The translations under genes and the position numbers were made by a program. A DNA stretch of 26,983 nt, taken from positions 1 through 26,983 of the forward strand of contig CAZIXJ010000002.1 of NCBI GenBank assembly GCA_964542835.1, read 5' to 3'. This DNA comes from an uncultured Hyphomicrobiales bacterium (lineage in GTDB: Bacteria; Bacteroidota; Ignavibacteria; Kapaibacteriales; UBA2268). Shown here in pieces: positions 1 to 26,983 of this stretch (position 1 is its first letter; each line of letters opens with the position of its first letter). Below the pieces are notes generated by a model, which was not told the DNA's origin, did no database searches, and saw only the letters and a list, made by a program, of their open reading frames with translations.

Positions 1-42
1 TAGTTTCAATCTCCAAGTAATATAATTAAATATTACAAAATC

Positions 43-675
43 TTAATTTTCTAATCGGGAAATTTCAGTTTTTATTTCATCAATAACATCATTATTTAAA
101 ATCACTTTTTTATTGCCTTCTTTCGAAGAATAAATGTAAAAAACTTTTCCTCCAAATTGCTTTTGAAATTTTAAATGGGATTTTTCCTGAAACCCCTTTT
201 CTTTGAATATTTGTGACAACTGAATTCCCTGATGAACAGGTTTTATCTGTAAACCAATATATTTATCATTTATTTTTATGAAAAAATCAACATTAAATAG
301 CCTATCCCATTTATCAGGTGCAGATTCAATTTTATATCCCAACTCATTTTCAAGTTGACCATAAATTGTTTTAATTTCGGTAATATATCCGTCAAATGTT
401 CTGTCAATTACTAATTTGTGCATATATTTAATGCAATCATCTTCTGTGATTTCATTTACTTCTGAATAAATTACTTCAGTAATTTTAATATAAAGTTTTT
501 TCCCTAATTCTGTTATATGTTCAGGAGTTCTCACATTATTAAAATAATACTGTTTCCAATCCTCCAATGTTTTGGGATTACATTTTCTTATGCTTTCAGA
601 TGTTGCACCTACATTCCTCTTAAAATTCAACTGGAATCTGTTCATAGCACTATTTAAAATCCACTCTTTAGCCAT
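43..675 (-). CDS. MjaI-family type II restriction endonuclease (PD-(D/E)xK-like)
   Basis: Sequence MAKEWILNSAMNRFQLNFKRNVG...PKTLEDWKQYY...DRTFDGY..E...WDRLFNVDFFIK...IGLQIKP resembles the RE_MjaI family as I recall it. It lies directly downstream of a DNA methyltransferase. Start moved from TTG 681 to ATG 675, which overlaps the MTase stop (ATGGCTAA) and follows AAGGG. Confidence 0.8.
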   Translation of the reverse strand: MAKEWILNSAMNRFQLNFKRNVGATSESIRKCNPKTLEDWKQYYFNNVRTPEHITELGKKLYIKITEVIYSEVNEITEDDCIKYMHKLVIDRTFDGYITEIKTIYGQLENELGYKIESAPDKWDRLFNVDFFIKINDKYIGLQIKPVHQGIQLSQIFKEKGFQEKSHLKFQKQFGGKVFYIYSSKEGNKKVILNNDVIDEIKTEISRLEN

Positions 676-1966
676 TTGCAACCCTTAATTTTATAAACTT
701 ATCTCTGTGCTTGTAATTATAACTTTCATCTACTTCAGCAAGCCTATTTTTAATTAAGTGTGCATTAATGAAAGTTTTGTTTTTTAAATACATATAAACG
801 AGCAGATTATTATTTTCATCATGCTTTTTTACATCATATTTAAAAAATACTTTTTGTCCTTTAGTTTTCAATTTTAGAAATTCCAGAGCATTTCCGTTTA
901 TTTGTTTATCCTCTTTAATTCCAATTAACCGAACTGTAAGATTGTTATTTAGTCTTATTAATTCAGGACTTAAAACATCTTTTACAGTAAAATAATCTTC
1001 TCTCTTTGATTCGCTTTTACTATCTATTTTTGAACCGTATTGTAATTTTTTCGGGTCAGTTTTTTTATCAAGTAAATGGGAATCCTCAAATATGTATGGC
1101 AATTTATTAATTTCTTCTGAAAAATCAGCATTTACATTATTTTGAATTTTAAACACATAATCAGAGTTAAATATATCTCCCTGCTCAATATCAAGTTTGG
1201 CTTTAATATATTGGATATAGTCAGAATTTATTTCATATCCGACAGAATTTCGGTTAAGATTTTTGGAAGCAAGAGATGTAGTACCGCTGCCTAGAAATGG
1301 GTCAAGTACTGTATCTCCCACAAAAGAAAACATTTTAATAAGCCTTTTGGGCAGTTCTTCAGGGAACATTGCAATATGTCCGTCCTGCCTTGCTCCACCG
1401 AAAGCCCAGTGTCCATCGAAAAAAGTTTTCCATTCTTCTTTGGTCATTTTTGACATTTCTTTAATTTCTTTTTCAGGCTTTTTTGCATCTCCAAGTTTTT
1501 TAAAAAGTAAAATAAATTCATAATCAATTGAAACGATGCCGTTTTTCGGGTATGGATAACTGCCCATCAAAGATGCTCCTCCTGTAGTATTGGAAGTAGT
1601 TTTTTTCTGCCAGATGATAGCGCCCATATAGTCAAAACCGGTAGTCTCACAGAATTTGATAATTTCAGTCCTTATTGGGATTACTTTGTAGCGACCATAA
1701 TATACAGCTCTTGCAAACTGGTCTCCAATATTTATGCACAAACGGCTGCCCGGAGATAAAACACGATAGCATTCATTCCAAACAAGATTAAGATTATTTA
1801 TATAATTTTCGTAACTGTCATTATATCCGATTTGATTTTCAGAACCATAATCTTTTAGCTGCCAGTAAGGTGGAGAAGTAATTACCAAGTCAATGGATTC
1901 AGCTTTCAGTTCATCCATTTTGCGGCTGTCGCCGTTAATTATAATATGTTTTGTTTTCAACTTCAT
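668..1966 (-). CDS. Beta-class N4/N6 DNA methyltransferase (probably m4C) with C-terminal degenerate SNase/thermonuclease-like domain
   Basis: Motif IV TSPPY near the N-terminus precedes motif I DPFLGSGTT (beta order); SPPY is typical of m4C MTases. Residues ~322-432 (VKDVLSPEL..VRLIGI..ALEFL..KGQKV...LLVYMY...FINAHLIK..LAEVD) follow the SNase fold pattern. Confidence 0.9.
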   Translation of the reverse strand: MKLKTKHIIINGDSRKMDELKAESIDLVITSPPYWQLKDYGSENQIGYNDSYENYINNLNLVWNECYRVLSPGSRLCINIGDQFARAVYYGRYKVIPIRTEIIKFCETTGFDYMGAIIWQKKTTSNTTGGASLMGSYPYPKNGIVSIDYEFILLFKKLGDAKKPEKEIKEMSKMTKEEWKTFFDGHWAFGGARQDGHIAMFPEELPKRLIKMFSFVGDTVLDPFLGSGTTSLASKNLNRNSVGYEINSDYIQYIKAKLDIEQGDIFNSDYVFKIQNNVNADFSEEINKLPYIFEDSHLLDKKTDPKKLQYGSKIDSKSESKREDYFTVKDVLSPELIRLNNNLTVRLIGIKEDKQINGNALEFLKLKTKGQKVFFKYDVKKHDENNNLLVYMYLKNKTFINAHLIKNRLAEVDESYNYKHRDKFIKLRVANG

Positions 1967-3015
1967 TCTCTCTTCCTGCCACCCGCAAATGCATTAAGAC
2001 TCGATAAATATTTATTTTTCTTTGATGATACGAGCATTTCAAAAATTAAAAGCAATATACCCAAGCCCAGAAAATACTGGAACTGGTCATCATAGTCAGT
2101 AAATACTTTTGCTTCAAATTCTTTTTTGTCAAGATTTTCAAGTTCATCAATTAATTTTTTCAAATCAGGCTCTGTATTTCCTGAACGAATAAATTTACCG
2201 TCTCCTGCTGATGCTATTTGCTCCAGTGCCGCAGCATCAAGTTTGGAAACTACAGTATTGCCTTCCGAATCTTTTAAAAATCCAACTCGCCGATTGTCTC
2301 TGTAAACAGGAATTGGTCCGCCATTCACAGAACCCATACCTATTGTATGTATGGTAATGCCTTTGTCATTTGCTTCTTTTGCAGCTCCCAGAGCATCATC
2401 CTCGTGATTTTCTCCGTCTGTAATTATGATAAGAGCTTTATTCCTTGCATCATCTTCCGAAAAGGATTCTTCTGCAAGTTCTATCGCACTTCCTATAGCA
2501 GTACCCTGTGATTCGATAATACTGTTATCAAGAGTGGAAACTATTAGTTTAGCAGCAGAATAATCAGTTGTAAGGGGCAGATGCAAATATGCATTTCCTG
2601 CAAAAACGATTATTCCTATTCTGTCATTATATAGCTTATCAATAAGATTAATTACAGCTCTTTTTGACTTTTCCAGTCTGTTTGGTTTAATATCTTCGGA
2701 TTTCATACTGTTAGATAAATCAATCGCCACAAATATTTCGGCACCTTCCCTTTTCACTTCTTCCAGTTTAGAACCAATCTGAGGATTTGCCATTGCTGTT
2801 ACAATCGAAGCAACTGCAAGCAATAAAAGAAATAATTTAATCCACGGTTTAGAACGTGACTTTTGAGGACTCAATTTTGAAAAAATTGCAGGTGATGCAA
2901 ATTTACCTGCTGCCTTTTTTATCTTGCTTCTGTAAATCAAATACAGAAGAAAAAATAAAGGCAGCGAAAATAATGCATAAAAATATTCAATATTTTCAAA
3001 TCTAAGTGCATCCAT
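1963..3015 (-). CDS. vWA domain membrane protein, BatB-like (aerotolerance operon family)
   Basis: N-terminal BatA-type TM segment (LRFENIEYFYALFSLP...KLFLLLLAV...ANPQIG), MIDAS DLSNS, TAIG and ITDGE motifs, C-terminal TM segment. Confidence 0.85.
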   Translation of the reverse strand: MDALRFENIEYFYALFSLPLFFLLYLIYRSKIKKAAGKFASPAIFSKLSPQKSRSKPWIKLFLLLLAVASIVTAMANPQIGSKLEEVKREGAEIFVAIDLSNSMKSEDIKPNRLEKSKRAVINLIDKLYNDRIGIIVFAGNAYLHLPLTTDYSAAKLIVSTLDNSIIESQGTAIGSAIELAEESFSEDDARNKALIIITDGENHEDDALGAAKEANDKGITIHTIGMGSVNGGPIPVYRDNRRVGFLKDSEGNTVVSKLDAAALEQIASAGDGKFIRSGNTEPDLKKLIDELENLDKKEFEAKVFTDYDDQFQYFLGLGILLLIFEMLVSSKKNKYLSSLNAFAGGRKRE

Positions 3016-3162
3016 ATCATTTTATCTCAAAAATTATTATTATCATCACTATTTGACGAAAAATGAAAAATGCAAGTGTATAAAATTAAAGCATCCTTAA
3101 ATAGTCTGTTTTTTCATATTGAGAGAAAATAAAAATTATTACAAAGTCAATAAATCCTCCGA

Positions 3163-3213
3163 CTTTACCGCCTGCAAGCAGTCGGTAAAGCCACCTCCTT
3201 TTCAAAAAGGAGG
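3163..3213. repeat. GC-rich double-hairpin (REP-like) intergenic element
   Basis: CTTTACCG 3163-3170 pairs with CGGTAAAG 3183-3190, with inner CTGC/GCAG. CCTCCTTTT 3194-3202 pairs with AAAAGGAGG 3205-3213. It sits in an otherwise very AT-rich divergent intergenic region. Confidence 0.6.
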
Positions 3214-3340
3214 AAATTTATCCCTTTTTTAAAATTTGAAAAAGTTACACTTTTATTATTTTATCTGAATAATTTTTATTAACTTAATTTTTTTATTTTA
3301 TTATTTTGGAAATTATTATAAACAAATTATACAAATTAAA

Positions 3341-4144
3341 TTGAAAGAAATAACTAAAAGAATACTTACTGCTATTATTGGCATACCTGCAGGGATATTG
3401 CTGATTTGGCTCGGAGGAATTTATTTTCTCAGCTTAATTATAATAATCTCTTCTTTAGGGATTTGGGAATTGCATAAAATGTATGACGGTAAGAATAATT
3501 CGTTTTATCTTACATTTGTATTCAATATTGTATTGCTTCTTACAGCATTTCTGAATATTGAATTTGCTAAATTCTATTTTATGATTCCTTCACTCTTATT
3601 TTTATACTTCCTGATTTCTTCCGTTTTTGCAATGCTCAGCAAAGAAAAAAACACAATGAATATTCTTAGCGGCAATATATTTGCCACTCTCTACATATCA
3701 TTCTCATTCATTGCAGTTCTCTTTATTCGTGAATATATTGACGGCGGGTTCCACCTTTTTCTCACTATATTAATTAGTATCTGGGTTTGCGATACTTTTG
3801 CTTATTTTACCGGAAAATCTATTGGGAAGAACAAACTCTGGGAACGCATAAGCCCAAAGAAAACCTGGGAAGGTGCTGTTGGAGGTTATATAGGAGCAGT
3901 AGGCTCAGTATTTCTGTTAAATTATCTGTTCAGTATTGATTTGAGCATTTCCGGACAAATAATTATCGGTAGTATTACAGGAGTAGCCGGTCAGTTCGGC
4001 GATTTGTTTGAAAGCAAACTCAAGCGGGATGCCGGAGTAAAAGACAGTTCAAATATAATACCGGGGCATGGCGGAGTATTAGACAGATTTGACAGCCTGA
4101 TATTCGTAGCTCCGATTATTATATTTTATTTTTTAATTATGTAA
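3341..4144 (+). CDS. cdsA: Phosphatidate cytidylyltransferase
   Basis: Polytopic membrane protein with CDTFAYFTGK, ISPKKTWEG, GDLFESKLKRDAGVKDSSNIIPGHGGVLDRFDS signature; TTG start. Confidence 0.95.
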   Translation: MKEITKRILTAIIGIPAGILLIWLGGIYFLSLIIIISSLGIWELHKMYDGKNNSFYLTFVFNIVLLLTAFLNIEFAKFYFMIPSLLFLYFLISSVFAMLSKEKNTMNILSGNIFATLYISFSFIAVLFIREYIDGGFHLFLTILISIWVCDTFAYFTGKSIGKNKLWERISPKKTWEGAVGGYIGAVGSVFLLNYLFSIDLSISGQIIIGSITGVAGQFGDLFESKLKRDAGVKDSSNIIPGHGGVLDRFDSLIFVAPIIIFYFLIM

Positions 4145-4219
4145 TTTGTTTCATTTCAGTCTTATCGCTATATTCAGGCATTTTTCCATTTTCTGTATTT
4201 CGTTTCAACTAAATTTATA

Positions 4220-4251
4220 TTTGGCTCAAACTCTTATATTTATTAACTTTG
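4220..4251 (+). promoter_or_regulatory. Putative Bacteroidetes-type sigma-A promoter (-33 TTTG / -7 TAnnTTTG)
   Basis: TTTG 4220-4223, 20-nt spacer, TAACTTTG 4244-4251, 48 nt upstream of the 4300 start; matches TTTG-N19-21-TAnnTTTG. Confidence 0.5.
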
Positions 4252-4299
4252 TAATATTATTTGTTTTTCATTATGTTTAATTAATTTACAAGGTTAGTT

Positions 4300-7212
4300 T
4301 TGAAGTATATTTTCTTGCTTTCGATAACATTTTATTCACTTTTTTCACAAACTCCTCCCACTGATACTGATGGCAATGGATATAAAAATATAAGCAATTT
4401 AAGCCATCTCGCGTGGATAGCCCAATATGAAGGTACATGGGATGATGACTATGAACTTGACAACGATATAAATGCCGCCGCCACCGAAAATTGGAATTTT
4501 GGTTATGGTTGGAGACCTCTTGGTAATGATGAAACAGCTTTTTCAGGCAATTTTAATGGAAACGGCTATAAAATTGACAGCCTTTATATAAACAGACCAA
4601 ATATTGAAGTAGTTGGTTTTTTTGGGTTAGTCGAACCTGATGATGAAAGTATCATAGAAAACCTTAGCATCACAAATTGCAGCATAGCAGGCGATGAAGA
4701 TGTTGGAGCATTAATAGGTGATGCTGATAATATTATTATCAGAAACTGTTATGTGTCAGGAGATATTTATGCTAATTATGATGCCGGCGGAATGATAGGG
4801 AGAGGCTACAAAACAAATATTTACAACAGTACTTCGGAATGTGATATTCATAATAGCAGCGGCGCAGGAGGAATGCTTTATCGTTCACAGAACTGCATTA
4901 TTGTTAATTCCTCATATAACGGCACTATCAGTAATGGTAATGATAATAATACTGCCGGAGGAATTGTAGGTTACAGCAGGATTACAGATATATATAATTG
5001 TGTTGTCTCAGGTGATATCTCCGGGCAGGACTATATCGGCGGTCTTATAGGGTATGTTTATTATTCCGGTCAAATCCATAACTGTTTGTCTTATGCTGCT
5101 GTTTCAGGCAGAGATAGTGTTGGTGGGTTAATTGGATTTTTCAGACAGAATCCTAATGATATTTACAATTCTTACTGGGATGCCGAAGCGAGTGGTACTG
5201 AACGTTCTGATGGTGGTGTTGGAAAAACTACATCTGAACTTCAGACAAAATCTACTTATACGGATGCAGGATGGAATTTTGATTTCCTTTGGGATATTGA
5301 TTCAGGATACCCTTATATTGAACTTGATGAATCTTACAGACCTGAAGATTCAGATGGCAACGGCTACCTGAATGTACAAACTTTAGAGGAATTAAGATGG
5401 TTATCAGAAAGCCAATACGAATGGGATACAAGCTTCGAACTTGATAATGACATCGATGCAGGTGAAACTCAAAACTGGAACGACGGCAGAGGTTGGATTC
5501 CAATAGGATATTATGAAGATTTTAAAGGTAGTATCAATGGAAATAATTATGCTGTAAAATATCTTTATGTATATGATTATGACAAGGATGGAGCAGGCTT
5601 TATCGGTAGCGCATCCGGCGATAATGAGGTTATTGAAAATCTTGAAATCGAACAGTGCAGCATATCGGCAGACCGCTATGTAGGTGCTTTGGCAGGGGGA
5701 ATTGGCGGGAACACAGTTGTAAGAAACTGTAATACATCGGGTGATATATCCGGGATAATGTATGTAGGAGGATTTATAGGCTCTGCTTCTGCTAACATAT
5801 ATGAGTGTTTTTCTGATTGTCAGGTAGATGGTTTTGTAAGCTTTGAAAAATATATTGGAGGATTTATCGGATGGTATTCAAATGGTACGATTACCGATTC
5901 TTATTCAAGAGGAGATGTAACAGGAGATGAAATAGTTGGAGGATTTGTCGGTAGAAACAACTATGGTACAATAAACAACTGTTACTCAACCGGAAGCGTA
6001 CAAGCTTGGCAGGATGAAATCGGAGGATTTGCTTCTGAAAATCATTTTGGAGATATTAACAACTGTATTTGGGATACCGTTTCAAGTGGAGTTACCGTAT
6101 CGGATGGTGGTTTTCCAAGAACAACTTTTGATATGCAAATAGACACAACTTTTACAAATCACGGTTGGGATTTCGACAGTACCTGGGCGTTTGACAGCAA
6201 TATTAATGACAGATATCCATATTTACAAAACATTCAATATAACGAACCCGTAATTGAGAAAATCGTTTCAATTGATATAGCTTTTAGTGATTTTTATAAT
6301 GGCAATTATCATGAAAGTATGAGTGCGATTATTGAATTGAGAGATGGTGCTGATATAATGTCTTCATCTGTAGTGGCTTCCAAAACAGGGCTTGTAGATG
6401 AAAATGGTAATATTTCAGTTGATTTTGGTGATACTGATGATGGTGATTACTGGATAATTGTGAGAGCCAATACCTACCTTCCGGTTTGTACACCGGACAA
6501 ACACACACTTTCTACGAGTGGTATTAATTATAATTTCACTTCTTCTTCTGATCAGTCAGTTCTGGGTGAGCAGGCAATGATTGAATCTAATGGACAATGG
6601 CTCGTAAGAAGTGGTGATTTTAATATGGATGGTGCAATAGGTGCATTTGATATTAATAAATTTATTCCTCATATCGGAAATTCAGTTAGCTCAGGTATTC
6701 CTGCTTCAGATACCAGTAACATAGAAAGCACAACATATACTGTTGAAAAAATCGTTGAACTCAATATGAGATTTTCAGGAATTAGTGATGCTAACGGATT
6801 TTTACCTGTTAATGTAACCGTAGAGCTTAGAGATGGCAATAATATAATGGACTCAGAAGTAATTGCAAAAAAAACAGGTTATTTAAATATTAACGGTACG
6901 GTATTAATTGATTTCGGCGATGCACCCGATGGCGAATATTGGATTTTGGCTCGTTCTTCAGGATATTTACCGGTTTGCTCTCCTGACAAACAAACATTTT
7001 CTGAAAGCGGGATTTATTATGATTTTGCATCATCATCTGACCAATCCATACTCGGTGATGTTGCAATGGAAGAAGGGGACTACTTTTGGTATATAAGAAC
7101 AGGCGATTTGAATGATGATTTAAGTATTGGTGCATTTGACGTTAATAAATTAATCCCTAATATTGGAATATCAGTAAATTCTGAAATCCCTGCTATTGAA
7201 ATGGATTTGTAA
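4300..7212 (+). CDS. Secreted GLUG-motif repeat protein with two N-terminal GLUG modules and two C-terminal domains carrying dockerin-like loops
   Basis: Signal peptide MKYIFLLSITFYSLFSQ. Repeated VGGLIG/VGGFIG/AGGIVG GLUG-type motifs. Two modules start D(T/S)DGNGY..ELDNDI(N/D)A. Two ~150-aa C-terminal repeats end in GD(F/L)NxDxxIGAFD(I/V)NK. Confidence 0.8.
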   Translation: MKYIFLLSITFYSLFSQTPPTDTDGNGYKNISNLSHLAWIAQYEGTWDDDYELDNDINAAATENWNFGYGWRPLGNDETAFSGNFNGNGYKIDSLYINRPNIEVVGFFGLVEPDDESIIENLSITNCSIAGDEDVGALIGDADNIIIRNCYVSGDIYANYDAGGMIGRGYKTNIYNSTSECDIHNSSGAGGMLYRSQNCIIVNSSYNGTISNGNDNNTAGGIVGYSRITDIYNCVVSGDISGQDYIGGLIGYVYYSGQIHNCLSYAAVSGRDSVGGLIGFFRQNPNDIYNSYWDAEASGTERSDGGVGKTTSELQTKSTYTDAGWNFDFLWDIDSGYPYIELDESYRPEDSDGNGYLNVQTLEELRWLSESQYEWDTSFELDNDIDAGETQNWNDGRGWIPIGYYEDFKGSINGNNYAVKYLYVYDYDKDGAGFIGSASGDNEVIENLEIEQCSISADRYVGALAGGIGGNTVVRNCNTSGDISGIMYVGGFIGSASANIYECFSDCQVDGFVSFEKYIGGFIGWYSNGTITDSYSRGDVTGDEIVGGFVGRNNYGTINNCYSTGSVQAWQDEIGGFASENHFGDINNCIWDTVSSGVTVSDGGFPRTTFDMQIDTTFTNHGWDFDSTWAFDSNINDRYPYLQNIQYNEPVIEKIVSIDIAFSDFYNGNYHESMSAIIELRDGADIMSSSVVASKTGLVDENGNISVDFGDTDDGDYWIIVRANTYLPVCTPDKHTLSTSGINYNFTSSSDQSVLGEQAMIESNGQWLVRSGDFNMDGAIGAFDINKFIPHIGNSVSSGIPASDTSNIESTTYTVEKIVELNMRFSGISDANGFLPVNVTVELRDGNNIMDSEVIAKKTGYLNINGTVLIDFGDAPDGEYWILARSSGYLPVCSPDKQTFSESGIYYDFASSSDQSILGDVAMEEGDYFWYIRTGDLNDDLSIGAFDVNKLIPNIGISVNSEIPAIEMDL

Positions 7213-7258
7213 TAAACAGCTTTAACCTGAGAAATTCATTTATTTTTCTGACGAACAA

Positions 7259-7308
7259 GAAATAGCAGGGGTTTTGGACTAATTCACAGTTCAAAATCCT
7301 GCTATTTC
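7259..7308. terminator. Long hairpin between convergent genes, probable bidirectional intrinsic terminator
   Basis: GAAATAGCAGG 7259-7269 pairs perfectly with CCTGCTATTTC 7298-7308, extended by TTTTG/CAAAA. It lies between the stops of the GLUG gene (+) and smc (-). Confidence 0.7.
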
Positions 7309-7424
7309 TAAATCTGAATTATCCGCTCTGATATAATGATATTTTTTTACTTATAATATTTGAGATCTTTCTTTTGTGAATAATTTCGGTTAATATGACT
7401 ATAGCTGAATAAAGCGAAAATTCT

Positions 7425-10400
7425 CTAATTTAGCTGCTTTTCTTCTTTGCCGTCGAATTTTACGGATACTACTTTGGATATGCCGTTTTCCTGCATTGTG
7501 ATGCCATAAAGTGTATCGGCGGCTTCCATTGTCTTCTTGTTGTGCGTAACGATAAGAAACTGAGTGTTTTCGCTGAAATCCTGAATCAGATTTACGTATT
7601 TGCCGATATTTGCATCATCCAGCGGGGCATCCACTTCATCCAGAATACAGAACGGGCTTGGCTTTACGAGATAAATTGCGAAAAGCAGAGAAATTGCAGT
7701 AAGAGTTTTTTCGCCGCCTGAGAGCATTTCTATTGAATGTGGTTTTTTAAAAGGTGGCTTGGCGATTATTTCAATATCAGCTTCCAGAGGATTACCCTCG
7801 CCGAGCTTCAAATCAGCATAAGCATTTTCGCCGAATAATTTTTTGAAAAGATTTACGAAATTAGTGCTTATCTCTGAAAAGGTAGCTGCAAATCGTTTTT
7901 CTGCTTCATTGTTTATTTCTTCGATAGTTTCTTTCAGAGTAGTTTCTGATTCCTCGAGGTCATTAAGCTGCTTTTCGTAAAACTCAAGTCTGGAATTTTG
8001 CTCTTCGTATTCTTCCAGAGCCATAAAGTTAATATTACCGATGGATGAAAGTTTCTCTTTTATTTCGGATACATCGGTTGCAGCCTGCTTTATGTCAAAT
8101 TCCTCATCCAATACTATGTCTTTTTCCGCGGGATTAATTCCGTAATTTTCTGTAAGCCTGCCGGAAATGTTATTAAGTTTGAGTCTCTTTTCATTGAGCA
8201 GAAGGTCCTGAGTATGATAATAATTATTCAGATTATCATATTCTTTTCGAATGTTATTTATGTCGCTGTTGGCTTCTTCATATTCATAACTGAACTTATC
8301 TTTTGTTTCTGCAAGAATATCAAGTTCATTCTTTGCTTCATTCACTTTAATATTCAGTTCTTCAAGCTCTTCGGTTAGATTTTCAATTTTTTCTGTAAGA
8401 ATATGCTTTTCTTCTTTGATTCTTTCAGTCTCACTATGCTTTTGATTTATACGGTTTTCGGCTCCCGTAATACTGTTTTCAGTGCTTTTTAAAGTATTTT
8501 TGAGATTATTTATTTCAGATTTTAATCTTACGGAGTTCAGTTCGGCTTCTCTTGTTTTCTCTTCTTCATTTTTTAAATTATTTTCAGAATCGGCAAGTTC
8601 ATTTTTTGCAATATTTAATTCTTCTTTTACTGATTTGAGAGAATTTTCCAGTTCCTCGGTTTTTGAAATGTTTATGCTGTCGTCAGTCTGAAGTTCATCA
8701 AGTTCATCGGAATAGCGTAAAGTATTTTCTTCGATTAATGAAAGTTTATTTTCGAGAGATTCTATCTTCAGCTTTATTCTGTTGATATTTTGTTCTGTAT
8801 TGCTTTTTTCCTGCTCTTTTTGTTTCAGTGTTTTTTGGATTTCATTTATGTCAATAAAGGAAATCTCTTCAGATAAATCTTCTATTTCAGAGGATACTTC
8901 TTTTATCTGATTGTTCAGTTCGCTTATTTCCGACTCAATTTTTTCGGTCCTTTCTTTTTTTCCTACCCAGACTGCTTCATTTTCAGATTTTGAGCCTCCC
9001 TTAAGAGTGCCGTAATTTGTAATTACTTCGCCGTTGAGTGTAACTACTCTTTCTACATTATCATTTTTTATTACATCTTCGGCATCTTCGAGTGTTTCTG
9101 TAACGTAAGTATTACCGAGTACAGCATAGCAGACCGAGAGCAATTTATCATCTGTCCTGATAAATTCATAAATACTTCCTATTACTTTATCACTGTTGAT
9201 TTTTGGAATTTCAGGCATCTGCAAATCAGCAGAAGATAAATCTATAATGGTTGCTTTACCTTTTTTGTATTTATTCAGAAGCTGCAGAGCCTCTTTTGCT
9301 TCATCACCATTATCAGCAATAATAAAATTGGCAGCCTCTCCGAGAGCGGAAACAAGAGCGATACGGTATTTATCATCAGTTCCGATTTTTTCACCGAGCA
9401 GCAGAGTTTCTTTATCATTTCGCCATTCTTTGCTGTTGAGGAGAAATTTTGAAGTTTCATCGGAATGAACTATGCTGTTTAAAAAATCGAGAGATGCTTT
9501 CTTGCCGCCGAGAATATTTTTCAGCTCATTTAATTTATTCTTTTTATTTTCAAGTTCATTTTGTATTGATGTTTTCTTCTCCAGAGCTTCATTGAGCTCT
9601 TTACTGCTGTTTTCAATTTCTTCATCAATATCAGGGAGCTTTTCTTCATATTGCTCCAGATTGTAATTCTCCTCATCTATGTTGATGCTTACTTTTATCT
9701 TCTCTTCTTCAGTCTGCTGAAGTTTTCGTTCAATATTTTTCTTCTTCTCTTCACTCCTTTTCTTAAGGGCGAGTATTGAGTTAAGCTCAGACTGAAGATT
9801 AATTGCTTTTTCATTCTTTTTATTTACTTCTTCTCTTTTGGCTTTCACGAGCCTTAATATTTCATCTTTGCCGGCAGCTTTTTCAGTGTAATCATTCAGA
9901 ACCTTTTCGAGTGTATCATTTAATTCCTGCAATCTTTTTTCTGAATCTGCTTTTTTCTCCTTCAGATTTTCAATATTTTCAGCATCATTTTTTATTTCAG
10001 TCTGTATTCTTTCTATGTTTTTATCAGAAGAAACCAGCTTTTCATTTGAAACTGCAAGCGTTTGATTGTTCGCTGCTATTGTACCTCTGTATTGTTTTTC
10101 TTTTTCCTGAGCGTTATTATACTGATATTCCGCTTCTTTCAGCTTCATTTTCAGCTTCTCAGAGGCTTCAGATTTTCTGCTTATTTCTATTTCAGCTTTG
10201 TTTTTTTTCTTTTCTGTTTCAGTAAGAACTTCTTTTATTTTTTGATATTCTTCATTTATCAGCAGATATTCCTGAAGCAGTAATTTGGTTTCGAGGGATT
10301 TCAGTTCATCCATCAGCTTGTTGTATCTGCGGGTTTTTGCAGCCTGCCGAGAGAGAGAATTAACGTTTTTTCGTACTTCATCAAGTATATCTCTTACTCT

Positions 10401-10967
10401 CTCAAGGTCCTGCTGTATCTGGTCGAGCCTTCTCAGAGATTCCTTTCTGCGAATTTTATATTTTTTGATGCCGGCAGCTTCTTCGAACATAGCACGACGT
10501 TCGTCAAGCCTTCCGCTCAAAATAGCTTCTACCATTTTAAGCTCTATCACTGAATATGAATCCGAGCCTAAGCCCGTATCCATAAAAAGATTGAGAATAT
10601 CTTTAAGCCTGCACTGAGTTTTATTTAAAAAATACTGGCTTTCGCCGCTACGATATAATCTTCGGGTAACGCTGATTTCATTATATTCGGATGGGAGTAT
10701 TTCCCTGTTATTTTGAATTATAAGAGTTACTTCTGCCATACCCATTGGTTTTCGGTCTGCTGTGCCGTTGAATATTACGTTTTCCATTACATCTGAGCGC
10801 AGCACCGAGGCTTTCTTCTCACCCAGAACCCATCTTACGGCATCCACGATATTCGTTTTACCGCAACCGTTCGGACCGACAAATGCAGAAAGCCCCGTAG
10901 AAAACTTAAAATGAGTCTTTTGTGCAAAAGATTTAAAACCTACAATTTCAATATCTGATAAATACAT
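7425..10967 (-). CDS. smc: Chromosome segregation protein SMC
   Basis: Walker A GPNGCGKTN, long coiled coils, hinge (ALGEAANFII, GKATII, G.LKGG), signature LSGGEKT, Walker B/D-loop ILDEVDAPLD; 1180 aa. Confidence 0.98.
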   Translation of the reverse strand: MYLSDIEIVGFKSFAQKTHFKFSTGLSAFVGPNGCGKTNIVDAVRWVLGEKKASVLRSDVMENVIFNGTADRKPMGMAEVTLIIQNNREILPSEYNEISVTRRLYRSGESQYFLNKTQCRLKDILNLFMDTGLGSDSYSVIELKMVEAILSGRLDERRAMFEEAAGIKKYKIRRKESLRRLDQIQQDLERVRDILDEVRKNVNSLSRQAAKTRRYNKLMDELKSLETKLLLQEYLLINEEYQKIKEVLTETEKKKNKAEIEISRKSEASEKLKMKLKEAEYQYNNAQEKEKQYRGTIAANNQTLAVSNEKLVSSDKNIERIQTEIKNDAENIENLKEKKADSEKRLQELNDTLEKVLNDYTEKAAGKDEILRLVKAKREEVNKKNEKAINLQSELNSILALKKRSEEKKKNIERKLQQTEEEKIKVSINIDEENYNLEQYEEKLPDIDEEIENSSKELNEALEKKTSIQNELENKKNKLNELKNILGGKKASLDFLNSIVHSDETSKFLLNSKEWRNDKETLLLGEKIGTDDKYRIALVSALGEAANFIIADNGDEAKEALQLLNKYKKGKATIIDLSSADLQMPEIPKINSDKVIGSIYEFIRTDDKLLSVCYAVLGNTYVTETLEDAEDVIKNDNVERVVTLNGEVITNYGTLKGGSKSENEAVWVGKKERTEKIESEISELNNQIKEVSSEIEDLSEEISFIDINEIQKTLKQKEQEKSNTEQNINRIKLKIESLENKLSLIEENTLRYSDELDELQTDDSINISKTEELENSLKSVKEELNIAKNELADSENNLKNEEEKTREAELNSVRLKSEINNLKNTLKSTENSITGAENRINQKHSETERIKEEKHILTEKIENLTEELEELNIKVNEAKNELDILAETKDKFSYEYEEANSDINNIRKEYDNLNNYYHTQDLLLNEKRLKLNNISGRLTENYGINPAEKDIVLDEEFDIKQAATDVSEIKEKLSSIGNINFMALEEYEEQNSRLEFYEKQLNDLEESETTLKETIEEINNEAEKRFAATFSEISTNFVNLFKKLFGENAYADLKLGEGNPLEADIEIIAKPPFKKPHSIEMLSGGEKTLTAISLLFAIYLVKPSPFCILDEVDAPLDDANIGKYVNLIQDFSENTQFLIVTHNKKTMEAADTLYGITMQENGISKVVSVKFDGKEEKQLN

Positions 10968-10981
10968 TTATTTTATTTAAT

Positions 10982-13813
10982 TTATTTCACAACTGTCAGT
11001 GGAATGACTTTGATTTCAGTTCCGTCAGAGACCGAAAGAAAATATCTGCCTGAAGGGATTTCGGAAATATCCAGATTGATATTCAATTTTCCGCTTTCAG
11101 GATAAAAATTATTTGTACTGAAAATGTCATTTCCAAAAACGTCAAAAATACGAATTTTTGACCAACTATCATTTAATAATTTTGATTGTACAGTTATGAA
11201 ATCAGCAGCAGGCTGTGGATAAACAGAAAGCTCATTTTCAGGCTCATTTCTTACACTTACTTCACCTCCGAGACATTCTTTTAAGTAATTTATCATTTCC
11301 TCTTTAGTTTCTCCGGCAGCAAAGCATACTTTACATTCCTTTATCTGGCTCGGAATCATAGTGCCGTTAAATTTCATTCCGGTTACTATTCCTATATCAT
11401 CAGGCTCGGAATTCTGAATTGAAGTACCGCTGTTTAGCATATTTATTGAAAAATCATCATCCAGATTTTTGAATTGATTATATGCAAGTCCGGCAGACTG
11501 AGCAAAGCCGTTAGGCTCTTCAGATGTAACCGCCATTCCGAATACAGGGAAGTCTCCTCCTGCGAATCCTGCAAGCTGAGCAGCAGAGTGCGAGCCTTTG
11601 AGCTTATCGGGAATTGCTTCAGGGATTAATTCAGTATAATTATTGTTTACGTCAAGATTAATATCCCAGTCAATAAAATATCCGATTCCAACATCATCAA
11701 TATTTTTTGTTGATGAATTTTTGACTTTCAGCAATACTGAAAAATAATTAGGGTTATCGTTATTTATCTCTACTTCCTGTGTAATATCAAGTCCAATTCT
11801 TCTCTGCGAAGGAGCGTATCCGTCATTTACTATTCCTGTATTAGGATTTTCACCTGCAAAAGGTTTTACAGGCATAAAATCATTCAGCAGAAAATTTATG
11901 CCTTTGTCAAATCCTGATGAAGCAATTAAACCGCTGTTTCGGTAAATCTGATTGCCGTATCCGGCATATTCGAAACCTGTGCCGTAACTTTCATCCGAGT
12001 TTACAATATAATAACCGAAATTTCCAAAATCAGAGAGTGTAAATGCAAAATTGTCATTTTTAAAAGTTGTATATGATTTTGTAGGTTCGAAACCGAATTT
12101 ACGAAAATCAGAATAACCATTTTCATCTGTAATATCGAGCCTGAAAATCATTTCTTCATTATTCTCTTTTGTAATTACAAATTCAAATTCTTCAATTGTT
12201 TTCGTTTCTCCGCTGTCGATTGCTTCGATAAAAACTTCATCTTGAATTATGTTTATTGAACTTCTCGCATCATAGCCTACGGATAATTTAAAAGTAAGAT
12301 TTTCTGTACTCTTCAGATGATTAACAGCTTCAATCCTTAATTTTACGGTATCATTCGGAAGAAATCTGTTTAATTCAACGTCATCATTATTTAAGAACAT
12401 ATACTTTTCCGGAACAATAGCAGGAATATCAAAAGGGTTATTCTGCACTGCATTCAGCATATTCACTCTTTTTGGGAGAAGTTGAGTTTCAAAAAAGTTT
12501 TTATCAGCAACTTCATCTCCTGATTGTCTTACAAACTCTATTGCCTGCATTGCAGAAAGCTCGGGGTGCATACCCCTTGCAACAGCCAGCACTCCGGCTA
12601 CTACAGGAGAAGAAAAGGAAGTGCCTCCGCTTACGGTTTTATAGCCGTTGTTTGATTTTGTAGTATGATTACCTTCGGACATTGCAAGAATATCGCAGGA
12701 AGCGCCCACCATAGAATTTTCCTGTGCAAACACATCCATATAGTCTGACTCACCAGCACCTAGCACTCCGGTATATCCTGCAGGATAGAACGTAAGATAA
12801 TTGCTCATACCAAACTCTTTATTTCCTGCTCCTGCTACCATTGCAACGTCTCTGGCAAGTGCATAATCTATTATGCTCTGCTCGAATTCAGAAGGTGAAC
12901 CCGGCGAACCCCAACTGAGGTTTAATACTTCAAAACCGTTATCTGCAGCATAAATTATTGATTGATAGCCGTAAAGTATATTGTCACCTTTGTCTGATAT
13001 TTTCAGCGGGAAGAATTTGCTTTTAAAGCCTGCCCCTGCAATTCCTTTGTTGTTGTCGGTTACGGCAGCGGCTATTCCCGTAACGTTTGTGCCATGGTCA
13101 TAGGTTGGAAATGTATTGTTTGGCTCGGTAGAATCGGCTAACCACGAAAAATTATATCCGTTATAATCGTCAATATATCCGTTTCCGTCATTATCAATTC
13201 CATCTCCGGGAATTTCCTCATTATTTACGGCAATATTATCCTTCAAATCTTCATGCTCCTGGTCGCATCCCGAATCTGAAATACCAATAATAATATCTTC
13301 GCTACCTTTATAAATTTCCCATGATTCGAAAGCCTGAATTATATCCAGCACTACCTGATTGAAAACTTTAGTATCATTCGGAACATATTCAAGAAATTTA
13401 TGCACTCTGTATGGTTCGGCAAGTTCTATTGCGGGATTACTTTTCAGTAATTTTTTGCAATATGCTTCAGGAGGCAAATCTTCATCATATTTTATCACGT
13501 AGGTTCTGCCCAGAACTTTTGCACTCTCTATTATTTCATCATAATTTTGAAAAGTACGAATATCCTTCGTATCTGGTTCTTTTTTCAGCATTCTTTCTAC
13601 TATCCGAAAATCATTGCCTTTTGCAACTGAACTTATACTTCCTGCCTGAGTAAACTCTTCGGAAAATCTGATAACGGCGGTTTTTTCCAAAACATTTACT
13701 TCTCTGCTATTATCGGCTTCCAGAATTTTTACATTATTATAATATTCAGCATTGGATGAGCTGAATAATGCAAAAAATAAAAATAATGGAAATACTTTCA
13801 TAATATTTTTCAT
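10982..13813 (-). CDS. S8 (subtilisin-like) serine peptidase with T9SS type-A C-terminal sorting domain
   Basis: Signal peptide; catalytic triad motifs ISDSG, DHGTNVTG, GGTSFSSP; oxyanion AGAGN; C-terminal VYPQPA...IFDVFG...PSGRYFLSV CTD. Confidence 0.92.
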   Translation of the reverse strand: MKNIMKVFPLFLFFALFSSSNAEYYNNVKILEADNSREVNVLEKTAVIRFSEEFTQAGSISSVAKGNDFRIVERMLKKEPDTKDIRTFQNYDEIIESAKVLGRTYVIKYDEDLPPEAYCKKLLKSNPAIELAEPYRVHKFLEYVPNDTKVFNQVVLDIIQAFESWEIYKGSEDIIIGISDSGCDQEHEDLKDNIAVNNEEIPGDGIDNDGNGYIDDYNGYNFSWLADSTEPNNTFPTYDHGTNVTGIAAAVTDNNKGIAGAGFKSKFFPLKISDKGDNILYGYQSIIYAADNGFEVLNLSWGSPGSPSEFEQSIIDYALARDVAMVAGAGNKEFGMSNYLTFYPAGYTGVLGAGESDYMDVFAQENSMVGASCDILAMSEGNHTTKSNNGYKTVSGGTSFSSPVVAGVLAVARGMHPELSAMQAIEFVRQSGDEVADKNFFETQLLPKRVNMLNAVQNNPFDIPAIVPEKYMFLNNDDVELNRFLPNDTVKLRIEAVNHLKSTENLTFKLSVGYDARSSINIIQDEVFIEAIDSGETKTIEEFEFVITKENNEEMIFRLDITDENGYSDFRKFGFEPTKSYTTFKNDNFAFTLSDFGNFGYYIVNSDESYGTGFEYAGYGNQIYRNSGLIASSGFDKGINFLLNDFMPVKPFAGENPNTGIVNDGYAPSQRRIGLDITQEVEINNDNPNYFSVLLKVKNSSTKNIDDVGIGYFIDWDINLDVNNNYTELIPEAIPDKLKGSHSAAQLAGFAGGDFPVFGMAVTSEEPNGFAQSAGLAYNQFKNLDDDFSINMLNSGTSIQNSEPDDIGIVTGMKFNGTMIPSQIKECKVCFAAGETKEEMINYLKECLGGEVSVRNEPENELSVYPQPAADFITVQSKLLNDSWSKIRIFDVFGNDIFSTNNFYPESGKLNINLDISEIPSGRYFLSVSDGTEIKVIPLTVVK

Positions 13814-13931
13814 TTTAAATCCTTTTATTTATAAAATAATTTGTTATTTTTATGTAAGACACATTAAATTGATTTTTATATCAATATTTTTTTAAAAATA
13901 CAAAATTTTTTCTCTGAAAAAAATTAATACT

Positions 13932-15626
13932 ATGAAAAAAAACGATAATAATGCAAATTTTGTTGTAACGGCACGAAAATGGCGACCACAAAAATTCAGT
14001 GAAGTGGTCGGGCAAGACCATATTACGAAGACTCTTCAAAATGCAATACTCTCGAACAGAGTTCACCACGCTTATCTTTTCAGCGGACCGAGAGGAGTAG
14101 GCAAGACTACGACCGCCCGCATATATGCACGTGCTGTTAATTTCCCCGAGTCAATAGATATGAGTCCCGACGAAATGCCTCAGGGCTGCCGTGATATTTA
14201 TGACGGCAGGTCTATGGATGTAATCGAGATAGACGGTGCTTCCAATACAAGTGTGGAAGATATCAGAGGGCTGCGTGAGAATGCAAAATATCCGCCGTCT
14301 TCCCTCAAATACAAGATTTACATCATTGATGAGGTGCATATGCTTTCCAAATCTGCATTCAATGCACTTCTGAAAACTCTCGAGGAGCCGCCGCCACATT
14401 TGCTTTTTGTATTTGCAACTACTGAAATCCACAAAGTACCGGCTACAATTCTGAGCCGCTGCCAGAGGTTTGATTTCAAAAGGATGAACTCAGCAAGCAT
14501 TATCAAGCAGCTTACTCTTATCGCCGAAAGTGATGATATCAAACTTGATGAACAGGCTTTGATTGCAATAGCCAAAAAAGCCGACGGTTCTATGAGAGAT
14601 GCTCAGAGTATTTTCGACCAGGTAATTGCATTTTGCGGGAAAGATGTAAAATATTCCGATATGGCAGATGCCCTGCATCTTGTGGATGAAGATTTCTTCT
14701 TTAAAATAACTGATGCAATTATTGAAAAAAATAATTCTGTTATGTTCGACCTCACATCAAAACTCGTTTCAAAAGGTTATGATTTGAAAGAAGCACTCGA
14801 AGGACTGCTGGAGCATATCAGAGATTTGCTTGCAGTAAAAGTAACAGGCAACATCAATATTATAGAAGCTGCCTCTTCGCACATCAGAAAATTTGAAGAG
14901 ACTACGGAAAAATTCACAAAATACGATTTTATCAGAATGATGACTATAATAAATGATGCAATAAAAGATATGAGGTTTTCTTCGCAACCGAGAATAAGGT
15001 TCGAGCTGGCACTTTCTCAGCTTGCCTCGATTGATTCATCTTCTGATATTACCGAACTTTTAAACGAATTAAAAGAACTAAAAAAAAAACCTGAATTAAT
15101 CGGAGCATTGAAGGAGCCACAGACTGAGTACAAAACAGAAAAAAAGATTAAAAATGAAAGTGCCCCTGTTCATCAGACTAAGGAACCAAAAACACATAAA
15201 AGAGAAGAAACTCGGGAAAGTACTGATTATAATATAAAATCAGACCCGAACCTTGATAATTGGAAAAAAATGCTGAAAAGCAAAAACGCAAGAGATATAT
15301 CTGCTTTTCTTGAGAAGTCTTTCCCTGAATTTTCCGATGATAAAATCATTGTATCGGTAGATTCTACTTTTATATTTGATTCGCTCGAACAGGCTGATGC
15401 AAGGATGAAAGCGGTAATTAATGAGTTTTTTAACGGTATGGAAATAGAGCTGAAACTGGATGAGAATATTAATGCAAATAAATATAATTTTAATGAAATC
15501 CAAAGTATTAACAAGTATGATGAAGAAGATTCGTCTAAACAAAAATTAAAAAAGCAGGATATGAAAAATCTTCATCCTCTCGAACTTGTACTGGTAAATG
15601 AATTGAATGCAAGGTATGTAGGATAG
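13932..15626 (+). CDS. dnaX: DNA polymerase III subunit gamma/tau
   Basis: ARKWRPQKF, Walker A GPRGVGKTT, DVIEIDGASN, IIDEVHML, AFNALLKTLEEPP, SRC motif, GSMRDA. Confidence 0.98.
   Translation: MKKNDNNANFVVTARKWRPQKFSEVVGQDHITKTLQNAILSNRVHHAYLFSGPRGVGKTTTARIYARAVNFPESIDMSPDEMPQGCRDIYDGRSMDVIEIDGASNTSVEDIRGLRENAKYPPSSLKYKIYIIDEVHMLSKSAFNALLKTLEEPPPHLLFVFATTEIHKVPATILSRCQRFDFKRMNSASIIKQLTLIAESDDIKLDEQALIAIAKKADGSMRDAQSIFDQVIAFCGKDVKYSDMADALHLVDEDFFFKITDAIIEKNNSVMFDLTSKLVSKGYDLKEALEGLLEHIRDLLAVKVTGNINIIEAASSHIRKFEETTEKFTKYDFIRMMTIINDAIKDMRFSSQPRIRFELALSQLASIDSSSDITELLNELKELKKKPELIGALKEPQTEYKTEKKIKNESAPVHQTKEPKTHKREETRESTDYNIKSDPNLDNWKKMLKSKNARDISAFLEKSFPEFSDDKIIVSVDSTFIFDSLEQADARMKAVINEFFNGMEIELKLDENINANKYNFNEIQSINKYDEEDSSKQKLKKQDMKNLHPLELVLVNELNARYVG
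15078..15099 (+). other. Candidate dnaX recoding site (A10 slippage run) yielding a short gamma subunit
   Basis: CTA AAA AAA AAA CCT GAA TTA A with A10 at 15080-15089. The -1 frame reads ACC TGA (stop 15092-15094); the +1 frame reads AAC CTG AAT TAA (stop 15097-15099). Confidence 0.6.
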
Positions 15627-15688
15627 TTTACATTTTTTATATCTGTTGTGATTTTGATATTTAAGAAATAATATAAAGGAATTATAAT

Positions 15689-16159
15689 ATGGCTTTAGAA
15701 GCAGGAATAAAAGCACCCGACTTTACTGCACCGATTAACGGCGGTAAAGAAATATCCCTGAGCGATTACAAAGGAAAATGGGTTGTGCTTTACTTCTACC
15801 CGAAAGACAATACATCGGGCTGCACAAAAGAGGCTTGCTCTTTTAAAGATAATATGGATGAAATCACAAAATATGATGCAGTAGTGCTTGGAGTAAGCAA
15901 AGACAGCGTAAAAAGTCATGAGAATTTCATTGCAAAGCATAATTTGAATTTCGATTTGATTTCCGATAAAGAGCAGGAAATTCTTAAGCTGTATGATGTA
16001 CTCGGCGAAAAGAAAATGTACGGAAAAACTTATATGGGAACTATCAGAACAACTTATTTGATAGACCCTGAAGGCACAATAAGAGAAGTCTGGAGCAAAG
16101 TAAAAGTAGCAGGTCATACTGAAGATGTAATTAAGAAACTGGAAGAATTAAAAGGTTAA
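15689..16159 (+). CDS. bcp: Thioredoxin-dependent thiol peroxidase (BCP/PrxQ)
   Basis: YFYPKDNTSGCTKEAC motif (peroxidatic and resolving Cys), RTTYLID; AAGGA SD upstream. Confidence 0.95.
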   Translation: MALEAGIKAPDFTAPINGGKEISLSDYKGKWVVLYFYPKDNTSGCTKEACSFKDNMDEITKYDAVVLGVSKDSVKSHENFIAKHNLNFDLISDKEQEILKLYDVLGEKKMYGKTYMGTIRTTYLIDPEGTIREVWSKVKVAGHTEDVIKKLEELKG

Positions 16160-16162
16160 TTA

Positions 16163-17662
16163 ATGATAGATACGCATTGCCATATAAATACGGAACAATT
16201 TGATGAAGACAGAGAAGATGCTCTGCAGAGAGCTTTTGATTCGGGAGTGGAAAAGATAATAATTCCCGCAATAGAGCCGAAAGATTACGAAGAGTTACTC
16301 GAATTTACCAACAGCCACGATAATGTATATTGCGGAATGGGAGTTCATCCTCATAATTCTGATGAATTTTCTTCGGAAGTTGCCGAAACGATAAAAAAGA
16401 ATATCCGGGAAAATAATAAAGTAGTGGCAGTTGGAGAAATAGGGCTGGATTACTATTATGATTTCGTTCCAAAAGAAAAGCAAAAAGAAGCATTCAGAGA
16501 GCAGTTAAAAATCGCCAGAGAGCTTGGGCTGCCTGCAATAGTGCATAACAGAGACAGCGATGAAGACCTGCTTTCCATAATAGAAGATGAGCAGGATGGC
16601 AGTCTGAAAGGAGTAATTCATTGCTTTTCAAGCCCTGATAATGTAATGCAAAGAGCACTTGATGCGGGATTCAACGTTTCTTTTACGGGTAATATTACAT
16701 TTAAAAAATCAGACCACAGAGAAGTGCTGGAAAAAGTGCCAAAAGACAGATTTATGCTCGAAACAGATTCGCCATATATGGCACCAGTGCCAAAAAGAGG
16801 CAAAAGAAACGAGCCTTCCAACGTAAAATATGTAGCTGAAAAAATTGCTGAAATAAAATCTCTACCAATTAACGAGGTGATAAAAATGACAACTGATAAC
16901 GCAAAAAAATTGTTCAGAATTTCAATGATGATATTTTTCCTTTCTGTATTTTCACAGAATTTATATGCTCAGGATTATGATGACGAATATTATGATGATG
17001 CTGACTCTTCATTTTATTATATTACGCATCCTTATCCGAAAACTTTTGGTATTGGTGTAGTAGCCGGTTCTAATACATTGGTTACTACTTACAGAGATGA
17101 CGATGATAAAGTTTCAGATGCAGTGCTGTTTGGTTATGGTGTAAGCTTTGACTATCAGTTGCTTGATTTTCTCCTTCTTGACGCTACTTATCTATATACC
17201 AAAAATGCCAATAATGTATTGACTGTAACAGACCAGTTCGGACAGGAATGGGAAAACAATCCGAATTATGACCATTTATTTGAAGTAACTTCCAACTGGC
17301 TTTTCAATCCGTATAACAGAGTAAACTTTTATGGTATTTTAGGATTTTCTTATTTATATACCGATATTTCGCAGATTGATTACACTGACGATGCTGTAGT
17401 AATAGACGAAACAAGCACATCAAACTTCGGTATAGCATCAGGCATAGGATTTATAACGAATATTCCGATAGAACCACTCGGGCTTTTCGTAATTACTGCA
17501 GAGTGGAGACTAAACTTTATGCTTAACGATGTTACTCTCGAAAACGACCCGAGAAAATTCAAAGTAGCAGATGAGCCGGGTTCAGCATTTTATAATGAAG
17601 TAGATGTAGGAAAGTTTTATTCCATACCGCGTGTAATCTTAAAATGGTATCCTGAATTTTAA
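16163..17662 (+). CDS. tatD: TatD-family nuclease fused in frame to a signal peptide and an outer-membrane beta-barrel domain
   Basis: TatD motifs DTHCH, GVHPH, GEIGLDYY, HNRD, HCFS, ETDSPY, NAKKLF (aa 1-~252). Then hydrophobic ISMMIFFLSVF and LYA|Q (A269), then alternating beta-strand patterns ending PRVILKWYPEF. Confidence 0.85.
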   Translation: MIDTHCHINTEQFDEDREDALQRAFDSGVEKIIIPAIEPKDYEELLEFTNSHDNVYCGMGVHPHNSDEFSSEVAETIKKNIRENNKVVAVGEIGLDYYYDFVPKEKQKEAFREQLKIARELGLPAIVHNRDSDEDLLSIIEDEQDGSLKGVIHCFSSPDNVMQRALDAGFNVSFTGNITFKKSDHREVLEKVPKDRFMLETDSPYMAPVPKRGKRNEPSNVKYVAEKIAEIKSLPINEVIKMTTDNAKKLFRISMMIFFLSVFSQNLYAQDYDDEYYDDADSSFYYITHPYPKTFGIGVVAGSNTLVTTYRDDDDKVSDAVLFGYGVSFDYQLLDFLLLDATYLYTKNANNVLTVTDQFGQEWENNPNYDHLFEVTSNWLFNPYNRVNFYGILGFSYLYTDISQIDYTDDAVVIDETSTSNFGIASGIGFITNIPIEPLGLFVITAEWRLNFMLNDVTLENDPRKFKVADEPGSAFYNEVDVGKFYSIPRVILKWYPEF

Positions 17663-17670
17663 AGTGCCGC

Positions 17671-17697
17671 AGGGAATGTAATACGATTAGATTCCCT
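17671..17697. terminator. Hairpin between convergent tatD-OMP and DUF218 genes
   Basis: AGGGAATGTAAT-ACG-ATTAGATTCCCT, 11 of 12 pairs, 9 nt after the stop at 17662; only a short U-tract (TTTAT). Confidence 0.5.
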
Positions 17698-17773
17698 TTA
17701 TCCTCAGATAGAGGGCAGTCGGAAGATAATTGAAAATTCAAAACAATTAATCTGATTGATTTTTGATAGGTTA

Positions 17774-18436
17774 TCAATTATTTGCTTTTTCTTCTGAAAA
17801 CTTGTGGTCTCTGTATTTTTTCAGCATATCAAGATAAAAGTCTTCGGGAAGAACCTCATAAAGAGCAAATACAAAAAGCTCTTTATTAATTCTTTGCCAA
17901 ATATCAATGTAATCAAAAATGCCGGAAAGCTCCAACGGATAAGAGCTATAGCAATAGTCTTCCCTTTCTGTAATTTTTGATATTCTGTAAATATGAAGAG
18001 GAGAGCTGATGCACATAATTCTCTTATACCTATTCTCTTTTATAATTTTTTCCGCTTCATTCCAATTTGTTTTGGTGTCATATGAAGCGGAATCATAATG
18101 AATATATTTCGGTTTTACATTTTTTGAGATAAGGTATTGGGCAGATAATTGCGAACCTTTGATAGAGCCGTCAATTCTGTTTCCTCCTACAAGCACAAAG
18201 CTCCTGAACCTTTTTTCGGAATGTAATTTCAGTGCATAATTAAGCCTTTTTTTCTGCATCTCGCCAATCTGCTGCAAATCATCGTCATAATCTCCAAAGA
18301 AAACAATAGCAGCATCATACAAATCATAGCAGTGGTTAGAATTCCAAAAACTTTTATAGTTTTCAAACTGAATAATTGCTACTGCAATATCAATTATCAG
18401 CAGTGCTATTAATACTTTTAAAATTTTGAGTATCAT
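17774..18436 (-). CDS. YdcF/DUF218 (ElyC/SanA-like) envelope protein
   Basis: N-terminal TM anchor; AAIVFFG, RLNYALKL, LVGG, SYDTKTN, ISSPLHIYR match DUF218 motifs (ST.EN, TS..H..R). Confidence 0.8.
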   Translation of the reverse strand: MILKILKVLIALLIIDIAVAIIQFENYKSFWNSNHCYDLYDAAIVFFGDYDDDLQQIGEMQKKRLNYALKLHSEKRFRSFVLVGGNRIDGSIKGSQLSAQYLISKNVKPKYIHYDSASYDTKTNWNEAEKIIKENRYKRIMCISSPLHIYRISKITEREDYCYSSYPLELSGIFDYIDIWQRINKELFVFALYEVLPEDFYLDMLKKYRDHKFSEEKANN

Positions 18437-18439
18437 TTT

Positions 18440-18892
18440 CTAATCTTCTGTATATTCAGGGAATCTGTATTCTATTACTCCTTTATCATTTACGTCTATT
18501 ATGCAATACCCTTTGGTTACCAATGTTTCCATAAATTTTTTCGTGTCATCAAGGCTGCTGCCCAAGCCAAGAGCAGCTTTGGAAAGAGTAAGTATGCCCG
18601 AATTATCAATAGCAGCCATAATTACTTTTTTCTCCTTAATTGCATATTTCTTCTTCTCATGAAGAGCATCTTTCCCTTCAAGTTTTTTCTTCACTTTCAT
18701 TTTGAGATATAAACCAATCCCCATCGGTAATATCCCGATAAAAAATGTACCCATAAGGAGATTGCCGATACTATCCGTATCAGTACCTGAAAATAAACCA
18801 ATTAATATCAGGACAGTAGTAACGGCGCCCCAGTAAAATAAAATATTTGCTGCTATTTTCATAATTCCGACATTATTATCATTTGAATTCAT
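18440..18892 (-). CDS. Hypothetical two-TM membrane protein with C-terminal winged-helix-like segment
   Basis: Two hydrophobic helices, then GILTLSKAALGLGSSLDDTKKFMETLVTKGY...GVIEYRF. ATG 18892 chosen because GGTGG lies upstream; the ORF track start at 18931 looks over-extended. Confidence 0.65.
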   Translation of the reverse strand: MNSNDNNVGIMKIAANILFYWGAVTTVLILIGLFSGTDTDSIGNLLMGTFFIGILPMGIGLYLKMKVKKKLEGKDALHEKKKYAIKEKKVIMAAIDNSGILTLSKAALGLGSSLDDTKKFMETLVTKGYCIIDVNDKGVIEYRFPEYTED

Positions 18893-19003
18893 AATTATAT
18901 TCCACCAATTTGATATTAGAAAAAAATGCAATATTAATTTCCAAAAATTAAATAATTTTTTTGAAAAAGACTATTTTTTTTTAATAATCTACATAACTTT
19001 TTG

Positions 19004-19011
19004 TAACTTTG
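19004..19011 (+). promoter_or_regulatory. Putative -7 element (TAACTTTG) upstream of glnA
   Basis: Same octamer as upstream of the GLUG gene, 76 nt before the glnA ATG; no well-spaced -33 TTTG. Confidence 0.35.
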
Positions 19012-19087
19012 AATGTTGTAATATGATAAAAATGCAAAAAATGAGTTAGTTGACTTGTTAGTAGCTTATAATTAAACAGAGGTATTT

Positions 19088-20632
19088 ATGACAAAAAAAG
19101 AGAAATTTGCATTGGCAAATGAAATTTCAGTACTTACAGGCAAAGAAAGAGATGAAATCCAAAGAGATGATTTGATTAAACTTATTATTGATAAGGGAAT
19201 CGAGCGAATTACTTTTCACTACACAGCGATAGACGGCAAACTAAAAGAATTACGAATACCCGTTACAAACAAAGAGCAGGCTGAGATAATTCTCACCGAA
19301 GGCGAAAGGATAGACGGCTCCTCACTATTTAAAGGAATGATAGATGCCGGAAAATCCGATTTGTACGTAGTACCGGTATATAAAACAGTATTCATCAACC
19401 CGTTTGATAATACTTCACTTGATTTTGTGTGCAGATTCCTTGACGGGAATGGCAATCTGATTGATTTTGCGCCGGATAATATTCTTGCAAAAGCCCATAA
19501 TCTGTTCAAAAAGAATACAGGGCTTGAATTAAATGCACTTGGAGAGCTTGAATTCTTCCTCATCGGTGATAAGCCTAATGATTTGTATCCTATGCCGGTG
19601 CAAAGAGGTTATCACGCTACTCCGCCTTACACCAAAACAGCGGATATTATCCATGAAATGCTGAGGCTTATCGCTCAGATTACCGACAAAATTAAATATG
19701 TACATAATGAAGTGGGATACATTAATCAAATCGAAAGTGATTATCCGCAGCTTAGCGGAAAAATGGCTGAGCAGGTGGAAGTGGAGTTCCTGCCTACACC
19801 AATAGAAGAAACCGGTGATATTATGGTACTGGCTGCGTGGATTGTAAGAAATGTAGCATACAAACATAATATGACTGCTACTTTCTATCCGAAAATTGAT
19901 ATTGCTCACGCCGGAAACGGATTGCATTTCCATAATGAGCTTACAAAGAACGGAAAAAATGCTATGACGAATAAAGACGGTTCGCTTTCCGATGAAGCCA
20001 AAATGTTCATCGGTGGACTAATAAAATACGCTACAAGCCTTAATGCATTTGGCAATATGTGTACTGCATCTTACCTGAGATTGGTGCCTCATCAGGAAGC
20101 ACCGACTAAAGTATGCTGGAGCGAATCAAACAGGTCTGCACTTATTAGAGTGCCGCTCGGATGGTCGAATATCGATAATCTCGCATCTATCGTAAATCCG
20201 CAACAAAAAAGCAAACTAAAAATCGAAGAATCACGCCAGACCGTAGAACTGAGAAGCCCTGACGGAAGTGCAAATGTGCATATGCTCCTGAGCGGGATGA
20301 CGATGGCAGGCGAATGGGGACTTACACACAAAAAAGAAGCTCTGAAACTTGCAGAAAAAGCATACGTAACAGGAAATATTCATTCAAATCCGGAATATGA
20401 TACTTTGCCGGTGCTTGCTACGAGCTGCGTAAATTCCGCCGAAATATTACTCGAAAACAGAGAACTGTTCGAAAGAGATGAAATATTCCCGCCGAGAGTA
20501 ATTGACTGGGTAGCAGATTATCTTAACAAAGAAAATGATGCAGATTTGAACGTAAGAATCGTTGCTCTTCCTGAAGATGAAAAGCTAAACGAATCAAGAA
20601 GAATACTACACAAATCTTTCCAAAGACATTGA
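19088..20632 (+). CDS. glnA: Glutamine synthetase (type I-like, Bacteroidetes ~500-aa form)
   Basis: ERIDGSSLF, GELEFFL, HNEVG, GNGLHFH, SYLRLVPHQEAP, NRSALIRVP, VELRSPDGSAN; GAGGT SD upstream. Confidence 0.92.
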   Translation: MTKKEKFALANEISVLTGKERDEIQRDDLIKLIIDKGIERITFHYTAIDGKLKELRIPVTNKEQAEIILTEGERIDGSSLFKGMIDAGKSDLYVVPVYKTVFINPFDNTSLDFVCRFLDGNGNLIDFAPDNILAKAHNLFKKNTGLELNALGELEFFLIGDKPNDLYPMPVQRGYHATPPYTKTADIIHEMLRLIAQITDKIKYVHNEVGYINQIESDYPQLSGKMAEQVEVEFLPTPIEETGDIMVLAAWIVRNVAYKHNMTATFYPKIDIAHAGNGLHFHNELTKNGKNAMTNKDGSLSDEAKMFIGGLIKYATSLNAFGNMCTASYLRLVPHQEAPTKVCWSESNRSALIRVPLGWSNIDNLASIVNPQQKSKLKIEESRQTVELRSPDGSANVHMLLSGMTMAGEWGLTHKKEALKLAEKAYVTGNIHSNPEYDTLPVLATSCVNSAEILLENRELFERDEIFPPRVIDWVADYLNKENDADLNVRIVALPEDEKLNESRRILHKSFQRH

Positions 20633-20656
20633 TAATTTAAAAATATAAAATTAATT

Positions 20657-20693
20657 AAGCGGCTTCTGATTTTTTTCAGTAGCCGTTTTTTTT
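20657..20693 (+). terminator. Rho-independent terminator after glnA
   Basis: CGGCT-T-CTGA / TCAG-T-AGCCG stem followed by T8 (20686-20693). Confidence 0.8.
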
Positions 20694-20970
20694 AATCCAA
20701 CACATTTTCGCTTTGCAGCCGCAATTTAGCTTCTCTGTATCCGCCGTAATTTTCGGAATTAAAGTAGCCCATATTATGCAGCACCTCATTTGCTATCCCG
20801 CTTCTGTGTCCGCTACGGCAATACAATGCAATATGAGCGGATTTGTCGGAAACGTATTTTTCAATTTTATCTTCTATGCCGTCATAAGGTATCAAAACAG
20901 CGCCCGGGATATGCGAAATAAGATATTCCATTCCCGTTCTTACGTCAATTATTAAAAGTTCTTTCTGCAT
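20692..20970 (-). CDS. Single-domain rhodanese-like protein
   Basis: IIDVR...EY..SHIPGAVLIP and active-site loop YCRSGHRS; 92 aa. Confidence 0.9.
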   Translation of the reverse strand: MQKELLIIDVRTGMEYLISHIPGAVLIPYDGIEDKIEKYVSDKSAHIALYCRSGHRSGIANEVLHNMGYFNSENYGGYREAKLRLQSENVLD

Positions 20971-21111
20971 TATTCAGTCATATTGATTAAACACAATATA
21001 TGATTTGTTTGTGAAAAATATCTGACGAATAAGAGTAGAAATAAATGCACAAAGTATGCATTAACCGATATTAATTCCGGGAAAAAAATTGCATATTATC
21101 AACACTTTCTC

Positions 21112-21969
21112 CTATCCGAGTTCAAAAGTTGTAATTCCGAATATTTTGGAAATATCAACCTTTGGTGGTTCTCCGTAGTACATTCTTGCACATTCGAATA
21201 CATAATTTCCGTTGAATTTTTTTACGAGTTTTACGGCTTTTTCATTTATTACCGGTATGTCGAGATATATTAGGTTTCCTTTAACAGAATCCATAGCTTT
21301 TTTAAAAAGCTCTTCGGCTATTATTTCATTTTCCGCAAAAAGAGGGCATATTTTATATCCTTTGTTTGCTTTGCGAACAGTTACAAATCCCTTAATTTCA
21401 GCATTTTCTGTGTATTTGTAAGTATTTGTAGTTTTTACATCCATCCAGGGTATAAGAAACTGTGGTCTTGGATAATCGAAATATTTTGCGTCATATTTTA
21501 CAATGTCTTTATAATCATTAATCTCGGCTAATTTTATTCTTCCGTCTGTATTATAAGATTTTGCTTCAAATTCATATCTTTCATCCCGAAAAGCAATTTC
21601 AAAACCTCCTTTGTTATAGAAAGGCTGCATATCAACTACGCCGTCCATCCCAATCGTAGCTCCTTCCTTGAGCCTTTCGAGCAATTTATTTCTTCTTTCA
21701 TACCATAGTTTTCTGCCAATTCCTTTTCCTCTGTATTCAGTCTTTACGATAAAAAATCCCATAAATCCGAATTCGCCGTTATATGAAACTAAAGAGCCTC
21801 CTGCTATCAATTCATCATTTAAGAAATACCCGTAATATCCTTCAGGGTCAGTTTGCCAATAAACACCGGCATCATTAGGTCCGGGATTCCACCCCTCATC
21901 ATCAGCCCATTTTACTAGAGTTTCGAGTCCTGATTTGTCTAATTTCTTAAATATAAATTTTTCAGTCAT
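21112..21969 (-). CDS. Two-domain GNAT N-acetyltransferase (YitH/HolE-like C-terminal domain)
   Basis: EGWNPG, FIVKTEYRGKGIGRKLW (motif A), MDGVVDMQPFYNKGGF, KICPLFAE, FECARMY. ATG 21969 overlaps the yfhO stop (ATGACTGA); the ORF track start at 22020 is likely over-extended. Confidence 0.88.
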   Translation of the reverse strand: MTEKFIFKKLDKSGLETLVKWADDEGWNPGPNDAGVYWQTDPEGYYGYFLNDELIAGGSLVSYNGEFGFMGFFIVKTEYRGKGIGRKLWYERRNKLLERLKEGATIGMDGVVDMQPFYNKGGFEIAFRDERYEFEAKSYNTDGRIKLAEINDYKDIVKYDAKYFDYPRPQFLIPWMDVKTTNTYKYTENAEIKGFVTVRKANKGYKICPLFAENEIIAEELFKKAMDSVKGNLIYLDIPVINEKAVKLVKKFNGNYVFECARMYYGEPPKVDISKIFGITTFELG

Positions 21970-24460
21970 TTTTCTTTTCTTCCGGTTTTTTATTTCTGTT
22001 ATGCAAAAATATACCGCCAATCAGCAATAAAACTACAATAGCATTTCCGGCAATACTGATAGTTTTTCCCTGTTTGAATGCAGGAGAAGAGAATTTCAGC
22101 TCTATTGTATGTTCTCCTTCCGGTACAATCACACCTCTGAATGCATAGTTTGTCTTGATAATTTCAGTTTCTTCACCGTCAATATATGCCTTCCATCCTG
22201 CAGGGTAATAAATCTCACTGATAAACATGAAATTATTACCCGAAGCATTTGCCCTTATTTTTAAGTATTCATTGTCAAATTCAAGCAATTCAGAATACGC
22301 AGTGGAATCAGGCTTCGATATATTTTTTGATAATTCCTCCTCTACAAATGCCAGTCTTACAGGATTAAAATTACCTTCTTTCATTCTTTTCAGAATAGAA
22401 AGCCCGTCTGATACTGCTATGCTATCCACAAAGAACGTCCTTGGGAGCATCCCCTGATTTCTGTAAACCACATGCCCCGTTCTCTGAGACTGATAAATTG
22501 GTCTTAGCCCGGACTCTACGGGCTGAGACATTATAATATATTTTACATTAAGCAAATTCCATAAGAAAGGATTTGAAACATATGAAGTAGATGCGTCATC
22601 GGCTACATCGAGCATATCCTGATATATTCTGAGTTTTGCAGCACTGTATCCGCCTACGTTCTGAAGCAGATAATGAGCGGGAATATTCTGAGACTGCGAA
22701 GCAAAGTCTGCTATTCGAAAGACGGATTCATCCTGCTTAATAAACTGAACTACGTCGTTATTTTGGAAAACTTGTTCCTGCATAGGATTTTGAGCGGTTT
22801 CCATAGGTCTGTAGCCAACTCTCCACATATCAATCACCAAAAACAGCATTAGCAGAGCAGCGAAAGTGATATAGTTTATTTTCTTTTTTACATAAAGAAA
22901 TACCAGCACTACTGAGATAATCAGTATAGCTCCGGTCTGATACCAGTCGCTCACGGCAGATTCCCAAACGAAATTATGAATCTGTGCAGGATACTGCGAG
23001 CCTGTGCGGCTATCTGCGAATGACTGTATGTAACTTGATTCCATTAAAGCACTGAAAATTAAACCGGAAAGCAGAAAAACACCTGAAAATATAAGTATTA
23101 CGTAAAGCACTTTATTATTTCCCGATGATTCGGTTTTTTTTGCATTTCTCAAGTCAAGAAGCCCTTTTAATCCATATCCTGCAAGGATTGGCACTGCAAA
23201 CTGTATCAGAAGCAATACCATACTCGGCACCCTGAATTTATTAAAGAGTGGTACATTGTAATAGAAAAAATCAAACACAGGCGACCAGTTATGCCCAAAT
23301 GACAGCAATAATGCAAAAAATGACATTGCCGCAAGGAATAATACAAATACATTTTGCCTGTAAATCAAAATTCCCGCAAAAGCAAATATCAGCACAGCTA
23401 TTCCCATATAAGGAGCTACGTCCTCGAAAGGTTTGTTGCCCCAGTAAGTCATAATCTTTGTTTCCCTGTTCCCGGTAGCAGGACCGGAGTAATCCAGTTT
23501 TCCGAATCCGTAATAATTCGGCACAAAGAAAGTGATAATCTCTTTCGGGCTGAAAGACCAACCCGTAGCATAATCATAAGTGTTTCCGCCGTCTTTGCTT
23601 TGTTTGCTGCCTGCAACTTCTGATATGGCACCCTTTCCTCTTGTGGAATAAGGTGTATATTCGAGCATGCTCATATATCTGTCTGCATACATACCGAAAG
23701 CAAGTATTCCCGCTACGGCAAGAGCTCCCATTGATATCAATACAGAATTAATCTTTTCTTTTTTTATAAGTCTACCTATTATTTCAAATCCGAAATAGAA
23801 AAAATAAGCTATGCCACTGTAAAAAATAATCTGAATGTGATTGGACGCAAACATAATATGCAATACTATTGCAAGACCTGCGAATTTCAGAAGTGAAAAT
23901 TTTATGCGAATACTTTCAATAAACATAAAAATAAACGGGAACATCGAAAATGCAACGATTTTTGAATTATGCCCGATTATCATCCAAATTATTACGGCAG
24001 TAGAAAAAACGGCTGCAAATGCAGTGAAGAATGAAATAAATTTATCAAATTTCTTGGAACGCATAAGCAAATACATACCGATACCATATACTCCGTAGTG
24101 AGTGGCAAGTATTGCAGCACGGTTCCCACCGAACAGCGCCATCATAAACTGGGATATGGAAAAATAGAATTTAGCGACAATATCCCATGCCCGCTCTCCG
24201 TAACTTACCATTACGGCAGGCATCCCACTGAAAATATAAGGTATCCAGAGAGGGAATTCGCCACGCTCACTTGCGGTATCCTGAAATTTGTCGAAACTTC
24301 TGAATGATATTGCATCTGAAGACATAAACCCATAGCCAAGCAATGCTTCATGAAGAAATACAAAAACCGATATGAAGATTAAAGCAATCAGGATAATATC
24401 AAATTTGTACTTCTGAAAAAATCCTGTGTTCAGACTTGTGATATTTTTTTTCTTTGCCAT
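21962..24460 (-). CDS. YfhO-family polytopic membrane protein (GT-C fold putative glycosyltransferase)
   Basis: PLWIPYIFSGMP, GHNSK, YATGWS, FNKFRVPSM, GGYSAAKLRIYQD, SEIYYPAGWKAYIDG...NYAFRGVIVPEGEHTIELKF, final TM; GGAG SD. Confidence 0.85.
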   Translation of the reverse strand: MAKKKNITSLNTGFFQKYKFDIILIALIFISVFVFLHEALLGYGFMSSDAISFRSFDKFQDTASERGEFPLWIPYIFSGMPAVMVSYGERAWDIVAKFYFSISQFMMALFGGNRAAILATHYGVYGIGMYLLMRSKKFDKFISFFTAFAAVFSTAVIIWMIIGHNSKIVAFSMFPFIFMFIESIRIKFSLLKFAGLAIVLHIMFASNHIQIIFYSGIAYFFYFGFEIIGRLIKKEKINSVLISMGALAVAGILAFGMYADRYMSMLEYTPYSTRGKGAISEVAGSKQSKDGGNTYDYATGWSFSPKEIITFFVPNYYGFGKLDYSGPATGNRETKIMTYWGNKPFEDVAPYMGIAVLIFAFAGILIYRQNVFVLFLAAMSFFALLLSFGHNWSPVFDFFYYNVPLFNKFRVPSMVLLLIQFAVPILAGYGLKGLLDLRNAKKTESSGNNKVLYVILIFSGVFLLSGLIFSALMESSYIQSFADSRTGSQYPAQIHNFVWESAVSDWYQTGAILIISVVLVFLYVKKKINYITFAALLMLFLVIDMWRVGYRPMETAQNPMQEQVFQNNDVVQFIKQDESVFRIADFASQSQNIPAHYLLQNVGGYSAAKLRIYQDMLDVADDASTSYVSNPFLWNLLNVKYIIMSQPVESGLRPIYQSQRTGHVVYRNQGMLPRTFFVDSIAVSDGLSILKRMKEGNFNPVRLAFVEEELSKNISKPDSTAYSELLEFDNEYLKIRANASGNNFMFISEIYYPAGWKAYIDGEETEIIKTNYAFRGVIVPEGEHTIELKFSSPAFKQGKTISIAGNAIVVLLLIGGIFLHNRNKKPEEKKND

Positions 24461-24525
24461 TATTAAGCTCCGTTTATTTGATTTTTTTATTTATATCAAT
24501 TTTTTGCTGTATTATACAATACAAT

Positions 24526-25044
24526 TTAATATCTTTTTTTCAATTTAAAAAACATTACAAACAAAGAAAATATAGTAGTATAAAAAGATGAGGCGATACC
24601 GTATTTGATAAAAAAGTTCCAGAAGTCAAGCTCGCTTACCTGAATATAGAAAAAATAATAAATGATATTATGCATAAAAGCCGCCAGAAGCGTAATCAGA
24701 GGGAATTTGTAACTGCCGGTAATAATATCTTCTTTATCTCTCAAGTAAAACCATCCCGCCACAAATCCGGCTACTGTTTTTGAAAGAGCATTTGTACCTA
24801 TTACATCAAACGAAATGAAATCAAAAATAAGCCCGATTACAAATCCGGCAAATAATCCATGCAGCTTTCCTTCATAAAGTGAAATCCATGCTACCAATAC
24901 TATCAGCAAATCAGGAGTAATTCCCTCTATGGAAATAAGCTGAAAAGTAAGCACCTGAAGCACAGAAAAAACCACTGCGAGAATACCGTAAATGATAAAC
25001 CTCGAATACAAATTCAAATCTTTTTTTCTTCTGTAATATGCCAT
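24526..25044 (-). CDS. mreD: Rod shape-determining protein MreD
   Basis: Multi-TM, ITPDLLIVLV...GFVIGLIFD...GTNALSKTVAGFVAG; follows mreC with a TAATG overlap. Confidence 0.9.
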   Translation of the reverse strand: MAYYRRKKDLNLYSRFIIYGILAVVFSVLQVLTFQLISIEGITPDLLIVLVAWISLYEGKLHGLFAGFVIGLIFDFISFDVIGTNALSKTVAGFVAGWFYLRDKEDIITGSYKFPLITLLAAFMHNIIYYFFYIQVSELDFWNFFIKYGIASSFYTTIFSLFVMFFKLKKRY

Positions 25045-25895
25045 TATTTCTTCATCAGTAGTTTGAGTTCATCTTTCATTTTTTCTATCAGTTTCATCCT
25101 TTCAGGGTCAGGCAAATGTTTTATTACAAACACTTCCTGCAAACCCTTGAAATCTACATATGGCTTCACTGTAATATCATAAAAAAGTGAAGTAGCATCT
25201 TCTTTTACTTCAATAATTTCTCCTATCGGTACATCGGGAGGATATTTATTCCCGTAATTGGAAGTGAGTACGATATCTTCTTTTTTTACGTCGTAAGTAT
25301 TGGGGATATTATTAAGTTTGAAATTTTGGTCGCCATTCCACACGATTATTCCGTCAAATCCCGTTCTGAGAATTTTCCCGGCAACTTTTACGTGTCTGTT
25401 GGTAAGTATTTCTGCAAGTGCATAATTTTCGGTAGAATTTACGATTATTCCAGCAAGTCCTGCATCAGTTCTCACGGGCATTCCCGGCAAAATGCTGTCT
25501 TTTTTACCTTTGTTAAGAGTAATATAATTCCTCATTTCAATTACTGATTTTCCTTCTACTTCGCAGCTTACTATGCTAAACTCTGAATTATCTTTAAATT
25601 CGAGCATCTCTCTTAATCTTTCATTTTCAAAAAGTGCATTTCTCATCCTGATTACATCAGCGGAAAGTTCAAGATTCAGATTCCTCAAAGCTCTGTTTTC
25701 GCTTTGAAGTGCGCCCGGGTTCGGTATCCAGGAAAACGCCTTTTGCATTTGCCCGTAAGTGCCTATAAGGAATGTTCTGAATCCACCTATTTTGGAAACA
25801 TCACCGGTAGAAATAAGAAAAAAACTTATAATTACCAGCAGTGTAAAAGTAATGAAAACTCTGTATTTAGAAAAAAATGCCGAAAATTTTTGCAT
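25044..25895 (-). CDS. mreC: Rod shape-determining protein MreC
   Basis: N-terminal TM, coiled coil (ENERLREML), TLNKGKKD, GLAGII, VLTSNYGNKYPPDVPIGEI, VKPYVDF. Confidence 0.95.
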   Translation of the reverse strand: MQKFSAFFSKYRVFITFTLLVIISFFLISTGDVSKIGGFRTFLIGTYGQMQKAFSWIPNPGALQSENRALRNLNLELSADVIRMRNALFENERLREMLEFKDNSEFSIVSCEVEGKSVIEMRNYITLNKGKKDSILPGMPVRTDAGLAGIIVNSTENYALAEILTNRHVKVAGKILRTGFDGIIVWNGDQNFKLNNIPNTYDVKKEDIVLTSNYGNKYPPDVPIGEIIEVKEDATSLFYDITVKPYVDFKGLQEVFVIKHLPDPERMKLIEKMKDELKLLMKK

Positions 25896-25921
25896 TTATC
25901 TGTCCGGGAATTTTCATTATA

Positions 25922-26947
25922 TTAGTATCTTGTGCTTTTAATAAGTACGGATGAGTAGTCGTTAAGATGCTCGAGTACTTTACCGGTACCTCTGGCTACT
26001 GCGGTAAGTGGTTCATCGGCAATATGCACCGGTAATCCTGTTTCCTGTTTTAGTCTTTCATCAAGTCCTTTAAGCAAAGCTCCACCACCCGTAAGCATAA
26101 TACCTCTGTCGTAAATATCAGCGGCAAGCTCAGGCGGAGTGCGTTCGAGAAGTCGGAGTACGGCAGTAACTATATCAGAAACCGATTCGGCAAGAGCTTC
26201 TCTTATGTCGGCAGAACTTACAGTTATCATTTGCGGGATACCTGAGAGGAGGTCTCTGCCGCGAACTTCTATTTCAATTTCTTCTTCGAGAGGCTGAGCA
26301 GAGCCAACCTGACATTTAATTCTTTCGGCGGTTCTGTCCCCGATAAGTATATTGTGAGACCTTCTGAAATATTGCACAATAGATGCAGTCATTTTATCTC
26401 CTGCAGATTTGATAGATTCATCGGTAACAATACCCGAAAGAGCTATAACGGCTATTTCCGTAGTTCCTCCGCCGATATCCACTATCATATTACCAAGAGG
26501 CTCGTGTACATTTAGCCCTATACCAATGGCACTTGCCATAGGCTCGGCTATCAGATGCACTTCTCTTGCGCCGGCATGCTCACAGGCGTCTCTTACGGCA
26601 CGCTTTTCCACTTCGGTAATTCCCGATGGCACGCATACTACCACCCGCCGGGCAGGCTTCCAGGATGTGGAGACTTTTCTGATAAGGGCGCGAAGCATAC
26701 CTTCGCTTATCTCAAAGTCCGCTATTACGCCATCTTTCAATGGACGGATTATTTTTATGTCTTTATGAGTTTTTCCAATCATTGACTGGGCTTCTTTACC
26801 AATAGCTATAATGTGCTTTGTGGAGCTTTCAAAAGCAACTACCGATGGCTCATCAAGCACGAGTCCTTTTCCTTTTAGCCAGATAAGCGTATTTGCAGTT
26901 CCAAGGTCAATAGCCACATCATTTGATAATACTCTGAATAGTGCCAT
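25922..26947 (-). CDS. mreB: Actin-like rod shape-determining protein MreB
   Basis: AIDLGTANT, RPLKDGVIADF, VPSGITEVEKRAV, EPMASAIG, VDIGGGTTE, LTGGGALL, PLTAVARG. Confidence 0.98.
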   Translation of the reverse strand: MALFRVLSNDVAIDLGTANTLIWLKGKGLVLDEPSVVAFESSTKHIIAIGKEAQSMIGKTHKDIKIIRPLKDGVIADFEISEGMLRALIRKVSTSWKPARRVVVCVPSGITEVEKRAVRDACEHAGAREVHLIAEPMASAIGIGLNVHEPLGNMIVDIGGGTTEIAVIALSGIVTDESIKSAGDKMTASIVQYFRRSHNILIGDRTAERIKCQVGSAQPLEEEIEIEVRGRDLLSGIPQMITVSSADIREALAESVSDIVTAVLRLLERTPPELAADIYDRGIMLTGGGALLKGLDERLKQETGLPVHIADEPLTAVARGTGKVLEHLNDYSSVLIKSTRY

Positions 26948-26983
26948 ATTTCGAAAAAATTAAATGTAAAAACTAATTAATAT

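Follow-up and report, generated by a model that had tools for sequence, protein, structure and literature searches.

Does a reading frame that joins a cytoplasmic-type nuclease to a predicted outer-membrane protein yield one protein or two, and how would the second part reach its membrane? This question is raised by a gene lying within a contig of an uncultured bacterium of the Kapabacteria type, for which the whole stretch of DNA analysed (26,983 nucleotides) is referred to below as the window. An earlier note, made from the sequence alone, had described a TatD nuclease continuing without a stop into a signal peptide and a β-barrel. Translation of the window confirmed that description: the forward-strand frame 16163..17662 encodes 499 aa with zero internal stops, and the text following F251 (a hydrophobic stretch, L-Y-A269, Q270, an acidic Tyr-rich linker and the terminal F499) is as reported. 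The reading that we favour, with a probability of roughly 0.7, is that of a two-in-one gene, in which a long form and a nested short form would both be produced from this one frame. The parts of the long form first needed here are:

16163..17662 (+): long form, TatD + signal + linker + barrel, 499 codons and a stop in a single frame
16163..16918 (+): TatD/YcfH-type metal-dependent hydrolase/exonuclease, aa 1-252 (PF01026, TIGR00010)
16970..17044 (+): acidic linker rich in Tyr and modelled as disordered, aa 270-294, with a conserved NPY.K-type motif at its end
17045..17659 (+): predicted 8-stranded outer-membrane β-barrel, aa 295-499, ending in ...WYPEF (AF2 model, fold matches)

A complete TatD domain without a stop codon

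The nuclease domain is intact, as had been supposed. Residues 2-252 match PF01026 (TatD_DNase; E = 3e-87, 292.5 bits, cut-off 27), the NCBIfam model TIGR00010 is matched with 279.6 bits (cut-off 206), and the PDB relatives 2gzx, 6l25, 1j6o and 1yix are retrieved with E-values of 1e-53 to 1e-59, the best matches being of the YcfH/YabD type. The metal-binding and catalytic residues H5, H7, E92, H128, H153 and D202 are invariant among 118 homologs and align with those of solved TatDs. A search of the bacterium's own genome with PF01026 returned a single match, making this the only TatD found there. Known members of the family are cytoplasmic, consist of TatD alone (about 255-265 aa) and have their stop codon a few residues past the ...LF helix. 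The protein described here shares with them the full-length TIM-barrel domain and all metal ligands, but differs in having no stop until 17660-17662, that is, 247 further residues, and in that the last helix of the enzyme also encodes a Shine-Dalgarno-like motif, a candidate start codon and the n-region of a predicted signal peptide.

The fused frame is kept across the clade

The same single open frame, uniting a cytoplasmic-type TatD, a signal peptide and an outer-membrane-type barrel as the earlier note had it, was found in 39 of 41 related genomes belonging to many genera (454-544 aa), and it is uninterrupted in each of the 50 loci inspected. Likewise, the best 120 database clusters listed all possess the fusion frame (467-512 aa, 99-100% coverage), so that long TatD-barrel proteins, for which the earlier note had proposed a search in relatives, do exist; these clusters are named merely 'TatD family hydrolase', a label that, on proteins of about 500 aa, conceals an outer-membrane protein family and a putative nested gene throughout the clade. 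Our literature searches found no description of a TatD-signal-barrel architecture, in agreement with the earlier statement that none was known.

The note had also named an arrangement that would make the fusion spurious, in which a single base lost in AGAATTTCA separates the fused frame from an ordinary ATGA-coupled gene pair, masked in this contig by an assembly or sequencing error or by a private mutation. The sole hint in this direction is a TGA at 16926-16928 in the +1 frame. Against it stand the 39 genomes and 50 loci in which one frame is kept, as well as the contigs of three other runs (X2, X3 and X5), which span 16900-16970 and traverse the site with 0 gaps; moreover, ATGATG is absent from most relatives, in which an ATGA-coupled layout is therefore impossible. 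We regard an error of this kind as having a negligible chance of being right: the fused frame is genuine and is retained across the whole Kapabacteria-type clade. A programmed frameshift at the A7 run 16907-16913 was considered as well. The run fits the X_XXY_YYZ pattern but is unconserved, relatives having AAG AAA or AAA CGT instead, and the -1 frame beyond it gives a tail of about 20 residues with no tidy end.

An OmpA/OmpX-like barrel with few stand-alone relatives

The guess that the C-terminal region is an 8-stranded outer-membrane protein was borne out by structure prediction. An AF2 model of aa 270-499 (pLDDT 91.2, pTM 0.84) contains eight long strands and superimposes on the 8-stranded barrels of NspA, the OmpA transmembrane domain, OprF-N and OmpW with VIA-align Z scores of 15-17 and an rmsd of 1.8-3.4 Å across 133-171 residues. 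Foldseek matched the barrel model to OmpA, Ail, OmpX, NspA and OmpW, while in the ESM Atlas OMP_b-brl clusters matched at TM 0.64-0.74. The preceding linker is of conserved acidic composition and is modelled as disordered (pLDDT <50 for aa 269-285 in the full-length model). A C-terminal F is found in 68 of the 120 homologs listed, and the remainder carry short extensions. With OmpA-TM, OmpX/Ail, NspA and OmpW/OprG the barrel has in common the fold, a predicted signal peptide and the C-terminal aromatic residue of a β-signal, and it is predicted to reside in the outer membrane. It differs from these small barrels in its own conserved motifs (GTNTIVE, AEWRLNF and FFSIPR....WYP.F), in having no separate reading frame, and in its lack of a Pfam match: a Pfam search of the 499-aa protein returned no outer-membrane protein family at E up to 1. 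A precomputed PF13505 match is present on about 8 of the best 120 homologs listed, and on one stand-alone homolog, P0128.

The distribution of the barrel is narrow. When 301 sampled genomes were searched with a barrel profile, none of the phylum's other classes yielded a match, and the barrel was confined to 19 genomes of the clade and one neighbouring family. Barrel searches limited to short proteins gave 1 match with the single sequence and 8 with the profile; several of these 8 turned out to be contig-end fragments of the fusion that start inside TatD (P0122, P0124 and P0127), and four of the 8 carry a partial PF01026 match. The confirmed stand-alone barrel genes are P0121 and P0128 only, both of which have their own N-terminal signal, followed by an A/Q site and an acidic linker; neither has a tatD ahead of it, and they indicate that the barrel is able to exist outside the fusion.

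A further suggestion of the earlier note, that the fusion might link a surface channel or receptor to DNA processing, found nothing in its favour. In the full-length model the TatD and barrel domains are independent of each other (pTM 0.56), and 8-stranded barrels of the OmpA/OmpX type are too narrow to serve as a DNA channel, which leaves such a link unsupported.

A probable ribosome-binding site and start codon hidden in the last TatD helix

At 16874-16888, an in-frame Shine-Dalgarno-like motif is followed by an ATG, a pair that the earlier note had missed:

16874..16881 (+): Shine-Dalgarno-like GAGGTGAT, codons E238-V239-I240, at -12 to -5 of the nested ATG
16886..16888 (+): candidate nested in-frame start M242 of a predicted 258-aa pre-barrel protein (conservation of the ATG column)

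Upstream of the genome's own genes, G peaks at positions -12 to -7 from the start codon, with GAGGT present in 4.1% of these upstream regions versus 0.3% inside genes. The GAGG at -12 to -9 of ATG 16886 matches this peak. The choice of codon at E238 follows the presence of the ATG: GAG is used in 22 of the 23 relatives with an ATG at column 242, compared with 27% gene-wide (P = 6e-12) and with 5 of the 16 relatives without this ATG (Fisher 2.6e-5), and in other families the glutamate at E230 is encoded by GAG in 12 of 13 cases with an ATG at column 234 versus 12 of 45 (Fisher 3e-5), all of these P values being overstated because the relatives are not independent samples. In the 6 stand-alone TatDs of the class, columns 232 to 255 contain no ATG, and at the column of M242 the residue in the solved TatDs is Q, A, V or A.

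Among 63 loci with signal and barrel, 58 have an ATG within the 22 codons ahead of the hydrophobic region, 40 of them with an SD-like motif and 18 without one. The ATG is at column 242 in 34 loci, at 234 in 14, at 240 in 6 and at 248 in 3. Of the five loci with no ATG in the 22-codon window, four have GTG or TTG only, and in the fifth (L036) an ATG is situated further upstream. Wherever the SD or the ATG is absent, export from the internal signal or a weak start must serve. Most of the families that seem devoid of a nested start carry their ATG at column 234, accompanied by a GGAG motif.

Taken together, the spacing of the SD, the GAG bias, the parallel shift of GAG with the ATG and the absence of Met from stand-alone and solved TatDs argue that the barrel very likely has a start of its own, since a start codon and a ribosome-binding site at working distance are conserved beyond what the protein sequence needs, as befits an in-frame nested gene. 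The conserved, hidden ribosome-binding site and ATG in the last helix of TatD hence suggest that the barrel is, in addition, synthesised as a separate product.

This bears directly on the polyprotein envisaged in the earlier note, according to which the barrel would arise from the 499-aa chain only, by signal peptidase I cleavage at A269/Q270, with TatD left tethered and the ATG unused. The single open frame on which that proposal was built stands; its other part, that the barrel is obtained solely by cleavage of the fusion, does not sit well with a nested SD and ATG at M242 that co-vary. A pure polyprotein requires a barrel with no start of its own, whereas this locus, like all but five of those compared, has a nested ATG; the SD-forming GAG is held against codon bias, only in company with a correctly spaced ATG, and at two sites; and Met is missing at those columns from stand-alone and solved TatDs. 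Outer-membrane proteins are, in addition, usually required in far greater amounts than TatD. On the other side, the fused frame is conserved everywhere we looked, as are the peptidase-type site and the Q at +1; the five loci lacking an ATG in the scanned window and the 18 lacking an SD-like motif would be at ease with it; and the nested-start column differs by family, which fits a history in which the fusion came first and was functional without a nested start. On balance, we consider an exclusively polyprotein origin of the barrel unlikely.

The signal peptide and its cleavage site

Between the nested start and the linker, two further features are predicted, both called by pattern rules only:

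16886..16969 (+): predicted signal peptide of the nested product (alignments of 12 and 50 loci)
16967..16972 (+): predicted signal peptidase I site A269/Q270, of the Q-rule type (-3/-1 pattern rules, conservation of Q270)

The n-region (aa 242-252) is formed by the final residues of TatD's last helix and is followed by an h-region (aa 253-263) and a c-region (aa 264-269, with L-Y-A); the double use of the terminal helix as enzyme end and signal n-region, which had been proposed for this sequence alone, is seen in the alignments of 12 and of 50 loci. A small residue ([ASG]) followed by Q occurs in 115 of the 120 homologs listed, with A, S or G at -1 and mostly A, S, L or V at -3, and Q270 is conserved to at least 90%. 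The last charged residue precedes the cleavage site by a median of 17 residues, and the -3/-1 rule is satisfied, so that the proposed cut after A269 suits signal peptidase I by pattern. A preference for Q at +1 (the Q-rule) has been described for Bacteroidetes signal peptidase I substrates (PMC5837995, PMC10653852), and a Q-value of 77% is given for Ignavibacterium album (PMC5837995). In a crude scan of the present genome, Q at +1 of signal-like frames was 5.9-fold enriched. The candidate site therefore shares with Q-rule substrates both the small residue + Q motif and the genome-wide enrichment, but the same segment is an internal signal, not an N-terminal one, in the 499-aa long form.

An alternative that dispenses with cleavage would be a bitopic inner-membrane protein, in which a single transmembrane helix joins TatD in the cytoplasm to a β-rich periplasmic domain that never enters the outer membrane. 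The segment 253-264 is indeed modelled as a helix in the full-length model, and K248, K249 and R252 favour an N-in topology. However, a hydrophobic core of about 11 residues, with a basic n-region ahead of it and a polar c-region carrying a -3/-1 site behind it, has the pattern of a Sec signal and suits a signal better than an anchor. The closed outer-membrane-type barrel with its C-terminal aromatic residue and the ordinary N-terminal signals of the stand-alone homologs speak against it as well, and a linker of about 25 aa would probably be too short for the periplasm if the barrel resides in the outer membrane. We thus consider this topology highly improbable.

A model for two products from one frame

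In the two-in-one gene that we propose, translation from the TatD ATG would run on past TatD, for want of a stop codon there, to yield a 499-aa chain, while GAGGTGAT and the ATG of M242 would start a 258-aa precursor whose signal peptide borrows the C-terminal residues of TatD as its n-region. The precursor would cross the inner membrane via Sec, signal peptidase I would cut after A269 to expose Q270 at the N-terminus, where it would probably be cyclised, as happens in organisms that follow the Q-rule, and BAM would place the 8-stranded barrel in the outer membrane. Since the barrel's presumed start is in frame inside tatD, tatD cannot hold a stop, and the fusion would therefore be locked in. 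If this is true, one helix has three roles, as the end of the enzyme, as ribosome-binding site and start codon, and as signal n-region; the frame could not be split again by simple mutation and might serve to study how genes become locked to each other by in-frame overlap.

Bacterial proteoforms made by in-frame internal initiation are known, among them IF2 alpha/beta, ClpB 93/79, CheA L/S and SpaO/SpaO-C, in each of which the shorter product is a truncation of the longer one and resides in the compartment where that one is found. The predicted arrangement resembles these cases in that a second in-frame SD and ATG within a longer frame gives a shorter product. It departs from them in that the two predicted products have just about 10 residues of functional sequence in common, are unrelated in fold and are destined for different compartments, and in that the long form lacks a stop codon separate from that of the short one.

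What becomes of the long form is less easily predicted. It would most likely insert with TatD on the cytoplasmic side and be cut at the same A/Q site, so that a further barrel would be released and TatD would retain the signal peptide at its C-terminus, as a tail in the membrane, pending its clearance; a membrane-tethered TatD resulting from such a cut is plausible. Whether, next to the nested start, all TatD is born as a 499-aa precursor that Sec and signal peptidase I convert into an outer-membrane barrel and an inner-membrane-tethered TatD is a possibility to which we give slightly less than even odds. If so, a single round of translation would supply both, and the chain would be a natural bacterial polyprotein that signal peptidase I divides between two compartments.

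Alternatively, the nested gene may be real and the long form a tolerated by-product, with the barrel coming from M242 only and the 499-aa chain staying in the cytoplasm, where its tail would be trimmed or degraded. The GAG bias and the covariation of GAG with ATG agree with this equally well, the weak ribosome-binding site of TatD (AAGG only) would make the by-product rare, and conservation of the frame by itself is no proof that the long form functions, because an in-frame overlap is not undone by simple mutation. The catalytic residues of the genome's only TatD are nevertheless invariant, from which it follows that every active TatD begins as the long form, and a barrel left unfolded in the cytoplasm would come at a cost. 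Basic residues followed by an N-in/C-out segment are found in ordinary bitopic proteins whose N-terminal domain is large and cytoplasmic, and the signal of the long form has the same arrangement, a point against a chain that stays in the cytoplasm. We hold a purely cytoplasmic long form to be a little less probable still than the pure polyprotein. Under the two-in-one reading, the locus would provide a natural test case for the action of Sec and signal peptidase I on a signal lying 250 residues into a chain, and it invites one to ask where in the cell these bacteria put their only TatD to work.

Genomic setting

A scan of 15500-17900 for an internal promoter gave 7 sigma-70-like sites versus 8.2 expected, none of them claimable, and an Rfam search of the window returned zero RNA families. 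Contigs from an RNA library (X9) cover parts of the stretch; they indicate presence and not transcription, starts or ends. The gene order at the locus, dnaX-bcp-tatD, is a housekeeping setting, with the following gene directly ahead of the fusion:

15689..16159 (+): bcp/PrxQ peroxiredoxin gene (NF006960, 151.5 bits against a cut-off of 140)

The stop codon of bcp and the ATG of TatD are 3 nt apart, and bcp is located immediately upstream of the tatD fusion in 23 of the 40 loci for which flanking sequence was available.

A single fused reading frame

The window contains a single open frame of 499 codons, which lies between a peroxiredoxin gene and two ORFs on the opposite strand:

15689-16159, forward strand, bcp/PrxQ peroxiredoxin gene, ending 3 nt before the TatD ATG
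16163-17662, forward strand, the 499-codon frame
17774-18436, reverse strand, ORF of 220 aa
18440-18931, reverse strand, ORF of 163 aa

Residues 2-252 of the product match the full Pfam TatD_DNase profile (PF01026; E 3e-87) and score 279.6 bits against NCBIfam TIGR00010 (cut-off 206). The closest solved structures are of the YcfH/YabD type (2gzx, 6l25, 1j6o and 1yix; E 1e-53 to 1e-59), and the metal ligands H5, H7, E92, H128, H153 and D202 are invariant among 118 homologs, which bears out an earlier note that had read an intact TatD with its metal-binding motifs here. Downstream of F251 the same frame encodes, in the order described in that note, a short run of hydrophobic residues, L-Y-A269, Q270, a linker that is acidic and rich in Tyr, and some 205 β-rich residues, of which F499 is the last. 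A whole-genome search (genome 94.65% complete) did not find a second TatD.

The earlier note had also proposed that a one-base difference at the junction, seen in reads or relatives, would reduce the fusion to an assembly error or a private mutation. When relatives and contigs from other runs were inspected, the single frame was upheld. Of 41 genomes belonging to the same family and order, 39 contain the C-terminal part, every match lying within one open frame; full-length fused frames measure 454-544 aa, with two incomplete ones of 471 and 344 aa. In all 50 loci read, each from a different genome, TatD start, signal and barrel follow each other without a break. The best 120 protein-database clusters listed are 467-512 aa long at 99-100% coverage, come from bins of Kapabacteria, Ignavibacteria or 'Bacteroidota bacterium' and, where named, are called only 'TatD family hydrolase' or 'TatD DNase family protein'. 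Positions 16900-16970 are bridged gap-free by contigs of three other sequencing runs; two of these runs come from further samples of what is probably the source study, the third from another study (~96% identity). The fused frame is therefore not an artefact.

Predicted signal peptide and barrel

A small residue followed by Gln succeeds the hydrophobic stretch in 115 of the best 120 homologs listed. A, S or G occupies position -1, and A, S, L or V predominate at -3; the median distance from the last charged residue to the cleavage site is 17 residues. Judging from this pattern, the segment is built as a cleavable signal rather than a membrane anchor, and the Sec-type signal with cleavage at A269 that had been proposed earlier fits it well. 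Gln at +1 corresponds to the 'Q-rule' of Bacteroidetes SPase I substrates, for which Ignavibacterium album has a Q-value of 77% (PMC5837995). In a crude scan of signal-like ORFs of the own genome, Q was enriched 5.9-fold at +1 and Cys, from lipoproteins, 7.9-fold.

An AlphaFold2 model of residues 270-499, built on 114 homologs, has eight long strands (pLDDT 91.2, pTM 0.84), and its top Foldseek matches are OmpA, Ail, OmpX, NspA and OprG/OmpW. VIA-align gave Z 16.7 against NspA (rmsd 2.7 Å, 151 residues), 16.1 against the OmpA transmembrane domain, 15.9 against OprF-N (rmsd 1.8 Å) and 15.8 against OmpW, so that what had been a guess at an eight-stranded outer-membrane protein now has a model behind it. 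ESM Atlas matches are OMP_b-brl clusters (TM 0.64-0.74). A Pfam search of the 499-aa protein gave no match in the barrel part, which, having motifs of its own, thus constitutes a distinct sequence family. In the full-length model both domains exceed pLDDT 90 at an overall pTM of 0.56, residues 253-264 being helical and the linker at 269-285 disordered; TatD and barrel are accordingly modelled as two independent domains.

Two stand-alone homologs of the barrel, P0121 and P0128, combine this barrel with an N-terminal signal, an A|Q site and an acidic linker of their own and lack an upstream tatD, which argues that the barrel is an exported protein in its own right. These stand-alone forms are rare and about 250 aa long (L014 163-915 and L053 2488-3243), and are adjoined by glycosyltransferase genes.

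A probable nested start within tatD

An in-frame ATG at 16886 (M242) lies nine codons ahead of F251, and GAGGTGAT (16874-16881) places GAGG at -12 to -9 of it. The genome uses Shine-Dalgarno (SD) motifs, since ahead of 1192 clean gene starts the share of G climbs from 8% to 27-35% at -11 to -8 (18-35% over -12 to -7), and 4.1% of upstream regions contain GAGGT, compared with 0.3% within genes. Here the SD-like motif is encoded by codons E238-V239. Although the relatedness of the compared sequences means that the P values overstate the strength, the E238 codon is GAG in 22 of 23 relatives with Met at column 242 (alignment columns in ORF numbering) against 27% elsewhere in the same genes (binomial 6e-12) and 5 of 16 in control relatives without that ATG (Fisher 2.6e-5), while in other families, with ATG at column 234, E230 is the codon that forms the SD motif and reads GAG in 12 of 13 sequences with this ATG against 12 of 45 without (Fisher 3e-5). 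GAG is retained at E238 even in a genome where it makes up 4% of Glu codons. In still other families the ATG stands at column 240 or at column 248, where it opens a classic M-K-L-F-K... signal. Overall, an ATG lies at most 22 codons ahead of the hydrophobic core in 58 of 63 signal-plus-barrel loci, 40 of these 58 with an SD-like motif. No ATG occurs between columns 232 and 255 in six stand-alone TatDs from the same class, and the residue aligned with M242 in solved TatDs is Q, A, V or A. That a synonymous site tracks the position of the start codon is hard to explain without selection for internal initiation.

Proposed expression of the two products

We propose that most of the barrel is probably translated from M242, giving a 258-aa precursor that uses the end of the last TatD helix as its n-region and would be Sec-exported, cut at A269|Q270 and inserted in the outer membrane. 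Because this start is in frame inside tatD, tatD can have no stop, and ribosomes starting at 16163 must make the full 499-aa chain; as it carries the only TatD found in the genome, with a conserved active site, the long form cannot simply be a waste product. Most likely, though at about even odds by inference, it would insert N-in and be cut at this A|Q site too, leaving TatD in the inner membrane with the signal peptide as a C-terminal tail until this is removed. That the start column differs between families points to a fusion older than the nested starts, which would have been added or shifted later.

The principle is that of known in-frame internal initiation. Here, however, it would serve a conserved pair of unrelated proteins destined for two compartments, the first without a stop, and one shared helix would supply ribosome-binding site, start and signal n-region. 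As the earlier note had supposed, a literature search found no description of the TatD-signal-barrel architecture.

Distribution and genomic neighbourhood

Among 301 genomes sampled across the phylum, the barrel profile matched 19, all from this order or one neighbouring family, and every match was fused. A class-wide TatD search also retrieved ordinary stand-alone TatDs (~256-308 aa) in several families. One family of the class (L064, L066, L070, L072, L074 and L076) has longer fusions of 601-663 aa, in which TatD and an internal signal ending A|Q precede a charged, coiled-coil-like region rich in Arg and Glu and then a barrel-like terminus (...YFGWF...), with a conserved in-frame ATG at column 240; the barrel profile A1 gave no match to their C-terminus. 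In another family (L082, L083) TatD is in frame with a CxxxCxxC-motif radical-SAM-like domain (ORF 461-477 aa, no signal peptide), and the class has further ORFs of 453-500 aa that may share this layout.

In 23 of the clade's 40 flanked loci (including among L002-L012 and L055-L073) bcp lies immediately upstream, with dnaX ahead of it in the window and in five loci whose flank is long enough; a functional bcp-tatD link via oxidative DNA damage is possible. Neither downstream ORF matched an NCBIfam family, and the product of 18440-18931 looks membrane-bound from its sequence. Just past the stop codon, GGGAAT...ATTCCC followed by TTT (17672-17699) may form a terminator hairpin with a loop of 13 nt, unlisted by a terminator scan that allows loops of 3-8 only. 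An A7 run at 16907-16913 (GCA AAA AAA TTG) matches the X_XXY_YYZ slippery pattern in frame; frameshifting there was rejected, as the run is unconserved in relatives and the -1 frame offers only a ~20-residue tail. Positions 16100-17700 are partly covered by contigs of a salt-lake metatranscriptome library (X9; 90-99% alike, which is not proof of transcription) and of a microbialite metagenome (X5; ~96% alike), indicating that close relatives are present in those samples.
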